Shown: positions 1 through 64,000 of the stretch, piece after piece
Layout: each line of letters begins with the position of its first letter
Numbering within the stretch: position 1 is the stretch's first letter
Origin: an uncultured Actinomycetes bacterium
GTDB taxonomy: Bacteria > Actinomycetota > Thermoleophilia > Gaiellales > JALYLC01
DNA length: 64,000 bases
NCBI GenBank assembly: GCA_963713435.1
Contig: CAVQLU010000001.1
Span: forward strand, 86,247 to 150,246
Direction of reading: 5' to 3'
Position numbers and translations under genes: made by a program
Notes under the pieces: generated by a model
Told to the model about the DNA's origin: nothing
The model's database searches: none
Seen by the model: only the letters and a program-made list of their open reading frames with translations

Positions 1-171
1 CTCCTCGATCATCGGCGTGAGGTGCGCCGGGTTCTTCTCGAGGAACTCGGGCGAGGTGGTCGTGCCCCAGACGTCGACCTCCTCGGCGTCGAGTCCCGCG
101 GCCCGCACGAAGATGCGCACCGAGAGGTTGTTGACGCTCGGCTTCAGCACGTGCAGCTTCATGGTGGACAT
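1..171 (-). CDS. Glutathione S-transferase family protein, N-terminal part (runs off the window edge)
   Basis: Manual translation MSTMKLHVLKPSVNNLSVRIFVRAAGLDAEEVDVWGTTTSPEFLEKNPAHLTPMIEE has the GST N-domain pattern (PEFL-x-NP-x4-P). Confidence 0.7.
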   Translation of the reverse strand, partial: MSTMKLHVLKPSVNNLSVRIFVRAAGLDAEEVDVWGTTTSPEFLEKNPAHLTPMIEE

Positions 172-200
172 GTCACGGCCCCGCTTCCCGGTAGGCGTTC

Positions 201-773
201 TCAGACGTTCGTTCGCTCGTCGGACAGCGACTCGCGCGAGTTCCGCATGAGCAGCTCGATCGCGTCCGCCAGGTGCACCTGGTCGATGTTGTAGTCGCCC
301 CGCTCGACACGGATCTTGTGCGCCTCGAGCAGCACCTGCGAATGGCTGAATCCCGTGGGCGGCTCGAAGCGATACGACGCGAGCTCGATCGTCAGGCCCA
401 GCGGATCCTCGAAGTAGATCGAGTCCATGAAGCCGCGATCCTTCACGCCGCTGTGCGAGATCCCGCGCTCGTCGAGCCGCTCTACGGCCTGGTGGAAGAC
501 GGCCTGCGAGAGCGAGAGCGCGATGTGGTGGACGCAACCCGGATCGGTTGCGGTGCGGGTCGGGTCGGGCGTCCGCGACTCGTCGGTGAAGACCGTGATC
601 AGGCGGCCGTCGCCGGGCTCGAAGTAGAGGTGGCTCTCACCCGGGTTGTCGAGATTGGGCTGCTCGAACACGAACGGCATGCCGAGCAGGCCCTCCCAGA
701 AGTCGATCGACGTCTGCCGGTCGGCGCCCACGATCGTGATGTGGTGGACGCCCTGGCTCTGAAGCTTCCGCAT
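201..773 (-). CDS. VOC/glyoxalase family protein
   Basis: GVHHITI..FWEGLLGM, HLYF, GCVHHIAL, SIYFEDPLGLTIELA motifs. Confidence 0.85.
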   Translation of the reverse strand: MRKLQSQGVHHITIVGADRQTSIDFWEGLLGMPFVFEQPNLDNPGESHLYFEPGDGRLITVFTDESRTPDPTRTATDPGCVHHIALSLSQAVFHQAVERLDERGISHSGVKDRGFMDSIYFEDPLGLTIELASYRFEPPTGFSHSQVLLEAHKIRVERGDYNIDQVHLADAIELLMRNSRESLSDERTNV

Positions 774-786
774 GTGCGACCTCGGC

Positions 787-2094
787 TTAGTGTTCGACGA
801 GCTTCGATTTGTATTCGCTGCGCTGAAGACTGCCCCAGGGCACCAGCTCGACGCGGGCCTGCACGATGAGAACGCTGCGCAGCCGCTCGCGGATCTCTTC
901 GGCGAGCCCGTCGTCGGCCGCGGCCTCGCGGGCGAGCTCGACGCTCACCGGCAGCGGCGGCTCCTGCTTGACGCCCGGGGACTGCGGCCGCACCAGGATG
1001 TGGCCGCTGACCCGCGGTGCGAACCCGCTCACGACCTCGCGCACCGCGGAGGGGAAGACGTTGACGCCGCGCACGATCAGCATGTCGTCGGTACGCCCGA
1101 TGCAGCGCACCCGCGGGCCGGTGCGACCGCACGCGCACGGGCTCATGCGCACCTGTACGTGGTCGCGCGTGCGGAAGCGCAGGAGCGGCGCGCCGCGATG
1201 CCGCAGGTGCGTGAGCACGAGCTCGCCGGTCGCGCCATCCTCCAGCTGCGACCGCGGCGCCCGTCTCGGGATCGATCAACTCGGGGTGGATGAAGCCGCG
1301 CGCTCCCAGGTGCATCCCGTCCTGCTGCTCGCACTCGCCCCACAGCGAGACCCCGATGTCGCCGATGCCCATAGCCTCGGTGACCTTCGCGCCCCAGCCT
1401 TCCTCGAGCTTCTCCCTGAAGGACGGCTCACCGCCGCCCGGCTCGCCCGCGACGAGGATGCGCTGCACGCTCGAGGCTGGCAGATCGATGTTGCGATCGG
1501 CCGCCCACTCGATCAGGTACTTCGGCGTACGAAGGCGTGAGCACCGCGGCCTCGGGACGCAGCAAGTCGATCGAGAGCATCAGGCGCTCGCTGTTGCCGG
1601 TTCCGACCGGGATGTGGCAGAGCCCGATGCGGTCGAACGACGCGAGCGCCGCGCCCGCGACGAACGGCCCGGCGTTGTAGGTCGAGACGATGCGCTGGCC
1701 CGCGACGATGCCGGAGGCCGCGTAGCTCCGCGCCGAGGCGGTGATCCAGTTGTCGAGATCGGCGGCCGTGAGCGGGACGAAGCTGGGCGTGCCGGTCGTG
1801 CCGCTGGTGGAGTAGACGCGGACGATCTCCTCGCGCGTGGCGCAGAGGTGCTCGCCGATCGGATTCTCGGGCGTGCAGCGCTCGCGCAGCTCGCGCTTGT
1901 CGGTGAGCGGCAGCGCCGCGATGCCGGCCAGGCCCCCCGCAGCGGCTGCCGAGCCGAATCCGGCAGCCGCGAGCTTGTCGCGGTAGAACGCCGAGCGTTC
2001 GAACAGGTAGTCGAGTCTGCGAGCGGTAGGAGGCGTCGTCGATCGCGAGCTGCTCGGCCCACGGCAGCGCCTCGACCTCGGGTGCGAGCATCAC
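787..2094 (-). CDS. Phenylacetate-CoA ligase (PaaK)-family AMP-forming ligase, split by several frameshifts
   Basis: Pieces in different frames: MMLAPEVEALPW..., YSTSGTTG P-loop (~1790-1815), ILVAGEPGG/EAMGIGD, PLLRFRTRD, GRTDDMLIVRGVNVFPS. Confidence 0.8.
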
Positions 2095-2885
2095 GGCGCG
2101 GCACCCGCCGGCGGCTCGTAGGAGATGGCCTCCTCGGCCCTACCGGCCATGAGGAAGCCGATCGGCTGCTGCTGCTCCTCGGCCAGGTGCGCGAGCAGGC
2201 CCGCCGTGCGGGCCAGCACCGGAATGGCCTTGACGCTCGCGGCCGGGAAGCCGAGGTCGAGCATCACCGCGGCGATCGGCATGGAGACGTTCATCGTCAG
2301 CGGCTTGCCCCAGGCCTCGGCCACGGCGACGCGGAAGTCGCGCGCGAGGCGCACGTGCGGGCCGCTGATGCCGCGCGCGTCGGCGAGCTCGAGGATGCGC
2401 TCGGCACGCGGATCGAGCGGCCGGTGTACCGGATGCCCGAACCCCGGCGCCCGCTCACCTTCGGCGTGGATCGCCCGGGCCAGCTCGCCGGCGACGGCCG
2501 GCGGCTCGCCGCCCGCGGCCACCTTCGCCTGTGCCTCGGCGAGCAGCCGGGCGCACACCTCGGCGGTGCCGAGGATGACCGGTCCGCAGCCCAGGATCCC
2601 GGCGGCCACCGCACCCTGCAGCGAATCGGGATCGGCCGCCAGCGTCATGCGCGCGGCGACGTTGGTGGGCATCATCCCGTGCTCGGCGATGGCGACGAGC
2701 ACGAGGTCGAGGAAGTAGCGCTGGTCGTCGGTCGGCTCATCGCCGGTGAGCAGCAGGTAGAAGTACTCGCTGAAGCTCAGCCTGCCCATGACGTCGCCGC
2801 AGAGGTCGCGCCCCCGCACTTCGACCCGGTCGGGATAGGCCTGGCAGATGTGGCTGACAGGAGCCGTCGCCTTGCCGATCTGCAT
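2091..2885 (-). CDS. Citryl-CoA lyase / citrate synthase-like protein
   Basis: VRGRDL..MGRLSFSEYFYLLLTG, AEHG, PGFGHPVHRPLDPRA, MNVS, ARTAGLLAHLAEE. Confidence 0.8.
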   Translation of the reverse strand: MQIGKATAPVSHICQAYPDRVEVRGRDLCGDVMGRLSFSEYFYLLLTGDEPTDDQRYFLDLVLVAIAEHGMMPTNVAARMTLAADPDSLQGAVAAGILGCGPVILGTAEVCARLLAEAQAKVAAGGEPPAVAGELARAIHAEGERAPGFGHPVHRPLDPRAERILELADARGISGPHVRLARDFRVAVAEAWGKPLTMNVSMPIAAVMLDLGFPAASVKAIPVLARTAGLLAHLAEEQQQPIGFLMAGRAEEAISYEPPAGAAP

Positions 2886-2927
2886 CGCCGACGAGTCTAC
2901 CCACAAGCGCTGAGTAGGCTTCGCGAC

Positions 2928-3738
2928 GTGACTGCCCTCTCTCTGCCTCAGATCGTCGACCTCGAGCAGTACCCGATCGACCGGCTCGACGAACCGGCCG
3001 GCCGCGCGCTGATCGAGCGCGCGCGCACCGCGCTCCACGCGGTCGGCGCCTGCGACCTGCCCGGTTTCCTACGCCCTGAGACGACGACGGTCGCCGTCGA
3101 GAGCGCGCTCTCGCTGCACGATCAGGCGTACCGAACCGACCAGACGCACGACATCGAGTTCTCCGGCCTGGCACCCGAGTCCCTGCCCGAAGACGACCCG
3201 CGTCGCGTGCGCATCCGCTCGGCCAAGGAGGGCACGGCGTTCGACGCCATCCCCGCCGACTCGCCCGGTCCGCCTCCTGTACGAATCCGACGAGCTCCTG
3301 CGCTTCGTCAGCGCAGCACTCGAGCTCGAGCCGCTCTACCGCTCGGACGATCCGCTCGGCGCGCTGAACTACATGTACTACCTGCCCGGCGACGAGCTCG
3401 GCTGGCACTTCGACAACGCCGACTTCGTCGTGACCCTGATGCTCCAGGCCCCCCACTCCGGCGGCGGCTTCGAGTTCGCGCCGATGCTGCGCTCCGCCGA
3501 TGACCGCAACGACGAAGGCGTCCGCGCCCTCCTCGCCGGCACAAGCGACCGCGTCCGCACGATGTCGGGAGCCCCCGGCACCCTGGCCCTCTTCCGGGGC
3601 CACTGGAGCCCGCACCGAGTCACACCGGTCGAAGGCAACCAGATGCGAGTAAACGCCGTCCTCTCCTACGCAAGAACCCCAGGCCAACGCCTGAAAGAAG
3701 AGACCTACCGCCTCTTCTACGGGCGAATCCCCACCTAG
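2928..3738 (+). CDS. Fe(II)/2-oxoglutarate-dependent oxygenase, BesD/HalD-like fold (frameshift near 3270)
   Basis: N-part IVDLEQYPID in one frame; C-part LGWHFD...GGGFEF...LFRGHWSPHRVTPV...R gives the HxD..H triad. Confidence 0.7.
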
Positions 3739-3748
3739 AGCGAACATC

Positions 3749-3991
3749 TGGGGTCTGGCGCGTCCAGGCCGGGTCTGACCCCGCCTGTACGGGCCTGACC
3801 CCGTGTGTACGGGCACGCAACCAAGCCGTTTGCGGCACTTCGGCACCCCGGCCATCCGGATGGGGAGCTTCTCGACTCGCGGCTGCTGAGCTTCGACTTT
3901 CCGCATGCCCAGTGGCGTTGCGGCCGAAAACGGACACCTGGGGTCAGACCCGTACAGGTGGGGTCAGACCCCGCCTGTACGGGCCAGACCC
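3749..3991. repeat. Two ~53-bp imperfect palindromes built from GGGGTC(A/T)GACCCC units (REP-like)
   Basis: 3749-3802 and 3939-3991 each fold back on themselves and share GACCCCGCCTGTACGGGCC. Confidence 0.75.
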
Positions 3992-4059
3992 TTGATATGT
4001 GTGCCGGGTTTGTGACTCGGCATTAGTCTGGAGCTTCTGCTGCTACACGAGGAGACACC

Positions 4060-4558
4060 ATGGCTTCCACTTCTACTCCCACGCATTTGCCGACGATCGA
4101 TCCGCACCTTCGGCAGGAGGCTGGTCGTGAGCTGCAGGCCACGCTCGTCGATCTCGTCGATCTGACGCTCGTGGGCAAGCAGCTTCACTGGAGCGTGGTC
4201 GGGCCGGCGTTCCGGACTCATTCACCTTCAGCTCGACGAGCTCGTCGCTGCCTGGCAGGGGCTCGCCGACACGGTCGCCGAGCGCGCCGTCACCATCGGC
4301 ACGTTCCCCGACGGCCAGGCCGGTGCGGTTGCTGCGCGCAGCAATGCGCGACCGCTCGAGGTCGGCGCGATCGAGGATCACGAGGTCGTGCGCGAGCTGG
4401 CGCACCGCATCGCCGAGACCAGCGAGCTGGCGCGGGCGCGCATGGACCGCCTCGCCGACCTCGACGCCGCCTCGCAGGACGTCCTCGTCGAGGTCGTGCG
4501 CGCGCTCGAGGAGCAGCAGTGGATGGTGCGAGCCCAGCTGCCGCACGGCGGTGCGTGA
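4060..4558 (+). CDS. dps: Dps family ferritin-like DNA protection protein (frameshift near 4220)
   Basis: KQLHWSVVGPAFR, then in the shifted frame HLQLDEL..DTVAERA, SQDVL..LEEQQWM; GGAG RBS upstream. Confidence 0.8.
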
Positions 4559-4718
4559 TCGCGGCTCTTCACCCGGGTGAGGTCGGGCACCTCGTTGACA
4601 CCGTCCCGAGGGGTGGGCGATAGTTGCCTGCCCGTGCCGCGATCCTCAGCCGCGAACAGATCGTCGTTCCACTCACATGGAATCTCGGCTCTCATCACAT
4701 GAACGGAGACGAGACGAC

Positions 4719-6740
4719 ATGACGACTACCGCCGCGCCGAGCGAATACGGCGAACCGGTCTCGTGGGAACCGGACAAGCCGAAATTCAAGCCGGTACGAC
4801 TGCTGATCTCGTGGTTCCTGACCGCGATCGCGCTGCTTGTCGCCGCAATCATCCTCCCGGGCGTCAACATCGTCGACCGCTGGGACGCGCTCTGGATGGC
4901 CGCGGTGGTCGCCCTGCTGAACGCGCTCCTCCCGCCGCTTCTGGCAGCGCTCCGCCTGCCCTTCATGATCGGGCTGGGCTTCATCCTGATCCTGATACTG
5001 AACGCCCTCGTGCTGCTGGCCGCGAGCAACCTCATCGACCACAGCTACGAGGTCGACAACTTCGGCTGGGCGCTGCTCGCAGCGCTCGTCGTGGCAGCGG
5101 TGAGCGTCGTCCTGTCGATCATCTTCGGCACCAACGACGACGACACGTACACGATCCAGGTCACCCAGCGGATCGCGCGGCGCCAGGGCGGAGCGACGCG
5201 CACGAACGTGCCGGGGATCATCTACCTCGAGATCGACGGGCTCGCGCTGCCCGTGCTGCAGCGCGCGATGCGCGACGGCTCAGCGCCCCACATGGCGAAA
5301 TGGCTGACCGAGCACTCGCACCAGCTGGTCGAGTGGGAGACCGACCTCTCCTCGCAGACCGGCGCGAGCCAGGCCGGGATCCTGCTCGGCTCCAACGAGA
5401 ACATCCCGGCCTTCCGCTGGGTCGAGAAGGAGAAGGGCACGCTGATGGCGTGCTCGGCGCCGGATGACTGCGCCGAGCTCGAGCGGCGGCACGCGACCGG
5501 CATCGGCCTGCTCGTGAACGGCGGCTCGAGCCGCGGGAACCTGCTCTCGGGCGAGGCGGACGAGGTGATCCTCACCGTCTCCCGGATCGAGGCCGAGAAG
5601 AAGGCGAATCCCGGATATCGAGCCTTCTTCGCGAACGGCTTCAACGTGACGCGCTCGTTCGTGCTGTTCATCTTCGAGGTCCTGGTGGAGTACACGGATG
5701 CACTGCGCCAGAAGCGCCGCGACGTGCGGCCGCGCGGCCACCGCGGGGGCATCTACCCGTATCTGCGCGGCGTGATGTGCGTGATCGTGCGCGACCTGAT
5801 CGTGTACGGCGTGCTGACCGACATGATGCGCGGGCGCCCGGCCGTGTATGCGACGTTCTCGAGCTACGACGAGGTGGCGCACCACTCCGGCATCGAGCGC
5901 TCGGACACGCTCGAGGCGCTGCGCAAGCTCGACCAGCAGTTCGCGCGCATCGACCGGGCACGGCGCTATGCCCCTCGTCCGTACAAGCTCGTCGTGCTCT
6001 CGGATCACGGCCAGACGCAGGGCGCGACGTTCAAGCAGCGCAACGGCTACGGCCTCGACGACCTCGTCTCGCGCTCGCTGGAGGCCACCGACGTGAAGGA
6101 GTTCGCGGGCGGCGACGAGCAGCACGCGATGGTCGGTCACGCCATGGGCGAGGCCACCGGCAAGCCGGAGAAGCCGAAGAAGAACGACGTCTCCGGCCGC
6201 GACGCCGTCGTGCTGGGCTCGGGCAACCTCGGGCTGATCTACCTCATGGAGGAGAAGCGCCGGCTCACGATGGAGGAGCTGAACGAGCGCCACCCGCGCC
6301 TCATCCCGGCCCTCTGCGAGCACCCGCACGTCGGCTGGATCATGGTGCGCTCCTCCGAGCACGGAGCACTCGCGCTCGGTGCGAGCGGCAAGCACCACCT
6401 GGCGGACGGGCGGATCGAGGGCGACGATCCCCTGGCAGCGTTCTCGCCGACGGCGCCGCGCCACCTGTTGCGCACCGACGGCTTCGCGGACGTCGCCGAC
6501 ATCATGGTCGGCAGCTTCTACGACCCGGCGCTGGAAGAGGGCTGCGCATTCGAGGAGCTGATCTCGTTCCACGGCGGCCTCGGCGGCCCGCAGACCCGGC
6601 CGTTCATCCTCGCGCCGGTCGACCTCCCGCTGCCGGACGAGGAGATCATCGGCGCGGCCGGCGTGCACGATCTGCTGCGCAAGTGGCGCCACGGCCTGCA
6701 GGGCGAGGACGGGTCGTTGGAGCCGGCCGCGGCTGGTTGA
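4719..6740 (+). CDS. Four-TM holin-like (YvlD-type) membrane domain fused to an alkaline phosphatase/phosphodiesterase domain
   Basis: Hydrophobic N-terminus, then EIDGL, SSQTGASQAG, YDEVAHHSG, LSDHGQ, FHGGLGG. Confidence 0.8.
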   Translation: MTTTAAPSEYGEPVSWEPDKPKFKPVRLLISWFLTAIALLVAAIILPGVNIVDRWDALWMAAVVALLNALLPPLLAALRLPFMIGLGFILILILNALVLLAASNLIDHSYEVDNFGWALLAALVVAAVSVVLSIIFGTNDDDTYTIQVTQRIARRQGGATRTNVPGIIYLEIDGLALPVLQRAMRDGSAPHMAKWLTEHSHQLVEWETDLSSQTGASQAGILLGSNENIPAFRWVEKEKGTLMACSAPDDCAELERRHATGIGLLVNGGSSRGNLLSGEADEVILTVSRIEAEKKANPGYRAFFANGFNVTRSFVLFIFEVLVEYTDALRQKRRDVRPRGHRGGIYPYLRGVMCVIVRDLIVYGVLTDMMRGRPAVYATFSSYDEVAHHSGIERSDTLEALRKLDQQFARIDRARRYAPRPYKLVVLSDHGQTQGATFKQRNGYGLDDLVSRSLEATDVKEFAGGDEQHAMVGHAMGEATGKPEKPKKNDVSGRDAVVLGSGNLGLIYLMEEKRRLTMEELNERHPRLIPALCEHPHVGWIMVRSSEHGALALGASGKHHLADGRIEGDDPLAAFSPTAPRHLLRTDGFADVADIMVGSFYDPALEEGCAFEELISFHGGLGGPQTRPFILAPVDLPLPDEEIIGAAGVHDLLRKWRHGLQGEDGSLEPAAAG

Positions 6741-7862
6741 CCGCGCTGCGGATCAGCGTCCTCGACCAATCGCCCATCGCCGAGGGCGGCACGGGCGCGC
6801 AGGCCCTCAGGAACACGATCGACCTCGCGCGCCTGACCGACGCCCTCGGCTATGCCCGTTACTGGGTCGCCGAGCATCACGGGATGCCGATGCTGGCCAG
6901 CGCCGCGCCGGAGATCCTGATCGCCGAGATCGCCGCCGTGACCGAGCGCATCCGGGTCGGCAGCGGCGGCGTGATGCTGCCGCACTACAGCCCGCTCAAG
7001 GTCGCGGAGACGTTCAGCATCCTGTGCGGCCTGCACGGCGATCGCGTCGACCTCGGCATCGGCCGCGCGCCTGGATCGGATCGCGAGACGATGTTCGCGC
7101 TGCAGCGCGACCGCCGGCAGATGTCGCCCGACGACTTCCCCGAGCAGATCACCGAGCTGCTGGCCTACTTCGAGGACGACTTCCCGGCCGATCACCCGTT
7201 CGCGCGCCTCGCGGCACTACCCGGCGCGCCCGGCAAGCCCGACGTCTGGCTGCTCGGCTCCTCGCCGCAGAGCGCGGTCTGGGCAGGTCAGCTCGGGCTG
7301 CCCTATTCGATCGCCGACTTCATCAACCCCGATGCCGCCGAGAACGCCCGCCTCTACCGCGCGCGTTTCCAGCCCTCACAGCGCCGTGCGCGAGCCGGAG
7401 CTCGCGGTCTGCGTCTCGGCGATCTGCGCCGACAGCGACGAGGAAGCCCAGAGGCTCGCGTCCAGCCAGCGCATGGCGATCACGCTGCTGCGCCGCGGCC
7501 GGCTGATCGCCGTCCCGCCGGTCGAGACGGCCCTGGCGTTCCTGGCCGAAGAAGGCGAGGCCGCCGCCGCGGCCAGCCGGCGCGTCGTCGTCGGCACGCC
7601 CGACGTCGTCCGCGCCGGACTGGAAGCGGTCGCTGCCGAGTACGAGGCCGACGAGCTGATGATCGTGACGATCACGTACGACCACGGCGCGCGCCGCCGG
7701 TCGTACGAGCTGATCGCCGAGGCGTTCGACCTGGGTGGCTATTCGAGTAAATCTCAACACCTGCCGGGCGCGTGCGTGGCGGACGCGCGCGGCCGATACG
7801 ATCGCGGCGGTGAGATGACGCCGGTGCTCACCCGTATCGAGTCCGCCAGGAGGCCTGCATGA
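6737..7862 (+). CDS. LLM-class flavin-dependent oxidoreductase (frameshift near 7375; 3' end uncertain)
   Basis: ISVLDQSP, RYWVAEHH, IRVGSGGVMLPHYSPLKVAE, DLGIGRAPG, WLLGSS, ADELMIVT. Confidence 0.85.
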
Positions 7863-9682
7863 CCGAGCCAAGCGCCGAGTCGAAGTTCCTCAGCCCGTTC
7901 GACGTGCCCACTCCGGACGGCGCCGAGGGCTGGGAGGAGATGTATCCGTACTACCTCCTCTTCGATCCCGAGCGGCGCGAGGCGGAGGAGAACCGCTTCT
8001 GGTTCTACAACGGCATGCACTTCCCGGAGCCGATGCCGGCCTTCGACATGATCACGGCCGAGTCGTGCTACCTCTCGATCGGCCTCTACCAGGGCCGCGT
8101 CTTCCAGATCCCGACCGTGCTCGGCATCGAGCACCGCGTCGTCAACGGCTACGTCTACATCACGGCGAACGAGGTCAGCGACCCCGCCGAGATCGAGAAG
8201 CGGCTCGCGGTGTTCCTGCCGCGCATCGGCTTCTACTACGGCAACTGGGACATGCTCGTCGAGCGCTGGCAGACCGCGGTGGACAGCGCGATCGAAGAGC
8301 TCACGGCGCTCGAGGTGCCCCGCCTCCCGGAGCTGGAGGACGAGCAGGAGCTGCTGCACGACCACAAGCTCGGCTCGAACTTCCGCCTGATGACGGCCTA
8401 CGACCACTGCATCGGGCTCTACAACGAGCTCAACCAGCTGCACTTCGAGCTCCTGCTGCTGGCCTACGGCGCGTACCTCACGTTCTTCCAGTTCTGCCAG
8501 CAGGCGTTCCCGGACATGGGAATGCAGGTCATGACGCAGATGATCGCCGGCTACGACACGACGATGTTCCGCCCCGACGACGAGCTCAAGGCGCTCGCGG
8601 CGGTGGCGCTCGAGCTGGGCGTCGACGGCTCCTTCGCCGATGGCCGCACGCCCGCCGAGGTGCTCGCCGAGCTGGAGACGAGCGAGGCCGGCCGCGCCTG
8701 GATCGCCGATCTGGAGTCGCGCAAGCACCCCTGGTTCTTCATGTCGACGGGCGACGGCTTCTACCACCACCACCGCGCCTGGGCCGACGATCTCCGCCTG
8801 CCGTTCACGGCGATCACCGGCTACATCGCGCAGATCCGCGCGGGCACGAGCCTCGACCGCCCCAAGGAGCGACTGCTGGCCGAGCGCGAGCGCATCGCGA
8901 GCGAGTACTCGCAACTGCTCGCGACGGACGAGGAGCGCAAGGCGTTCGAGGAGATGCTCGGCCTCTGCCGCCACGTCTTCCCGCACGCCGAGGGCCACAA
9001 GTTCTTCATCGAGCACTGGGGCACGTCGCTGTTCTTCAACAAGATGCGCGAGATCGGCGCCGTGATGGCCGAGAACGGCTTCTTCGAGGACGCCGACGAC
9101 GTCTTCTACCTCAACATCCACGAGGTGCACGAGGCGCTCTCCGACCTCGGCCTGGCGTGGTCGGGCGGCACGGCCGCACGCGGCACGGTCTACTGGCCGC
9201 CGCGGGTCGAGCGCCGCAAGGAGATCCTCGCGCGCCTCTCGGAGTGGACGCCCCCGCCCGCGCTGGGCGTCGTGCCCGAGGTCATCAACGATCCGACGGT
9301 GCAGCTGCTCTGGGGCGTCACCGCCGACCGGCTGCGCGCCTGGGCGAGCCAGACCGAGGACGAGGACGTGCGCGGCTACGCGGCCTCGCCCGGCATCGCC
9401 GAGGGCCTCGCGCGCGTGGTGCGCGACGTCAACGAGATCGGCACCGTGCAGCAGGGCGAGGTGCTCGTGTGCTCGGTCACGGCGCCGAGCTGGGGCCCGG
9501 TCTTCCCCAAGATCGCCGCGGCCGTCTCCGACATCGGCGGGATGATGTCGCACGCCGCCATCGTGGCCCGCGAGTACGGACTGCCCGCCGTCGTCGGCAC
9601 CGGGCATGCGACGAAGATGATCAAGACGGGTGACCGCGTCCGCGTCGACGGCGACAACGGCACGGTCACGATTCTCACGTGA
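7859..9682 (+). CDS. Phenol-kinase large subunit (PpsA/CreH/AcvA/HpeH-like) with PEP-utilising phosphohistidine domain
   Basis: EGWEEMYPYY, FWFYNGMHFPEP, HRVVNGYVYI, RPDDELK and C-terminal DIGGMMSHAAIVAREYGLPAVVGTG match the phenylphosphate synthase alpha-type family as recalled. Confidence 0.85.
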   Translation: MTEPSAESKFLSPFDVPTPDGAEGWEEMYPYYLLFDPERREAEENRFWFYNGMHFPEPMPAFDMITAESCYLSIGLYQGRVFQIPTVLGIEHRVVNGYVYITANEVSDPAEIEKRLAVFLPRIGFYYGNWDMLVERWQTAVDSAIEELTALEVPRLPELEDEQELLHDHKLGSNFRLMTAYDHCIGLYNELNQLHFELLLLAYGAYLTFFQFCQQAFPDMGMQVMTQMIAGYDTTMFRPDDELKALAAVALELGVDGSFADGRTPAEVLAELETSEAGRAWIADLESRKHPWFFMSTGDGFYHHHRAWADDLRLPFTAITGYIAQIRAGTSLDRPKERLLAERERIASEYSQLLATDEERKAFEEMLGLCRHVFPHAEGHKFFIEHWGTSLFFNKMREIGAVMAENGFFEDADDVFYLNIHEVHEALSDLGLAWSGGTAARGTVYWPPRVERRKEILARLSEWTPPPALGVVPEVINDPTVQLLWGVTADRLRAWASQTEDEDVRGYAASPGIAEGLARVVRDVNEIGTVQQGEVLVCSVTAPSWGPVFPKIAAAVSDIGGMMSHAAIVAREYGLPAVVGTGHATKMIKTGDRVRVDGDNGTVTILT

Positions 9683-9683
9683 C

Positions 9684-10620
9684 ATGACCGACGCCCGCTA
9701 CGCCATTCCGTTCGACGAGCTGCGCGCCGACCAGACCGAGCTCGTCGGCGGCAAGTGCGCCAACCTCGGCGAGCTGACCGGGGCGGGCTTCCCGGTGCCG
9801 CCGGGCTTCGCGGTGACCACGGCGGCACACGAACGCGACGACATCGACGAGGCCGTGGCCGAGGCCTACGCGAGGCTCGGCGCCCTCGTCGGCAAGCAAG
9901 ATCCGCCCGGTCGCCGTGCGCTCCAGCGCGATCGCCGAGGACATGCCGGACGCGAGCTTCGCGGGCGTGCAGGACACCTACCTCTGGATCTGCGGGCTCG
10001 AGGCCGTGCTGGACGGCATCCGCCGCTGCTGGGCGAGCTTCCACAACCCCGAGGCCGTCGCATATCGCGCGGAGCACGGGATCACGCGCGGGGGCATGAG
10101 CGTGGCCGTCCAGTACATGGTCGATGCGCGCGTCGCGGGCGTGATGTTCACGCTCAATCCCGTCTCGGGGGATCGCTCGTCGATCGCCATCGACGCGAGC
10201 TACGGCCTCGGCAGCTCGGTGGTGGGCGGGGAGGTGACGCCCGACTCCTTCCTCGTCTCGAAGGTGACGCGCGAGATCGTGCGCCGCCAGATCGGCGCCA
10301 AGGCCACCGAGGTCGTGGCCGATCCCGCGGCGGCGACGACGGTCACCCGCGACGTCTCCGGCGAACGACAGGCGGTCGCCTGCCTGAGCGACGAAGAACT
10401 GGCCCGCGTGGCCGAGATCGGGCGGCGCATCGAGGCGCACTACGGCCGGCCTCAGGACGTCGAGTGGGCGATCGACCGCCGGCTCGGCGAGCTCTTCATC
10501 CTGCAGAGCAGGCCCGAGACGGTGTGGAGCAACAAGCCCCGGCCGCGGGCGACCGCCGGCAACGCGATGGCGCTGATCACCGCGACGATGACCGGCGGCC
10601 TGGCGAAGCCGAAGGAATGA
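9684..10620 (+). CDS. Phenol-kinase ATP-binding subunit (PpsB/CreI/AcvB/HpeI-like; frameshift near 9910)
   Basis: VGGKCANLGEL, VPPGFAVTT, VRSSAIAED..ASFAG, AGVMFTLNPVSG, GLG..VVGGEVTPD, PQDVEWA, LQSRPET. Confidence 0.85.
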
Positions 10621-11051
10621 GCGACTCGCCCGATCTCACACCGGAGGACGTCAGGGAGATCCTGCGGCTCGTCGACGAATCGCAGTTCGACGAGTTCGAG
10701 CTCGAGACGCCGCGCCTCACCATCCGCTTCCGGCGCGGGGAGAACGGCCTCCCCGTCACCTCCGGCGAGGCCGCGGCGCCGGCACGCCCGGCCGCCGAGG
10801 CCCCGCAGGACCTCGTCGACGTCAGCGCGCCGATGGTCGGGACGTTCTACCGAGCCCCCGGCCCCGGCGAGGCGGCCTTCGTCGAGGTCGGAAGCACCGT
10901 CGAGGCGGGGACACAGGTCTGCATCCTCGAGGTCATGAAGCTCATGAGCGCCGTCGTTGCAGGCGTCAGCGGCGTGGTGGCTGAGGTCTGCGTCGCCAAC
11001 GGCGAGCCCGTCCAGTACGGCGACGTGCTCTTCCGCATCCGCCCCGCATGA
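10617..11051 (+). CDS. Biotin carboxyl carrier protein
   Basis: APMVGTFYRAP, EVMKLM biotinylation motif, GEPVQYGDVLF. Confidence 0.9.
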   Translation: MSDSPDLTPEDVREILRLVDESQFDEFELETPRLTIRFRRGENGLPVTSGEAAAPARPAAEAPQDLVDVSAPMVGTFYRAPGPGEAAFVEVGSTVEAGTQVCILEVMKLMSAVVAGVSGVVAEVCVANGEPVQYGDVLFRIRPA

Positions 11052-12494
11052 TCGGGCTCGATCGACACGACCGTCCGCGACGGGCACCAGAGCCTCTGGA
11101 GCGCCGATGCGCTGACCACCGCGATGATGGCCGAGATCGCGCCCGTGACCGACCGCGTCGGCTTTCACGCGATCGACTTCACGAGCAGCACGCACATGCT
11201 GATGGCCGTGCGCGCGCACGCCGAGGATCCGTGGGAGCGCATTCGCGCGGTGCGCGACCGGATGCCCGAGACGCCGCTCGGATTCATCACGCCGGGCATG
11301 CGCTTCATGGCCTGGGAGCGAGCGCCCATCGACGTGATGCGGCTCGCGCTGCGCTGCGTCATCCGCAACGGGATCCGGCGGGTCTGGGTGTCGGAGTCGA
11401 TGAACGACGTCGAGACCGACCTGCGCGTCTCCCGCATGGCAAAGGAGGAGGGCGCGGACGAGGTGCTCGTCGGCCTCGTCTACAGCATCAGCCCCGTGCA
11501 CAGCGACGAGTACTACGCCGCGCGCGCGAGAGAGATCGCGGCGAGCGCGGATGTCGACGTGCTCAACCTCAAGGATCCCGGCGGGCTCCTGACGCCCGAG
11601 CGCGTGCGCACGCTCGTCCCCGCCCTGCGCGCCGCCGCGCCGGAGCTGCCGCTCGAGGTGCACTCGCACTGCACCGCGACGATGGCGCCGCTCGTCTACC
11701 TCGAGTCGGCCCGTCTCGGCGCGTCGTTCGTGTGCACCGCCGTCAGGCCGCTGGCGAACGGCACATCGCAGCCGTCCGCCGAGCAGACCGTCGCGAACCT
11801 GCGCGCAGAGGGCTTCGCGGTGGAGCTCGACGAGGACGCGCTCGGCGAGATGTCCGCCTACTTCAGCGCGCTGGCGGCGCGCATCGGCCGGCCCGTCGGC
11901 GTCCCGGCCGAATACGACGTCTCGATCTACCGCCATCAGCTCCCCGGCGGCATGACGGCCACGCTGCGCCGGCAGCTGCGCGAGGTCGGGCTCGAGAGCC
12001 GCTGGGACGAGGTGCTGGCAGAGATCCCGCGCGTGCGCGAAGAGCTCGGCTGGCCGATCATGGTGACGCCGCTGTCGCAGTTCGTGGGCGTGCAGGCGTT
12101 CCTCAACGTGACGACCGGCGTGCGCTACTCGCAGATCCCGGACGAGGTCGTCAAGTACGTGCTGGGGCAGTACGGCCCGACGCCCGGCGAGCTCGATCCC
12201 GACGTCGCGGCGACCGTGCTGGCATCGCCGAAGGCCGAGCAGTTCGCGCGCGAGGAGCACCGCTTCGACCTCGGCGAGGCACGGGCGCGCTACGGCGACA
12301 AGATCAGCGACGAGCTGCTGCTGCTGCGGATGATGCTCCCCGCCGACCAGGTCGACGCGATGCTCGCGCACCGCGGTGCCGGCGCGCCCGCGCCGGCCCG
12401 GCACCCCGTCGTGAGCCTCGTCGAGGGCATCACGCAGCGCACGCTGCGCGAGATCACCGTCACGGCGCCCGGGGTGCGCCTGCACGCCCGATGA
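11048..12494 (+). CDS. Biotin-dependent carboxyltransferase (pyruvate carboxylase B / XccA / AcvE-like; frameshift near 11062)
   Basis: DTTVRDGHQSLW, EDPWERIR, LKDPGGLLTP, VHSHCT, HQLPGGM, LGWPIMVTPLSQFVGVQA. Confidence 0.85.
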
Positions 12495-13309
12495 GCCTGC
12501 TCGACGACATCGACGCGGTCGTCTTCGACGTGGATGGGACGCTCCTGCACGCCAACGATCCGAGCGGTCCGCAGGGAGCGCACCCCATCGCGGGCGCGGC
12601 CGAGGCCGTCGCGCGCGTGCGGGCCAGCGGGCGCCGCGTGCTCTTCTTCACCAACGGCACCGGCCGCCCGCCGGTGCAGTACGCGGCCGACATCCGCGCC
12701 CTCGGGTTCGCGATCGCCGACGAGGAGTTCATGAACCCGGCGGTCGTCGCCGCGCGCTGGATCGCTCGCCGCCACCCGGGCAAGTCGGTGCTCGTACTGG
12801 GCGGCCCCGGCGTGGTGGCGCCGCTGCGCGACCTCGGCATCGAGACGATCGGAACCGCCGAGCCGGCGGTCGCCGACATCGTGCTCGTCGGCTGGGACGA
12901 CGTCCTCACCTACGCGGCGCTGCGGGCCGCCTGCGAGTCGATCTGGGCGGGCGCGCCGTTGCTCGCCACATCGACGGCGAGCGTCTTCTCGGTCAACGGC
13001 GGAGCGGCTCCCGGCTGGTCCGGCGCCGTCGCCGCGGGCATCCGCCAGACGACCGGCGCGCGGGCCCTCACGCTCGGCAAGCCGTCGCCCGTCGCGTTGC
13101 GCGAGGCCTGCCGTGTGCTCGGAGTCAAGCCGGCGCGCACCCTCGTCGTGGGCGACGACCTCGAGCTCGAGATCGCCATGGCCCGCCGCGCCGGAGCTCG
13201 CTCGGCGCTCGTCCTGACCGGCGTCGGCACCGAGGAAGCGGCGGCGGCGCGCCCGCCCGCACGCCGGCCGGACGCCATCCTGGCGGACGTCACGGCCCTC
13301 CAGGTCTAG
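12491..13309 (+). CDS. HAD-IIA (NagD-like) phosphatase (CreD/AcvF/HpeD-like)
   Basis: FDVDGTL, FFTNG, LGKPS, VVGDDLELEI..LVLTG. Confidence 0.85.
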   Translation: MSLLDDIDAVVFDVDGTLLHANDPSGPQGAHPIAGAAEAVARVRASGRRVLFFTNGTGRPPVQYAADIRALGFAIADEEFMNPAVVAARWIARRHPGKSVLVLGGPGVVAPLRDLGIETIGTAEPAVADIVLVGWDDVLTYAALRAACESIWAGAPLLATSTASVFSVNGGAAPGWSGAVAAGIRQTTGARALTLGKPSPVALREACRVLGVKPARTLVVGDDLELEIAMARRAGARSALVLTGVGTEEAAAARPPARRPDAILADVTALQV

Positions 13310-13995
13310 AAGTCGAACGTCACCTTCGGGGCCTCGACCGGCTTGCCGCCGCGGAGCTCCGGGTGGAAGCGGATCTGCCGCTCGTCGAGGTCGTCGAGTG
13401 CGCGCGCCCGGGCGATCGCGGGCCGCGCGCCGACACGCCAGTAGTGCGCCTGCACGGCCTCGCCCCCGATCAGCAGTCCGGGCTTGTAGTGCTGCCAGCC
13501 GACGAGCATGTAGAGGTAGATGTCGGCGACGCTGTACTGCTCGCCCAGGCACCACGTGCGCCCTGCCAACTGCTCCTCGAGGTACTCGCCCACGCGTTCG
13601 AGGTCGGCGACCCCCTTGGCGCGCACGCCGGGCTCGGACTCGGTGGTGAAGAAGCGCGGCGCCATGACGCGTTCCCAGAGCGGCCGGAACGTGCCGGCCA
13701 GCCAGCCGAGCCAGCGCAGATAGGCGCCGCGGGCCGGATCACCGATGGCCGGCGCGAGCCCCGCCTCCGGAAAGCGCTCGGCCAGGTACATGAGGCACGC
13801 GCCGATCTCGTGGACCTGGGCGTCGCCGTCGCGCAGAGCGGGCACGGTGCGCCAGGGATTCAGCTCGGCGAGCTCCGGCGTCTGGTCGCGATCGAACGGC
13901 ACGACGTCGATCGCGCGGTACTCGACACCGATCTCCTCGAGCGCGCAGCGCACCGCGAACGACGAGCTGCCGGTGATCTGGAAGAACTCGATCAT
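13306..13995 (-). CDS. Glutathione S-transferase family protein
   Basis: ALEEIG, NPWRTVPAL, EIGACLMYLAE, SVADIYL. Confidence 0.85.
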   Translation of the reverse strand: MIEFFQITGSSSFAVRCALEEIGVEYRAIDVVPFDRDQTPELAELNPWRTVPALRDGDAQVHEIGACLMYLAERFPEAGLAPAIGDPARGAYLRWLGWLAGTFRPLWERVMAPRFFTTESEPGVRAKGVADLERVGEYLEEQLAGRTWCLGEQYSVADIYLYMLVGWQHYKPGLLIGGEAVQAHYWRVGARPAIARARALDDLDERQIRFHPELRGGKPVEAPKVTFDF

Positions 13996-14411
13996 CGCCG
14001 CAACGAAACGTAGCGGATCGAAAGTCCGACAGGTCTGCTACAACTGCGCGTCCAGAGCCTGAACGCGTGGCGACGTGGTCCCGCGATAGGCAAGGTGTTG
14101 CGCGCTGACCCCGGGTCGTCCTTTCCCGGGCCGATGCTCGTACTGCCGGTCGGCGGGGTGGACGACCTGGTTGTAACGAGCTCTGCGCGCTCGCGGCTGC
14201 ATTGCATGGGAAGCCGTACTTTCTCGCGTGATCTCGTGCCCCGTACGACCCGCCTTTCGTGAACACACCGGCCCGTCGACCAGAGACGGGCCGGTGTGGC
14301 GGGATCCTCGCCCGCCGCCACGGCTCACGGGGAGCAGGATTCTCCAGCAACATCGTGGAGAAAGCTTGTTATAATACGATACGAAACGTAGCGTTCCAGA
14401 AGGAGTCGCCC

Positions 14412-14984
14412 ATGACGACGCTCGCCCCACCGAAGAAGATTCTCACCGTCGAAGACAACGCCATCGTGAGTGCAGACGTCCGCAGCATTCTCGAAGGCGC
14501 CGGTTACGACGTCTGCCCCGAGGCCTACGACGGCGTCCAGGCCGTCGAGCACGTGCGCGCCTACGCGCCCGATCTGATCCTGCTCGACCTGCGACTGCCG
14601 CTGCTCGACGGCGTCGAGACGGCAAGCCGGATCCGCGAGGAGTCCGACGCGCCGATCCTCGTGCTCACGGGCTCCAACGATCCCGAGCTGCTGGGCCGCG
14701 CCCAGGCAGCCGGAACGACCGGCCACGTGCTCAAGCCGTTCAGCGAGAGCGGGCTGCTGTCGGCGGTCAAGAGCCGCCTGGCCGAGCACGAGTCGAACGA
14801 CTTCCACCTGCGCTGCATCGTCGATTCGATGGTGCGTGATGGCGCCGATGAGAAGTCGATCGTGCGGGCCTTGGAGCGATCGCACACTTCGCACACGACG
14901 AGGACGCACGCGCGCCTCAGCCTGCGGCAGCAGCTCCGGCGCCTCGAGCGCTTCGTCCCGCGCCGGCAGCCGGCGGCCGAGTAA
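14412..14984 (+). CDS. Response regulator receiver protein with a short unknown C-terminal extension
   Basis: ILTVEDN, PDLILLDLRLPLLDG, VLTG, VLKPF; AGGAG RBS and TATAAT at 14370-14375. Confidence 0.8.
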   Translation: MTTLAPPKKILTVEDNAIVSADVRSILEGAGYDVCPEAYDGVQAVEHVRAYAPDLILLDLRLPLLDGVETASRIREESDAPILVLTGSNDPELLGRAQAAGTTGHVLKPFSESGLLSAVKSRLAEHESNDFHLRCIVDSMVRDGADEKSIVRALERSHTSHTTRTHARLSLRQQLRRLERFVPRRQPAAE

Positions 14985-14990
14985 CGCCGG

Positions 14991-16007
14991 TCAGCCGGAC
15001 AGCGCGGGGTCGAGCAGCACCTTGACGCGCTGATTACCCGGCGCCGTGAGCGCCCGGAACGTCTCTTCTGCGCGGTCGAACCCGACCGCTCCGCTGATCA
15101 GCTCGCCGCTCGGGATGCGCCCGGCGGCGAGCAGCGCGATCGCCTCGTCGAAGTCGGCGCGGCGGTAGATGATCGCGCCGCGGACATCGACTTCCTTGAA
15201 GATCAGCGGCAGCTGGTCGAGTGGGAAGGGCTCGAGCGCCATCCCGACCATGAGCACCCGGCCGAGCGGAGCGACGAGCTCGATGGCCAGCGCCACCGCC
15301 GCTCCCGTTCCGGCGCACTCCATGACCGCCGCGGGCGGGTTGCCGGCCAGCGCGGCGGCGGCCTCGGCCGGAGCGAGCGTCCGCAAGCCCAGGCGCTCGG
15401 CGCTCCGGGCGCGCCCCGGGTTGCGTGAGATCAACACCACCTCGGCGCCCTGCTCGCGGGCGACGAGCGCCGTCAGGAGGCCGATCGGCCCCGCGCCGAT
15501 GACTGCGAATCGCTCGCCCGGAACGAGGTGCGCGCGAGACAGGGCATGCACGGCGACCGCGGTCGGCTCGACGAGCGTCCCCGCCTGATCGTCGACCGCA
15601 TCCGGCAGCGCGAAGAGCATGCGCGCGTCCACGATCACACGCTCGGCGTAGCCCCCGGGGCGGCCGGTGCCCAGGCCGACGCCGTTGGCAACCGCGGTGC
15701 CGCACACCTGCTCGGTACCCGAGCGGCAGGCGTCGCATTCGCCGCACTGGGCGAACGGCAGCACCGAGACGCGATCGCCCTCGCCCCAGCCGCCGACGCC
15801 CTCGCCGAGCGCTCCGATCGAGCCGGACATCTCGTGGCCCGGGACCGTCCCCGCGGGGAAGAGCGCCGGGACGTCGCGGAAGTGGAGATCCGAGCCGCAG
15901 ATGCCGCAGAACGCGATGTCGACTGCGACCTGGCCCGGCCCAGGCTCGGGCCACGGCCGGTCGACGACGGCCAGAGACCGATCCTCTGCGATCTCGATGG
16001 CGCGCAC
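14991..16007 (-). CDS. Zinc-dependent alcohol dehydrogenase (MDR family)
   Basis: CGICGSDLH, GHEMSG, CGECDAC..C, GAGPIG. Confidence 0.9.
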   Translation of the reverse strand: MRAIEIAEDRSLAVVDRPWPEPGPGQVAVDIAFCGICGSDLHFRDVPALFPAGTVPGHEMSGSIGALGEGVGGWGEGDRVSVLPFAQCGECDACRSGTEQVCGTAVANGVGLGTGRPGGYAERVIVDARMLFALPDAVDDQAGTLVEPTAVAVHALSRAHLVPGERFAVIGAGPIGLLTALVAREQGAEVVLISRNPGRARSAERLGLRTLAPAEAAAALAGNPPAAVMECAGTGAAVALAIELVAPLGRVLMVGMALEPFPLDQLPLIFKEVDVRGAIIYRRADFDEAIALLAAGRIPSGELISGAVGFDRAEETFRALTAPGNQRVKVLLDPALSG

Positions 16008-16121
16008 GGCGGATCGCAATATAGCCGCGCGCCAAGCGACCCCCGCAAGCTTGTGTCATTCAGCTCGACCCCTCGCCGGAGGCATTGCCCGAGACCCGGT
16101 GCGCTGTCGATACAGAAGTCC

Positions 16122-17003
16122 ATGATTCGCCTGCGCAGCGTCACCGTGCTCGCGGCCCTGATCGCCGCAGCCGCCTCGGTTGTCACCGCCTCGCCCGCCG
16201 CCGCGGCCGATGCGGCAGCGGCTTGCGACCCGGCCCTGCCGGCGGGCCTGACCTGGTCGGCACCTTCTTCCCTGGCCTGGGGACGCGAGGCGCGGGTCGG
16301 CGCGAACGTGCTCGATGCTCTCGAGGGGCCGTCCTACGAGGAAGACTCGGTCGCCTTCGGCGTCGACGCGGGTAAGATCCGGCCCGCCTCGGATCCGATC
16401 GCCCACGACTTCGAGTTCGAGGTCAAGGCGCCGGCGAGCGGCGCCGCTCTCGCGGCGAGCGCCACCTGGCTCATGACCGACGACACGGACGCCACGCGCT
16501 GCGCGCAGTCAGTCGCGCTGAGCATCCCGACCGACGCCGGCGACGCGCTGCGCTACTCCGCGCGGCGCTCGAGCAGCGGCATCACGTGGTCGCCGGTCGG
16601 CGCCGGCAACTGTCACGACGTGGCCATCGAGCCGGTCAGCCTGACGGTGCAGCAGGGCGGGGTCACGCGCCGCCTGACCGCGCCCGACCAGTGCGATCCG
16701 TCCGGCGCCAAGCACGCGAGCACCCCTGACTGGAAGCTCTCGATCGGCGACGGAACGTTCCGCCTGACTGCTCTGAACGCGCATTCCTCGCTCCGCACGC
16801 GCATGCGCTATGTGGTGCGGGTCGGGTCCCGAAGGGTTGCGTCGGGGTCGCTGGCGCTCGTCCGCACCTATGTCCCGGACAAGCGGATCACGTGGCCGAA
16901 CCCCGCCTTCTACAGCGTCTGCATCCACGGGATGCCGCACAAGATGATCGCCAACGGCTGCATCGTGGCCGGCTCGCTCAAGCTGCAGCTCACGCTCGTC
17001 TGA
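16122..17003 (+). CDS. Secreted hypothetical protein
   Basis: Signal peptide MIRLRSVTVLAALIAAAASVVTASPAAA; several Cys; no family recognised. Confidence 0.6.
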   Translation: MIRLRSVTVLAALIAAAASVVTASPAAAADAAAACDPALPAGLTWSAPSSLAWGREARVGANVLDALEGPSYEEDSVAFGVDAGKIRPASDPIAHDFEFEVKAPASGAALAASATWLMTDDTDATRCAQSVALSIPTDAGDALRYSARRSSSGITWSPVGAGNCHDVAIEPVSLTVQQGGVTRRLTAPDQCDPSGAKHASTPDWKLSIGDGTFRLTALNAHSSLRTRMRYVVRVGSRRVASGSLALVRTYVPDKRITWPNPAFYSVCIHGMPHKMIANGCIVAGSLKLQLTLV

Positions 17004-17028
17004 GATTGGCTTCAGCCGGATCCCCCAC

Positions 17029-18552
17029 GTGAGGCATCCCCCTTTCAAGGGAGGCGCCGATGTCGATGGAGGCATGGAAGGCGGAGCAACCAGCGCGCGG
17101 CGCTCGCTTGCGCGAAGCCGGACGGTTCCAGGTGTTGCGCTGCTCGTGCGGGAAGCGCCGCTCGTCGTCGCGGTCGGGGTCTACATCGCGCTGATCGCGA
17201 CGCTGCTTCCGGAGATGATCGTGCAGGACAGCTGGCTCACCCTCGTGATGGGCCGCGAGATCTTCCAGCACGGGCTACCGCACACCGAGACGCTCACCGT
17301 GTGGGCCCACGGCGACCACTGGACGGATCAGCAGTGGCTCGCGCAGTGCGCGTTCTACGCGCTCGAGCGGCTCGGCGGGCTCAAGCTGGTGCTGCTCGCG
17401 CACGGCCTGCTCCTGACCGCAGCCTTCGCCGGCTGCCTGGCCGCCGCGCGCGCCAGGGGCGCATCGCACAAGAGCATCCTGCTGGTCGCGACCGTCGGCT
17501 GCCTGCTCGCGCCGTGGGCGCTGCAGATGCGCGCGCAGAGCTTCGCGCCGCTGCTCTTCGTCGGCCTGCTGTGGCTGCTCATCTCCGACAGCAAGGCCCC
17601 CAGCCGCCGCGTGCTGTTCGCCCTGCCCATCTTGATTCTGTGGGCCAACATCCACGGCACCGTCCTGCTCGCCGCCCTGCTGGTCGCCGTGCGCGGCATC
17701 ACGCGTCTCGTGGAGTCGCGGCGAGGCAACGGCAGTGACGGCCGCGCGAGCGGGCGCACGCTCGACTCCGTCCTGCTCGTGCTTTCGCCGGCTCTCGTCT
17801 TCGTCTCGCCCTATGGCCTCTCGCTGGCCGGCTACTACCACCACATGCTCGTGGCGCCGCAGCTCCGCACGTACGTTCAGGAGTGGCAGGTGAGCTCGCC
17901 CTCGCTCCTCACCGCGGCGTTCTACCTCTCGGCATTCGCGGCCACGGCGCTCGTGGCGCGCGGGGTCAGGCACCTCACCCGCTTCGAGCTGCTGGCGCTC
18001 GTCATCCTGCTCGTGAGCGCGGTAACCGCCATCCGCAGCATCGTCTGGTTCGGGCTGGCCTGCATGATCATCCTGCCCGTGCTCGTCGACCACGAGCTGC
18101 CGACGCGACCCTGGCGCCTCTCGATTCCGGCGCGCACGCTCGCGGCCGTCGGCGTCGCGATGATCGTCGGATTCGCCGCGTTCGCCGCGACGCGTCCGTC
18201 GGCCTGGTTCGAACGGGCCTGGCCGACGCAGGGAGTCGCGGCGATCGGCCACGAGCTGGCCACGCCGAACACGCGCGTGATCGCCGACGACCGTCACGCC
18301 GACTGGCTGCTCTGGCAGCTTCCGCAGTTGCGCGGCCGGCTCGCCACCGACATCCGCTTCGAGCTCTACAGCAGCAAGCAGCTGAAGCAGCTGATCGCCT
18401 ACCAGGAGCGGGACAAGGCGAACTGGCGGGCGACCGCCAAGGGCTATGCGGTCACCGTGCTCTCGACCAAGAGCGACTCGGCGAAGCATGTGCACGCCTA
18501 CGGGCAGCCGCTCTACCGCGGCAGCGACATGATCGTCATCCGCAATCGCTAG
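17029..18552 (+). CDS. Polytopic membrane protein, possibly GT-C-like glycosyltransferase
   Basis: DSWLTLVMGREI..P..W..QQWLAQ, MRAQSF, LWANIHG, SPYG; many TM helices; start uncertain. Confidence 0.6.
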   Translation: MRHPPFKGGADVDGGMEGGATSARRSLARSRTVPGVALLVREAPLVVAVGVYIALIATLLPEMIVQDSWLTLVMGREIFQHGLPHTETLTVWAHGDHWTDQQWLAQCAFYALERLGGLKLVLLAHGLLLTAAFAGCLAAARARGASHKSILLVATVGCLLAPWALQMRAQSFAPLLFVGLLWLLISDSKAPSRRVLFALPILILWANIHGTVLLAALLVAVRGITRLVESRRGNGSDGRASGRTLDSVLLVLSPALVFVSPYGLSLAGYYHHMLVAPQLRTYVQEWQVSSPSLLTAAFYLSAFAATALVARGVRHLTRFELLALVILLVSAVTAIRSIVWFGLACMIILPVLVDHELPTRPWRLSIPARTLAAVGVAMIVGFAAFAATRPSAWFERAWPTQGVAAIGHELATPNTRVIADDRHADWLLWQLPQLRGRLATDIRFELYSSKQLKQLIAYQERDKANWRATAKGYAVTVLSTKSDSAKHVHAYGQPLYRGSDMIVIRNR

Positions 18553-18710
18553 ACCAGCCGGGGCGATTCTCCCGGAACCTGGAGACAGTGCCCCGACGGT
18601 GCGCGAACGTGTCGCCCGATCGATGCGAGCAGGCATCTCGGAGGCGCTTCGTGAAGCCTTCGGCGGTATCGTCCCGCGGCCCTCGCACCCAGGTGCCATG
18701 AATAGCCGCC

Positions 18711-20804
18711 ATGGGGGAGAACCGACATAGAGGCATTGTCGTCGCGGTGCTCGCAGTCGCGCTGTTCGCTCTGACGGTCAGCGCGAGTCAGGCGAAGTCA
18801 CATCCGCCGAAGACACACGGCGGGCAGGCGTCGAAGCCGAAACCCAAGCCCAAGCCCAAGCATCACAAGAAGCACCACCACAAGAAGCACCACGTCCACG
18901 GCGGCCATGCGAAGAAGCTGAGCAACCTCCAGGCGGCCAACGGCAAGACGAAGGACGCTCAGAAGAACAACAAGCATCGCAACAAGCGCGCGCCGCGCGA
19001 TTCTGATGTGCTGACGTCGGTGCGGACGCTCGACGGCAGTGGCAGCAATGTCGCGCACGCCACCTGGGGCCAGGCGGGAACGCCCTACGTGCGCCTCGGC
19101 CCCGCCAACTACGCCGACGGCGTGGGGTCGATGCAGGGCGGCCCGGCGCCGCGCCGCATCAGCAACCGCGTGTTCAACGATGTCGGGCAGAACCTCTTCA
19201 GCGAGAACAAGGTCTCCCAGTGGGGCTGGGTCTGGGGACAGTTCATCGACCACGACATCGGCCTGCGCGACGAGACGCCGGCCGAGGACGCCCCCATCCC
19301 GTTCGACTCGAACGATCCGCTCGAGCAGTTCGCGAACGATCTCGGCCAGATGAGCTTCAACCGCACGCCCGCCGCGCCCGGCACGGGCACCGGCACGTCC
19401 AACCCGCGCCAGCAGATCAACACCAACAGCAGCGTGATCGATGCCAGCCAGATCTACGGCGGCACGGCGGCCCGTCTGGCCTGGCTCAAGGCGCCCAACG
19501 GGTACGACCTCTACCTGCCGAACGGCGACCTCCCCCACTCGTCGAGCAAGGCGGGCGCTCCCCCGATGGATCTGATGGGGCCGCTCATGGGCGATCCCGG
19601 CGATGCGATCGTCGCGGGCGACGTCCGCGCCAACGAGAACAGCGGACTCACCTCGATTCAGACGCTGTTCGCGCGCGAGCACAACCGCATCGCGGACGGG
19701 CTCCCGGCGAAGCTCAGCCCGGAGACCCGGTTCCAGATCGCCCGGCGCGTCGTCGGCGCGGAGATCCAGTACATCACCTACCGGGAGTTCCTGCCCGCGA
19801 TGGGAGTGTCACTGCCCTCGTATTCCGGCTACAAGCCGAGTGTCAATCCGTCGGTGTCGAACGAATTCGCCACTGTCGGATTCCGCGCTCACAGCATGGT
19901 GCACGGCGAGTTCGAGCCGACCGTGAGCGGTGACAAGTTCAGCGCAGCCCAGTTGACGACGCTCGCCGCGCACGGCATGAAGGTCGAGCCGAATGACGAT
20001 GGCACCGTCACGATTGTCATTCCGCTCGGAATCGCCTTCGGCAACCCCGACCTGGTGGATCAGTTCGGTCTCGGGCCGCTTCTGGGTAGCCTCGGAGAGA
20101 GTCAATACCGGAACGACGAGCAGATCGACAACTCGCTCCGCTCCGTGCTCTTCCAGATCCCCAAGCCGACGACGACCGATCCGAGCGCCTGTAACGAGCC
20201 CGGCCCCAATCCGGCCTGTTTCAGCAATGTCAGCGATGTCGGCGCGCTCGACGTGCAGCGTGCCCGCGACCACGGCATGCCGACCTACAACCAGCTGAGG
20301 GTGCTCTACGGCCTGCCGCCGGTCACCTCCTTCACGCAGCTGACCGGCGAGCGCACCGACCGGTTCCCGCGCACCGATGAGTTTCCGCAGGGACTCGACA
20401 TCGACAACTCGACGATCATGGACTTCCTCACACTCACCGATGTCGACGGCAGTCCGGTCGAGCTGGGCGATCTCGATACGGCCGTCACCGGAGTGCGGCG
20501 AACGACGCTGGCGGCTCGTCTCAAGGCGCTCTACGGCACCGTCGACAAGGTCGACGGCTTCGTGGGCATGGTCTCCGAGCCACACGTCCAGGGCTCCGAC
20601 CTGGGGCCGCTCCAGCGCGCCTTCTGGAAGCGGCAGTTCGCGGCCCTGCGCGACGGCGACCGCTTCTTCTATCTCAACGATCCCGCGCTCGAGCGCATCA
20701 ACGACCGCTACGGCGTGACCTACAAGCACTCGCTCGCGCAGATCGTGGAGGCGAACACCGACGCCGACGTCGCGAGCGACATCTTCCACGTGGCGGCCGA
20801 CTGA
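18711..20804 (+). CDS. Secreted heme peroxidase (peroxidase-cyclooxygenase / animal-type family)
   Basis: RTLDGSGSN, WGQFIDHDI, IDASQIYG, AGDVRANEN, FAREHNRIA, GFRAHSM, QRARDHGMPTYN, LRDGDRFFY; signal peptide. Confidence 0.9.
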   Translation: MGENRHRGIVVAVLAVALFALTVSASQAKSHPPKTHGGQASKPKPKPKPKHHKKHHHKKHHVHGGHAKKLSNLQAANGKTKDAQKNNKHRNKRAPRDSDVLTSVRTLDGSGSNVAHATWGQAGTPYVRLGPANYADGVGSMQGGPAPRRISNRVFNDVGQNLFSENKVSQWGWVWGQFIDHDIGLRDETPAEDAPIPFDSNDPLEQFANDLGQMSFNRTPAAPGTGTGTSNPRQQINTNSSVIDASQIYGGTAARLAWLKAPNGYDLYLPNGDLPHSSSKAGAPPMDLMGPLMGDPGDAIVAGDVRANENSGLTSIQTLFAREHNRIADGLPAKLSPETRFQIARRVVGAEIQYITYREFLPAMGVSLPSYSGYKPSVNPSVSNEFATVGFRAHSMVHGEFEPTVSGDKFSAAQLTTLAAHGMKVEPNDDGTVTIVIPLGIAFGNPDLVDQFGLGPLLGSLGESQYRNDEQIDNSLRSVLFQIPKPTTTDPSACNEPGPNPACFSNVSDVGALDVQRARDHGMPTYNQLRVLYGLPPVTSFTQLTGERTDRFPRTDEFPQGLDIDNSTIMDFLTLTDVDGSPVELGDLDTAVTGVRRTTLAARLKALYGTVDKVDGFVGMVSEPHVQGSDLGPLQRAFWKRQFAALRDGDRFFYLNDPALERINDRYGVTYKHSLAQIVEANTDADVASDIFHVAAD

Positions 20805-20810
20805 CGAGAT

Positions 20811-22526
20811 CTACAGCCGGCGCTGAAGCGCCCGCTCCCGCTCGCACTCGAGCCGCTGGTGGACGAGCTGGATCACCGTGGCGCCCTCACCCATCGCCGT
20901 CGTGACGCGCTTGACCGAGCCGCGGCGGACATCGCCCGCGGCGAAGATTCCCGGGACGCTCGTTTCGAACAGCAGCGGGTCCCGCTCGAGCGGCCAGCTG
21001 CTCGAGAACTCGATGTCGGGGTCGACATCCGACCCGGTCAGGATGAACCCGCGCTCGTCGCGATCCACGGTCCCGTCCAGCCAGTCCGTGCGGGGCTCGG
21101 CGCCGATCATCACGAAGAGTCCCGCGGTCTCGATCCGCTCGAGCGCATTGCTCGCGCGATCGCGGATGAAGATCGCCTCGAGCTGATCCTCGCCCTCGCA
21201 GTCGACCAGCTCGACGCCCAGCCGCACCAACACGTTCGCCAGCCCGGCCAGCTCGGTGATCAGGTACTCGGACATGCTCGTCTCGAGCGAGTCGCCCCGA
21301 ACGAGCAACGTGACCGCGTCCGCGTGCTTGGCGAGGTGCGCAGCCGCCTGGCCCGCCGAGTTCCCGCCGCCGACGACGCAGGCGTGACGGCCCCGCATTG
21401 CCCGGGCCTCGCTGGTCGCGGCTCCATAGAAGACGCCTGCGCCGATCAGCGCTTCCAGCTGCGGGATCCCGAGACGCCGCCACGACACGCCCATCGCGAG
21501 CACGACGGAGCGAGCGAGGACATCCTCGCCGTCGGCGATGCCGAGCACGTGCAGCGAGTCCGACGTGCTGAGCGAGGTCGCCTCGCGCGCGAGCACCAGG
21601 TTGGCGCCGAAGAGCCACGCCTGCTCGCATGCGCGCTGGGCGAGGTCCTGGCCCGCGATGCCCCAGGTGAAGCCCGGGACGTTGCGGATGCGGGAGCTGG
21701 CACCCGCCTGCCCGCCGGAGACCAGCCGCTCGAGGACGATCGTCTCGAGTCCCTCCGAGGCTGCATAGACGGCCGCGGACAGGCCGGCAGGGCCCGCGCC
21801 CACGATCGCGACGTCGTAGATCTCCTCGCCGACGTCGGTTCCGCCGCCCAGCGCCCCGACGAGCTGGCGGTTCGTCGGATCCACGAGCAGGCGGCCGTCA
21901 TTGCGGATGACGATCGGCAGGTGGGAGCCGGCCATCTCACGCTCCGCCAGGAGCGCGCTGCCCGCGTCCGAATCGGCGGCGCAGAACGTGAACGGGATGT
22001 TGAAGCGGGTCAGGAGGTCTCGGAGCTCGTGTCCGCGCGCGCTGTTCTCGGGCGCGACGACCCGGAAGAGCGCGAACCCGTCAGGGTCGGAGCGAGCCCA
22101 GCCGGCGAGGAACTCATTGACCGGCGGATAGAGGCCGTGCTCCGGGACCCAGGGCCTCACGAGGTGGTAGTCGATCTGCCCGAGCGTCATCGCGGACACC
22201 GTCGGGTTGGCCGTCGTGTAGTCGCGCTCGACCAGCAGGATGCGCTTGGCTGCCGGATGCAGCGCGTGCGCGCGGGCCAGGAACTCGATGCCGGTCATCC
22301 CCGGCATGCACTGCTCGGCGATCACGAGGGCGACGGGCTCGGCGGCGTCTGCCAAGGCTTCGACCCGGGCGATCCCGTCGTCCGGCCCGTCGGCGGCGAC
22401 GATGCGCGTTCCGTTCCCGAAGCGCCGTCGGAGGTCATGTTCGAGTGCCTCGAGAACCGCCGCCTCGGAGGACACGAGCAGGATGATCGGGAGGGGCGAA
22501 GCGTCATATGGGGCGTGAGATGTCAT
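20811..22526 (-). CDS. Receiver-like domain fused to a thioredoxin-reductase-like FAD oxidoreductase
   Basis: MPGMTGIEFL receiver remnant; IVGAGPAGLSAAVYAASEGL, VVGGGNSAGQAA, GIFAAGDVR. Confidence 0.85.
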   Translation of the reverse strand: MTSHAPYDASPLPIILLVSSEAAVLEALEHDLRRRFGNGTRIVAADGPDDGIARVEALADAAEPVALVIAEQCMPGMTGIEFLARAHALHPAAKRILLVERDYTTANPTVSAMTLGQIDYHLVRPWVPEHGLYPPVNEFLAGWARSDPDGFALFRVVAPENSARGHELRDLLTRFNIPFTFCAADSDAGSALLAEREMAGSHLPIVIRNDGRLLVDPTNRQLVGALGGGTDVGEEIYDVAIVGAGPAGLSAAVYAASEGLETIVLERLVSGGQAGASSRIRNVPGFTWGIAGQDLAQRACEQAWLFGANLVLAREATSLSTSDSLHVLGIADGEDVLARSVVLAMGVSWRRLGIPQLEALIGAGVFYGAATSEARAMRGRHACVVGGGNSAGQAAAHLAKHADAVTLLVRGDSLETSMSEYLITELAGLANVLVRLGVELVDCEGEDQLEAIFIRDRASNALERIETAGLFVMIGAEPRTDWLDGTVDRDERGFILTGSDVDPDIEFSSSWPLERDPLLFETSVPGIFAAGDVRRGSVKRVTTAMGEGATVIQLVHQRLECERERALQRRL

Positions 22527-22620
22527 CTGGGCGTCCTTTTCAACAGGCGGCCTTCGGTGTGGCGTTTCCGGCCTCCGCCAGGACGTTAGGATCGAACGCT
22601 CCGCGACACATCGGCACTCC

Positions 22621-22651
22621 TGCCGTATCTACGGCATGGGCGTTGCCGTAG
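22621..22651. promoter_or_regulatory. Overlapping inverted repeats (TGCCGTA/TACGGCA), possible operator
   Basis: tgccgta-tc-tacggca and ctacggca-N7-tgccgtag upstream of the 20811-22526 gene. Confidence 0.35.
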
Positions 22652-22685
22652 TGGTCAGATCCCTACCGGCGAGGCAGCGCGGGCG

Positions 22686-23379
22686 TCACGCGATCAGCGC
22701 GACGCCCGTCGCGATGAGCCAGAGCGACCAGACGACGTAGGTGATCGGGGTGAGGCGCTCGGCGAGCTTCCAGCCGTGCTCTCCGGCACGGCCGACGAAC
22801 TCGAGCGAGCAGACGCACAGCACTGCGCCCACGATGATGCCGACGACGCCGATCGCGCCGGGCACGGCGTCGGTCTGCACGAGTGCGGCGCCGGCAAGCA
22901 GCGTCCAGAGACCGGTGAAGAGGTACCCGAGGTGCTCACCGACGGCGACGCCGAGATAGCGGTTGAACGACTGGAAGACGATGTCGATCGCCTCGCGGCG
23001 CGCGGCGCTCGCATCCGGGTCGGCGTCGGCTCGCGCGAGATACGGGACGAGGAAGGGCCAGCGCACGAGGCCGAGGAACTGGACGGCTGCGGCCAGCACG
23101 CCGACCGTCGTGGTGACGGCGAGCAGCGTCGCGTCGGCGTCGCTCGATGGAGTGCGACAGCAGCACCGCCAGCGGGGCGAGCAGCACCGCCGTCAGCGCA
23201 AAGGCCCACCACAGGAGGATGAGACCGGTGCCGCCCTCGCGGAAGCGGGCCAGCACCTCGCTCGTCGGCCGACGTAGGATGCCGGGGTAGTCGAAGCGCG
23301 CGCCCAGAAGTGCGAACGCGGCATTGAAGGCGAGCGGGACCGCGATCAGCAGCAAGCCGGTCAGCGTGGTGACGCTCAC
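22686..23379 (-). CDS. DUF4386-like membrane protein (frameshift near 23145)
   Basis: FDYPGILRRP..VLARF in one frame; VQFLGLVRWPFLVPYLA, GVAVGEHLGYLFTGLW in another. Confidence 0.7.
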
Positions 23380-23927
23380 TGCGCCGCCGCCGGCGACGCG
23401 AGGCTTCCGGCCGGCGACGCCGTGACGCGCAGCCGCTGCAACGCGAGCCCGGTGAGGACCGTCGCGATCACGGCGCCGGCCGCCCCGAAGGTGGTGTACC
23501 CGCGCTCGACGTCGACGCCGATCGACCAGGTGGCGAGCCAGCCGAGCGACCATGCGACGCCCGTGACGACCGACCACGTAGCCACCGCGCGACCGCCGCG
23601 CTGGAGCAGCAGTCCCTGCGTGAGACCCACGGTCAGGCCGGCGACGAGGCCCACCACCACCAGATCGCGCAGCTCGGTGCCGGCGTCCGTGAGGACGACG
23701 GCCAGCGCGCTGCCGCCGGCCATCGCGGCGGCGGTGCCCGCGATCCAGCGGGGGTCGATGCCGAACGGGCGCAGCGCGAGCCACTGGCCCACGCCGATGA
23801 CGGCACCCGTCAGCGCGCCGGCGGCAAGCGCGGAGCCCGGCCCGTCGATCGAGCCGACCGTCTCGACGGCGAGCAGCCCGCCGAGGGGGAATGCGATGAA
23901 CGTCGGCAACCAGCGCTTCCACGACAT
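23376..23927 (-). CDS. Membrane hypothetical protein
   Basis: Hydrophobic, repeated G-x-x-Q-W/G-L motifs; GGAG RBS; stop overlaps the next start. Confidence 0.7.
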   Translation of the reverse strand: MSWKRWLPTFIAFPLGGLLAVETVGSIDGPGSALAAGALTGAVIGVGQWLALRPFGIDPRWIAGTAAAMAGGSALAVVLTDAGTELRDLVVVGLVAGLTVGLTQGLLLQRGGRAVATWSVVTGVAWSLGWLATWSIGVDVERGYTTFGAAGAVIATVLTGLALQRLRVTASPAGSLASPAAAQ

Positions 23928-23954
23928 GAGTGTCTCCTCCGGGTTAACTCGCCT

Positions 23955-24004
23955 AATCGGCTAAGCTGTCAGACAGCTTAGCCGATTCCGGAAGGAGCTG
24001 TCAA
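23955..24004 (-). promoter_or_regulatory. Sigma70-type promoter (TTGACA-N18-TAAGCT) overlapped by a perfect 33-bp palindrome
   Basis: AATCGGCTAAGCTGTC-A-GACAGCTTAGCCGATT at 23955-23987; TTGACA on the minus strand at 24004-23999. Confidence 0.65.
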
Positions 24005-24906
24005 GCACCGGATCGTCCAGCCCGGGGCGACGGAAACTGCAGCGCATACTGCTCGGCGATCTGCCCGGGCGTGGTCCGCCAGATCCCATCGCCGAGGGCG
24101 GCGATGCGCTCGAGCGCGCGCCGGAACGCACGCAGGCGGTGCGGCTGGCCAACGATGAACGGGTGCACCACGATGCCGCAGACAAGCGGCGCGGAAGTCG
24201 CCTGCTCGAGCAGCTCCTCCACGCCGTCGATCACGGCGTCGGCGAACTCGCGCCCGCTCGCGTGGTGCAGCACGACGGCCGGCACGTCGTTCAGCTCGTG
24301 CGGGTAGGGCACGCTGAGCAGCGGCCCGCCGGCGGTCTGGAGCCAGTGCGGCTGCTCGTCGTGCGTCCAGTCGAGCGTGTAGCGATAGCCGTGCTCGGCC
24401 AGGAGATCCTCGGTCTCTCGCGCGGGGTTCGCGCCCGGGCTCATCCAGCCGCCGGGCGCCTGTCCCTCCGCACGCGCGATGGCATCGCGCACCTCGACGA
24501 CCATCGCCTCGTGCTCGGCTCGCGTGAGGTCGTTCGGCTGAATCGCGTTCGTCACGCCGTGCCCCACGAACTCCGCACCGGCTGCTCGATAGGCCTCGAG
24601 CAGTTGCGGGCAATGCTCGTAGGCCGAGGTGTTGAGCAGCACCGTCGGCGGAATCGCCACCTGCCCGAGGGCCTCGAGCAGCCGGAAGGCGCCGATGCGG
24701 TTGCCGTACTCACGCCATGACCAGTTGTAGGTGTTCGGGTGCGGGATCCCGGCCGAGTAGGACAGGCCCAATCCGCCCTCCCCGTAGGGGAAATGCTCGA
24801 TCGCAACCGCGATGTAGAGCGCCAGGCGCCGCCCCTCGGGCCAGCTGAAATCCCGGCGCTCGGTGATGGGCGAGTAGGCGAACCGCCCGTGGCCCGGCAG
24901 CGCCAT
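24001..24906 (-). CDS. Polysaccharide deacetylase family (PuuE/allantoinase-like) protein
   Basis: WPEGRRLAL, WREYGNRIGAFRL, FVGHG, GWMSPG, DEQP, VPYPHELND, HPFIVGQPHR. Confidence 0.8.
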   Translation of the reverse strand: MALPGHGRFAYSPITERRDFSWPEGRRLALYIAVAIEHFPYGEGGLGLSYSAGIPHPNTYNWSWREYGNRIGAFRLLEALGQVAIPPTVLLNTSAYEHCPQLLEAYRAAGAEFVGHGVTNAIQPNDLTRAEHEAMVVEVRDAIARAEGQAPGGWMSPGANPARETEDLLAEHGYRYTLDWTHDEQPHWLQTAGGPLLSVPYPHELNDVPAVVLHHASGREFADAVIDGVEELLEQATSAPLVCGIVVHPFIVGQPHRLRAFRRALERIAALGDGIWRTTPGQIAEQYALQFPSPRAGRSGA

Positions 24907-25628
24907 CAGGCGGCCGGGGCGCCGATGTCGGCGGCGTGCGTGCGGTCGAGGATCGCCTTCAGGTGCGCGGCCATCGCGGCCTCCGCAGCCTCGGCGTCGC
25001 GGCGGCGGACCGCGAGCAAGATTGCCGAGTGCTCCTCGAGCGGCGCGCGCAGATCGCTCTTGCGCGCGAGCACGATGTTCATCTCGTGCTGGAGCTCGCG
25101 CAGGTCACGTACGAGCCGCGCGTGCAGGTCGTTGCCGGTCGCCTCGGCCAGGAGCACGTGGAAGGCGAGGTCGTCCTCGACCCACTCGACCGGGTCGTTG
25201 CGCGTCGCGTGCCGGGAGACGATCTCGCCGAGGCCGGCCAACTGGTCGGCGGTGCGGCGCTGCGCCGCCAGCCCGGCTCCGGGGACCTCGAGGTGCGCTC
25301 GGACCTCGTAGAGATCCTCCGCCGAATAGCGCCCGAGCAGCAGCAGCCCGCTGCGCGTCGGCCGCGTCGCCTTCACGAATGTCCCCGACCCGGTGCGCGA
25401 CTCCACGACCCCTGCCGCGCGCAACGCCCCGAGCGCCTCTCGCACGATCGGGCGGCTCACGGCGAACGACTTCGCGAGCTCGAGCTCCGACGGCAGGCGG
25501 TCTCCGACGGAGAGCCCGCCGTCCTGGATCAGCGCCAGCAGCTGCGCCCGCACCGACTCGGCCGCACTGACCCGGTCGATCCGGCGGACGTCCAGCGCTT
25601 CGATATTCCTGGGCGAGGAATCGGCCAT
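24906..25628 (-). CDS. GntR/FadR family transcriptional regulator
   Basis: GDRLPSELELAKSFAVSRPIVREAL, GSGTFV; FCD domain DLAFH..ATGN..EEH. Confidence 0.9.
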   Translation of the reverse strand: MADSSPRNIEALDVRRIDRVSAAESVRAQLLALIQDGGLSVGDRLPSELELAKSFAVSRPIVREALGALRAAGVVESRTGSGTFVKATRPTRSGLLLLGRYSAEDLYEVRAHLEVPGAGLAAQRRTADQLAGLGEIVSRHATRNDPVEWVEDDLAFHVLLAEATGNDLHARLVRDLRELQHEMNIVLARKSDLRAPLEEHSAILLAVRRRDAEAAEAAMAAHLKAILDRTHAADIGAPAA

Positions 25629-25690
25629 CCAGGCAGTTTGCCTGGATGGCCTCAACCTGTCAAGCAGCTTTGCTCATAATGCAGACTCGC

Positions 25691-26254
25691 TCAGGAGCAC
25701 GGGATCTGATCGGGAGCCTGGATGATGAAACCGGCGTAGGGCAACGCGCCACCGTTCTTGTTGGCTCCCGGGGCCTTCGAGTCGTAGAGACCGATGGCGG
25801 TCACGTGCACGAGGTCGGCCGTAGCGAAGAGCCGGTCGCCCATCGTGTAGACGTACGTGCTGCCGTTCTGCGTGCTGAACTTCGAGGGCACGAGCTTGCT
25901 GCCATAGGCTTGCTTCAGCTCGTCCACGGTCGAACAGGGACCGATGCCGGCGGCCGTCTTGTAGGCCTTGTTCCAGGTGGTGATGAGCACCGCTCGGTCG
26001 ACGCCGTCCCGGAAATAGACGTTCATCTTGCGCTTCGGGAACACCAGGCGGGTGAAGTTGTCGGGATCCGTGAAGCCATTTGGCGGCGTCTCCAGACGCG
26101 CGCGCGAACCCAGCACCTGCTTGTAGACGAGCGCCCCCTTGCCGAGCTTCGCGCCCGCGATGGCGTGAGGCGCGATCGTCACGGTCGCTGCCGAAGCGGC
26201 CGCGACGCACGAAAGTCCTGCGATGCACACGGCGATGAGGAAAACCCTTGTCAT
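25691..26254 (-). CDS. Secreted protein homologous to the extracellular domain of the Ser/Thr kinase at 27910-29376
   Basis: Signal peptide; shared IAGAxLG, FPxR..VYF, TWN, TAAG[IV]GPCST, VTA[IV]GL, GGALx[YF]AG; GGAGG RBS. Confidence 0.8.
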   Translation of the reverse strand: MTRVFLIAVCIAGLSCVAAASAATVTIAPHAIAGAKLGKGALVYKQVLGSRARLETPPNGFTDPDNFTRLVFPKRKMNVYFRDGVDRAVLITTWNKAYKTAAGIGPCSTVDELKQAYGSKLVPSKFSTQNGSTYVYTMGDRLFATADLVHVTAIGLYDSKAPGANKNGGALPYAGFIIQAPDQIPCS

Positions 26255-26309
26255 GCGTGAACCACCTCCGGTCGTTGATCGTTGGCGGTCCGACGATGGC
26301 GGTCGTCGT

Positions 26310-26337
26310 TATCGACTCTCTATCGAACGGCTACGGT
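26310..26337. promoter_or_regulatory. Direct repeats with 11-bp period (TATCGA), candidate SARP binding site
   Basis: TATCGA at 26310-26315 and 26321-26326, degenerate third unit at 26332, in the divergent intergenic region. Confidence 0.5.
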
Positions 26338-26345
26338 CCGCGTGC

Positions 26346-27926
26346 GTGCTCGATTTCCGCATCCTCGGGCCCCTCGAAGTGGCAGATGACGGCCGCCCCG
26401 TTCGTCTCGGCGGTCCGAAGCAGCGCGCAACTCTCGCGATCCTGCTTCTGAACGCGAATCGGGTCGTCTCGATCGAGCGACTGGCGGATGACCTCTACGC
26501 CGGCGCCGCGCCTGCCACGGCCGTCGCACAGGTGCAGCGCCAGATCTCGGAGTTGCGCAAGGCGCTCGGTTCTGCCGACAGTGTGGTGACCCAGGCGCCC
26601 GGATACGTTCTCCCCCTCTCACCCGGGCAACTCGACCTCTCTCGCTTCGAGGCGCAGGCGGAGGCCGCAGCGCGGTCTCTGGCGAACGGAGAGCCAGAGC
26701 GCGCCAGCGACCTCTTCCGGGAAGCGCTCGCCTCCTGGCGCGGCGCACCGCTCGCGGATTTCACCTACGAGCTCTTCGCGGGAATCGCGATCGCACGCCT
26801 GGAGGAGATCCGGCTCGCAGCGCTCGAGCAGAGGATCGAAGCCGATCTGGCCCTCGGCCGGCACGTGGCGCTCATCGCCGAGCTCGAGCAATTCGTGCGC
26901 GAGCACCCGCTGCGGGAGACGCTGCGGGCCGAGCTGATGCTCGCCTACTACCGGGCCGGGCGGCAGGTGGACGCGCTGCAGGTCTATCGCAGCACGCGCG
27001 CTCTGCTCGCGTCCGACTTCGGCATCGAGCCGACGCCTGCCCTGCAAAAGCTCGAGCATTCGATCCTCACGCAGGATCCCGCACTCGACCTCGTCGCCAC
27101 CACGACTGCGGTCACAAGTACCGGCTCCTCCATCCTCCTCGTGCCATCGGAGGACGCGGCTCTCGACGCTCTCATGTCGCTCGGCGAGCCTCTCGCAGGT
27201 CTCCCCGAACGCGAGCTGATCGTCGCCCGCCTCGTCAACGACGAGGCGCTCCTGGAAGCGGCCGGAGCGGAGCTGCGGGCGCTCCGTTCAGCTTCGCCCG
27301 TGCCGACCCGCACGGCCGCCTTCACCACGAAGGACGTGGCGTCGGACGCCGCCCGGCTCGTTGCCGCCTATGACGTCCAACTCGTGCTGGTCGACGCGGG
27401 CGCGGGCGACGATGCCCTCTCCGAGGTGATCGCCGACCTCTTCGAGCGCTCGCCGGCCACGGTCGGCGTCCTCCAGGGCACGCCTCCGCCGCTCGGCGCC
27501 GGCAGCGAGATCTTCGTGCCCTTCGGCGGCAGCGAACACGACTGGGCCGCGCTCGAGGTGAGCGCGCTCCTGTGCCTCGCCACGGGAGCGCGGCTGCGCC
27601 TGGTGGGAACGCGTGCGGATCCCGCCTCGGGACGCCGCGATGCGAGCAGGCTGCTCGCCGATGCGGCGCTGGCCGTTCAGAAGGTGGTGGGAGTCGACGC
27701 CGAATCGCTGCTCGCAGAGGCCGACGGAGCCGCGCTGACGGCTGCCGTTCGCCCGGCGACCCTGGTCGTGACGGGCGTTGCGGCGCGTTCGAGGGAAGAA
27801 GGCGTGAGTTCGACCCGCCGGGCGTTGCTGACTGCCGATCGCCCCTTGCTGCTGGTGCATCGCGGTCCGCGGCCGAGCGGCCTCGCACCGGGCGAGAGCC
27901 GTACGCGCTTCAGCTGGTCTCTGTGA
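26346..27926 (+). CDS. SARP (AfsR/DnrI) family regulator: wHTH + BTAD + C-terminal tandem USP-like domains
   Basis: FRILGPLEV, KQRATLAILLLNANRVVS, ALASWRG, HPLRETL..LMLAYYRAGRQ..AL, GIEP; C-terminal IFVPFGGSEHDWAAL. Confidence 0.85.
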   Translation: MLDFRILGPLEVADDGRPVRLGGPKQRATLAILLLNANRVVSIERLADDLYAGAAPATAVAQVQRQISELRKALGSADSVVTQAPGYVLPLSPGQLDLSRFEAQAEAAARSLANGEPERASDLFREALASWRGAPLADFTYELFAGIAIARLEEIRLAALEQRIEADLALGRHVALIAELEQFVREHPLRETLRAELMLAYYRAGRQVDALQVYRSTRALLASDFGIEPTPALQKLEHSILTQDPALDLVATTTAVTSTGSSILLVPSEDAALDALMSLGEPLAGLPERELIVARLVNDEALLEAAGAELRALRSASPVPTRTAAFTTKDVASDAARLVAAYDVQLVLVDAGAGDDALSEVIADLFERSPATVGVLQGTPPPLGAGSEIFVPFGGSEHDWAALEVSALLCLATGARLRLVGTRADPASGRRDASRLLADAALAVQKVVGVDAESLLAEADGAALTAAVRPATLVVTGVAARSREEGVSSTRRALLTADRPLLLVHRGPRPSGLAPGESRTRFSWSL

Positions 27927-29376
27927 ACTCATCGCACGCCGTGGTTGCGTCGATCGCCAGGTAGCCGGCGAACGAGAGCGCCCCACCGGGCTTGGCGGCA
28001 TCGGGAGCGTCGCCGTAGAAGAGCCCGACTGCCGTCACCGTGGGCGACGGAGGAACCCCGTTCGCCGCGAAGATCAGATTCTTCTCGAGCAGGTAGGCGT
28101 AGACGAGCCCCTTCTGCGTGTTGGTCGGCGAGGGTTTGAACGCCTTGCCATAGGTGCGTTTCGCCCCGGCGATCGTCGAGCAGGGTCCGACTCCTGCGGC
28201 CGTCCGGTCATGCCCGTTCCAGGTGATGATCTCGACGGCCGTATCGGTGAAGCCCTTGAAGTAGACGGCGATCCCGCGGTTCGGGAACGTGAGAATCCGG
28301 TGCCCGGAATTGGGCTGCGTCGAAAACTGCCAGGGCTTTCCGAAGTGCTCCTCGTAGGCCTCGGCGCGCAGGCCGAGCGGGGCGCCCGCGATCGACGTGG
28401 GAGTGATCGACGCCGCGTCGGCCTGCCCGTCCCCTCGAAACGTCCACGCGATTCCCAGAGCAACGGCGGCGGCGACGATCAGCACCGCGGCGCCGGCGAT
28501 GAGTCCTCGCCGCCGGCGCCTGGTTCGCGCGATCGGCTCCCCGCGAAGCGCTGATCGCGCCTCATTCATGAGCGCGCCGCAGGTCGGAACGCGTTCTTCG
28601 GGGCGCTTCGCCAGCGCTCGGCCGATGACGTCGTCGAGCGCATCCGGCAACCCCGGGCGGCGCTGCGAGAGCCTGGGCGGCGGCTCGTTCAAGTGGGCGA
28701 AGACGACGGCCAGCTCGCTCTCGCGTTCGAATGGCCGGGCGCCCGCAAGGCACTCGAACAGGACGCAGCCGAGCGAATACACGTCGGCGCGCCCGTCGAC
28801 GGTCCCACCCTCGATCTGCTCGGGCGGCACGTAGTCGATCGTCCCGGCAAAGCCTCTGTCCCCAGTCAGGCTGCTGACCGATGAGACGTGCCGGGCAAGC
28901 CCGAAATCGCAGATGTACGCGTTCTCGTCACCACCGCTCGAGCTGACGAGGATGTTTCCGGGCTTGACGTCGCGGTGCACGAGCCCGGCCGCGTGGGCAG
29001 CGTCGAGCGCTTCCGCGATCTGCCCGAGGAGATGCAGCGCGCGCTCGGGTTCGAGACGGCTTTCCCGGCTCAGAACCTCCCGCAGATCGGAACCCTCGAC
29101 ATACGCCATCGCGAGATAGAGCAGTCCGTCTTCCTCACCCGACGAGAGCGTGGCGACGGCGTGTGGATGCTCGAGGCTGCGGGCGAGCTGCGATTCACGC
29201 AGAAACCGCTGCCTGAAGCGCTCGTCGTTCGCGAGGTCCGGTGCGAGCACCTTGAGCGCGACCGCCTGCCCGTCGGCGTCCTCGGCGAGGTACACCGAGC
29301 CCGTGGCGCCGCTGCCGATGAACCGCGCAATGCGGTAACCCCCGACGACCGTGCCGCTCACGAGCTGGGGTGTCAT
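27910..29376 (-). CDS. Membrane Hanks-type Ser/Thr protein kinase with extracellular C-terminal domain
   Basis: IGSGATGSVY, VALK, HRDVKPGNIL, DFGLAR, GTIDYVPPE, DVYSLG; poly-Arg stretch then a TM helix. Confidence 0.92.
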   Translation of the reverse strand: MTPQLVSGTVVGGYRIARFIGSGATGSVYLAEDADGQAVALKVLAPDLANDERFRQRFLRESQLARSLEHPHAVATLSSGEEDGLLYLAMAYVEGSDLREVLSRESRLEPERALHLLGQIAEALDAAHAAGLVHRDVKPGNILVSSSGGDENAYICDFGLARHVSSVSSLTGDRGFAGTIDYVPPEQIEGGTVDGRADVYSLGCVLFECLAGARPFERESELAVVFAHLNEPPPRLSQRRPGLPDALDDVIGRALAKRPEERVPTCGALMNEARSALRGEPIARTRRRRRGLIAGAAVLIVAAAVALGIAWTFRGDGQADAASITPTSIAGAPLGLRAEAYEEHFGKPWQFSTQPNSGHRILTFPNRGIAVYFKGFTDTAVEIITWNGHDRTAAGVGPCSTIAGAKRTYGKAFKPSPTNTQKGLVYAYLLEKNLIFAANGVPPSPTVTAVGLFYGDAPDAAKPGGALSFAGYLAIDATTACDEFTETS

Positions 29377-29406
29377 GCCGCGGCGAGTCTCGCAGACGCA
29401 TGGGCG

Positions 29407-30069
29407 CTATGGAAGGCGCGCGTCGCCCTCGAAAATCCCGGTCTCGTACGCGAGCACGACCGCCTGCACGCGGTCGCGCAGTTCGAGCTTCTGCAAGATA
29501 TGCGTGACGTGCGTCTTGACGGTCGTGTCGCTGATGTAGAGCTCGCGACCGATCTCGGCGTTCGAGAGGCCGCGGGCGATCAGGCGGAAGACCTCGAGCT
29601 CGCGCTCCGTCAGCTCGTCGAGCTGCTTCGGAGGAGCCGGCTGCGGAATGCGGGTGAACCGCGTGATCACGCGCTTGGTGATGGAGGGCGAGAGCAGCGC
29701 CTCGCCGCCCGCAACGATGCGCACCGCGGCGATCAGCTGCTCGGGCGGGTCGTCCTTGAGCACGAAGCCGCTGGCGCCGGCGCGGAGCGCCTCGTAGACG
29801 TATTCGTCGAGGTCGAACGTCGTCAGGATCATGACCCGCGCGCCGGCGTCGGCGGCCAGGATCCGTCGCGTGGCCTCGAGGCCGTCGAGCTCGGGCATGC
29901 GGATGTCCATCAGGACGACGTTGGGATGGAAGCGCGCGGCCTTCTCGACCGCCTCGAGCCCGTTGCTGGCCTCGGCGACCACTTCGATCCCCTCCTCGCC
30001 GGCCAACAGCATGCGGAAACCGGCGCGCACCATCGACTGGTCGTCGGCGACGAGGACGCGGATCGTCAT
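29407..30069 (-). CDS. NarL/LuxR family response regulator
   Basis: VLMDIRMP, LTTFD, LTERELEV..GLSNAEIG..TVKTHV. Confidence 0.93.
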   Translation of the reverse strand: MTIRVLVADDQSMVRAGFRMLLAGEEGIEVVAEASNGLEAVEKAARFHPNVVLMDIRMPELDGLEATRRILAADAGARVMILTTFDLDEYVYEALRAGASGFVLKDDPPEQLIAAVRIVAGGEALLSPSITKRVITRFTRIPQPAPPKQLDELTERELEVFRLIARGLSNAEIGRELYISDTTVKTHVTHILQKLELRDRVQAVVLAYETGIFEGDARLP

Positions 30070-31250
30070 GGCCGGTCGCCGCCGAGCGGGAGGCGTGTGC
30101 TGAGCAGGAATCCGCCCCCGCTCGCCGCTCCCGCGGTCATCTCTCCGCCGTAGATCTTCACGCGTTCCCGCACGCCGATCAGGCCGTAGCCGAGACCGGC
30201 GCCGCCCCCGTCGCCGTCGCCGTCGTCGCGCACCTCGATCTGCAGCTCGTCGGGCCGGTAGCGCACGGTCACATCGGCCTGGCTGGCGCCCGCGTGCTTG
30301 AGCGCATTGGTCAGGCCCTCCTGGACGATTCGATAGGCCGAGAGGTCGATCGCCTGCGGAACCGGGACGGGCTCGCCGTCAACGTGCAGCCGTACGGGAA
30401 GGCCCGCGCGTGCGATCTCCTCGAGCAGCGCGTCGAGCCTGCCGAGGCCGGGCTGGGGCGTGAGCTCGAGCTCGTCGTCGTCGCGGCGCAGCGCCCCGAG
30501 CAGGAGGCGCATCTCGGCGAGCGAGGCGCGGCCGGTCTGCTCGACGCCGCGCAGTGCATCCGACTCGTCGCCGAGCGCCGCGGGAAGCTTGTGCCGGACA
30601 GCGCCGACCTGGAGCACCATCACGCTGACCGTGTGGGCGACGATGTCGTGGAGCTCGCGGGCGATCCGCGCGCGCTCCTCCGCGACGGCGATGCGCGCAG
30701 CCGTCTCGCGATCCCGCTCGGCCTGTGCCGCACGTGCCTCGGCAGCCTCGGCCTGCTCGGCCCGCTCGCGCAGCGCGAAGCCCGCCAGCCAAGCGATCGC
30801 GAACACCACCGGCGTGAAGACGAAATCGCCGGCTGCGTGGGCCGGGTTGTTGTAGACGATGATCGTCGTGCTGCAGAGCAGGATCGCCAATCCCAGCCAG
30901 GCCTGCACGGCGTCGCTGAGGTTGCCGAGCAGGAATGCGGCGGCCATGCCGATGGCGAAGAGGCTTGCCGTGAACACGACGATGCGCCCGTCGGCGAATG
31001 AGAGCGCGGCCGAGAAGAGCCACACGACAACGGGCGCCGCGAAGGGATAGCGCCTGCGCGCGAGCAGCGGCAGACACAGCGCAGCGGTCGCCGGAATGGC
31101 GAACCAGAGGGTCGAGCGCGGCGCGTTGGCCGAGTCGCTGCGAAGGGCGACCTCGAGCGCGCTCTCCACCGCCGCGAGCACGATCAGCGCGTCGAACCCG
31201 TAGCGGCGGGCGAGAGACCGGAGGCGGCTCACAGGGTGAACGTACTCCAC
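30066..31250 (-). CDS. Sensor histidine kinase (HisKA_3)
   Basis: ERARIARELHDIVAH, QEGLTNALKHA, DDG, GYGLIGVRERV. Confidence 0.92.
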   Translation of the reverse strand: MEYVHPVSRLRSLARRYGFDALIVLAAVESALEVALRSDSANAPRSTLWFAIPATAALCLPLLARRRYPFAAPVVVWLFSAALSFADGRIVVFTASLFAIGMAAAFLLGNLSDAVQAWLGLAILLCSTTIIVYNNPAHAAGDFVFTPVVFAIAWLAGFALRERAEQAEAAEARAAQAERDRETAARIAVAEERARIARELHDIVAHTVSVMVLQVGAVRHKLPAALGDESDALRGVEQTGRASLAEMRLLLGALRRDDDELELTPQPGLGRLDALLEEIARAGLPVRLHVDGEPVPVPQAIDLSAYRIVQEGLTNALKHAGASQADVTVRYRPDELQIEVRDDGDGDGGGAGLGYGLIGVRERVKIYGGEMTAGAASGGGFLLSTRLPLGGDRP

Positions 31251-31393
31251 AGGCCCAGTGCCCGCCTCCTACCTGAGTAGGACTCCCGATCGTCGCCCGG
31301 TCGGAGGTCGAATCCGGCCTGCCGACGACGACGGCGCGCCGTCTCGCTCCTAGCGTCGAGAGATCGACTTCGACCACTTGAGAGGAGCACGCC

Positions 31394-33448
31394 ATGCAAG
31401 CCCCCACGACACGAACCTTCACCCCCGCGCGCATCGTCGCCCTGGCCCTGATCGCGCTCACCGTCGCGGCCCTCGGGTACCTGCGCTTCGCGCCCGACGC
31501 CGGCCCGGTCTCCGTGCCCAAGGGCGCTCATGCCGGGCAACTGACACTGCATTCATGCCACTACACGACCGAGGAGGGCAGCTACAAGGCCGACTGCGGC
31601 ACGCTCGTCGTGCCCGAGAATCGAGCCGACCCGCACTCGCGGCTGATCGCGTTACCGGTCACTCGCATCCGCGCCCTGGCGGCGCACCCCGGGCCGGCGA
31701 TCTTCCGGCTCGAAGGCGGTCCCGGGATCACGAACATGCAGTTCTCGAAGGCCAGCCGTTTCGCCGGCAAGCACGACGTGGTCCTCGTCGGCTACCGCGG
31801 CGTGGACGGCTCGTCGAAGCTGGACTGCCCCGAGGTGGAGTCCGCCCTGAAGCACTCCGGCGACTTCCTCGGCCAGAAATCGTTCCGCAGCTACGGCAAC
31901 GCCTTCCGGTCGTGTGCCGAGCGCCTCCGGCAGAACGGCGTCGATCTCGCCGGCTACTCGCTGCCCCAGCGGGTCGACGACCTCGACGCGGCCCGGCGCG
32001 CCCTCGGCTATCGGCGCATCGACCTCCTCAGCGAGAGCGCCGGGACGCGCACGGCGATGATCTACGCCTGGCGCCATCCGAAGAGCATCGATCGATCCGT
32101 GATGATCGGCGTCAATCCGCCCGGCAACTTCCTGTGGTACCCGAAGACGACCGACGAGCAGATCCAGAAGTACTCCGCGCAGTGCGCGAAGGACGCAGGG
32201 TGCAGCGGGCGGACGGACGATCTGGCCGCGCTGCTCGAGACGAAGTCGCGCCACATCCCCGACCACTGGCTGTTCCTGCCGGTCAAGCGGGGCAACGTCA
32301 AGGTCGCCACGTTCTACGGGCTGATGGAAGCGACGGACGCGGCTGCGCCTCTCTCGGGGCCGCAGACGCTCGACACGTGGCTCGCCGCCGATGAGGGCGA
32401 CCCGAGCGGCTTCTGGTTCATGTCACTGATGGCCGATGTGGCCCTGCCCACGTCGTTCGTCTGGGGCGATCTCGCCTCCGTCGGACGGGCAGACGTCGGC
32501 GCAGCGCAGCGCTTCTTCGCAGCGGGCCGGCAGCACGGCGACTCGGTCATCGGCAGCCCGGGGACCGACTTCATCTGGGGAGGCGGAGCGCTCGCGAAGG
32601 CGTGGCCCGCAGGCCCCGACGACAACGCCTACAGCCACGTGCGCACCTCGCGCGTGCCGACGCTGCTGATCGGCGGGAGCCTCGACGGCGCGACACCGCC
32701 TCAGAACGCCACACGCGAACTCCTTCCCCATCTCCCGAACGGGCGCCAGGTGATCCTGCCGAACCTCGGACACACCGAGGACTTCTGGAGTTACCAGCCG
32801 AAGGCGAGCAGCCGCCTGGTCAACACCTTCCTGGACAGCGGGGAGGTCGACACCTCGCTCTACACGCGCGCGCAGGTGGACTTCACCCCGGGATTCTCCC
32901 AGCCGGCGATCGCCAAGATCGTCGCGGGCTCGGCGGTCAGCCTCGCCGTCCTGACGGTGCTCTCGCTGCTGCTGATGGCCCGGCGGGTGCACGTGCGAGG
33001 GCGCTTCGGACGCAGAGCCGGCGCAGCGCTGCGCTCGCTCTACGCGATCGTCCTCGGCCTGGGCGGCTGGTGCCTCGGCGCCCTGATCGTCATCACGACG
33101 ATGACCGGCGTCCCGATCGACGATCCGCTGCTGGCCGTCCTCTCCATCGGCGTGCCGGTCGCTCTCGGCGTCTATCTGGCATGGGTGCAGCGCGATTGGC
33201 CGGCCCAGCGCAAGGCCGTCGGAGCCGCCGCGGCGGCAGCCGGAGCGCTGGCGGGCGCCTGGCTGGGATTCCACGCCGTGTCCGGCATCTTCGGGCTCCT
33301 CACCGCCATTGCGGGAGCCGTCGCCGGGGCCAACCTGGCGCTGATCCTGCTCGACATGGCAGGTCTCCACTCCCCCGGCGATCCGTCGGTTGCGGAGAGG
33401 ACGGTGGACGCGCCGAGCCTCGAACCGGCGGTACCCACCGCGGTCTGA
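31394..33448 (+). CDS. Alpha/beta hydrolase (TAP-like peptidase) with C-terminal TM region
   Basis: CGTLVVPENR, LEGGPG, YRGVDGS, SESAG nucleophile elbow, DGATP, GH. Confidence 0.75.
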   Translation: MQAPTTRTFTPARIVALALIALTVAALGYLRFAPDAGPVSVPKGAHAGQLTLHSCHYTTEEGSYKADCGTLVVPENRADPHSRLIALPVTRIRALAAHPGPAIFRLEGGPGITNMQFSKASRFAGKHDVVLVGYRGVDGSSKLDCPEVESALKHSGDFLGQKSFRSYGNAFRSCAERLRQNGVDLAGYSLPQRVDDLDAARRALGYRRIDLLSESAGTRTAMIYAWRHPKSIDRSVMIGVNPPGNFLWYPKTTDEQIQKYSAQCAKDAGCSGRTDDLAALLETKSRHIPDHWLFLPVKRGNVKVATFYGLMEATDAAAPLSGPQTLDTWLAADEGDPSGFWFMSLMADVALPTSFVWGDLASVGRADVGAAQRFFAAGRQHGDSVIGSPGTDFIWGGGALAKAWPAGPDDNAYSHVRTSRVPTLLIGGSLDGATPPQNATRELLPHLPNGRQVILPNLGHTEDFWSYQPKASSRLVNTFLDSGEVDTSLYTRAQVDFTPGFSQPAIAKIVAGSAVSLAVLTVLSLLLMARRVHVRGRFGRRAGAALRSLYAIVLGLGGWCLGALIVITTMTGVPIDDPLLAVLSIGVPVALGVYLAWVQRDWPAQRKAVGAAAAAAGALAGAWLGFHAVSGIFGLLTAIAGAVAGANLALILLDMAGLHSPGDPSVAERTVDAPSLEPAVPTAV

Positions 33449-33456
33449 GCAGATCG

Positions 33457-33493
33457 TTCCGCCGCGGGCGTCGCCACGACGCCCGCGGCGGAA
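33457..33493 (+). terminator. Perfect 17-bp GC-rich stem-loop after the hydrolase gene
   Basis: TTCCGCCGCGGGCGTCG-CCA-CGACGCCCGCGGCGGAA; no U-tract. Confidence 0.5.
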
Positions 33494-33512
33494 TCTGCCC
33501 TAGCATCGAGCG

Positions 33513-34256
33513 GTGATCGACTGGCTGCGAGCGGACATCGTCGACGCCGGCAAGTGGCCGCTCATGCTGTGTTTCCTCGCGTTCGTCGCGACGTTCATCG
33601 GGACGAGGACGATCACGCGGCTGATTCGCGCCGGCCGTGGGCCGTTCCGCGACGTGGTGTCCTCCTCGGGAACCCACATCCACCACTCCGTGCCCGGCAT
33701 CATCCTGCTGATCGTCGGGGCGTTCCTCGCGGTCGGGACGGCCGGAGTGGGTGTGTGGTTCGCAATCGCCGCGGTGATGATCGGCGCAGGTGTCTCACTC
33801 GTGCTCGACGAGTTCGCGCTGATCCTGCACTTGAAGGACGACTACTGGGCCAACGAAGGCCGCCTCTCGGTCAACCTCGTCAGCCTCACCGCCGCCTACC
33901 TGGGGCTCATCCTGGTCGGCCTGAGCCCGGTCGGCATGGACGACGTCGGGGGCGGCGAGCTCGTCCTGCGCCTCGGCGGAATCGGGTTCTTCATCGTGCA
34001 CGGCTTCTCGATCCTCATCTGCGTGCTCAAGGGCAAGTACCGGCTCGCGCTCATATCGCTGCCCATCCCGTTCCTGGCGATGGCCGGAGCCGTGCGCCTG
34101 GCCCGGCCGGGCTCGCTCTGGGCCAAGCGGCGCTACTCGCAGTCGCGGAACGAGAAGGCGACGCGACGCGCACAGCACTTCGACGCCCGCTGGCAGCCCG
34201 TGCTCGGCCGCTGGGACAGCCTCGTCGGCGGCCTGCCGTACGAGCGCCCCGAGTGA
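33513..34256 (+). CDS. Conserved actinobacterial membrane protein
   Basis: HIHHSVPG, LVLDEFALILHLKDDYW, RLARPGSLWA. Confidence 0.7.
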   Translation: MIDWLRADIVDAGKWPLMLCFLAFVATFIGTRTITRLIRAGRGPFRDVVSSSGTHIHHSVPGIILLIVGAFLAVGTAGVGVWFAIAAVMIGAGVSLVLDEFALILHLKDDYWANEGRLSVNLVSLTAAYLGLILVGLSPVGMDDVGGGELVLRLGGIGFFIVHGFSILICVLKGKYRLALISLPIPFLAMAGAVRLARPGSLWAKRRYSQSRNEKATRRAQHFDARWQPVLGRWDSLVGGLPYERPE

Positions 34257-34622
34257 TCACATCTCGGGCGCGGGCCTGCCGGGTGCCCGACCTCGCTGCT
34301 CTGCCGCTGAGCGATCGTTGCGCTCGATCTCGGCGATCAGGTCGTTCAGGGCCTTCAGCTCGCGGCGGAGCGCCGTGCGTCCCTTGCGCGTGACCTGGAG
34401 CCAGGTCCGGGGCCGGCCATTCTCCGTGGTCTTGTCGATCGTGATGAGGCCACTCTGCTCGAGCACCTGCAGGTGCCTGCCGAGGTTGCCGTCGGTCAGC
34501 TGGAGCGTCGCCTTGAGGTGCGCGAAGTCGGCCTTGGCGACGCTCGTCAGCACGGCCAGGATGCCCAGCCGGACGCGCTGGTGGACGTCGTCGTCGAGGC
34601 GGTGAATGGGGTGAGAGCTCAT
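34257..34622 (-). CDS. Winged-helix transcriptional regulator (ArsR/MarR-like)
   Basis: LDDDVHQRVRLGIL, LTDGNLGRHL..LE, RPRTW..T.KGR. Confidence 0.8.
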   Translation of the reverse strand: MSSHPIHRLDDDVHQRVRLGILAVLTSVAKADFAHLKATLQLTDGNLGRHLQVLEQSGLITIDKTTENGRPRTWLQVTRKGRTALRRELKALNDLIAEIERNDRSAAEQRGRAPGRPAPEM

Positions 34623-35185
34623 GTCGCCGACCCTCGCATGGTGACGTAGCCGGCCATTGCGAGCAGGATGACCCCGTAGGCGCCGAACTGGAGTGCGACG
34701 GCGACGTCGCCCGCGGCCTGGGAGCCGATCAGCAGTGAGGCGACAACCATCAGAACCGACGAGACGAGCAGCGCGTCGCTGTCGGCCCAGCGCCCGAGCA
34801 GCCAGAGCGTGACGGCCTGCGCGAGAAACGGCCCGACCGTGCTGACGGCGTCGACATCGAGCAGGACGCCGGCGCGGGAGGCGCTCACCGCGCCGACACA
34901 GAGCGCCAGTGCGGTCAGCCCCCACGGCCGCACCGACACCTGCACTCCCTCCGCGCGTGCGCGACGGGAGAACGCACGCGCCGACACCCAGACGGCGAGG
35001 GCGAAGGCGGGGAGACCGTAGAGCGCGAGGTGGAAACGCCCTACGAGGAGGACTGCGACGACCCCGCCGAGGTCCACGAGCGCAAACGCCACGAGCGGCG
35101 TCGGCAGGGTGGCCAACCGGCGCCGCTCCGATGACCTGAGCGCCTCGATCTCCGCAACCGCTATGTCCGCTGCGTACGGGTCCAT
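34619..35185 (-). CDS. Membrane hypothetical protein
   Basis: Several TM segments; translationally coupled to the regulator. Confidence 0.6.
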   Translation of the reverse strand: MDPYAADIAVAEIEALRSSERRRLATLPTPLVAFALVDLGGVVAVLLVGRFHLALYGLPAFALAVWVSARAFSRRARAEGVQVSVRPWGLTALALCVGAVSASRAGVLLDVDAVSTVGPFLAQAVTLWLLGRWADSDALLVSSVLMVVASLLIGSQAAGDVAVALQFGAYGVILLAMAGYVTMRGSAT

Positions 35186-35204
35186 CGCTTGGCGCACCCC
35201 GGCC

Positions 35205-35260
35205 TTGACAGGTTCAACTCTGTAGTGCAGAGTTCAACCGTTGACTCTGCACTGCAGAGT
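35205..35260 (+). promoter_or_regulatory. Promoter TTGACA-N17-CAGAGT with two palindromic operators ACTCTG(C/T)A-N-TGCAGAGT
   Basis: Palindromes at 35217-35233 and 35244-35260 in the divergent intergenic region. Confidence 0.65.
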
Positions 35261-35306
35261 ATCCGGTACCCGATTGGCTCGCAAGAGCCGCGTTCGGAGG
35301 ATGAGA

Positions 35307-35561
35307 ATGTTCGCGCTGCTGCCACTCATCGGCGGGCTGCTGCTTGGCTGGCTCGCCCCACGCAGGACTGCCATCCTGCTCCAGATCGCCTTCTACGCGG
35401 TCGCGGTCGCGGTGCTGACGATCAGCGCGCCCGACCACGGCGGCGGGTACCGCGACATCGTGTGGATCGCGCCCGTCCTCGCCGTCGCATCCGCCGGCGC
35501 CCTGATGCTCGGATTCTGGTTCGCACGCTCCGGCCGTCGCCGCGCCGCACCGCTGCAGTGA
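35307..35561 (+). CDS. Small membrane protein
   Basis: GGAGG RBS; three hydrophobic segments. Confidence 0.6.
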   Translation: MFALLPLIGGLLLGWLAPRRTAILLQIAFYAVAVAVLTISAPDHGGGYRDIVWIAPVLAVASAGALMLGFWFARSGRRRAAPLQ

Positions 35562-35585
35562 CACGTCGCTCGCGGCCGCTCGCCG

Positions 35586-36125
35586 TCAGTCGATGAGCCT
35601 GTCCAGCAGCTCGAACGTGGGACACGGGTCGTCGATGTCGCCGAAGTGGCCCTCGTCGCGGATGATCTGCGTGCCGCCCAGCCGGTCGAACATCTGCCGT
35701 CCCTGCTCGGCGTCGCAGCCGTAGGGGTCGTGCACCGAGTTGATGAAAGAGATGTCGCGGACGTTCGCCTTGATCCTCTCCCAGTCGTAGCTCGCCTGCA
35801 GCACCGGCTCCTCGTTCTGGTTGGGGCGGGTCGAGTAGCCCGCGACGAGAATCGCCTGCGCCACCGGGGCCTCGATGTGCTCGAGGATGGCGAGGAGGAG
35901 CGCCGCGCCGCCCGAGTGCCCTACGAGGACGGTTCCCGGCTCGAACTCGTGGCCCGCCAGCACGATCGGGAGGAACGTCTCGATCGGCTCGCTGTTGAGG
36001 CCCGGGTAGTGAGGGAGCTCGACCTCGTATCCGCGCGCTTCGAGCCGAGCGCCCAGCCAGCGGTACCAGCAATGGTCCGGGTGGCCGCCCGTCCCGTGGA
36101 AGATGATCGCTCGCCTGTCCGTCAC
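35586..36125 (-). CDS. RBBP9/YdeN family alpha/beta hydrolase
   Basis: IIFHG..G.P...WY.WL, LVGHSGG, DPY, GHF. Confidence 0.8.
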   Translation of the reverse strand: MTDRRAIIFHGTGGHPDHCWYRWLGARLEARGYEVELPHYPGLNSEPIETFLPIVLAGHEFEPGTVLVGHSGGAALLLAILEHIEAPVAQAILVAGYSTRPNQNEEPVLQASYDWERIKANVRDISFINSVHDPYGCDAEQGRQMFDRLGGTQIIRDEGHFGDIDDPCPTFELLDRLID

Positions 36126-36186
36126 AGTTCTCCTCGCAGCGATGCGGTGCGCGACCGGCGCACGCCGGTCGCGCACGCGTCGCGAA

Positions 36187-36588
36187 TCAGGCAATCGGCT
36201 CGACGATGATGAGCGCGTTGCCGTCGGGGTCGCGCAGCCAGAACATCGGCGGCACCGGACCGCCGAAGCGGCTGACCTCGTCGTCGACGTCGACGCCGGC
36301 GGCCTTGAGCGCGGCATGGTCGGCATCCACGTCCGAGGTGTCGAGACAGATCCCCGTCTGGCCCCCACCGGCCGGCTGGCCCTCGGGCGGCGGCGCGATG
36401 GCGATCGTCGTCTCGGCTCCGGGAACCGCGACCTCGACCCAGCGCATCGTCTCGTTCATGGGGACGTCGACGACCTTCTCGAGCCCGAGCTTGCCGACGT
36501 AGAAGTCGATCGCGCGGTCCGTGTCGGAAACGGTGACGCAGACGCGGCCGACCTTCGTGAGATTGAGCTTGGAAGTCGTGCTGGACAT
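36187..36588 (-). CDS. VOC/glyoxalase family protein
   Basis: VSDTDRAIDFYVGKLGL, RWVEV, LRDPDGN. Confidence 0.85.
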   Translation of the reverse strand: MSSTTSKLNLTKVGRVCVTVSDTDRAIDFYVGKLGLEKVVDVPMNETMRWVEVAVPGAETTIAIAPPPEGQPAGGGQTGICLDTSDVDADHAALKAAGVDVDDEVSRFGGPVPPMFWLRDPDGNALIIVEPIA

Positions 36589-36618
36589 CGGGAGCCTCCT
36601 GATCGTCGGGTTTCGTCT

Positions 36619-36649
36619 CATAGACGGCGGCGCGAGCAGAAACTCATCG
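36619..36649 (-). promoter_or_regulatory. Candidate SigG-type ECF promoter CGATGA-N18-GTC
   Basis: Minus strand reads CGATGA gtttctgctcgcgccgcc GTCTATG directly upstream of the VOC gene. Confidence 0.5.
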
Positions 36650-36661
36650 CCGGCGCTCGTC

Positions 36662-37219
36662 TCAGGACGTGCCGAAGTCGACAGCCTTGGTCTCGACCGT
36701 CCCCGCCGTCCGCCCCGGCGCCGTTTCGTACGTCCAGTACAGGTTGGTGTGCGCGATGACCTGGTCCGGCGGCGGCGCGCCCCATTCGGTGGAGTCCTCC
36801 GTCGTATGGGCGTCGCTGACGAGAATCGCGTCGTAGCCTCGCACGAGCGCGCCGTGCAGCGTTCCGCGGATGCACGCATCGGTCTGTGCGCCGGCGACGA
36901 TGAGGCGCCCGACACCGAACTCGGCGAGCACGGCCTCGAGCGCAGTCTCCTCGAAGGAGTCGCCGTAGGCCTTCTCGATCTGTGGCTCGGCGTCGCCCGG
37001 ACGCAGTTCGGGAACGATGCGCCAGTCGTCGCTGTCCTTCACGAACCGCTCGTCGGTCTGCTGAACCCAGACGACGGGAACCCGCGCCTGCCGCGCCTTC
37101 TCGACCAGGCTGGCGATGTTCGACACGACGGTGTCGCGTTCGTGATTGCCCGCGACGACGCCGTTCTGCACGTCGACGACGAGGAGTGCGGTGTTCGGCC
37201 GGTTCTCGAGCGTGGTCAT
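36662..37219 (-). CDS. Isochorismatase family cysteine hydrolase
   Basis: [28 protein letters not shown]. Confidence 0.85.
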
Positions 37220-37338
37220 GGACTCCCCTTCCCAAGTGCAGAGCGAGGATTAATGGCACGGCATCGCGAGCGCTGCGGTACCTCTATCGTCTCCCGCCAG
37301 AGGCCCGCCGGGGCGACACTCGAGACAGGAAGCTCTGC

Positions 37339-38361
37339 ATGGACAACGCGGCCCAGGGTATCGAGCGCTTCGATCGTGTCCCGCTCCTCTTCGGGCCATC
37401 TCCCGTCCACCGGCTGGAGCGGCTGAGCGAGCACCTCGGTGGCGCGGTCGACATCTGGGCCAAGCGGGAGGACTGCAACTCGGGCCTGGCCTACGGCGGC
37501 AACAAGGTGCGCAAGCTCGAGTACCTGGCCGCAGAGGCACTCGCGCAGGGCTGCGACACGCTCGTCTCGATCGGCGGCGTGCAGTCGAACCACACCCGCC
37601 AGGTCGCGGCCGTCGCGGCACGGCTCGGCCTTGCCTGCGTGCTCGTGCAGGAGCGCTGGGTCGAGTGGCCCGACGTCGTCTACGACAAGGTCGGCAACAT
37701 CCTCCTCTCGCGGATCATGGGCGCGGACGTGAGGCTCGACCCGTCCGGCTTCGACATCGGCATCCGCAGGAGCTGGGAGGACGCGCTCGCATCCGTCGAG
37801 GCGAGCGGCGGCAAGCCCTATGCCATTCCGGCCGGCGCCTCCGACCACCCACTGGGCGGGCTCGGATTCGCGCGCTGGGCCGACGAGGTGGCCGCACAGG
37901 AGCGCGAGCTCGGCGTCTTCTTCGACACGATCGTCGTCTGCTCCGTGACCGGATCGACCCAGGCGGGGATGGTCGCGGGATTCGCGGCGCAGGAGGCCGA
38001 CCGCGCCGTGCTCGGCATCGACGGTTCGGCGACCGTCGAGCAGACGTGGGCGCAGATCGCACGCATCGCACGGGCCACGGCCGCTGCCATCGGGCTCGGC
38101 CGCGAGCTCGCCGACTCGGAGATCGTCCTCCTCGAGGAGTGGCACGCGGGCACGTACGGCATCCCCGACGAGAAGACGATCGAGGCCATTCGCCTGTGCG
38201 CCCGCCTCGAGGGCGTGCTCACCGACCCCGTCTACGAGGGCAAGTCGATGGCCGCGCTGATCGACCTCGTGCAGTCGGGGCGGATCGCGCCGGGGTCGCG
38301 GGTGCTCTACGCCCACCTCGGCGGTCAGCCCGCGCTGAATGCCTACGCGGGAGCGTTCTGA
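37339..38361 (+). CDS. acdS: 1-aminocyclopropane-1-carboxylate deaminase
   Basis: [44 protein letters not shown] and YAHLGG carry the Glu/Leu residues that separate ACC deaminase from D-cysteine desulfhydrase. Confidence 0.9.
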
Positions 38362-38370
38362 GACCTGGTT

Positions 38371-39171
38371 CTAGGCAGTCAGCGCGACCGCGGCCTCGGG
38401 CGTGGCGGCATGCAGGCTGAAGCTCTCTTCGAGGTACAGGCGCACGACCTTGTCGTCGTGCGATAGGTAGCCGATCGACACGTCCTGGCCCGAGTCGAAG
38501 ATGAAGTCGCCGCCGCGCAGGCTGAGGACCACGGCTCCGCTCACGCCGGGCGCCCACACGAGCGGGCCCTCGACGATCTTGCGCAGATGCTCCAGCAGCG
38601 GATAGCCGCCGTGCTCGGCCGTCTCGATCACGCGCCGGTACTGATCGCTTCCGAGCGCGATGCCATAGGGGCCGCCGACGCCGCTCTGCAAGAGGCGCTC
38701 GACCGCCGCCGCAACCGGCCGCGGGTATCCGTCCGGATCCTTGCCGAGCCGTATCGCGGCATGTGGCGTCGTTTCGGCGATCCCGCTGATCGCTCCCTGC
38801 CAGCCGTGGAAGACCGCCGTGTTCTCGGCCACCGCGAGTTCATGAGCGGCGGTGTCGAGCGGTTCGAGGTCGGCGTCGTCGGCGCCGCGATCGGCATCGC
38901 GGAGCTCGTCTCTCGAGAGCTCGAAGGTCGCGCGCAGCTCGACGAGCGGCAGCACGCGCCGGCGGATGCCGGACACGCCTCCGGTCGGCGCTTTCGCAAG
39001 CGGCTCCGTGCGCCCGAGATTGGTCGACGAGTGCTGCCAGCCGTGCGGGCCCGAGAAGTCGACCAGCTTGCGGGCGGCCAGCGCCGGCGTCAGGCGCTCG
39101 CGCGCCTCGTCATCGAGCAACTGCCAGCCGGACTCGCTGATCGGCGCCAGCTCGCGCAGCAGATGGTTCAT
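38371..39171 (-). CDS. Family 1 encapsulin shell protein (linocin M18-type)
   Basis: MNHLLRELAPIS..W, ARKLVDFSGPHGW, RGGDF...GQDVSIGY, LYLEESF. Confidence 0.92.
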   Translation of the reverse strand: MNHLLRELAPISESGWQLLDDEARERLTPALAARKLVDFSGPHGWQHSSTNLGRTEPLAKAPTGGVSGIRRRVLPLVELRATFELSRDELRDADRGADDADLEPLDTAAHELAVAENTAVFHGWQGAISGIAETTPHAAIRLGKDPDGYPRPVAAAVERLLQSGVGGPYGIALGSDQYRRVIETAEHGGYPLLEHLRKIVEGPLVWAPGVSGAVVLSLRGGDFIFDSGQDVSIGYLSHDDKVVRLYLEESFSLHAATPEAAVALTA

Positions 39172-40199
39172 CGTGCTTCCTCTCTCAGGCTTCCGATGGC
39201 GAGCGAGCCGTCGCTTGCGGCGCCGGCCTCCGCGGGCACAACCTCCGAGGTCGACACGGGAGCGGCGCCCGGTACCGGTGGGTCATCGATGAAGTCGGCG
39301 CTCGGCACGAAGAACAGGTTGCCGGTCACCGCGGTGGAGAAGTCGAGGATCCTGTCGTAGGTGCCCGGCGGATTGCCGACGAACATGTTCGTCAGCATCT
39401 CCTCGGTCACCTCGGGGTAGCGCGCGTAGCCGATGAAGTACGTCCCGAATTCGGCCGCGCCGACGCTGCCGAACGGCATGTTCAGGCGCCAGATCTGACG
39501 CTCGTCGCCGTCGCCGTCGACGATCGTGTTGAGCGCGACGTGCGAGTTGGCGGGCTTCTGCTCGTCGGGGAGCTCGATGTCGCTGAGCTTCGTGCGTCCG
39601 ATCGCCTGCTCCTGCTCCTCGACCGGGAGCGCGTCCCACTCGACGAGGTCGTGCAGGTACTTCTGAACGATCACGTAGCTGCCCCCGGCGAAGGCGGGAT
39701 CCTCGTCTCCGATCAGGACCGCGTCGCGCGCCGCCTCGCCCTCGGGGTTCTCCGTTCCGTCGACGAACCCGAGCAGGTCGCGCTCGTCGAACGACCGGAA
39801 GCCGTGCACCTCGTCGACTACCCGGCCGTGTCCGGCGAGCCGGCCGGTCAACCGGTACGCGAGCTCGAAGCAGACGTCCAGCCGATGTGCGCGGATGTGG
39901 AAGAGCAGATCGCCCGGCGTCGCGGGAGCGCGATGCACCTGGCCGGCGAACCCGGGGAACGGGTGGAGACCCTCGGGCGGCGGCACGCCGAAGAGACGAT
40001 CCCACGCAGCAGCCCCGATACCGACCACGCAGGTGAGCTCGCTCTCGGGTATCCGGAAGCCGACCGACCGCCTGAGTCCGTTGACGCCCGCGATCAGGTC
40101 GCGGACCGCGTCCTCGCCGCCGGGCCCCACGGTCGCGGTGAGGAAGATCGCCGCCTCCGTGAGCGGAGCCAAGACGGCTTGGGGCTCAGGCTCCGGCAT
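39168..40199 (-). CDS. DyP-type peroxidase, encapsulin cargo
   Basis: TPGDLLFHIRA, LLGFVDGTENP, GGSYVIVQKYLH; C-terminal targeting peptide SDGSLAIGSLR. Confidence 0.92.
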   Translation of the reverse strand: MPEPEPQAVLAPLTEAAIFLTATVGPGGEDAVRDLIAGVNGLRRSVGFRIPESELTCVVGIGAAAWDRLFGVPPPEGLHPFPGFAGQVHRAPATPGDLLFHIRAHRLDVCFELAYRLTGRLAGHGRVVDEVHGFRSFDERDLLGFVDGTENPEGEAARDAVLIGDEDPAFAGGSYVIVQKYLHDLVEWDALPVEEQEQAIGRTKLSDIELPDEQKPANSHVALNTIVDGDGDERQIWRLNMPFGSVGAAEFGTYFIGYARYPEVTEEMLTNMFVGNPPGTYDRILDFSTAVTGNLFFVPSADFIDDPPVPGAAPVSTSEVVPAEAGAASDGSLAIGSLREEAR

Positions 40200-40223
40200 G
40201 GCGGGAAGTATGGACCGCCGCGG

Positions 40224-40817
40224 TCAGCTTTGCCGGGCAGCGAAGGCAGGCCAGAGGGTGTCGACGATCGCCGCGGTCCAGCGAGGATCCGGCCGTCCGC
40301 GCTCGAGGTAGTGGATGAAGAAGCTGCCGAGCAGCGCGTGCGCGGCGGCATCGAGATCGAGATCCGCTCGCAGCTCGCCCCGCTCGATCCCGGCGCGCAG
40401 CACCTGCCGGAAGCGATCGATCGCCGGGACGATCATCTGCCGGCGCGCCGCCTCGAGCAATTCGGGGCGCTCACGCTCCTCCGTCAGCAGCGTGCCCGTG
40501 ACCGACAGGTCGAACCGCTGCCGGGCGAATTCGAGCACGCTGATCAGGTCGTCGCGGGCCGAGCCCGTGTCGGGCGCGGGCTCGCCGATGTTGAGGTGGT
40601 TGATGGTGGCCAGGACCAGATCGACCGTGCTCGGGTAGCGGCGGTAGACGGTCGTCTTCGCCACTCCTGCGGCGGCCGCGACGCGGGGCAGCGTCATGTT
40701 CTGAAAGCCCTCGCGGACGAACATCTCGCCCGCCGCGGCGAGGATCGCGCGATCGACCTCCGGGTCCAGGGGTCGCCCGGGGGTCCGGGCTTGAGGCGGG
40801 TCGGTCTCGGCGTCCAC
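40224..40817 (-). CDS. TetR/AcrR family regulator
   Basis: GRP, AILAAA, VAAAAGVAKTTVYRRYPS. Confidence 0.88.
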   Translation of the reverse strand: MDAETDPPQARTPGRPLDPEVDRAILAAAGEMFVREGFQNMTLPRVAAAAGVAKTTVYRRYPSTVDLVLATINHLNIGEPAPDTGSARDDLISVLEFARQRFDLSVTGTLLTEERERPELLEAARRQMIVPAIDRFRQVLRAGIERGELRADLDLDAAAHALLGSFFIHYLERGRPDPRWTAAIVDTLWPAFAARQS

Positions 40818-40835
40818 TTGACACAGTCTATCCAG

Positions 40836-40873
40836 TTTCGATACTGTGAGTTTCGAAACCGACAGTATCGAAA
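40836..40873. promoter_or_regulatory. Palindromic operator between the TetR gene and the ester cyclase gene
   Basis: TTTCGATACTGT-N14-ACAGTATCGAAA with central GTTTCGAAAC; TTGACA at 40818-40823. Confidence 0.65.
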
Positions 40874-40887
40874 TCAAGGAGACCACC

Positions 40888-41298
40888 ATGAGCCACCGCA
40901 GCCTGATCGAGTCGTTCTACGCCGCCAACGGTCCGATGGCCGATGACGAGACCCTCGAGCGCACCTTCCATCCCGACTACGTCAGCCACACCAGCCCTCC
41001 GGACACCCCGAGGGGCGTGGCGACGGCCCTCGACCTGCGGGCCTTCCTGAACGCGACGTTCTCCGACATGCAGTACCGCCTGATCGAGACGGTCGTCGAA
41101 GGTGATTTCGCCGCTGCATACACGCGCCTGCGCGCCGTCCACAGCGGTGACACGTTCGGGTTCCCGGGCACCGGTGAGGCGTTCGACGTCGAGCAGATGC
41201 ACCTCATGCGCTTCGCCGACGACGGGCGCATCATCGAGCACTGGGGCGTTCGCGACGACGCGGGGATGATGCGGCAGATCAAGGCCGTCCCGCGCTGA
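40888..41298 (+). CDS. SnoaL-like ester cyclase (NTF2 fold)
   Basis: FSD, VEGD, HSGDTFGFPGTG, GRIIEHWGVRD; AAGGAG RBS. Confidence 0.8.
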   Translation: MSHRSLIESFYAANGPMADDETLERTFHPDYVSHTSPPDTPRGVATALDLRAFLNATFSDMQYRLIETVVEGDFAAAYTRLRAVHSGDTFGFPGTGEAFDVEQMHLMRFADDGRIIEHWGVRDDAGMMRQIKAVPR

Positions 41299-41400
41299 CC
41301 CGGCCGAACCGTCGCCGCCCGCGTGCAACACTCGCCATGTCGGCTGGATCAGGTCAGCGAGCCGCTGCGCACGGGCGGCGACGGAATTCGGAGGAGACGA

Positions 41401-41778
41401 GTGAGCGGGTTCACGAAGATCAACATGAAGGAGATCGAGGCCGGAGGAAGCGCAGACATCGAAACGCGCTTTGCCCGGAAGTACCTCGACTCCGAGCATC
41501 TCGGTGTCAGCCTGTTCCACTACGGCGCGGGCTTCCGGAGCAGCATGGGACACAGCCACCGCGAGCAGGAAGAGCTGTACGTCGTGCTCGGCGGGTCGGG
41601 CCGGATGAAGCTCGATGACGAGATCGTCGAGCTCGTGCCGTGGGATGCCGTGCGCGTGGCGCCGCACACCGTCCGGGCCTTCGAGGGCGGACCCGGCGGC
41701 CTCGAGCTACTGGCGATCGGGTCCGATCGGCCCGAGGGCGGCGACGGTGTGCGCGTCGAGGATTTCTGGCCGGCCTGA
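41401..41778 (+). CDS. Cupin domain protein
   Basis: GHSHREQEELYVVLGGSG..LD, VRVAP; GGAGG RBS. Confidence 0.8.
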   Translation: MSGFTKINMKEIEAGGSADIETRFARKYLDSEHLGVSLFHYGAGFRSSMGHSHREQEELYVVLGGSGRMKLDDEIVELVPWDAVRVAPHTVRAFEGGPGGLELLAIGSDRPEGGDGVRVEDFWPA

Positions 41779-41797
41779 CCCCGCAGGGGACGCGCGC

Positions 41798-42019
41798 ATG
41801 GCACTGATCGAACGCATCGAGGCCCGCGCGATCGGGCCTGAAGTCCCCCGCTACCGTCCCCTCGAGGCCTGGGAGTACGGCGTCCTGACGCCGATCCGCG
41901 CGGACGCCGAGGGGATGACGCACCTCCCGGACGGCGCGGGGCTGGGCATCGAGCTCGACCCCGAGGCCATCGAGGCCGCAACCATCGGATCGTTCGACAC
42001 CACGGCGACGCGCGCATAG
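41798..42019 (+). pseudogene. Internally deleted mandelate racemase/enolase-superfamily gene remnant
   Basis: N-terminal IERIEARAI joined in frame to C-terminal PDGAGLGIELD; only about 73 aa. Confidence 0.5.
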
Positions 42020-42040
42020 CCGCGCGCCGCCGGGGCGGAC

Positions 42041-42322
42041 CTACCGCTTGATCTCGTTGTGGATCTCGATCACCTCGGGCGGCCCGGCGAGCTCGATGCC
42101 GTTCTGCGTGAGAATCGGCATCAGGCGCTGACCAAACGCCTCGAACTGTTCCGGCGAGTCCCAGATCTCGCTCACGCGGAACGAACCGCCCGAGCTGAAC
42201 GCGACGTGGTAGGAGAGCCCGTCGGGCGGGAACTCGCCCGAGGCCTCGATGAGCGGCATCGTTGCGTCGTACTTCTCGGCCGTGAGGCCCGGGGCGCCCG
42301 TGAAACGGACAAGGATGCTCAT
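42041..42322 (-). CDS. Small hypothetical protein (ABM/dimeric alpha-beta barrel-like)
   Basis: PPDGLSYH, FRVSEIWDS.EQFEAF; GGAGG RBS. Confidence 0.65.
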   Translation of the reverse strand: MSILVRFTGAPGLTAEKYDATMPLIEASGEFPPDGLSYHVAFSSGGSFRVSEIWDSPEQFEAFGQRLMPILTQNGIELAGPPEVIEIHNEIKR

Positions 42323-42343
42323 GCTGTTCCTCCGTGGCTCGAG

Positions 42344-42628
42344 CTAGGCGGTCATGCGAATCGCGACGTTGTACTTCGCGACGGAACTGCGGCTGCCGGG
42401 AGTGTCGTCCGCCGGCATCGCGCTGAGAACCGCGTCCCCCTGGCGGTAGTCCTCCTCGTTGTCGAAGAACACGATCGCGATTGACTTCTGGGCGTCCGGG
42501 TCGTGCAGGATCAGGATCTCGGTGGCCGGGATGTCGTCCGGTCGGCCACTCTCGCCGATCTGCTGCCGCAGCTGCTCGATGCGCTCGTTGGTGACGCCCT
42601 CGAAATTGACTACGCGTGCGAGTGTCAT
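42344..42628 (-). CDS. Small hypothetical protein (ABM-like)
   Basis: ARVVNFEG, IVFFDNEED; AGGAGG RBS. Confidence 0.6.
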   Translation of the reverse strand: MTLARVVNFEGVTNERIEQLRQQIGESGRPDDIPATEILILHDPDAQKSIAIVFFDNEEDYRQGDAVLSAMPADDTPGSRSSVAKYNVAIRMTA

Positions 42629-42783
42629 GGTGGCCTCCTGCTTCGCTTGTGCGGGACGCTACTCTCTTCGGGGGCCCACTTTCAATGCCGGGCGGGTCTC
42701 AATTGCGTAAGACCCGCCCGACACCCTCAGAAGTTCTCACTGAATGAGCGCGGCGTCGCTCACGCTCAGCTCAGCGCGAGCTT

Positions 42784-43359
42784 CTAAGCGGCCTGCATCT
42801 CGTAGGTCAGGGAGACGATGCCCGACCCGACGGTCACGGCGTCGACCAGACGCATGGGCTTCTTGTCGCTGGTCTCGGTGAAGAGACGCTCGCCGGTTCC
42901 GAGCACGACCGGGAAGACGAACAGCCGCAGCTCATCGACCAGATCGTGTTCGATCAGTGCCCGCTCGAGCGGGTAGCTGGCATAGACGACGATCTCGCCG
43001 TCCAGGTCGCGCTTCAGGTCCGAGACCGCGTCGACCACATTGCCCTTCAGGACCGTCGAGTTGGCCCATCTGGGCTCTTCGATGCTGGAGGACACGACGT
43101 ACTTGGGCAGGCCGTTCAACCTGTCCGCCCACTCGCCGCTCCGGGATGCCCAGCGCGCCGCGAACCACTCGTCGCTGCGCCGGCCGAGCAGCAGGGCCTC
43201 GGCGCGCTGTGCCTCGACGAGCATGATCTTGGCCCACTCCTCGAGGTCGTCGCCACCGAACTGGCCGAACCAGCCGCCGTGCCTGAAGCCCTCCTTCCCG
43301 TCCGGGTCCTGGACGACCCCGTCGAGCGAGACGTTCGTGCTGATGACGATCTTGCCCAT
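42784..43359 (-). CDS. Dihydrofolate reductase family (RibD C-terminal) protein
   Basis: NVSLDGVVQ, LLLGRR, PKYVVSS, LVDELRLFVFPVVLGTGERLF. Confidence 0.88.
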   Translation of the reverse strand: MGKIVISTNVSLDGVVQDPDGKEGFRHGGWFGQFGGDDLEEWAKIMLVEAQRAEALLLGRRSDEWFAARWASRSGEWADRLNGLPKYVVSSSIEEPRWANSTVLKGNVVDAVSDLKRDLDGEIVVYASYPLERALIEHDLVDELRLFVFPVVLGTGERLFTETSDKKPMRLVDAVTVGSGIVSLTYEMQAA

Positions 43360-43502
43360 TTCGATTCTCCGTTCGTCGGACTGCTTGCTTGCCTCGTTCG
43401 TCGAGGCGCTCGACGCGACGAAAACTGGGCGGCCAATTTCGAGCCGCCCCGACGTCATTGCCTGTATGCCCATGCAACGGAGGAGTTGGCGATGATGCGA
43501 CC

Positions 43503-44501
43503 GTGACCGAGCAGACCCTCACCCGAGCGCGCGCGGGCGACGAGGATGCGTTCCGCGAGCTGACCGATCCCTACCGGCGCGAGCTCCAGCTGCACGTCTA
43601 CCGGATCGTCGGCTCGACGCAGGACGCAGAAGACCTGCTGCAGGAGACGATGCTGGCCGCATGGCGCGGCCTCGACCATTTCGAGGGACGCGCGTCGGTC
43701 CGCGCCTGGCTCTACCGGATCGCCACCAATCGCTCCCTCGATGCGCTGCGCGCGAGCAAACGTCGCCCGGATGACCAGAAGCTGCCGCCGTTGCCGGAGC
43801 CCACGCGCTGGAGCGAGCCGTTGTGGCTCGAGCCCTACCCCGACGTTCTCCTCGAGGGAATCTCGGACGAGGCCGCAGGACCCGCGGCGCGCTACGAGAC
43901 CAAGGAGGCGATCGAGCTCGCCTTCATCGTCGGACTGCAGCATCTCCCGGCGCAGCAGCGGGCCGTGTTCGTGCTGCGGGACGTGCTGGGCTACCGCGCC
44001 CGGGAGGTCGCCGAGATGTTAGACACGAGCGACGCAGCGGTCAACAGCCTGCTGCGCCGCGCGCGTGCCGCGTTCGAGTCCCGCTTGCCGGCCAGTGGAC
44101 GCGAACGAGCGCCGCTCCCGGATTCCAGGCTCGAGCGCGACATCGTCGGCCGCTTCGCCGAAACGGTCGAGGCAGGCGACATCGACGGAATGGTCGCGCT
44201 GCTGACCGACGATGCCTGGGTCACGATGCCGCCCCTCCCGCACGCCTACCAGGGACGCGAGGCGATCCGCGCGTTCCTGCGCGGCTCCGACGAGCGCCGC
44301 GGCGCGCCGTTGCGGCTGGTGCCGACGCGCGCGAACGGCCAACCGGCGTTCGGGACGTACTTCATGGCCCCCGGCACCGACGTCGCGCGCGCGTTTTCAC
44401 TCTTCGTACTCACGCTCGGCGGCGATCGCATCTCCGCCATCACGTGGTTCGCCGGAAGCGGCGTCTTTCCGCACTTCGGACTGCCGCGGATGCTGCGGTA
44501 G
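43503..44501 (+). CDS. ECF sigma factor with C-terminal SnoaL-like domain (SigG-like)
   Basis: YRRELQLHVYR..GS.QDAEDLLQET, WLYRIATN, WLEPYPD, TRANGQPAFG. Confidence 0.88.
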   Translation: MTEQTLTRARAGDEDAFRELTDPYRRELQLHVYRIVGSTQDAEDLLQETMLAAWRGLDHFEGRASVRAWLYRIATNRSLDALRASKRRPDDQKLPPLPEPTRWSEPLWLEPYPDVLLEGISDEAAGPAARYETKEAIELAFIVGLQHLPAQQRAVFVLRDVLGYRAREVAEMLDTSDAAVNSLLRRARAAFESRLPASGRERAPLPDSRLERDIVGRFAETVEAGDIDGMVALLTDDAWVTMPPLPHAYQGREAIRAFLRGSDERRGAPLRLVPTRANGQPAFGTYFMAPGTDVARAFSLFVLTLGGDRISAITWFAGSGVFPHFGLPRMLR

Positions 44502-44530
44502 GACGTGTGGGACGGTTGCGCGTCGCGTCG

Positions 44531-44914
44531 CTACGAATCGACGGCTTGCGACAGCTCGACCAGATTTCCGTCGGGGTCGCGAACGTAGATCGACGCAAGA
44601 GCAGACGTGGCGCCCGTGCGGGCGACCGGACCGAGCTCGACGGGTATGCCGGCGCGCGCCAGCGACTCGGCGATCTGGTCGGGGCTGTCGGACACCAGAA
44701 GACAGATGTCCGCCGAGCCTCGGGTGGGATGCGCCGCATGGGGCGCAACCTCTGCGCCTGCTCGATGCAGGTTGAGCTTCTGAGCTCCGAAGCGCAGAGC
44801 AACGCGGCCGTCGCCGAACGTCTCTCGCCGCATCCCGAGCGATTCGTAGAACCGGATGGTCGCATCGATATCGGCAACCGTCAGAACCAGGTGATCGAGC
44901 GACCGGATGCGCAT
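44531..44914 (-). CDS. VOC family protein (copy 1)
   Basis: LDHLVLTV, QKLNLH, GSADIC, SIYVRDPDGNLVELS. Confidence 0.9.
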   Translation of the reverse strand: MRIRSLDHLVLTVADIDATIRFYESLGMRRETFGDGRVALRFGAQKLNLHRAGAEVAPHAAHPTRGSADICLLVSDSPDQIAESLARAGIPVELGPVARTGATSALASIYVRDPDGNLVELSQAVDS

Positions 44915-45018
44915 GCGCGAACGCTAGCGAGGTGCTTCCCCGCAAGCTTGCATCGAGGTGCGGCGGGACGTAGTGTCGGCCGGTCCGTGTACATCGTCCG
45001 CGCCAGGCAGGGGCCACG

Positions 45019-46047
45019 GTGATCGCCGCGGCCGTGGCCGCCGTCGCGCTGACCCGCGGCCCCGTGGCCGAGAGCGTGAGGCAGCGCACCGCCATCGTCT
45101 CGTTCCGGACGGCGACCCGGACCCACGCCTTCGTGACCCTGCAGAACGGCGCCCGCGTCGACGCCGGCAGCGGCGTCGCGCACGTCGCCCGGCTGACCCG
45201 CCTGAAACCTGGGATGCACTACCCCTACACCGTCACGGCGAACTCCAGCGTGCTCGCCGAGGGGGCGTTCCGCGCCGCTCCGGCCCGCGCCGCCAGGTTC
45301 ACCTTCGCGGTGGTGGGCGATTTCGGCAGCGGGTCCGACGACGAGAGGGCCGTCGCCGCGATGATCGAGTCCTGGCAGCCGGACTTCGTGCAAACGGTGG
45401 GCGACAACGCCTACCCGCTGGGCTCGGCGGAGCTGCTCGATCGCGACATCTTCGGCCCGTACGCGTCGGTCATGCGCGCGTCGGCCTGGTTCCCGGCGCT
45501 CGGCAACCACGACGTCAAAGCCAACGGCGGGAAGCCCGAGCTCGAGGCGTTCCACTCGCTCGGCAGCGAGCGCTGGTACCGCTACACCTGGGGGAACGCC
45601 GCCATGGTGGTGCTGGATTCCGACGTTTCCGTCGGCCCCGGCTCGCCGCAGCTGCGCTTTGCCCGCAGCGCCCTGGCGCTGCCCTCCTGCTTCCGCTTCG
45701 CCGCCTGGCACCACCCGCCCTGGGAGCCCCCGAACGCCCGTCTCTCGCCCGGCCTCCGCCGCAACATCGTGCCGCTCGTCGAACAGGACGGCGTGCAGGT
45801 GGTGTTCGAAGGTCACCTGCACGCCTACGCTCGCAGCCGCCCGCACCACGGAGTGCTCTACGTGGCCGTTGGCACCGGGGGAGCCGAGCTGGAATACGAC
45901 GCCGGCGACCTGACGATTCCGTCTGCCCGCGTCGTCCAGGGCCACTTCGGCGCCCTGCGGGTGGACGTCGCCGGCCGCTCTGCGCGCTTCCGGTACCAGA
46001 CGGTCGACGGGAAGGTGCGCGACGACTTCCGCCTGCGCTGCTCCTAG
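45019..46047 (+). CDS. Metallophosphoesterase (purple acid phosphatase-like)
   Basis: VGDFG, VGDNAY, LGNHD, HHPP, GHLHAYARS. Confidence 0.85.
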   Translation: MIAAAVAAVALTRGPVAESVRQRTAIVSFRTATRTHAFVTLQNGARVDAGSGVAHVARLTRLKPGMHYPYTVTANSSVLAEGAFRAAPARAARFTFAVVGDFGSGSDDERAVAAMIESWQPDFVQTVGDNAYPLGSAELLDRDIFGPYASVMRASAWFPALGNHDVKANGGKPELEAFHSLGSERWYRYTWGNAAMVVLDSDVSVGPGSPQLRFARSALALPSCFRFAAWHHPPWEPPNARLSPGLRRNIVPLVEQDGVQVVFEGHLHAYARSRPHHGVLYVAVGTGGAELEYDAGDLTIPSARVVQGHFGALRVDVAGRSARFRYQTVDGKVRDDFRLRCS

Positions 46048-46342
46048 CGCTACTGACCAGGTTGGCGCCGCTCGCGCCGGTGACCTCGAACGGCCTGCGC
46101 CTTGAGCAGACTTCACCACTCCTACACCCAAACGTCCTGGCGGCGGGCGTACGGTGACCTTGCTTCGCCGGGGGAAACGCGGAGCCGCCTTCTGGGGAGG
46201 CGAGGGGACTCTGCCCAGCGGTTCACCTCCTGTCTGCTGGGTGACGAAACCCGATTGCTGAGCGCCCGCACCCGCAGCGGGCGCTCACGCATTTTCCGGC
46301 GAGGCGACAAACCACGTCGGTCGTCTCAAGGAGGAGCGAGGC

Positions 46343-46924
46343 CTAGATGGCTCGGATGGTCTCGCCGAAGGCGAAGCCGACGATCGACCACATCGCCACG
46401 TACGGGATGGCATACGCCACGGCACCGAGGAAAATGCGGCGCTCCCCGACCGGCCCGTCGCCGACGAAGCGGGCGAAGGTGGCGACGAGGATCGGGTTGG
46501 CGACCGCCGCGGCGAGGGCGTACGAGCGGTCCGACCCGCTCTGGATCCATGCCACCGGGTGCGACATCAGACGGCTCGTCCGCATCTGCTCGAGCCGCTT
46601 CTCGATCCGTGTGCCGTTGCCCGTGAACCAGTCGTCCCAGCGCCGGTCGACCCAGCGACAGCAGCCGATCACGAGGAAGACGACGACGGCCGTCGCGAGG
46701 ATGTAGACAAGCGATGGTCGGAACGAGGCCGCGAGCACGGCGATCGGCAGCCCGATGAAGACGCCGTCGAAGAACGCCACGGCCGCGACGATCGTGCCGC
46801 CGACTCCGGTACGCGCGGCGCCTGCGCCAGGGCCTGTCGAGGTGGGTGCGGCCATCCTCACAGCTGTCGGCAACTCGCAGAACGGCCGCATCGCTCGATC
46901 CGGTGAGCTGCTCGGCGCAGTCAC
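46343..46924 (-). CDS. Membrane hypothetical protein
   Basis: Hydrophobic segments; start overlaps the upstream stop. Confidence 0.55.
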   Translation of the reverse strand: MTAPSSSPDRAMRPFCELPTAVRMAAPTSTGPGAGAARTGVGGTIVAAVAFFDGVFIGLPIAVLAASFRPSLVYILATAVVVFLVIGCCRWVDRRWDDWFTGNGTRIEKRLEQMRTSRLMSHPVAWIQSGSDRSYALAAAVANPILVATFARFVGDGPVGERRIFLGAVAYAIPYVAMWSIVGFAFGETIRAI

Positions 46925-47427
46925 GGCTGCGCCCGCTCGTTCAGGCCGGCGACGATGAGACCGCCGGTAGCGAGCTTCGTCAGGCGCTCGTCAGCCTGGC
47001 CTTCTTCTTCGAGGGTCTCGCCGAGGAGCCGGCGCGCGTCACCGTGGTCGAGCTGGTCGGCCAGAGCACGGGCCGTGCCATATGCCGAGATTTCGTAATG
47101 CTCGACGCGCTGGGCGGCGGCGATGAGCGCAACGTCCTTGACCTCGCCGGGCCCGTCCGCACGGATGATCTTCTTGACCTCGCTGATGAGCCCCTCCATG
47201 GCCGCGCACGTGTCCTCCGGCACGGGTGAGGGCGACGAAGTGATGACCTCGTCCAGACGCTCGAGGTGGCGCTCCGTCTGCTCGAGGTGCTGAGCGAACG
47301 CCTGCTGCAGCTTCCTGTCGGAGGCCGCATCGGCCATCGCCGGTAGCGCCTCCAAGAGCTGCCGCTCTGCGCTGCGCAGATCGCCAAGCTGGGCTGCGTA
47401 GACATCCTCGACCGAGGCGAGCTTCAT
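46921..47427 (-). CDS. Ferritin-like DUF892 (YciE/YciF) protein
   Basis: DLRSAERQL..LP.MA, HLEQT, CAAMEGLI, AAQRVEHYEISAYGT. Confidence 0.88.
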   Translation of the reverse strand: MKLASVEDVYAAQLGDLRSAERQLLEALPAMADAASDRKLQQAFAQHLEQTERHLERLDEVITSSPSPVPEDTCAAMEGLISEVKKIIRADGPGEVKDVALIAAAQRVEHYEISAYGTARALADQLDHGDARRLLGETLEEEGQADERLTKLATGGLIVAGLNERAQP

Positions 47428-48569
47428 CTTGTCGTCCTCTGATTGGTGAGCATTTCCGGGTCGGCGGGGGGAGCATTGGCTATGCGATCTGCACGTTCCT
47501 CGAGTAGCTCGCCGACAACTGCCTGGATCGTTGCGGCGACGGGGATGGCGAGCAGAGCGCCCACGAGGCCCAGCAATGCGCCGCCGCACAGGACGGCGAC
47601 GAGAATGGTGAGCGAGGGCAGCTGCACCGTGCGGCCGTAGATCATCGGCTGGAGGATGTGGTTCTCGATCTGTTGGTAGACCATCACGATCACGAACAGG
47701 ATCACCGCGGTGCGCACGTCCACGAAGATCAAGCCGGAGGCGACGACGACGATCGAGCCTAGGGTGGCGCCGATCAGCGGGATGATGTCGAAGACGGCCA
47801 TGAACACCCCCAGCGCCAGTGAGTAGGGGACGTGGAGCAGGTAGAGCGAGATGGTCGTAACCACTCCACAGAGCAGCGAGATGACGAGATTGCCTGCGAC
47901 GTAGCCGCCGATGTTGCGGTTGACGTGCTCCGCCGCAGCGCGCACCCGGGGTCGGCGCTTTGCCGGTATCTGGCTCAGGATGACGTTGCCGATGGCCGGC
48001 AACTCGTAGAGCAGGAACAGCGTGAGGAAGAAGATCGTCGAGATGGCGACGACACCACCCAAGATCGTGTCCGCGGCTCCGAAGATGACGTTCGGCAACG
48101 AGTTGAGGTGCTGCTTCGCGTGAGCCGCGATGTGGAACCGATGATCGAGACGCTGGACCGCGCTGTTGTGCTGAGCGTCCGAGATCGCCTGCGGTATCGC
48201 CGTCGAGAGCTTGTCGACCTGTGTGACGAATGGCGCCACGAACGCCACGAGCACGGCGACAAAGCCCACGACGAATCCGAGGAAGACCAGCGTCGAGGCG
48301 GTTCTCCGGCCGAAGCGCGGCTCGAGCCGCACGACGAGCGGGTTGAGAGCGATCGCGAGGAACGTCGCCGTCAGCGTCCACACGAACACCTCGCGCATCT
48401 GCGACAGCAGACCGCTGATGATCCCCAGCGCGAGCAGCCCAAGCACGATCTTGACGACCGCTGCGCCACTGATATCGACGGTCAGCCGGCGCCGCGCGAC
48501 CTCCGCCCGTGGCGGATCCGTTGCGGACGGCGGACGCTTTTCAGCGAAGCTGACAGGAAGGTCGGTCAC
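47424..48569 (-). CDS. AI-2E family transporter
   Basis: LAIALNPLV, IPLIGATLG, YQQIENHILQP, GALLAIPVAA. Confidence 0.88.
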   Translation of the reverse strand: MTDLPVSFAEKRPPSATDPPRAEVARRRLTVDISGAAVVKIVLGLLALGIISGLLSQMREVFVWTLTATFLAIALNPLVVRLEPRFGRRTASTLVFLGFVVGFVAVLVAFVAPFVTQVDKLSTAIPQAISDAQHNSAVQRLDHRFHIAAHAKQHLNSLPNVIFGAADTILGGVVAISTIFFLTLFLLYELPAIGNVILSQIPAKRRPRVRAAAEHVNRNIGGYVAGNLVISLLCGVVTTISLYLLHVPYSLALGVFMAVFDIIPLIGATLGSIVVVASGLIFVDVRTAVILFVIVMVYQQIENHILQPMIYGRTVQLPSLTILVAVLCGGALLGLVGALLAIPVAATIQAVVGELLEERADRIANAPPADPEMLTNQRTTR

Positions 48570-48790
48570 GCCGAGCCGCCGATGAGTCGAAAACAACAGT
48601 CGACGAGCGGCTTCGGCCGGTTCTTGCACCCCGCGCCGCCCGTACCTGTTGCCACAGCGTTCACCGACGGTACTACCCGCACCACTGGCCCGCCAAAACC
48701 CAGGCGCACGAGCTCGGGGAGATTCAGCCGGCGTGAAGCTCGTTACTCGACTCCGGCACTTGCACCGGCCGTCGGAAGCCCTGTCGTCGC

Positions 48791-49651
48791 TCAGACCGCG
48801 TCAGGCTCCAACCCGATCCCGCCCCACACGATCCGTTCCCAGCCGTGTTCAGGCAGACCCATCTCGGCCCGTTGCCCGGGGGTCATCGTCGCAATGTGGG
48901 CGCGAGCGGTGCGCGCGGCCTCGATCATCGAGTCGTGCAGCAGCGTCTCCTGCGACGTCGAGCCGGCGGGCGCCGCATCCAACCAATCGGTCAGCCACGC
49001 TTGCAGCGACGGTGCGATCTCACGCAGCACCATTCGAAAGACGATCTCGCCGTCGTCTTCGATCTCGTCGTAGTCGCTCTCGAGGATGCGACCCGTGGAG
49101 GTATCGAGACAGAAGTAGTACCCCTCCTCGACCTGAACCAGCGGGAGCCGGTCATCGGGCCAGCTATCGACCTCTGCCTCATCCGGGGGCGACGCCTTCA
49201 GATGGCGGTATGTGCTGAGGAGCTCCCCGGCGGAGAGCAGGCCGCTTCCGGGGCCGAAACCGCCGTTGGCGACTTCCAGATAGACGCGGCGCAGGAAGGA
49301 GGGCAATGGGACCCCGAGCTGCGACTGCACATCGTCGAGGGCAGCTCTTGTCGCCGGCGGAGCCAGCGGAGCCTCCGCCGGCGTCGACATGTCAACCTCG
49401 ATCTGGCGCGCTCGCGTATGGATCGCATCATCGACCGGCGAGCCGGACTGGATCGAGTCGACCAGCTGCGCCAGCGCGCCGGCCGCCGATGCGACTCCGA
49501 GCCTGAGCTCCCCGGCCGACAGACCGCTGAGGCTCTGGTCGAACCGAGTCGGTTGCGCGTCCTTCCGCCGGCGCGGATCTCGCGCCCTCTGGCGCAGGCG
49601 TTCTAGGAGCGTGTCATCGCCGGTATCCACGAGTATCACGCTAGTGGACAA
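48791..49651 (-). CDS. SMI1/KNR4 (SUKH) domain protein
   Basis: LGVPLPSFLRRVYLEVANGGFGP, CLD, SLQAWLTDW; start uncertain. Confidence 0.7.
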   Translation of the reverse strand: MSTSVILVDTGDDTLLERLRQRARDPRRRKDAQPTRFDQSLSGLSAGELRLGVASAAGALAQLVDSIQSGSPVDDAIHTRARQIEVDMSTPAEAPLAPPATRAALDDVQSQLGVPLPSFLRRVYLEVANGGFGPGSGLLSAGELLSTYRHLKASPPDEAEVDSWPDDRLPLVQVEEGYYFCLDTSTGRILESDYDEIEDDGEIVFRMVLREIAPSLQAWLTDWLDAAPAGSTSQETLLHDSMIEAARTARAHIATMTPGQRAEMGLPEHGWERIVWGGIGLEPDAV

Positions 49652-49721
49652 CTCCGCGAATGTGCCAGACGATCCTGAAGACCAGGAACCGGCGGGCTAC
49701 CTGCAGCGTCAGAGTCTCGAG

Positions 49722-50095
49722 ATGCCGAAGACCATCGCCCTCGTCGTCGTCGCGCTCGCGCTCGCGCTCGCGCCGACCGCCACCCTGCCGCCGCTCCGAC
49801 GGTCACGTCCATCCGCCTCGTCAGCGACGGCGGGTTCGTCGCCCGGCACAGCGTGACCGCCGTCGACCGGCGCAACCGAGCCGCTCTGGCGCGCACCGCT
49901 GCGCTCGTGCCCGCGAGGCTGCCACGGCTGCCGCCTCTCGAGAACGGGTGCATGGACTGCATCCTCAACACGCTCACGATCGTGCGCGGAGGCCGTCGCT
50001 TCGAGCTCCGCTGGTACAACGGAGCACCCGCCTCGCTACGGCTCCTGCTCGCCGCGTTGGCGAAGAACGGACGGCATTCAGGCGACCGCGCCTGA
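49722..50095 (+). CDS. Small secreted hypothetical protein (frameshifted near 49790-49810)
   Basis: Signal peptide in one frame; SDGGF...GCMDCILNTLTI in another. Confidence 0.35.
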
Positions 50096-50112
50096 GCTGG
50101 CCGGAGACTCTT

Positions 50113-50185
50113 TGCCGGAAGCCCTCTCAGGGATGCCGGAAGCCCTCTCAGGGATGCGCCCGCTGGTTGACATCGCGTTGACATC
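50113..50185 (-). mobile_element. Truncated att-like remnant: tandem 21-bp duplication containing the tRNA-Thr 3' end, plus paired GTTGACATC boxes
   Basis: TGCCGGAAGCCCTCTCAGGGA x2 (50113-50154); GTTGACATC at 50166-50174 and 50177-50185. Confidence 0.6.
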
Positions 50186-50193
50186 TGCTCCCT

Positions 50194-51045
50194 TCACGGA
50201 CCGCTTTCGAGACTCGCGGCGTGGTCGGGGACGTAGTGGAAAAGCGACCGCGCAGGCCGCTCGTATCCGGGATCGGGTGGCCGCGGTGGAAGCTTGATCC
50301 CTGACTCCGTCACATCCTCGTAGGGGAGGAACGAGAGGATGTGAGCGATGCAGTTGAGGCGCGCGCGACGCTTGTCGTCGCCTTCGACCACGTACCAGGG
50401 CGCTTCGGGGATGTCGGTGTGGACGAACATCTCGTCCTTTGCCCGCGAGAAGTCGACCCAGCGGGCGCGTGACTCGATGTCCATGGTGGAGAGTTTCCAG
50501 CGGCGCATGGGGTCGTCGATCCGCGACTGGAACCGGCGCTCCTGCTCCTCGTCGCTGACCGAGAACCAGTACTTGAGCAACAGGATGCCGTCCTCGACCA
50601 GCAGCCGTTCGAAGACCGGGCATTGGTGGAGGAAGCGGCGGTGCTCCTCGGGCGTGCAGAAGCCGAACACGTGCTCGACGCCGGCGCGGTTGTACCAGCT
50701 GCGGTCGAACAGGACGAGCTCGCCGCGCGCCGGCAGGTGCTCGACGTAGCGCTGGAAGTACCATTGCTCGCGCTCGCGTTCTGTCGGACGCGGCAGCGCG
50801 ACGATGCGGGCGACGCGCGGGTTGAGGTACTCCGTGATGCGCTTGATCGCGCCGCCCTTGCCCGCGGCGTCCCGGCCCTCGAAGACCATCACGACGCGGC
50901 TTCCCGAGGTGCGCGCCCACTCCTGGACCTTCACGAGCTCCGCCTGGAGCCGCATCAACTCTTGCTCATAGGCGGCGCGCGGCATCCGCGTCGCCGTGTC
51001 GTGCCTTACGGGGGACTCGGGCTTGCGCTTGCCGGAACTCGGCAC
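50194..51045 (-). CDS. ppk2: Polyphosphate kinase 2
   Basis: FEGRDAAGKGG, WYFQRY, FDRSWYNRAGVE, RRWKLS. Confidence 0.93.
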   Translation of the reverse strand: MPSSGKRKPESPVRHDTATRMPRAAYEQELMRLQAELVKVQEWARTSGSRVVMVFEGRDAAGKGGAIKRITEYLNPRVARIVALPRPTEREREQWYFQRYVEHLPARGELVLFDRSWYNRAGVEHVFGFCTPEEHRRFLHQCPVFERLLVEDGILLLKYWFSVSDEEQERRFQSRIDDPMRRWKLSTMDIESRARWVDFSRAKDEMFVHTDIPEAPWYVVEGDDKRRARLNCIAHILSFLPYEDVTESGIKLPPRPPDPGYERPARSLFHYVPDHAASLESGP

Positions 51046-51166
51046 GATCGCGCCCCCTTCCTCGGCGAGTTGCGCGCCATCATGAGCCGGTTTGCGCGCG
51101 CATGCGCGTCAGTATGACTCGGTTCGCCGAGACCGGGCCGCCCGCAGCCGTGTTCGCCTGGCACCG

Positions 51167-51304
51167 ATGTCCGTTGACGTCAATGCGCAGATCACGATCC
51201 ACCTGCCGCGAGGCGAGCAGGCCTACACGGCCGACCCCGACAACACAACGGGCCTGAGAAGATGTGTCGCGATCCAGATGCCCGGGCGAGGAGTATGGGT
51301 GTGA
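51167..51304 (+). pseudogene. Possible N-terminal remnant of an SRPBCC family gene
   Basis: MSVDVNAQITIHLPR...ADPDN resembles the start of SRPBCC proteins; the rest is missing. Confidence 0.35.
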
Positions 51305-51783
51305 TGACCGACAAATCGGGGCGCACGAGTGCTGGGATCCTGCTCTGGCGCTGCCGGGAGGGTCGCTTGGAGGTGCTCTTGGCCCATCAGGGCGGGCCTC
51401 TATGGGTGAAGAAGGACATCGGCCATTGGACGATCCCCAAGGGCGAGGCGGAGCCGGGTGAGGAGTTCGTGGCGGTGGCTCGGCGGGAGTTCGCGGAAGA
51501 AACCGGAGTGGAGGCCCCCAACGAGCCGCTCATCGATCTTGGACAGATCACACAGAAGTCGGGCAAGCTCGTGCTGGGGTGGGCAGTCGAGGGAGACCTC
51601 GACGCGTCGACCGCCGTGAGCAACACCTACGAGATGGAATGGCCGCCGCATTCGGGCGTCGTCCGGACATTCCCCGAGATCGACCGCGTCGAATGGTTCG
51701 ATCTCGCGGAGGCACGCCGAAGGCTGAAGCCAGCGCAGGTTCCCTTCCTCGAGCGGCTGCATGCGGCCCTCGCCTCCCGGTGA
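51304..51783 (+). CDS. NUDIX hydrolase
   Basis: SAGILLWR, WTIPKGE, ARREFAEETG, FPEIDR. Confidence 0.88.
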   Translation: MTDKSGRTSAGILLWRCREGRLEVLLAHQGGPLWVKKDIGHWTIPKGEAEPGEEFVAVARREFAEETGVEAPNEPLIDLGQITQKSGKLVLGWAVEGDLDASTAVSNTYEMEWPPHSGVVRTFPEIDRVEWFDLAEARRRLKPAQVPFLERLHAALASR

Positions 51784-52946
51784 CGTTCGGCGTTCTCGCC
51801 CTGATCGTCCTGGCTGGCCTGGCCGGCCCGCTGCTCGCGTTTGGGAGGCAGGCGCTCGTCCCGGTGGTCGTGGGCGAGCTCCTCGCCGGGGTCGTGATCG
51901 GGATCAGCGGCTTTCGCTGGCTCGACCCGGCGGAACCGACGACGGCCTTCCTGGCCGAGGTCGGGTTCGCGATGCTGATGTTCGCCGCGGGCATGAACGT
52001 GCCGATCCGCCAGCCGGGACTGCTCTCCGGACTTCGCCGCGGCGGCCTCGCGGCCGTGATCGCCACGCTTCTCGCGGTGCCGTTCGGCATCGCCGCCGCG
52101 CGGGCCACAGGAACGCACCATGCCGCCATCTACGCGCTCCTGCTGGCGAGCGGGTCGGCGGCGATCCTGCTGCCGGCGCTGGAGGAGCAGCGCCTGCTCG
52201 ACGATCCGCGCGCGCTGACGGTAATGGCGCAGGTGGCGCTTGCGGACGTCGCCGCCGTAGTCGCGCTCCCGCTCGTGCTCGAGCCGGGCAAAGCGCTGGA
52301 GGCCGCCCTCGGCGGCGCGCTCGTGGCCGCCTGTGTCCTCCTGCTCTACGCGGTGACGCGCCTCCTCAATCACCGGCCGTGGGTGCGGCTGGTGCGCCGC
52401 TGGTCGAAGAAGCGCGGCTGGGCGCTCGATCTCCGCCTTTCGCTACTCATCCTCTTCGGGCTCGTCTGGATCGCGCAGCGCAGCGGCACCAGCGTGCTCA
52501 TCGCCGGCTTCGGCGTCGGACTGATGGTCGCTGCGATCGGCGGGCCGAAACGGCTCTCGCGGCAAGTCGCCGGAGTCGCGCAGGGCTTCATGGTGCCGCT
52601 CTTCTTCGTCGTCCTCGGGGCACGCATCGACCTGCGTGCACTCGGCCAGCACCCGATCCTGATCGCGCTCGCGGTGCTGCTGCTCGCGCTCAACGCCGCG
52701 GTGCACGTCCTCGCCGCGCTCCTGACGCGGCAGCCGCTCGCGGCAGGTCTCGCCGCCACCGCTCAGCTCGGCGTCCCGGCCGCGGTCGTCGCCCTGGGCC
52801 TGCAGCGCGACATCCTCACCCCCGGCGAGGGCTCGGCGATCGTCGTCGCCGCGCTCGCCTCGCTCGCGCTGACCGCCGCCGGAGTCACCCTGCTCGGCCG
52901 GCGAACCCAGGCCCGAGTCGAGCCGCATCCCCAACCCGGGTCATGA
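51780..52946 (+). CDS. Cation:proton antiporter
   Basis: PVVVGELLAGVVIG, GFAMLMFAAG, PLFFVVLGA; many TM helices. Confidence 0.82.
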   Translation: MTFGVLALIVLAGLAGPLLAFGRQALVPVVVGELLAGVVIGISGFRWLDPAEPTTAFLAEVGFAMLMFAAGMNVPIRQPGLLSGLRRGGLAAVIATLLAVPFGIAAARATGTHHAAIYALLLASGSAAILLPALEEQRLLDDPRALTVMAQVALADVAAVVALPLVLEPGKALEAALGGALVAACVLLLYAVTRLLNHRPWVRLVRRWSKKRGWALDLRLSLLILFGLVWIAQRSGTSVLIAGFGVGLMVAAIGGPKRLSRQVAGVAQGFMVPLFFVVLGARIDLRALGQHPILIALAVLLLALNAAVHVLAALLTRQPLAAGLAATAQLGVPAAVVALGLQRDILTPGEGSAIVVAALASLALTAAGVTLLGRRTQARVEPHPQPGS

Positions 52947-53021
52947 GTCGCAAGCCAGCACGCGGCCACGATCCGTGCTGCCCGTATGGGCGCGAAGCGG
53001 GCAGCCGCCTGCGACTAGCCG

Positions 53022-53050
53022 GGGAATGAACTCGCCCGAATCGGAGTCCT
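53022..53050 (+). promoter_or_regulatory. Candidate ECF promoter GGGAAT-N18-GTCCT upstream of the anti-sigma gene
   Basis: The same boxes recur at 54408-54435. Confidence 0.5.
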
Positions 53051-53139
53051 CTGGAGTGTGATGACCACGTCCTGGGCTCTTCCAGGCCAAGGCGACGCCG
53101 CGCCGACGCGCGGATCTCGGAGTTATCTTTCGTGTTGCC

Positions 53140-53823
53140 GTGCCAATGAAACGTCGAGGACGTGAGGAAGCCGCTCTCGAGGAGATGGCAGAGTTGGCCG
53201 CGCTCGCGGATGGATCGTTGGCGCCGGAGCGTCGCGCGGCGCTCACTGCACGCGTGGCGGCGTCTTCGGAGCTGGCTGACCGACTCGCCGAGCAGGAGCG
53301 TGCAATCGCGCTCTCGCGCAGCGCCGAAGCCGAGGTCGAGGCTCCCGCGGCCCTGAGAGAACGCATCGAGCTGCGCGGTGTGCGAGGTCAGCCGAAGCGA
53401 AGGCGGATCATCGTGGTCGGCTCCGCGGTTGCGGTGGCCCTGGCTGTTGTTGTCGCGCTGTCGGTGCTCCGCACGGGCAGCCAGAGCGAGAGATTCCGGG
53501 CGGCTCTCGCTCCCACCGGTCTCGCGCCCGGAGCGAGCGGCGAAGCGACGCTCACCAAGACGTCCTCGGGTTGGCGAATCGAGCTTGATGCCACGGGGCT
53601 TCCCCGCCGCGATGGCGGGTTCTTCTACGAGGCGTGGCTGCGCAGTCCCACCGGCGTGCTCGTCCCGATCGGGACGTTCAACGAGGGCCGTAAGGTCACG
53701 CTTTGGGCCGGAGTGTCGCCGAAGGACTATCCGAGCCTGACCGTCACCCGCGAGCCGGCCGATGGTGATCAGGCATCGTCCGGCGAGAAGGTTCTTGTCG
53801 GAGCGGTCACCTCTAGCCGCTAG
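53140..53823 (+). CDS. Anti-sigma factor (RskA-like)
   Basis: LAALADGSL, TM helix, GLP...YEAWL..IGTF, VTREP..G..SS. Confidence 0.75.
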   Translation: MPMKRRGREEAALEEMAELAALADGSLAPERRAALTARVAASSELADRLAEQERAIALSRSAEAEVEAPAALRERIELRGVRGQPKRRRIIVVGSAVAVALAVVVALSVLRTGSQSERFRAALAPTGLAPGASGEATLTKTSSGWRIELDATGLPRRDGGFFYEAWLRSPTGVLVPIGTFNEGRKVTLWAGVSPKDYPSLTVTREPADGDQASSGEKVLVGAVTSSR

Positions 53824-53871
53824 CACCGCGGGCGATTCGAAGCCGGACGCAGCAGTCGCTAGCGAATCGGT

Positions 53872-54363
53872 TCACCCGCCGTCGACGCGGCGCACGACCT
53901 CCTGGCGGGCGCGGTAGAGGCGGCTCATCACCGTGCCTTCTCGGATCCGGAGGGATCGCGCCGCCTCCTTGTACGAGAGGCCGGTGATGTCGACGGCGAC
54001 GAGGACGTCGCGGAAAGCGGCCGGCAGCGCGGCGATGGCGGCGTAGAGTTCGCCGGCCTCGACTGCAGCCTGCGGTTGGCGTGCCTGCGGGTCGGCGACG
54101 ATGTCCAGTTGATCGGGCAGCGGGCCTGGACGAAGTCGGCGGCTCTCGGCTCGCTTCTGAGTGAGAAAGATGTTGCGCAGTGCACGCAGGAGGTAGCCAA
54201 GGTCGTCCTCCTTGCGCAGCAGCCTGGGGCGCCTGAGCACGCGCGCATACGTTTCCTGGACGAGGTCTTCGGCGTCCTCGCGTGAGCCGCAGAGCGCCCA
54301 GGCGGCTCGGTAGAGCCGGTCGAGGTGCTCGCCGCTCCGGGCTGGGTCGAGTGGGCGTTCCAT
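53872..54363 (-). CDS. ECF RNA polymerase sigma factor
   Basis: LYRAAWALCGSREDAEDLVQET, GLSYKEAA...GTVMSRLYRAR. Confidence 0.88.
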   Translation of the reverse strand: MERPLDPARSGEHLDRLYRAAWALCGSREDAEDLVQETYARVLRRPRLLRKEDDLGYLLRALRNIFLTQKRAESRRLRPGPLPDQLDIVADPQARQPQAAVEAGELYAAIAALPAAFRDVLVAVDITGLSYKEAARSLRIREGTVMSRLYRARQEVVRRVDGG

Positions 54364-54407
54364 CGGCGACGCGATCTGGGGTCAGTGCGTCCCGTGAGCA
54401 TACGGCC

Positions 54408-54435
54408 GGGAATAAGTCGCAGCACGCGGCGTCCT
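54408..54435 (+). promoter_or_regulatory. Candidate ECF promoter GGGAAT-N17-GTCCT upstream of the RTX-repeat gene
   Basis: Matches the boxes at 53022-53050. Confidence 0.5.
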
Positions 54436-54481
54436 TGGCGTTGACACGCTCACCACCTACGCACGAGGAGCCACGTACAGC

Positions 54482-56340
54482 ATGAAGAATCGCGTTCGAC
54501 ACAACGACACCCGCAAGGCTCGGCCGGCGCGCCTGGCGGCTACGGCGATCGCCGTGACCGCTGTCATCGCCGGCGCGAGCGGGATCGCGGCCGGACAGGC
54601 CAACGCCGCGTCGTCCCACCAGACCGACAAGCGCTCGCATCCGTACAAACAGATCAAACTCAGGCACCCGCAACTCAAGCACGCCACGCTGAGGGTCGAG
54701 GGCACCCGGCAGAGTGACAGGATCGCGCTTCGCCTGAAGGCCGGCCGGCCCGACATTCTCCAAGTCGACGTGGGTGACGACGGCTCGCCCGACTTCAGCT
54801 TCAAGCGCAGATACATAGCCAAGATCGCCGTCTACGCCCGCGCCGGCGACGACCTCGTCCGCATCGATGACAGCAACGGCGTCTTCACCGACAGCATCGC
54901 GACGACGATCGACGGTGGCGCCGGAGACGACAACCTCGCCGGGGGTGCCGGAGTCGAGAAGTTGCTCGGCGGCGACGGCAACGACACGATCGATGGGAAC
55001 GGAGGCAACGACCTGGCGCTCATGGGCGCAGGCGACGACACCTTCGTGTGGGATCCGGGCGACGGCAGCGACACTGTCGAAGGCCAGACCGGCAGCGACA
55101 CGATGCGCTTCAACGGCGCGGCCGCCGCCGAGCACATCGACCTGTCCGCCAACGGAAACCGGCTCAGGTTCTTCCGCGACGCCGGCAACATCACCATGGA
55201 CACCAACGGCCTCGAAACGGTCGACTTCAACGCACTCGGCGGCGCCGACACGATCACCGTCAACGACCTCAGCGCCACCGACGTCCGTAACGTCAACACC
55301 GACCTCGCCGGCACACCCGGCGGCAGCACCGGCGACGGCCAGGCCGACCAGGTCATCGTCAACGGCACCAACCGCAACGACGCAATCACCGCGGCGGGAA
55401 GCAACGGCGCGGTCAACGTCACGGGGCTAGCAGCGACAGTGAGCATCACAAACGCCGAAGCCACCAACGACACGCTCGCAATCAACGCCCTCGACGGCAA
55501 CGACACCGTCGACGCCTCCGCACTCTCTGCTCAGACGATCGCGACGACGATCGACGGTGGCGCCGGAGACGACAACCTCGCCGGGGGTGCCGGAGTCGAG
55601 AAGTTGCTCGGCGGCGACGGCAACGACACGATCGATGGGAACGGAGGCAACGACCTGGCGCTCATGGGCGCAGGCGACGACACCTTCGTGTGGGATCCGG
55701 GCGACGGCAGCGACACTGTCGAAGGCCAGACCGGCAGCGACACGATGCGCTTCAACGGCGCGCCGCCGCCGAGCACATCGACCTGTCCGCCAACGGAAAC
55801 CGGCTCAGGTTCTTCCGCGACGCCGGCAACATCACCATGGACACCAACGGCCTCGAAACGGTCGACTTCAACGCACTCGGCGGCGCCGACACGATCACCG
55901 TCAACGACCTCAGCGCCACCGACGTCCGTAACGTCAACACCGACCTCGCCGGCACACCCGGCGGCAGCACCGGCGACGGCCAGGCCGACCAGGTCATCGT
56001 CAACGGCACCAACCGCAACGACGCAATCACCGCGGCGGGAAGCAACGGCGCGGTCAACGTCACGGGGCTAGCAGCGACAGTGAGCATCACAAACGCCGAA
56101 GCCACCAACGACACGCTCGCAATCAACGCCCTCGACGGCAACGACACCGTCGACGCCTCCGCACTCCACGCGAACGCGATCAAGCTCGCGATCGATGGCG
56201 GCGCCGGCGACGACAAGCTGACCGGAGGCGCCGGGAACGACAGCCTGTTCGGCCGCGATGGCGACGACGTGCTGATCGGAGGGCTTGGCCTGGACGTCCT
56301 CGACGGCGGCTCGGGCAGCAACATCCTGACACAGGACTGA
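54482..56340 (+). CDS. Secreted calcium-binding protein with RTX-like GGxGxD repeats (1-nt frameshift near 55760)
   Basis: Signal peptide; GGAGDD/GGDGND/GGSG nonapeptide repeats; GAGGAG RBS. Confidence 0.85.
54896..56166 (+). repeat. Near-identical tandem duplication, about 630-bp unit with 642-bp period
   Basis: 54896-55525 versus 55538-56166; the only difference seen is one missing G near 55760. Confidence 0.9.
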
Positions 56341-56349
56341 CCACCACCA

Positions 56350-56390
56350 CGCGCTTCACCCGTGGGCCGAACGGTCCCGGGTGAAGCGCG
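56350..56390. terminator. GC-rich hairpin after the RTX gene
   Basis: CGCGCTTCACCCG...CGGGTGAAGCGCG, between convergent genes. Confidence 0.5.
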
Positions 56391-56591
56391 GCCGCACCGC
56401 TCGCCATTCGCGCGCGGCTGCTGCTCAACTCTCTACCGCGAACGGATCCGTGCGCGCATGGAAAGGCCTCGCGTCGCCAGCGAGCCCAGTGCCGTCCCCG
56501 TCTTCCAACCCCGACTAGCCCACCGGCGAAGCCCGGCCGCACCCGCTGGTTACTCGCGATCTTCTGTACCCGGCGGCGAAGACGGCTGCAG

Positions 56592-58058
56592 TTAGTCCTG
56601 CGTCGCGATGATGCTCGGCCAGATGTCGGCGAGCGTGCCGCGCAGGGTGCAGCGGGCGATCGGCTGGCCGCCCTCGTCGCTGTCGTTGGCTGCGGAGATG
56701 CGTGCGACGACGCGATACCTGCGGCAGAAGCTCGCGGTGTGGCGCGAGTAGCCGACGAGGAGCGCCCGCCGCCCTACTACCCTTGGTCGCCAATAGCGCA
56801 TCGTCACATCCGCCGACGCGACCGGCGGCAGAGCGCGGCCGAATAGCACGAGTGCTCCCGCCTCGCCGTAGTTGTCCGCGATGATCACGTCGGTGCCTCT
56901 CGCGTGCTGCTCGACGAGGCGCGCGTATGCAGGCCAGCCGACCTCCGACTGGTAGTCACCGCGAGCTTTCAGAACTCCGTGCCGGACGGCTGTGTGCAGC
57001 GGTAGCACCGGCAGCGAGATCGGCAGGACGAGAAGGCCGACCGTCACGAACACTGCGCCGGCCAGTTGGAGACGGCGACGTGTCGCCCAGCGGTCGAGCG
57101 GGATCGCACCCGCGGCGAGCGCGAACACCAGCACGGGCAGCGCGTAGTAGGACTTCCCCCCGAGGACGAAGTACGCGACGACCGTGCCGACAATCGTCCA
57201 GCCGAACGGGCGCAGCGTGCGATCGCGGATGAGCAACATGACTCCGGCGACGGCGACCGGTACTGCCGCTCCCGTGAGCAGAATCACGTTCGCGATGAAC
57301 ACCGGCCGCGTTTCGTCGCTTCCGCTCGGCGGCGGGTGGAGGAACCAGTGCACACTCGTCCAGCCGTGGCCGGCCTGCCAGATGAGGTTAGGGACGAGCA
57401 GGACGGCCGCGATCGCCACGGCCAGCGGAAGGCCCCGCGTGCGCAGGACGTCACGACGCCAGACGAGGAACGTCGCGAACAGCAGGACGATGACGACGGC
57501 GAGGGTGTACTTCGTCTCGAGGCCGATGCCGAGGGCGATTCCGAGCAGCGGCCAGGAGCCGCGGCCGAGTGTGAGCCGCAGCGCGAGCCAGAGGACGATC
57601 ATCGTCGTCAGTTGGTCGAGCGCGACCGGCTGGAAGAGCAGATTGGTCGCAAGCATCGCCGGACCGAACCCGATCATCACGGCTGCGAGCGTCTGCGCCC
57701 GGCGCGACGCGCCGAGCTCACGGGCGACAAAGGCCCCGACGAGCACTGTTCCGGCGCTCGCGAGGATCGTGGAGGCGCGCAAGCCGACGAGCGACCAGCC
57801 GAACAGGCCTCGAGCCAGCGCCGCAAGCAGCGCCGTCACGGGTGGGAACTCGACATAGCCGCCCTGCAGATGCAGACCGGCGACCGCGTAATACAGCTCG
57901 TCGCGGTGCCAGCCGTAGCGTCCCGCGACGGCGAGCTCGAGCGCGCACTTCAGCGCGACGACGAGGAGCACGGGGCCGGCCGCGAAGACGACCGCGCCCT
58001 TCTCTGCGCGGGTGTGCGCCACGGCCACCAAGCCTAGGAGCTGGGAGTCGCATGACAC
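56592..58058 (-). CDS. Glycosyltransferase family 39 / ArnT-like membrane protein
   Basis: RYGWHRDELYY, GYVEFPP, GLETKYT, PNLIWQ, GGKSYY, NYGEAGA. Confidence 0.82.
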   Translation of the reverse strand: MSCDSQLLGLVAVAHTRAEKGAVVFAAGPVLLVVALKCALELAVAGRYGWHRDELYYAVAGLHLQGGYVEFPPVTALLAALARGLFGWSLVGLRASTILASAGTVLVGAFVARELGASRRAQTLAAVMIGFGPAMLATNLLFQPVALDQLTTMIVLWLALRLTLGRGSWPLLGIALGIGLETKYTLAVVIVLLFATFLVWRRDVLRTRGLPLAVAIAAVLLVPNLIWQAGHGWTSVHWFLHPPPSGSDETRPVFIANVILLTGAAVPVAVAGVMLLIRDRTLRPFGWTIVGTVVAYFVLGGKSYYALPVLVFALAAGAIPLDRWATRRRLQLAGAVFVTVGLLVLPISLPVLPLHTAVRHGVLKARGDYQSEVGWPAYARLVEQHARGTDVIIADNYGEAGALVLFGRALPPVASADVTMRYWRPRVVGRRALLVGYSRHTASFCRRYRVVARISAANDSDEGGQPIARCTLRGTLADIWPSIIATQD

Positions 58059-58213
58059 GCCGGAGCCCCTGTAACAAACTCAACCGCGAAGCTGTCGGCG
58101 CGATCCCGAGTAAAAGGTGAGGCCCTACCTTTCACGGAGGTGCTCCATGAAGTTTGCCTCAGCCAAGACTGCACGGCCACCGCGACGTTGGTGCCAGTTA
58201 CGGGGGTTCCCGC

Positions 58214-58374
58214 GAAGCCCTCTCAGGGACTCGAACCCTGGACCCCCTCCTTACCATTTCGGCGCAAACGGTTGCGGCGGGTTGCATCTAGCCGCTTATC
58301 CCGCTGATTTCGCCCGCGCGTGGGCTCGAGAGTTGCGATTGGTTGCGGGCGCTGGTTGACATCCCGTTGACATC
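58214..58374 (-). mobile_element. att-like site: 3' half of tRNA-Thr(GGT) followed by paired GGTTGC and GTTGACATC boxes
   Basis: Minus strand 58257-58214 reads ATGGTAAGGAGGGGGTCCAGGGTTCGAGTCCCTGAGAGGGCTTC (GGT anticodon, T-arm CAGGG-TTCGAGT-CCCTG, acceptor strand); no 5' half; GTTGACATC at 58355-58363 and 58366-58374. Confidence 0.75.
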
Positions 58375-58614
58375 GCAACATCGCGCCGCTCCGGGAGCAG
58401 GACGCTCGCAGCCGCACGCTCCATGGGTGCAAGACGTGGCGTTGGGCACCGGGGAGCCTACTCGGGCCCTGACGATCCCTTCGGCGCGGGTCGCTCAGAG
58501 GCATTGCGGCGCCTGCGGGTGGACATCGCCGGTCGCTCGGCGCGCTTCCGCTACCAGACGGTCGACGGGAAGGTGCGCGACGACTTCCGCCTGCGCTGCA
58601 CTGCAAACGGATGA
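58374..58614 (+). pseudogene. Decayed 3' fragment of a paralog of the metallophosphoesterase at 45019-46047
   Basis: Aligns by eye to about 45760-46041; LRVDIAGRSARFRYQTVDGKVRDDFRLRC is almost identical; multiple small deletions in the 5' part. Confidence 0.85.
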
Positions 58615-58631
58615 CCCTTCTCTGCTCGGGA

Positions 58632-60427
58632 TCAGGCAGGTTGGTGAGGCATCGCGAGCGTGCGCCGCCGCAAGCGGTACATCCTGAAGCGGCCGTAATC
58701 CTTCGCAGCGGGCATGCTGCCGACGTAGTCGCACCCCAGCCCCGGACGCTGAGCAAGCTCGAGGGCGGCCGCGAACGGCTCGGTCACGTAGACCGCGCCG
58801 GGCGGCGTCACCGGTTCGATCCGCGCGGTGCGGCTGACGTGCGACCCGGTGAAGGCCCGTGCCTTCAGCACGGGCTCGTCGAGCGGGAACACCGGGCCAA
58901 CGTGGACGCCGATTCGCAGCGCAATCTGGTCGGTCACCTCGAGCGCACGCAGGTCGATCGCCGCGATCGCATACTGCAGATCCAGGGCGCACTCGGCGGC
59001 CAAGACGGTGTCGGTAAACACGACGTAGAGGGCATCCCCCCAGGTATTCCGGTGCTCGATCGCGTCCTCGTACCGTTCGAGCACGGTGGCGAAGGCGCTC
59101 AGAACCTGCCGCAGGACCAGGGGACCTGCTCGTCGGCGAGCTTGGAGAATCCCTTGACATCTGCGAACAGCAGCGCCCGGACGACTCGGCCAGAGGTCGC
59201 CGCCGCTCCTCCGCTGATGGACGGAAGCGGCTCGGTGGAGCGTTCGGTCGGGATTACCGAGACGACCTGTCCCGAGGCGCGCCAGGTGGTGATATCGAGA
59301 GCAGTCCCGGCACCGCCGAGGTCGGCCGCCCCGTCCCAGACGGCGAGCTGACGGACGCTCGCGTCGAGGTAGCGGGCGCGGAGCAGCGCAAGGCCCATTG
59401 CCAGCTCGGCTCCATACCGGTAGAGAGCGTCGTCGGGCACGAACGCGTTGTCCGTTGCGTAGGTGACATTGAACGCGGCGTCCAGGCAGCGGTGGAAGCG
59501 CTCGACCCAGGCGGGACCGGATGAGGCAACAGAGCTCTGGATGAACGCATCTCGCACGAACGGGAGGACGATGTGGAGCTCCGCTCCACGAGCGAGCAGT
59601 GCCTCGGCCCACATGATGTCCGCGCCGCTCGCCAGCGAGCCGTAGGCGTAGCGCGGGGCGTCGCGCATCAACTCCGCCTCGATGAGCGCGGCGACGTCCT
59701 CCTCCGCCTCGGCCCGAAAGCGCCCGGACATCCCTGGGGCGGCTATGCGATGCCCGCAGAAGTGCGCTACCCCGGGGCCCGCGAGGATGCCGATGATCTC
59801 GGGATCGGCGCCGGTCAGGGCGCACACGAGGCGTAACTGACGGCGCGTGGTCGCGAGCGAGGAATAGTCACCGCCGTGCAGTTGCGCCGCTCGCCCGAGC
59901 GCCACACGAGCCGCGCCCTCGTTTCCGAGCAGAAGCTGGGCTTCCCCCGCGGTCGCGGCTGCGTAGTACGAGCGCTCGCCGGTCCGGTCGAGCACCTCGA
60001 GTGCGATACGCGCCAGCGTGCGTGCACGCTCGGGCTCGCCTGCCACGAAGCTGAGGGTCGCGGCGTTGATCGCGGCGTAGTAGCCGCGCGTGCGAGCGTG
60101 GATCGCCAGATAGAGATCGCGCGCACGGATAGCCTCCCCTCGCCGCGCGGCCACCGTGCCGGCGAGCGCGAGATCCTTGGCGATCCGGGCGCCCAGCGCT
60201 GCGACTTCCTCCTCCTCGGAGGCCTTGAGCCCGTAGCGCGCGAACCGCCGGGCTGCCTCATCCGTCGCGCCGGCCCGCGCCAAGGCGAGCACCGCACGAT
60301 GTTTCAGCCAGAGATCGGCCGGGCGCTCTGCGAGACCCTGCTCCGCAAGATCGAACGCGGTCAGCAGTTCCCCTCGCCGCTCTGCGTCCTTGACAGCCTC
60401 GAGCCAGTCGGTAGCCGACCTGCTCAC
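58632..60427 (-). CDS. TPR (TPR-S/TRAF-binding-like) + SLOG-like + class III nucleotide cyclase protein (frameshift near 59110)
   Basis: GYYAAINAATL, YYAAATAGEA; FCGHR..YGSLASGADI..LHIVLPF; LFADVKGFS, NTWGDA, LRIGVHVGPV, RTARIE. Confidence 0.8.
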
Positions 60428-60455
60428 GCCACCGCCGCGATCGCGGACCGGAGCC

Positions 60456-62033
60456 TCACCCGAACTGGTGGTGCCAGAAGTCGTAGAAGGAGGCAATGCC
60501 GGCGTGGACGCTCGACTGCTGCTCGGCCTTCACGAACATGTTCGCGGCCGTGTCGGTCCAGACGATCACGGAGCACGTCGGGCCGTTGACGTCGGTCAGC
60601 TGCATCTTGGCGACCAGATCGCACTGCCCGTCCGCCTGGTAGCAGGCATAACGACCGCTGACCGGACCCATCACCCCGCCGCCCGCCTCGTGGCTCCACG
60701 GCCCCTCTCCCCGCCAGCGAGTGCGGTTGCAGCCTCCCGTGGCCGCCTTCAACTGGGGGTCGGGAGTTCCACCGTGCGCCGCTACTGAGCCGGGTCCATG
60801 CAGCTTGTAGATCGGCACGAGATGCGCCAGATCGATGAAGCGGTCGAGATGCACCAGCGTACGTCCGTGCTTCGGATCGTTGAAGTCGCAGTTGATGGTC
60901 GCGACGCCACCGGCGTGTTCGGTGTTCGCAAACTTGCACGATCCACGGCGGATCGTCTTGGGGATTGCGAGCCAGAGCTTCGCCTGGTCGGCGTCTGCAT
61001 TCGCCGGCACATCGGTGACGTCGGCAGTCGCGGCAGTGTCGGTGTTCGATCCGGTGGTGTCCACGAGCGCTTCTCCAGTCGACACGGGCAGGTTCGAGCT
61101 ACCCGTCGAGTGGTCGCTACCGAGCTCATACGCGCCCACGAGCGCCAGCGCGAGGATGGCGACGATCCCCAGACCGGCCAGCCCTATGAGCCAACGGGGA
61201 GCGTCGGTCAGTCCGCCCCGGCTGCGCCCGCCTGACCCATGACCGCCGGAGCCGTCTTGCCGCCCTCCCGCTCCCCCTCCACCTCCGGCAGGCGGCGCCG
61301 AGCTGCCGGCTCCGCCAGCCGTCGCGAGAGGCGCCATCGGCGCGGCAGCCGGACGAGTCGGCGACTGCGAACCCGGCGGGGCCTGCGAATGTCCGGGTGT
61401 CTCCGCGCGGTCATCCGAAGTGCCGGGCGCGCGCCTCGCCTCATCCTCGCTCGGCGCTGCAGCCCTGGGCATCCCCGCCTCCGCCGCGATCGCCGGCTCT
61501 GTGGGGATTCGGGATCGGCTTCCCTCGAGGCTTCCCAACTCGAGTGGAGGCGGCGCCTCAGCCTGGCTTTCTCCCGCTCGGATTCGCTCGAGCAGGTTCA
61601 TGAGCCGTGCGACGTCGTATTGCCAGCGCGGGCCGTCGGACATCTCGACGGCGTTTCGCATCGCCAGTGGAGCGAGCGTCCCGGGCAGGTCGTCTGCAAC
61701 CGGCATGATCGCCCCGGCGATGAGTGCCGGGACGACGCGGATGTCGCGTCCGAGTGCCGCCTCGACCTCGAGGCGCACGTAGTCATCGGAGCGGCTGAGG
61801 CGACGCTCGCCTCGGCTGTCGGCAGCCGTCAGCCAGCGCGGGCCAATCATGACGAACAGCACGTCGCAGGCCGACACTGCCGTCTCGATCGCGCGCTTGA
61901 ACTCGACGCCGATGTCGATCGTGTCGACATCCATGAAGACGTTGTCCTGGCCGAGTTTGTCGGCGAGCGCGTCATACAGGCGGCCGGCTTGGCCACTCGT
62001 GTCTTCACGCCGGTAGCTGATGAAAACGCGCAC
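60456..62033 (-). CDS. Membrane-anchored TIR domain protein with Cys-rich extracellular domain
   Basis: VFISYRREDT, VFMDVD, IGPRW, DYVRLEV; Pro/Ala/Gly linker; TM helix; six Cys in the C-terminal domain. Confidence 0.85.
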   Translation of the reverse strand: MRVFISYRREDTSGQAGRLYDALADKLGQDNVFMDVDTIDIGVEFKRAIETAVSACDVLFVMIGPRWLTAADSRGERRLSRSDDYVRLEVEAALGRDIRVVPALIAGAIMPVADDLPGTLAPLAMRNAVEMSDGPRWQYDVARLMNLLERIRAGESQAEAPPPLELGSLEGSRSRIPTEPAIAAEAGMPRAAAPSEDEARRAPGTSDDRAETPGHSQAPPGSQSPTRPAAAPMAPLATAGGAGSSAPPAGGGGGAGGRQDGSGGHGSGGRSRGGLTDAPRWLIGLAGLGIVAILALALVGAYELGSDHSTGSSNLPVSTGEALVDTTGSNTDTAATADVTDVPANADADQAKLWLAIPKTIRRGSCKFANTEHAGGVATINCDFNDPKHGRTLVHLDRFIDLAHLVPIYKLHGPGSVAAHGGTPDPQLKAATGGCNRTRWRGEGPWSHEAGGGVMGPVSGRYACYQADGQCDLVAKMQLTDVNGPTCSVIVWTDTAANMFVKAEQQSSVHAGIASFYDFWHHQFG

Positions 62034-62502
62034 GGCCTAGGACGTGTCGTCCGGTCGCGAGACCATCGCCATGTGCTGTCTCCGCGGCGCGCCAGCCCAC
62101 CTGCGTCGACCGAATCGGCGCTCAGGCACGCGGTTTCGCGTCACTTCCGCCTCCGGCAAGCCCGCCGGGATCATCGCGTGAGGGTAGCCCGCGCAGACAG
62201 GCTTGTCCACCCCCGTCATCGCGTTCGCCTCTGGATCACGGCGAACGCGCGCCAGAGGTTCCTGCTCGCCCTGAATGCTGCTGCCGTCCGAGCTGACAAG
62301 CATGACCACGGTGTCGATAGGCGCGCTGGGCATACAACACTCTCTCTTCGCCGACCCGGGAGGCCTCGCGCGGACCCTAGATGTGAGTCCGACCGGCCGC
62401 CGTGACCGTGCGCACGGTGCGAGATTGACGCCTGTCACACGCCCGCACCGCGCCGGGGAGGTGGAAGCCACCGGAGATCGCGCGCTCGCCACGTTCGACG
62501 AT

Positions 62503-62886
62503 CTACGTATCGATCGTCTGTGAGAGCTCGACGAGGTTTCCGTCAGGATCGCGAACGTAGAGCGAGGCAATGGCTGACATCGCGCCTGTGCGTTGGACCG
62601 GACCGAGCTCGACCGGTATGCCGGCGCGCGCAAGCGACTCGGCCACCTCTCCGAGACTGTCAGACACCAAGAGACAGATGTCCGCCGACCCGCGCGTGGG
62701 GCGCGCTGCAGAGGGCGCCAGCTCCGCACCTGCTTGATGGAGGTTGAGCTTCTGACTTCCGAAACGGAGAGCCTCTCGACCCTCGCCAAACGTCTCTCGC
62801 CACATACCCAGCGACTCGTAGAACCGGACGGTCGCCTCGATGTCCGAAACCGTCAGAACGAGGTGGTCGAGCGACCGGATGTGCAT
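62503..62886 (-). CDS. VOC family protein (copy 2, close paralog of 44531-44914)
   Basis: Same 127-aa length and mostly identical sequence. Confidence 0.9.
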   Translation of the reverse strand: MHIRSLDHLVLTVSDIEATVRFYESLGMWRETFGEGREALRFGSQKLNLHQAGAELAPSAARPTRGSADICLLVSDSLGEVAESLARAGIPVELGPVQRTGAMSAIASLYVRDPDGNLVELSQTIDT

Positions 62887-63033
62887 GCGCCCAAAGCTAG
62901 CCGAGATGCCCGAGCAGCGGCGCGGGCGACCGGCTGACCGGAGGCGGTGCGCCAGCTGTGCGAGGCGGACTGTTCGACTCCAAACATTTCACTTGTGATA
63001 GCCGCGCGCCGGCGTGGGCTTCCCCTCAGTTTA

Positions 63034-63059
63034 CGAAGCCCTCTCAGGGACTCGAACCC
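63034..63059 (-). mobile_element. Short att-like tRNA-Thr 3'-end remnant
   Basis: CGAAGCCCTCTCAGGGACTCGAACCC is identical to 58213-58238. Confidence 0.65.
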
Positions 63060-63303
63060 ATTCGCCCCACGCAGCGCGTGCTCGCTCGCGCATTGGCAGC
63101 CCGTGCTCACAGCCGCTCACCTGGCAAGGGCTTCGCGTACAACGGGCATTGCCGTTGGAGCTCACGGAGGCCGGAGTTTTCGGTGTAGGCCGACCCCGGA
63201 CTCATCGTCGGGTATCAAAAACGTGCCGCCTCTTGTCCTTCTCTTTGTTGCAAATGTCGCTTGTCCAGCCTATCGTCGCTCGGCTTCGAGCGAAGGAGGA
63301 GGC

Positions 63304-64000
63304 ATGAGCCTCGCGGCGAGCTGGGAGGCTGAGCGTGACGATGCCGAGGTGGTTCGGCTCGCGCTCGTTCTCAATGGCGGCGTGAGCCTCGCGGTCTGGA
63401 TCGGAGGCGTGACGCACGAGCTCGATCGGCTCCGGCGGGCGTTCGAGATGGAGCAGACGAGCACCTACGCTCAACTGCTCCGGTGTCTGGGTTGCGTTGT
63501 GCGGATCGATGTGATCGGCGGGGCGAGCGCGGGCGGTCTGAACGGCGCGATGCTGGCGAGCGCGATCGCCTATGGGCGCTCGCTCGAGACTGCGGGTGAG
63601 ATCGGCGGGGAAGGATCTGCAAGCGCCGGTCCGTGGATGCGCGAGCGCTGGCTCGAGCTCGGCGATCTCGCGCACATCATGCGCAAGCCCTCGAATTCCG
63701 AGCCCGGTCCTTCTTCCCTGCTCGATGGCGATGGCGGCATGCTCGAGCCGCTCCGAGACCTGATCTTCACTGAGCTCGTGCCCAATACCGGGCCGGCGGA
63801 CACGGCGAGATGCCAGCCAGTTACCTACGTTGCTACGACGACGGATGTTGTCGGGGATCCGTCGCGGCGGTTCGACGACTATGGCGCGGAGTTCCGCGAT
63901 CGTGAGCACCGCGCGTTGTTGGAGTTCATTGCTGATCCCAGCAATGAGTGGGCCACGACGCGTGATGACGATTTCGTGCTCAAACGGGGTGCCTACGCAG
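63304..64000 (+). CDS. Patatin-like phospholipase (DUF3376-associated type), truncated by the window end
   Basis: RLALVLNGGVSLAVWIGGV and DVIGGASAGGLNG; AGGAGG RBS. Confidence 0.85.
   Translation, partial: MSLAASWEAERDDAEVVRLALVLNGGVSLAVWIGGVTHELDRLRRAFEMEQTSTYAQLLRCLGCVVRIDVIGGASAGGLNGAMLASAIAYGRSLETAGEIGGEGSASAGPWMRERWLELGDLAHIMRKPSNSEPGPSSLLDGDGGMLEPLRDLIFTELVPNTGPADTARCQPVTYVATTTDVVGDPSRRFDDYGAEFRDREHRALLEFIADPSNEWATTRDDDFVLKRGAYA

Follow-up and report, generated by a model that had tools for sequence, protein, structure and literature searches.

Two textbook cases are known of a Hanks-type Ser/Thr kinase paired with a SARP-family regulator, and in both of them there is dispute over the signal, over the operator, and over what phosphorylation does in vivo. 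The PknH/EmbR pair of Mycobacterium tuberculosis resembles the locus described here in having a single-pass receptor kinase with an extracellular sensor beside a SARP (in EmbR, a DNA-binding domain and BTAD) with one extra C-terminal domain; EmbR is a PknH substrate in vitro, but its phosphorylation went undetected in vivo under normal growth (PMC9239209). This in vivo result calls for caution in assuming a kinase-to-SARP phosphorylation step in the present system. In Streptomyces, the Ser/Thr kinase AfsK likewise phosphorylates the SARP AfsR, whose binding sites are 11-bp direct repeats that overlap the -35 element, and AfsK has a kinase-binding modulator, KbpA (PMC10972967, PMC10936776). Finally, the PknH-like sensor domain also occurs in the kinase-less secreted proteins and lipoproteins Rv3705c, LpqQ, LprH, LppH, and LpqA of the same organism as PknH (PMC4118811), although it is of another fold and family than the secreted protein studied here. 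We know of no report that any of these proteins is encoded next to the regulator with which the kinase is paired, or is controlled by that regulator's operator.

The locus lies in a 64,000-nucleotide stretch (hereafter, the window) of an uncultured Gaiellales genome and comprises three genes: a secreted protein of 187 aa (hereafter, SEC; 25691-26254, minus strand), which consists of an N-terminal signal peptide and a single yfeY/BLIP-like domain; a SARP-family regulator of 526 aa (26346..27926, plus strand); and a Hanks-type kinase of 488 aa (27910-29376, minus strand). The three genes are arranged as in the sequence-only reading, which had placed the SARP between the other two genes, divergent from SEC and convergent with the kinase. 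The 3' ends of the SARP and kinase genes overlap by 17 nt (27910-27926). An alternative SARP start at 26223 (ORF 26223-27926) was dropped, because homolog alignments and the conserved GTG, kept in six aligned loci, favour 26346; this start leaves an intergenic region of 91 nt (26255-26345). We consider it reasonably probable (about 0.6) that the locus represents one copy of a signalling cassette specific to the uncultured Gaiellales/Thermoleophilia lineage, in which the kinase would act through the SARP and its operator on secreted cargo, with SEC binding the ligand of the sensor.

The extra domain of EmbR is FHA, whereas the regulator here carries a tandem universal stress protein (USP) domain, and no FHA family was among the Pfam matches of the window SARP at E <= 1. 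The embR and pknH genes form one operon, whereas the genes here converge; the PknH sensor has the PknH_C fold, whereas the kinase sensor here is yfeY/BLIP-like; and, unlike in PknH/EmbR, a defined operator and cargo genes adjoin the regulator. AfsR carries NOD/NB-ARC and TPR regions where the present regulator carries USP. To our knowledge, AfsK has no extracellular sensor of the yfeY/BLIP-like kind. KbpA is cytoplasmic and, unlike SEC, is no copy of a sensor domain.

The kinase has a catalytic domain at 28585-29337 (minus strand; Pkinase PF00069, E 5.7e-48, residues 14-264), with HRDVKPGN and DFG motifs legible in its translation, a single predicted transmembrane helix (a hydrophobic stretch of the translation at residues about 290-312; about 28441-28509, minus strand), and an extracellular domain at 27913-28431 (minus strand). 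BLASTP aligned SEC residues 21-177 with kinase residues 318-473 in a single alignment (66/161 identities, 41%; E 6e-32), which bears out the collinear homology claimed earlier and contains all the segment pairs on which that claim was based. All 43 standalone homologs in alignment A1 and all 32 kinase ectodomains in alignment A3 keep the GPCS cysteine; the C-terminal cysteine attributed earlier to both forms is present in at least 90% of the A1 sequences and in a majority of those in A3. The family is small, with 329 cluster representatives among 1.84 billion and just two copies in the source assembly, and it has two main forms, standalone and kinase-borne (53 standalone homologs; 40 of the 41 longer matches are kinases).

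The sequence-only reading had not recognised this domain, and no Pfam or NCBIfam model matches it. None of 43 family members gave a significant Pfam match (DUF4309 appeared once, E 0.18), the Pfam sequence models DUF1131, DUF4309, CAP_assoc_N, and BLIP had no match in the window protein, the best PDB profile match of the domain was not significant (E 1.7), and Foldseek returned nothing at E <= 0.001 (best E 7.3e-03, probability 0.95). In the Atlas, DUF1131 reached only 0.81, a mere lead. Using VIA-align, we found that the SEC model (AF2, pLDDT 88.7) superposes on YfeY (DUF1131; 2qzb, Z 10.3, 122 aa, rmsd 3.6), a CAP_assoc_N protein (4ifa, Z 9.3), and DUF4309 (4ygt, Z 8.8), as well as on 4h0a (Z 8.2), with Z >= 8 in only 4 of 48,161 chains; BamE resembles one half of the fold (Z 6.2). 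Based on this model, the domain is assigned to the yfeY/BLIP-like fold (ECOD; Pfam clan PepSY), within which it is an undescribed sequence family. The yfeY-like and BLIP-like domains (YfeY, YjgB, CAP_assoc_N, BLIP, BamE) have a tandem helix plus beta-sheet unit in common, whereas a match to the SEC family at the sequence level is absent. ECOD merges the yfeY-like, DUF4309, and CAP_assoc_N groups with cystatin-like and BLIP inhibitor domains (PMC11836899). In our searches, none of the YfeY, DUF4309, CAP_assoc_N, BLIP, and BamE families was found as a kinase ectodomain.

The intergenic region, singled out earlier as a promoter worth a reporter, contains a candidate SARP-type operator of three 11-nt direct repeats facing SEC (26309..26335, minus strand; window copy CGTAGCCGTTCGATAGAGAGTCGATAA, family consensus GGTAGCCGCTCGATAGCGGCTCGGTAG), a predicted -10 for SEC transcription (CATCGT, 26293..26298, minus strand) 10 nt after this box, and a ribosome-binding site (GGAGG, 26265..26269, minus strand) read 10 nt before the ATG; by eye, most aligned cargo promoters have a GGAGG-like run of purines in the equivalent place. 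The box spans roughly -49 to -23 counted from the predicted -10, and when the heptamer is taken as GRTAGCG the distance between its 3' repeat and the -10 is 8 bp. The predicted geometry agrees with the published rule for SARP targets, namely an 11-bp period, a 3' repeat 8 bp from the -10, and overlap with the -35 (PMC10936776, PMC10972967). Of 57 distinct box promoters, 54 have A at +12 and 53 have T at +16; the window has both. The source assembly (3,322,336 bases) holds two strict matches, a lower bound on the regulon given that it is 55% complete: the window box (PWM score 33.5) and a second strong box, on another contig, upstream of a gene for a secreted PD40 beta-propeller. Among non-redundant loci, all of them on MAG or metagenome contigs and not independent where contigs are related, a strict box was located within 45 nt of the SARP start on the opposite strand at 43 of 59 starts, and 7 further starts had a degenerate box at the equivalent position.

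On the other strand, a candidate -10 of a possibly leaderless SARP transcript (TACGGT, 26332..26337, plus strand) shares sequence with repeat 1 of the box, an overlap suggestive of autoregulation. A TAnnnT at this position discriminates weakly between SARP-adjacent (36/43) and non-adjacent (7/13) boxes, and a spacer of 6-9 nt from the candidate -10 to the first start codon accompanies 32 of the 43 SARP-adjacent boxes.

A signal-peptide-like N-terminus was present in 51 of 55 distinct ORFs downstream of boxes, and a box lies upstream of all 8 SARP-linked standalone paralogs (PWM 19.7-37.1), six of these boxes being strong and two weaker (L047, PWM 24.2; L005, 19.7), whereas it is absent from 13 of 13 unlinked standalone copies. 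The boxes, two of them weak, fit the earlier suggestion that the SARP would induce a soluble version of the sensor domain, and control of the SEC gene by the SARP is supported in silico.

SEC may nevertheless be one of many interchangeable secreted outputs, its homology to the ectodomain reflecting common descent of a general envelope-binding module with no titration or neutralisation, which we regard as possible but doubtful. At least 11 unrelated cargo families follow the box at similar frequency, including the standalone domain (8), a 284-aa family (8), a 735-aa family (6), a family of roughly 310 aa (6), GDSL-like proteins (5), beta-helix proteins (4), PD40 proteins (4), and others. In 65 of 73 modules there is no adjacent standalone paralog and the box faces unrelated secreted proteins, so feedback through a copy of the sensor is not essential to the cassette. 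The co-divergence of sensor and soluble domains expected earlier is also absent: the soluble protein matches its own kinase best in 2 of the 7 triads, and in this comparison the window pair is 44% identical vs 48% for SEC against the L050 kinase. Both trees place the window SEC among standalone proteins and its kinase's sensor domain among kinases; in one of them, unlinked, box-less standalone copies are interspersed with box-linked ones. SEC is a member of an old standalone lineage and no recent copy. Yet a domain as rare as this one is joint commonest cargo class, at 8 of 60 first ORFs, and it stands under the box in three gene orders; moreover, TWN..T..G.GPCS is invariant across soluble and kinase-borne forms, which fits a common binding function.

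The regulator itself combines a probable winged-helix DNA-binding domain (about 26412-26579, plus strand) that falls marginally short of the curated Trans_reg_C cut-off (26.1 vs 26.2 bits, E 9.4e-06) with a full-length BTAD (about 26631-27068, plus strand; PF03704, E 2.8e-46, 1-146 of 146). The AfsR N-terminal model aligns with SARP positions 25-280 (E 2e-53), and a SARP-USP paralog in L128 clears the Trans_reg_C cut-off with 33.7 bits. The C-terminal part (27123-27923, plus strand; 267 aa) was modelled with a pLDDT of 87.9, and its Foldseek matches were led by TTHA0350 (3ab7, E 7e-10, probability 1.00) and Rv2623 (E 2e-9), then UspE; this structure model predicts two USP alpha/beta units. Pfam Usp was matched in 12 of 24 SARP homologs (best E 3.3e-06), and the window SARP's own C-terminal region missed the threshold. 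This tandem USP domain had been overlooked in the sequence-only reading. The tandem USPs TTHA0350 and Rv2623 have the fold in common with the SARP C-terminus, whereas here the two USP units are fused to the DNA-binding and activation part of a SARP. The USP ATP-binding motif is G-x2-G-x9-G-(S/T), and by eye no clear canonical version was seen in the alignment consensus (A2). A review of SARPs divides them into small, medium (NB-ARC), and large (TPR, cyclase/LAL-like) types, and the term 'universal stress protein' does not occur in it (PMC10972967).

Since solved USP relatives bind nucleotides (e.g., TTHA0350 with ATP, 3ab8), and kinase control of EmbR and AfsR has been doubted in print (PMC9239209, PMC10936776), the kinase and the SARP-USP protein might serve separate pathways, with the USP domain alone sensing nucleotide or metabolic state and the kinase acting on other substrates. 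This is improbable in view of the gene pairing, which is strongly conserved: of the 62 non-redundant kinase genes followed by at least 1 kb of sequence, 58 have a convergent SARP-USP gene within 1.6 kb, the 3' ends overlapping or nearly abutting in many loci, and the source genome contains two further SARP-USP paralogs, each convergent with a Hanks kinase bearing another ectodomain, showing that the pairing survives a swap of the sensor domain.

Least probable of all is a dedicated triad, conserved as such, whose soluble and sensor domains would evolve together as specific partners (e.g., a heterodimeric co-receptor): it does recur outside the window (window gene order in L013, L049, and L050; divergent SARP and paralog in L051, where the contig stops before any kinase; other orders in L028, L047, and L005, the last known from the unpublished genome G003), but among the 58 SARP starts for which 700 nt or more of upstream sequence is available only 6 have a divergent standalone copy, and among the 73 non-redundant SARP-USP loci only 8 have any such copy, against the earlier proposal of the triad as a conserved unit, few triads have the own kinase as best match, and the trees put window SEC in standalone-only groups, apart from its kinase's domain. 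Judged from sequence comparisons, the conserved unit in Gaiellales/Thermoleophilia MAGs is instead the kinase with its yfeY/BLIP-like ectodomain, the convergent SARP-USP gene, and the three-repeat box.

In the cassette that we favour, the kinase would report an extracellular cue through phosphorylation of the SARP-USP protein, which would then bind the box, substituting for the -35 element, and activate the cargo gene. The SARP would probably also restrain its own synthesis, because repeat 1 overlaps its candidate leaderless promoter. The secreted paralog would bind the same thing as the sensor and then either neutralise the ligand or damp the signal; the decoy, titrator, or inhibitor role suggested earlier is likewise hypothetical. 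A more specific version, 'sense and neutralise', strikes us as rather unlikely: here the BLIP/cystatin-like ectodomain would sense an extracellular protein, such as a foreign or self hydrolase, and the SARP-USP protein would switch on the secreted paralog as a stoichiometric inhibitor, accompanied by the box-controlled PD40 propeller, GDSL-like, beta-helix, and other proteins.

The cassette is a compact natural system from a little-studied soil lineage, with all parts legible from sequence. Its type of kinase ectodomain is new, and its SARP plus tandem USP architecture is absent from the SARP review (PMC10972967). Its operator is sharply defined and its promoter geometry fixed, and its regulon of secreted proteins is small and readable. 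The frequent use of a sensor-domain copy as cargo points to testable ligand titration or neutralisation, which would be unusual for bacterial Ser/Thr kinase signalling, and the small parts should allow the cassette to be rebuilt in a model actinobacterium. If 'sense and neutralise' were true, the cassette would be a modular, sensor-swappable switch for defence and secretion in soil Thermoleophilia.

The locus comprises an open reading frame (ORF) for a signal-peptide-bearing protein of 187 aa (hereafter, SEC; 25691-26254, minus strand), a SARP regulator ORF (26223-27926, plus strand), and a 488-aa Hanks kinase (27910-29376, minus strand). Based on Pfam searches, the kinase carries Pkinase (E 5.7e-48), and the regulator carries BTAD (E 2.8e-46) together with a borderline Trans_reg_C. 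SEC and the kinase gave a single collinear BLASTP alignment (residues 21-177 to 318-473, 41% identity, E 6e-32) that covers all the segment pairs listed in the sequence-only reading, bearing out its proposal that the secreted protein and the kinase ectodomain are collinear homologs. The 3' ends of the convergent kinase and SARP genes share 17 nt (27910-27926). At other loci, the gap between these two genes is ≤90 nt in 48 of 73 hit pairs, leaving no space for a terminator in between. A NarL/LuxR-type response regulator (29407-30069, minus strand) and a histidine kinase (30066-31250, minus strand) are encoded immediately upstream of the Hanks kinase, in the same orientation and after a 30-nt gap, and the three genes may be transcribed as one operon; this two-component neighborhood (29407-31250) is not common to other loci. 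A search of sequencing runs returned no RNA run containing the stretch, and 20 DNA-like runs contained part of it, only one of them at least half of its words.

The domain shared by SEC and the kinase defines a small family. A word-indexed search returned 53 homologs with lengths of 102-328 aa, none of them carrying a name beyond 'hypothetical', and 41 longer homologs, 40 of which contain Pkinase and are ~450-530 aa in length. Out of 1.84 billion cluster representatives, a profile of 43 standalone members matched 329 (E ≤ 1e-3). All 43 members share the motif TWN..T..G.GPC without variation, and in 32 kinase ectodomains the residues T, W, T, and G.GPCS do not vary either. A Cys107-Cys186 disulfide may form in SEC. 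SEC and the kinase ectodomain are the only copies in their own assembly, a MAG that is 55% complete (3.32 Mb, 15 contigs). The domain is patchy across the class (6/61 relatives and 16/401 class-sampled genomes, many of which are incomplete). One standalone copy (L026 7001-7363) lies on a MAG contig labelled Verrucomicrobiota; in a tree of 81 rows its sister is the metagenome sequence L117, joined by short branches with a support of 99, which reflects either mis-binning or gene transfer.

The AlphaFold2 model of SEC is confident (pLDDT 88.7). Foldseek alone found no match to this model at E ≤ 0.001; an exhaustive structural search ranked E. coli YfeY first (Z 10.3, 122 aa, rmsd 3.6), followed by the 4ifa non-CAP domain (Z 9.3), DUF4309 YjgB (Z 8.8), 4h0a (Z 8.2), BamE (Z 6.2, one half covered), and BLIP-like entries (Z near 4.3). 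The shared domain has no match in Pfam or NCBIfam, and neither SEC nor its profile finds anything significant by sequence in Pfam, NCBIfam, or PDB. Given the structural matches and the absence of a sequence-level link, we read the domain, which the sequence-only reading had also failed to recognize, as defining a new sequence family whose predicted fold is yfeY/BLIP-like. No kinase ectodomain with a BLIP-like, DUF4309, YfeY, or BamE fold was found in a limited literature search. Long-form kinases of 883-899 aa (L023 6092-8749, L024 6050-8701, L028 2523-5192, and L040 6020-8719) have ~400 extra extracellular residues beyond the BLIP-like domain, and two kinase-less proteins, P0119 (623 aa) and P0125 (597 aa), combine the domain with the long-form extension (41-66% identity).

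The regulator contains a further domain that was absent from the earlier description. Its 267 aa beyond BTAD have a confident predicted fold (pLDDT 87.9), with the tandem universal stress proteins (USPs) TTHA0350 (E 7e-10) and Rv2623 as best structural matches. Pfam Usp matches 12 of 24 homologous C-terminal regions, the region in the window itself being without a match, and an Atlas lead agrees with the USP reading. The available text of a SARP review describes architectures of the small, NB-ARC, TPR, and cyclase/LAL-like types and never mentions universal stress proteins (PMC10972967), and a limited literature search found no description of a SARP-USP fusion. The C-terminal tail of the regulator (...SRTRFSWSL, about 27897-27923, plus strand) is modelled as disordered (pLDDT < 50); among 24 homologs, F263 and W265 are invariant and T261 is ≥90% conserved, and the tail may serve in docking of the kinase or as a phospho-acceptor.

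The comparison covered 34 loci from species-representative genomes (all MAGs, labelled Gaiellaceae, Thermoleophilia, Actinomycetes, or Actinomycetota, except the one labelled Verrucomicrobiota), 80 metagenome loci, loci from the genomes of relatives, and the window, merged into 107 non-redundant groups. A convergent SARP-USP gene lies within 1.6 kb of 58 of the 62 kinase-fused domain copies that have at least 1 kb downstream; the four exceptions are L120, L122, L047 (in which SARP occurs but in a different order), and, of the two tandem kinases of L104, the first. These counts include the metagenome contig L066 (1-4652), a nearly perfect palindrome in which a kinase and the SARP C-end are mirrored; it is most probably an artefact of assembly, and its two kinase copies may each have been scored as a pair. 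Conversely, the SARP-USP C-domain was seen in 73 non-redundant loci, 71 of which contain a kinase-type or contig-edge domain copy. The standalone paralog that would complete the proposed kinase-SARP-soluble paralog triad is present in only 8 of these 73 loci, the window included. It is divergent from SARP in six (the window, L013, L028, L049, L050, and L051; 6/58 SARP starts that have ≥700 nt of upstream sequence), co-directional after SARP in L047, and tandem after the kinase in L005, the last resting on an unpublished genome (G003). Two further SARP-USP paralogs exist in the same assembly (G000) as the window (L128, G000:C10:137807-139378; L129, G000:C14:285513-287115; 46% and 55%/45% identity). 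Both lie convergent to Hanks kinase genes (ORF lengths of 755 and 791 aa) with a DUF6923/Vgb_lyase-like part; a Peripla_BP_6 or SBP_bac_5 ORF intervenes between kinase and SARP, and the extracellular parts of these kinases are beta-propeller-like and solute-binding-like. Because these additional paralogs converge on kinases with other ectodomains, the kinase/SARP-USP pairing is independent of the BLIP-like sensor.

When the intergenic regions between SARP and SEC were aligned for six loci, three direct repeats with 11-nt spacing emerged (consensus GGTAGCCGCTCGATAGCGGCTCGGTAG; hereafter, box). The strict pattern has two matches in the 3,322,336-base assembly: one faces SEC (26309-26335, minus strand; weight-matrix score 33.5) and the other lies on a second contig (G000:C15:149537-149563, plus strand; L127 4038-4064; score 31.1), with the next best site scoring 17.8. 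A PD40 (TolB-like) repeat protein with a signal peptide is encoded 56 nt downstream of the second box (ORF from L127 4120 onward; PD40 E 2e-19), and its family also adjoins SARP in L027, L105, and L106. Across non-redundant loci, a strict box was found within 45 nt, on the opposite strand, at 43 of 59 SARP starts; among the remaining 16, seven have a degenerate copy in the same place and three belong to other SARP paralogs. Neither GGTAG-type nor any other 3 x 11-nt repeats were found beside the L128 and L129 paralogs. Downstream of the box, an A at +12 (54/57 distinct promoters) and a T at +16 (53/57) constitute a predicted -10 element at a fixed distance; for SEC, the transcript is predicted to begin at about 26286 (minus strand). 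When the heptamer is taken as GRTAGCG, the 3' repeat lies 8 bp from this -10, which matches the SARP geometry stated in the available portions of two publications (PMC10936776, PMC10972967). A TAnnnT hexamer on the opposite strand, a candidate element of the SARP promoter, discriminates weakly (36/43 SARP-adjacent vs. 7/13 other boxes). Extra boxes also occur away from SARP starts, upstream of further signal-peptide genes (L025 561, L029 4763, L034 258, L101 2705, L105 8289, and L120 4880). Some lie directly upstream of the kinase gene, and in those genomes the kinase itself may be under the operator.

Genes facing the box (hereafter, cargo) predominantly encode exported proteins: 51 of 55 distinct first ORFs have a signal-peptide-like start, and at least three of the other four look mis-called when the promoter listing is inspected by eye. 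The cargo comprises at least 11 families, led by the standalone domain and a 284-aa family (8/60 each); GDSL-like, PD40, and beta-helix proteins are also represented, as are several families without a Pfam or PDB match. The 735-aa, 324-aa, and 284-aa families have no Pfam match and no PDB sequence match at E ≤ 0.01. The 735-aa cargo genes begin 22-24 nt past the box and are therefore probably leaderless; SEC-type genes begin 40-54 nt past it, with GGAGG. The 735-aa cargo was considered as a copy of the ~400-aa C-terminal extension of long-form kinases and rejected (no BLASTP match at 1e-3).

All eight SARP-linked copies of the standalone paralog have the box upstream (strict pattern in six; L047 scores 24.2 and L005 19.7), and L014 and L054 contain box and paralog with no SARP in view. 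A box scoring ≥16 was found at none of 13 standalone copies without SARP, each flanked by ≥1.2 kb on either side, against a background of three such matches in the 3.3 Mb genome. In two domain trees (80 and 81 rows; quick IQ-TREE, backbone unresolved), SEC falls among standalone proteins (clade of 23, support 87; group of 15, support 82) and the ectodomain of its neighboring kinase among kinase domains. Box-linked and unlinked copies are interspersed, and only the L005 copy (unpublished genome G003) groups with kinases. The first tree had suggested an independent kinase origin for the L028 copy; this reading was discarded when the second tree grouped the copy, by a long branch, with standalone proteins. 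SEC is 44% identical to the domain of its own kinase vs. 48% to that of the L050 kinase, and the own kinase is the best match in only two of seven triads. Co-divergence of sensor and soluble domains, as the sequence-only reading had anticipated, is thus not what we observed. Tree placement and unmatched identities instead indicate that the paralog is probably an old standalone lineage found repeatedly under the box operator, and not a recent or co-evolving copy.

In a model built on gene order, folds, operator, promoter geometry, and cargo secretion, all shown in silico, the kinase would phosphorylate the SARP-USP protein, as suggested by their adjacency (58/62), the persistence of the pairing when the sensor changes, and the precedents of PknH/EmbR and AfsK/AfsR. 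SARP would in turn activate the box promoter, and it may autoregulate, given that repeat 1 overlaps the weakly discriminating TAnnnT hexamer, which in 32 of 43 cases is located 6-9 nt ahead of the SARP start; SEC might bind the same thing as the kinase sensor. Caution over the phosphorylation step comes from these precedents, as far as the accessible parts of two papers state: EmbR phosphorylation was not detected in vivo during normal growth (PMC9239209), and AfsK phosphorylation was judged an unlikely trigger of AfsR activation (PMC10936776).

The closest known system is PknH/EmbR, in which a receptor kinase likewise adjoins a SARP with one extra domain. However, this domain is FHA in EmbR and USP in the regulator described here, the sensor fold and gene orientation differ, and the cassette in the window has a legible operator and regulon. 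PknH-like domain proteins, as described in the consulted excerpt of PMC4118811, provide a precedent, being exported proteins that carry a kinase sensor domain but no kinase; a limited literature search found no report of such copies under the operator of the partner regulator. The strongest new content is the operator and the modular cassette, and not the triad as such.

Follow-up and report, generated by a model that had tools for sequence, protein, structure and literature searches.

Organization of the two-gene unit

The window (the whole 64,000-nt stretch of DNA analysed) contains on its minus strand a two-gene unit, the features of which are collected in Table 1. The first gene encodes a TIR protein with a transmembrane (TM) helix and a Cys-rich ectodomain, and the second encodes a protein in which a TPR-S region, a SLOG-like domain and a class III nucleotide cyclase follow one another. 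The stop codon of gene 1 is a TGA at 60458-60456, and gene 2 starts with a GTG at 60427, the position equivalent to that at which its homologues begin; the coordinates and 28-bp spacing given in an earlier note on this DNA were all recovered from the sequence. Homologues of gene 2 with an intact frame are ~594-600 aa long. The DNA-level similarity of two other loci (L001 and L002) to the window is confined to the two-gene unit, the flanks being different, and the cyclases of the three form a single clade in the tree (SH-aLRT 100) among cyclases with TIR-WD40 partners. The window copy represents a rare subtype, in which a TIR-TM-ectodomain protein takes the place of the usual TIR-WD40 partner.

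Table 1 Features of the two-gene unit and its flanks (positions in the window)
Feature	Position	Strand	Basis
Two-gene unit (TIR gene; TPR-S/Rossmannoid/class III cyclase gene)	58632-62033	minus	
Gene 1: TIR, variable linker, TM helix, Cys-rich ectodomain (525 aa)	60456..62033	minus	ORF, Pfam TIR_2
TIR domain (residues 3-138)	61620..62027	minus	Pfam TIR_2
Codon of putative catalytic Glu, E89	61767-61769	minus	Alignment to SARM1 TIR
Single predicted TM helix (~residues 281-302)	61128..61193	minus	Read from translation
C-terminal ectodomain with six Cys (~residues 340-525)	60459..61016	minus	Homologue alignment
Intergenic spacer, 28 nt	60428..60455	minus	Sequence
Gene 2: TPR-S, SLOG-like domain, class III cyclase, in two frames	58632..60427	minus	ORF, Pfam
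Frame A of gene 2	59099-60427	minus	ORF
Frame B of gene 2	58632 to ~59125	minus	ORF
Frameshift site, one base missing relative to homologues	59116..59124	minus	At or beside CCCC run 59120-59123
Helical TPR region (residues 5-215)	59783..60415	minus	Pfam, AlphaFold model (12 helices)
TPR-S match (residues 25-126)	60050-60355	minus	Pfam PF20308
SLOG-fold domain, YpsA-like (residues 219-392)	59252..59773	minus	Structure model, Foldseek, conservation
Class III nucleotide cyclase domain	58632..59191	minus	Pfam, alignments to 3et6, 3mr7 and 2w01
Perfect 26-nt direct repeat, left copy	58213..58238		Resembles tRNA 3' end on minus strand
Perfect 26-nt direct repeat, right copy	63034..63059		Repeat search, shuffles

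Frame A of gene 2 stops at a TGA (59101-59099), and the cyclase goes on in another frame. The frameshift that had been remarked near 59110 is indeed present in the sequence, and 24 of the 24 homologous DNA matches that cross the site require a 1-nt gap in the window sequence. This raises the question of whether the copy in the window is alive. The deletion may be real, in which case the cyclase would be truncated after residue 442 and the remnant would be decaying inside a degraded integrated element; we consider this possible but doubtful. Such decay would be in keeping with the gap required in every match, with the position of the unit between two tRNA-3'-end-like 26-nt repeats that are accompanied by neither an integrase nor an intact tRNA, and with the lack of a cyclic nucleotide (cNMP)-binding partner in the window. 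However, the lesion amounts to a single base at a C run, and the downstream frame is open to the usual end of the family and keeps every cyclase residue that is invariant in the family. Moreover, another isolated 1-nt deletion lies ~3.4 kb away, where it is the only difference between the two copies of a 626-nt duplication. Three homologues from other assemblies (P0037, P0294 and P0223) contain stretches in which the match to the family is lost and which extend over gene boundaries; we read these as the result of indel-prone sequencing. The 1-nt deletion in the window is probably an assembly error rather than a genuine lesion.

The TIR protein and its receptor module

Pfam TIR_2 matches the gene 1 product with an E-value of 3.7e-11 and 44 bits (cut-off 28). 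The best PDB sequence match of this domain is the SARM1 TIR, in a weak alignment (E ~0.05) that places E89 (in YVRLEVEAAL) on the Glu of KDWVHKEIVTAL (WVHKEIVTAL), which we take to be the catalytic E642 of SARM1. All 21 homologues of the TIR-TM-ectodomain type retain E89, and the same column is occupied by Glu in all 63 aligned partner TIR domains, which argues for enzymatic TIRs and agrees with the putative catalytic Glu of the earlier note. SARM1 differs from the gene 1 protein in possessing ARM and SAM domains, both of which are absent from the latter, and the gene 1 protein is membrane-anchored.

One hydrophobic stretch of the translation, WLIGLAGLGIVAILALALVGAY, flanked N-terminally by basic residues, corresponds to the TM helix and is preceded by a juxtamembrane motif, GGL(S/T)DAPRW, conserved among the 21 homologues. 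All six Cys of the ectodomain are likewise invariant (21/21), so that the TM helix and the six-Cys extracellular domain both stand as described before; a Pfam search with the ectodomain returned no match, and it falls in no named Atlas cluster. The C-terminal part of the protein has 32 relatives, two of which are carried on Ser/Thr kinases (P0293 and P0300), and the GGL(S/T)DAPRW motif together with the TM helix recurs in P0293. In these Actinomycetota receptor kinases, the linker, TM helix and Cys-rich ectodomain lie C-terminal to the cytoplasmic kinase, in the same arrangement as in gene 1, whereas the cytoplasmic output of gene 1 is a TIR domain. The homologue alignments thus make it possible to place the TIR domain on a receptor module that is also used by Ser/Thr kinases, which suggests that TIR signalling can report extracellular cues.

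Predicted sensor and cyclase domains of the second protein

TPR-S (PF20308) matches the N-terminal part of the gene 2 product with 34.5 bits (gathering cut-off 27.6) and is found in 13 of 13 family members, eight of which also match the ASK-type TPR family MAP3K_TRAF_bd; the helical TPR region proposed earlier is thus borne out by both Pfam and the structure model. Residues 215-400 have no match in Pfam or NCBIfam, and a PDB sequence search with them returned chance hits only. The model of this middle domain (pLDDT 95.8, pTM 0.92) has YpsA of Bacillus subtilis (2nx2) as its best Foldseek match (E 2.2e-5, TM 0.63/0.66, probability 1.0), followed by DprA, ShosA and LOG structures (5mll, 4ljk, 3uqz, 8zva, 5zbj and 5its; probability 0.99-1.00, TM 0.36-0.47), and YpsA is also the first non-TPR fold match of a 442-residue model of gene 2. 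As judged from the model, the middle domain belongs to the SLOG fold, with YpsA as its closest relative, and the Rossmannoid segment of the earlier note is SLOG-like by fold. The ThsA structure is absent among the 38 Foldseek matches listed (ranks up to 50, with gaps). The motifs FCGHR, GSLASGAD and VLPF are present and invariant or nearly so across the family, as is the pattern G263-x-L-A-x-G268-x-D270-x3-A-E275. This pattern may be the counterpart of the Gly-rich loop that, in SLOG proteins such as YpsA, comes after strand 2 and precedes an acidic residue of the following helix. The identity between YpsA and the middle domain is only 14%, and YpsA stands alone as a protein, with a link to cell division, while the middle domain sits inside a multi-domain cyclase protein. 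According to the legend of Figure 1A in PMC6459960, of which part was available, the domain contexts of the YpsA family include 'A/G_cyclase', although the architecture drawn there may differ. Sensors of cADPr are counted among the YpsA-like SLOG clade in the available part of another source (PMC9503650).

In the second frame, Guanylate_cyc (PF00211) is matched with 28.6 bits (gathering cut-off 21.9), and the same family is matched by all 13 members. Aligned with the motifs of 3et6, 3mr7 and 2w01, the domain retains the pair of metal-binding Asp residues (one in FADVKGFS, the other in NTWGD) as well as the Arg, in TARIE; all 13 members share NTWGD and HVSRTARIE without a single exchange. The transition-state Asn position is occupied by Ser (VSRTAR instead of VNxAxR), and the base-specifying positions hold Asn at the Lys/Glu site and Ala at the Cys site (3et6 alignment), so that neither a Lys/Asp nor a Glu/Cys pair is present; the roles of all these aligned positions are those that we take to apply to class III cyclases. 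The atypical active site described in the earlier note is a property of the family, and the invariant Asn/Ala/Ser pocket may mean a new cyclic nucleotide product.

Without the canonical Asn and base-specifying residue pair, the cyclase domain could alternatively be inactive or merely nucleotide-binding. In its full form, this alternative makes the SLOG domain the enzyme, either an N-glycosidase of the LOG kind or one that processes what the TIR makes, attached to a dead cyclase-like domain that binds nucleotides, with no second tier of signalling. LOG enzymes (5zbj and 5its) do occur among the fold matches, the SLOG domain is rich in invariant polar residues (H, C, H, D, E and R), and SLOG clades range from enzymes to sensors in the available part of PMC9503650. 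Nevertheless, we regard this alternative as unlikely: the best fold match is YpsA rather than LOG (TM 0.63-0.66 vs 0.46-0.47), the cyclase shows no variation at its two metal-binding Asp or its Arg, and cNMP-binding proteins are enriched beside the gene and fused to the module (see below).

Conserved linkage of TIR and cyclase genes

Another important question is whether the two genes are linked elsewhere. In a scan of 185,579 species genomes, relatives were found in 195, and 80 loci were kept; the family is a large one, and its middle domain alone retrieved 2595 representative clusters at E <=0.001. Of the 80 loci, 68 have a TIR-encoding ORF no more than 6 kb from the cyclase homologue, a raw count that is not set against the genome-wide TIR frequency and has as its sole outside control the rest of the 64-kb window, with 0 further TIR matches; both the TIR HMM and the cNMP-binding HMM used for counting were trained on the same loci. 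The gap between the two genes is <=300 bp in 50 loci, 301-1500 bp in 12 and >1500 bp in six, and the pairs, which come from two phyla, show every one of the four possible orientations. In the remaining 12 loci, the fetched DNA contains no TIR, with ~6 kb covered on both sides in six of them. This distribution indicates that the pairing is not a product of chance.

Pfam confirmed TIR_2 in 13 of 15 submitted partner ORFs; for the other two (L004 and L049), the best 25 families listed were all WD40 or beta-propeller. The partner is a TIR-WD40 protein in most loci, a TIR-SIR2 protein in L005, and, in two Alphaproteobacteria, a TIR-Sel1 protein or a 706-aa TIR protein with no other Pfam domain. The partners scanned carry sensor-type parts (WD40, Sel1 or a TM-ectodomain) and no cNMP-binding domain. 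In one natural fusion (P0318, a cluster of three member sequences on two contigs), TPR-S, cyclase, TIR_2 and Pkinase domains are joined on one protein.

Such a fusion could also be expected if the TIR and TPR-S/SLOG proteins formed a stable complex, with the TIR as an adaptor or allosteric partner and no diffusible NAD-derived signal. There is a precedent for this in the BcTir/BcTpr pair, which, according to the available part of the report, works as a complex in which production of the cADPR isomer falls to the TPR protein instead of the TIR (10.1101/2023.05.26.542521). Still, the catalytic Glu retained in all 63 aligned partner TIR domains, the occurrence of the genes in every orientation and up to several kb apart, and the small-molecule-sensor precedents for both TPR-S and YpsA-like SLOG in the parts of the literature available make a complex of this kind quite improbable.

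One additional line of evidence concerns the output. ORFs for cNMP-binding proteins occur near the cyclase homologue in 43 of the 80 loci (in 39 together with a TIR), and they include Crp-type regulators, ABC/C39 exporters, MFS transporters, patatin lipase and oxidoreductases; none is present in the 64 kb of the window or within 6 kb of the cyclase in L002. In P0301, P0302 and P0303, cNMP-binding domains are fused to the TPR-S/SLOG module itself, and the same fusion is seen in SARP-type proteins (P0187, P0194, P0209 and P0305-P0308, the last four from precomputed Pfam annotation). The enrichment and the fusions are hard to explain without a cNMP product, and the nearby and fused proteins lend support, at the level of gene content, to a second, cNMP tier.

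Comparison with known defence and signalling systems

Of the systems known, Thoeris of types VIII and I comes closest to the unit. In type VIII Thoeris, as described in the available part of the preprint, a TIR gene adjoins the gene of a TPR protein, ThsI, which is activated by canonical cADPR; an earlier prediction that this TPR senses TIR signals is credited there to Burroughs and Aravind (10.64898/2025.12.03.692087). The TPR of the window protein matches the Pfam 'TPR-Sensor' family, and because a TPR of similar kind has been proposed to perceive cADPR, the sensor of the TIR signal may be TPR-S, SLOG or both. On the other hand, the output of ThsI, which we compare by its description in the same part of the preprint, is a CMP-hydrolase-like nucleotide hydrolase instead of a class III cyclase; gene 2 has a SLOG domain between the TPR and the output domain, unlike ThsI; and the TIR partners here bear WD40 or TM-ectodomain sensors, unlike those of type VIII. 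In the preprint, the word 'cyclase' occurs three times, never as a class III cyclase effector (10.64898/2025.12.03.692087).

Type I Thoeris (ThsB, a TIR, and ThsA, a SIR2-SLOG protein) likewise pairs a TIR enzyme with a SLOG protein, and the SLOG domain of ThsA binds 3'cADPR in the available parts of the sources (10.64898/2025.12.03.692087, PMC9503650). The effector there is a SIR2 NADase, whereas it is a cyclase in gene 2, and the window SLOG domain, with no Pfam or PDB sequence match and a fold closest to YpsA, differs from that of ThsA. In common with Thoeris, the unit combines a TIR that appears to retain the catalytic Glu with adjacent predicted sensor domains (TPR-S and the SLOG fold); its output is a class III nucleotide cyclase and not a cell-arresting or cell-killing domain. 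The NCBIfam Thoeris model ThcB4 scored 38.8 bits against a cut-off of 220. The PADLOC comparison proposed in the earlier note left the unit outside the Thoeris models, with no match for the cyclase protein and only weak ThsB-like matches for the TIR (ThsB1, 34.7 bits).

In Pycsar and Pucsar, as far as the available text describes them, the product of a class III-type cyclase is read by proteins with cNMP-binding domains, and TIR domains are involved, which resembles the situation here. In those systems, however, the cyclase comes first, and the effector role belongs to a TIR joined with a cNMP-binding domain, as in the reported activation of cNMP-binding + TIR effectors by cyclase-made cGMP (10.64898/2026.08.12.744502, available part). 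If the same order applied to the unit, the cyclase would make the first signal and the TIR protein would respond to it. We consider this very improbable, since the scanned TIR partners carry WD40, Sel1, SIR2 or a TM-ectodomain instead of a cNMP-binding domain, and the predicted NAD-signal sensors are located N-terminally on the cyclase protein, not on the TIR protein.

A possible relay between two messengers

The distribution of sensor-type domains on the TIR partners, and of predicted NAD-signal sensors on the cyclase protein, points to an order in which the TIR would act first and the cyclase second. An outside stimulus would be perceived by the extracytoplasmic Cys-rich sensor and would activate the cytoplasmic SARM1-like TIR, which would convert NAD+ to an ADP-ribose-derived signal, most likely cADPR or an isomer. 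This signal would be bound by the TPR-S and YpsA-like SLOG domains of the second protein, releasing the C-terminal class III cyclase to make a 3',5'-cyclic nucleotide; because the base-specifying residues are atypical, we assign no base to this product. In related genomes, the product may be read by the cNMP-binding proteins encoded nearby.

The TIR-SLOG-cyclase cascade envisaged in the earlier note thus has its parts in place: the analysis shows which domains are present, that the middle one has the SLOG fold, which residues are conserved, that the genes are linked and that fusions occur, whereas we infer that the TIR acts before the cyclase and what ligand, product and biological role are involved. 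With somewhat more confidence than doubt, we interpret the two genes as a signalling module that passes the signal from one second messenger to another, and the TIR/cyclase pairing kept in many soil bacteria probably serves to relay one small-molecule signal into a second. To our knowledge, the bacterial TIR signalling systems known so far act through a final effector that causes cell death or arrest, and in the literature we found no experimental study of the TPR-S/SLOG/cyclase family. If the interpretation is true, the activation of a cyclase by a TIR signal would be a messenger-to-messenger relay that joins NAD-derived to cNMP signalling and would tie the former to transcription and transport.

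Genomic setting and possible role

The perfect 26-nt repeats that flank the unit lie 4821 bp apart, and no match of this kind was obtained in 100 shuffles. The reverse complement of the repeat resembles the T-arm and 3' acceptor strand of a tRNA, in agreement with the att-like remnants seen before. ARAGORN detected no tRNA anywhere in the 64-kb window, and the target tRNA could lie beyond position 64000. As for the suggestion that the unit is mobile defence cargo, the repeats are real, but they are accompanied by no integrase, intact tRNA or PADLOC hit for the cyclase protein, and we consider this role weakly supported.

We lean towards a regulatory or conflict-sensing role with outputs in transcription and transport, over classic abortive infection. 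In a broader and more tentative version, to which we give less than an even chance, a receptor-type TIR on a kinase-like chassis would produce an NAD messenger that gates a cyclase, and the resulting non-canonical cNMP would act on Crp-type regulators, exporters and lipases, as a physiological or social relay beyond abortive defence. The neighbours of the unit in the window are a glycosyltransferase, a glyoxalase and an RTX-like protein and do not form a defence island; between the repeats, coding-type base composition is confined to the cyclase, TIR and glyoxalase genes.

The two-gene unit and the frameshift in gene 2

A spacer of 28 nt separates the stop codon (60458-60456) of gene 1, which encodes a TIR domain, a transmembrane helix and a Cys-rich ectodomain, from the GTG start of gene 2 at 60427, the same start position as in intact homologues; gene 2, like gene 1, is encoded on the minus strand. 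In the product of gene 2, the TPR-S domain (PF20308) was recognized at residues 25-126 (34.5 bits vs 27.6), and Guanylate_cyc (PF00211) was recognized in the second frame (28.6 bits vs 21.9). The unit described in the earlier note was found again in all its parts: domains, 28-nt spacer, motifs, frameshift and repeats. The positions of the features are presented in the table.

Positions of features in the window and in two related loci
Feature	Sequence	Position	Strand	Remarks
Encapsulin shell protein and DyP-type peroxidase	window	38371-40199	-	Linocin_M18, E 4e-78
SUKH-1 / SMI1_KNR4 family protein	window	48791-49651	-	
RTX-like calcium-binding repeat gene	window	54482-56340	+	HemolysinCabind
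Duplicate copies within the RTX-like gene	window	54900-55525 and 55542-56166	+	1-nt gap near 55722, giving two overlapping ORFs
26-nt direct repeat, two copies	window	58213-58238 and 63034-63059		
Gene 1	window	60456-62033	-	525-aa ORF, N-terminal TIR domain
CRISPR-DR28 (Rfam), sub-threshold match	window	62185-62208	-	TIR-glyoxalase spacer
Patatin-like phospholipase	window	63304-64000	+	Pfam Patatin, E 3.5e-7; continues past the window end
SARP-like protein	L002	609-3800		1064 aa
TIR-SIR2 protein and nSTAND1-WD40 NTPase	L005	8839-13755		beside the cyclase homologue

Unbroken homologues of gene 2 are about 594-600 aa long and read continuously through ...FADVKGFSKLADEQVP(Q/L)VLQ..., and compared with them the window gene is missing one base at or beside the CCCC run 59120-59123. 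All 24 homologous DNA matches across the site require a 1-nt gap in the window; past the frameshift, the frame is open to the normal family end and keeps all invariant residues. Against a pseudogene, a 626-nt direct duplication lies in the RTX-like gene, at a distance of 3.4 kb; its copies are identical at 625 of 626 positions, and the sole difference is another 1-nt gap in a G+C run, also frame-breaking. In addition, stretches that depart from the family and cross gene boundaries occur in three relatives encoded in other assemblies (P0037, P0294 and P0223), and we read these as frame changes. Because of the similar gap in the RTX copy and these frame changes, an assembly error is the likelier cause of the gene 2 frameshift, and a real pseudogene seems rather unlikely. 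The RTX duplication itself is explained either by misassembly or by a very recent duplication event combined with a lesion; with a period of 642 nt, it was missed by Tandem Repeats Finder and detected by BLAST.

Gene 1 encodes a putative TIR receptor

Pfam TIR_2 covers residues 3-138 of gene 1 (E 3.7e-11, 44 bits against a cut-off of 28), followed by a variable Gly/Pro/Ala-rich linker, a single hydrophobic helix (WLIGLAGLGIVAILALALVGAY) with basic residues at its N-terminal side and a 190-aa six-Cys domain. In an alignment of 21 homologues, the TIR and C-terminal domains are strongly conserved, the linker is variable, and Glu89 and all six Cys are invariant. Among PDB sequences, SARM1 TIR matches the TIR domain best, though weakly (E about 0.05), with WVHKEIVTAL of SARM1 aligned to YVRLEVEAAL of gene 1; the SARM1 Glu placed opposite Glu89 is the catalytic E642.

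The ectodomain family is small (32 hits), and neither Pfam nor the ESM Atlas offers a named family for it. Two of its members, P0293 and P0300, carry the same juxtamembrane motif, transmembrane helix and ectodomain after a cytoplasmic Ser/Thr kinase. These kinase versions support a receptor with a predicted N-in, C-out topology, in which the cytoplasmic output domain (TIR or kinase) would be exchanged. Besides the window, the TIR-transmembrane-ectodomain partner was found only in two loci, L001 and L002 (71% and 69% identity), where the DNA-level alignment with the window is confined to the two-gene unit and the flanking DNA is unlike. A quick maximum-likelihood tree built from 66 cyclases, midpoint-rooted for drawing only, groups those of the window, L001 and L002 in one clade (SH-aLRT 100) beside cyclases paired with a long TIR-WD40 protein. 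Upstream of the pair in L002, a Gaiellales locus, lies a SARP-like protein that combines Trans_reg_C and BTAD with a second class III cyclase domain, NB-ARC and TPR.

Fold of the middle domain and active site of the cyclase

No sequence-level match to the middle domain, the part of gene 2 between TPR-S and the cyclase, was obtained from Pfam, NCBIfam or the PDB, where matches such as Sindbis capsid and L21 were due to chance. Residues 1-442 were modelled with AlphaFold2 (pLDDT 81), giving 12 helices up to residue 215 and an alpha/beta domain at residues 219-392. In a Foldseek search with this model, TPR and OGT matches dominated and YpsA was the first non-TPR match, and the middle domain was therefore modelled by itself (pLDDT 95.8, pTM 0.92, 107 sequences). 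The best PDB fold match of the isolated domain was YpsA 2nx2 (E 2.2e-5, TM 0.63/0.66, probability 1.0), followed at probabilities of 0.99-1.0 by DprA (5mll, 4ljk, 3uqz, 3maj), ShosA (8zva) and LOG (5zbj, 5zbk, 5its), all members of the SLOG superfamily; matches to methylenetetrahydrofolate reductase chains had a TM of only 0.2-0.3. At the fold level, these matches bear out the SLOG-like character proposed in the earlier note, and in the model, the domain is nearest to the YpsA clade. According to PMC9503650, the YpsA-like SLOG clade includes cADPr sensors, and the contexts of the YpsA family in a figure legend of PMC6459960 include adenylyl/guanylyl cyclase. Searched alone, the middle domain retrieved 2595 representative clusters at E <=0.001 and 1611 at <=1e-10.

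The active site of the cyclase was compared by alignment with those of the solved structures 3et6, 3mr7 and 2w01. Both metal-binding Asp (FADVKGFS, NTWGD) and the Arg (TARIE) are kept, Ser replaces the expected Asn of VNxAxR, Asn occupies the position of Lys (adenylate) or Glu (guanylate), and Ala occupies the Cys position. None of these residues varies among 13 diverse members, which argues for a pocket that is constrained, and atypical rather than decayed.

Linkage of TIR and cyclase genes across genomes

The protein search yielded 1830 relatives among 8000 candidates scored, and for 119 of the best 120, the precomputed Pfam column lists TPR-S. When genomes were scanned, one per species, 195 relatives were obtained, from which 80 loci with at most 6 kb on each side were kept. 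Neighbours were clustered for the 68 loci in which a simple gene caller detected the cyclase gene, and the commonest, found in 47 of these, was a protein of ~900-1050 aa; five of seven sampled by Pfam carry an N-terminal TIR_2 followed by WD40 propellers, and those of L004 and L049 showed WD40/beta-propeller only among the 25 best-scoring Pfam families listed.

With a TIR profile self-trained on these loci, a TIR ORF was found in 68 of the 80, at a gap of <=300 bp from the cyclase gene in 50 loci, 301-1500 bp in 12 and >1500 bp in six; the only control outside the loci, the remainder of the 64-kb window, gave no further TIR. No TIR was found near the cyclase in the other 12 loci, four of which are short contigs (L008, L060, L069 and L080). 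All four orientations of the gene pair occur. Five further partners were submitted to Pfam and TIR_2 was confirmed in all five, among them a TIR-Sel1 protein (L072) and a 706-aa TIR protein (L068) in Alphaproteobacteria. The column of the catalytic Glu holds Glu in 63 of 63 aligned partner TIR domains, an alignment that left out about ten weaker TIR hits. The locus L005, with its TIR-SIR2 and nSTAND1-WD40 proteins and a cNMP-binding ABC transporter upstream, looks more immune-system-like than the window locus.

Domain fusions and cNMP-binding neighbours

A search limited to longer proteins gave 29 hits. P0318 (1472 aa; three member sequences on two contigs) unites TPR-S (50-148), cyclase (435-594), TIR_2 (639-744) and Pkinase (892-1138) in a single chain. 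In other fusions, a cNMP-binding domain directly precedes TPR-S/SLOG: P0301 is MFS-cNMPBD-TPR-S-cyclase, and P0302 and, by the precomputed Pfam column, P0303 are ABC_tran-cNMPBD-TPR-S. SARP-cNMPBD-TPR-S was found by scanning in P0187, P0194 and P0209 and in the precomputed column for P0305-P0308. These proteins and P0170 join SARP-type activators (Trans_reg_C and BTAD) to TPR-S and a SLOG-like domain without a cyclase; most have the cNMP-binding domain, and none was seen in P0170. Such a fusion could integrate a cNMP signal with a TIR-type signal. Nine further clusters of ~1160 aa (P0309-P0317) join an aromatic amino acid/histidine ammonia-lyase (PF00221) to TPR-S-(SLOG)-cyclase.

With a cNMP-binding profile also self-trained on the loci, cNMP-binding ORFs were detected in 43 of 80 loci (46 ORFs in 984 kb vs 0 in the 64-kb window). 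Both a TIR and a cNMP-binding ORF are present in 39 loci, and neither in eight. Crp-like regulators form a cluster in 18 loci, frequently as the next gene, and the other cNMP-binding neighbours are ABC exporters (some with a C39 peptidase domain), MFS transporters, a patatin lipase, a pyridine-nucleotide oxidoreductase and an FMN dehydrogenase. A cNMP-binding gene is absent from the 64-kb window and from L002, which is a real gap for the window copy. A patatin with a cNMP-binding domain adjoins the TIR/cyclase pair in L011 and, by clustering with the L011 ORF, in L063. The window also has a patatin-like gene, just outside the right 26-nt repeat; it was rejected as a member of the system because it is not significantly similar to the patatin of L011, and its C-terminus lies beyond the window.

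A putative two-step relay

The fold of the middle domain, the linkage and the fusions support the interpretation put forward in the earlier note, in which a TIR-made signal would act on a sensor-gated cyclase that in turn produces a cNMP; judged from sequences and models, we consider this relay moderately probable. The direction would be from TIR to cyclase because sensor-type domains (WD40, Sel1, TM-ectodomain) accompany the TIR, whose proteins lack a cNMP-binding domain, and because the cyclase protein has two domains of kinds for which sensing of TIR products has precedents. According to a 2025 TIR/Thoeris survey (bioRxiv 10.64898/2025.12.03.692087), ThsI, an effector made of TPR plus CMP-hydrolase, is activated by canonical cADPR, and its TPR, earlier predicted in TIR signalling, is proposed as the sensing part. 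The 3'cADPR signal of type I Thoeris is bound by a SLOG domain. In Pycsar/Pucsar, as outlined in 10.64898/2026.08.12.744502, a cyclase acts on effectors joining a cNMP-binding domain with TIR, whereas the order proposed here is the opposite.

By analogy, the family would work like a Thoeris-type system with a second signal generator in place of the effector. Unlike Thoeris, the window unit has no cell-arresting effector and matches no curated model (NCBIfam, PADLOC), both of which gave nothing useful for gene 2. The only paper found that joins TIR, SLOG, cNMP-binding and cyclase (PMC7159879) seems not to describe this system, and none of the papers searched pairs 'TPR-S' with 'TIR'; the architecture is regarded as new only provisionally.

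Flanking repeats and other features of the window

The unit had also been described as lying between att-like remnants, and this holds in part. A perfect 26-nt direct repeat, matched in 0 of 100 shuffles, encloses 4.8 kb with the cyclase, TIR and glyoxalase genes; identity stops at the repeat borders, and on the minus strand, the repeat resembles a tRNA T-arm with the 3' acceptor strand. However, there is no integrase between the copies and no tRNA in the window, an Rfam search of 56000-64000 at E up to 1 showed no match to the repeat, and it is absent from 80 of 80 related loci. A plausible source would be a degraded element whose insertion site is a tRNA beyond position 64000. The same Rfam search returned one sub-threshold, single-copy match to CRISPR-DR28 (24.3 bits vs 35, E 0.74), probably by chance.

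A promoter and terminator scan gave nothing above shuffles, and the G+C content of the window is 0.64-0.74 over 50-64 kb. Farther away, the window contains a DyP-type peroxidase with an encapsulin shell protein immediately downstream, a classic pairing of encapsulin and cargo, and a protein of the SUKH-1 / SMI1_KNR4 family, members of which are often immunity proteins of polymorphic toxin systems.
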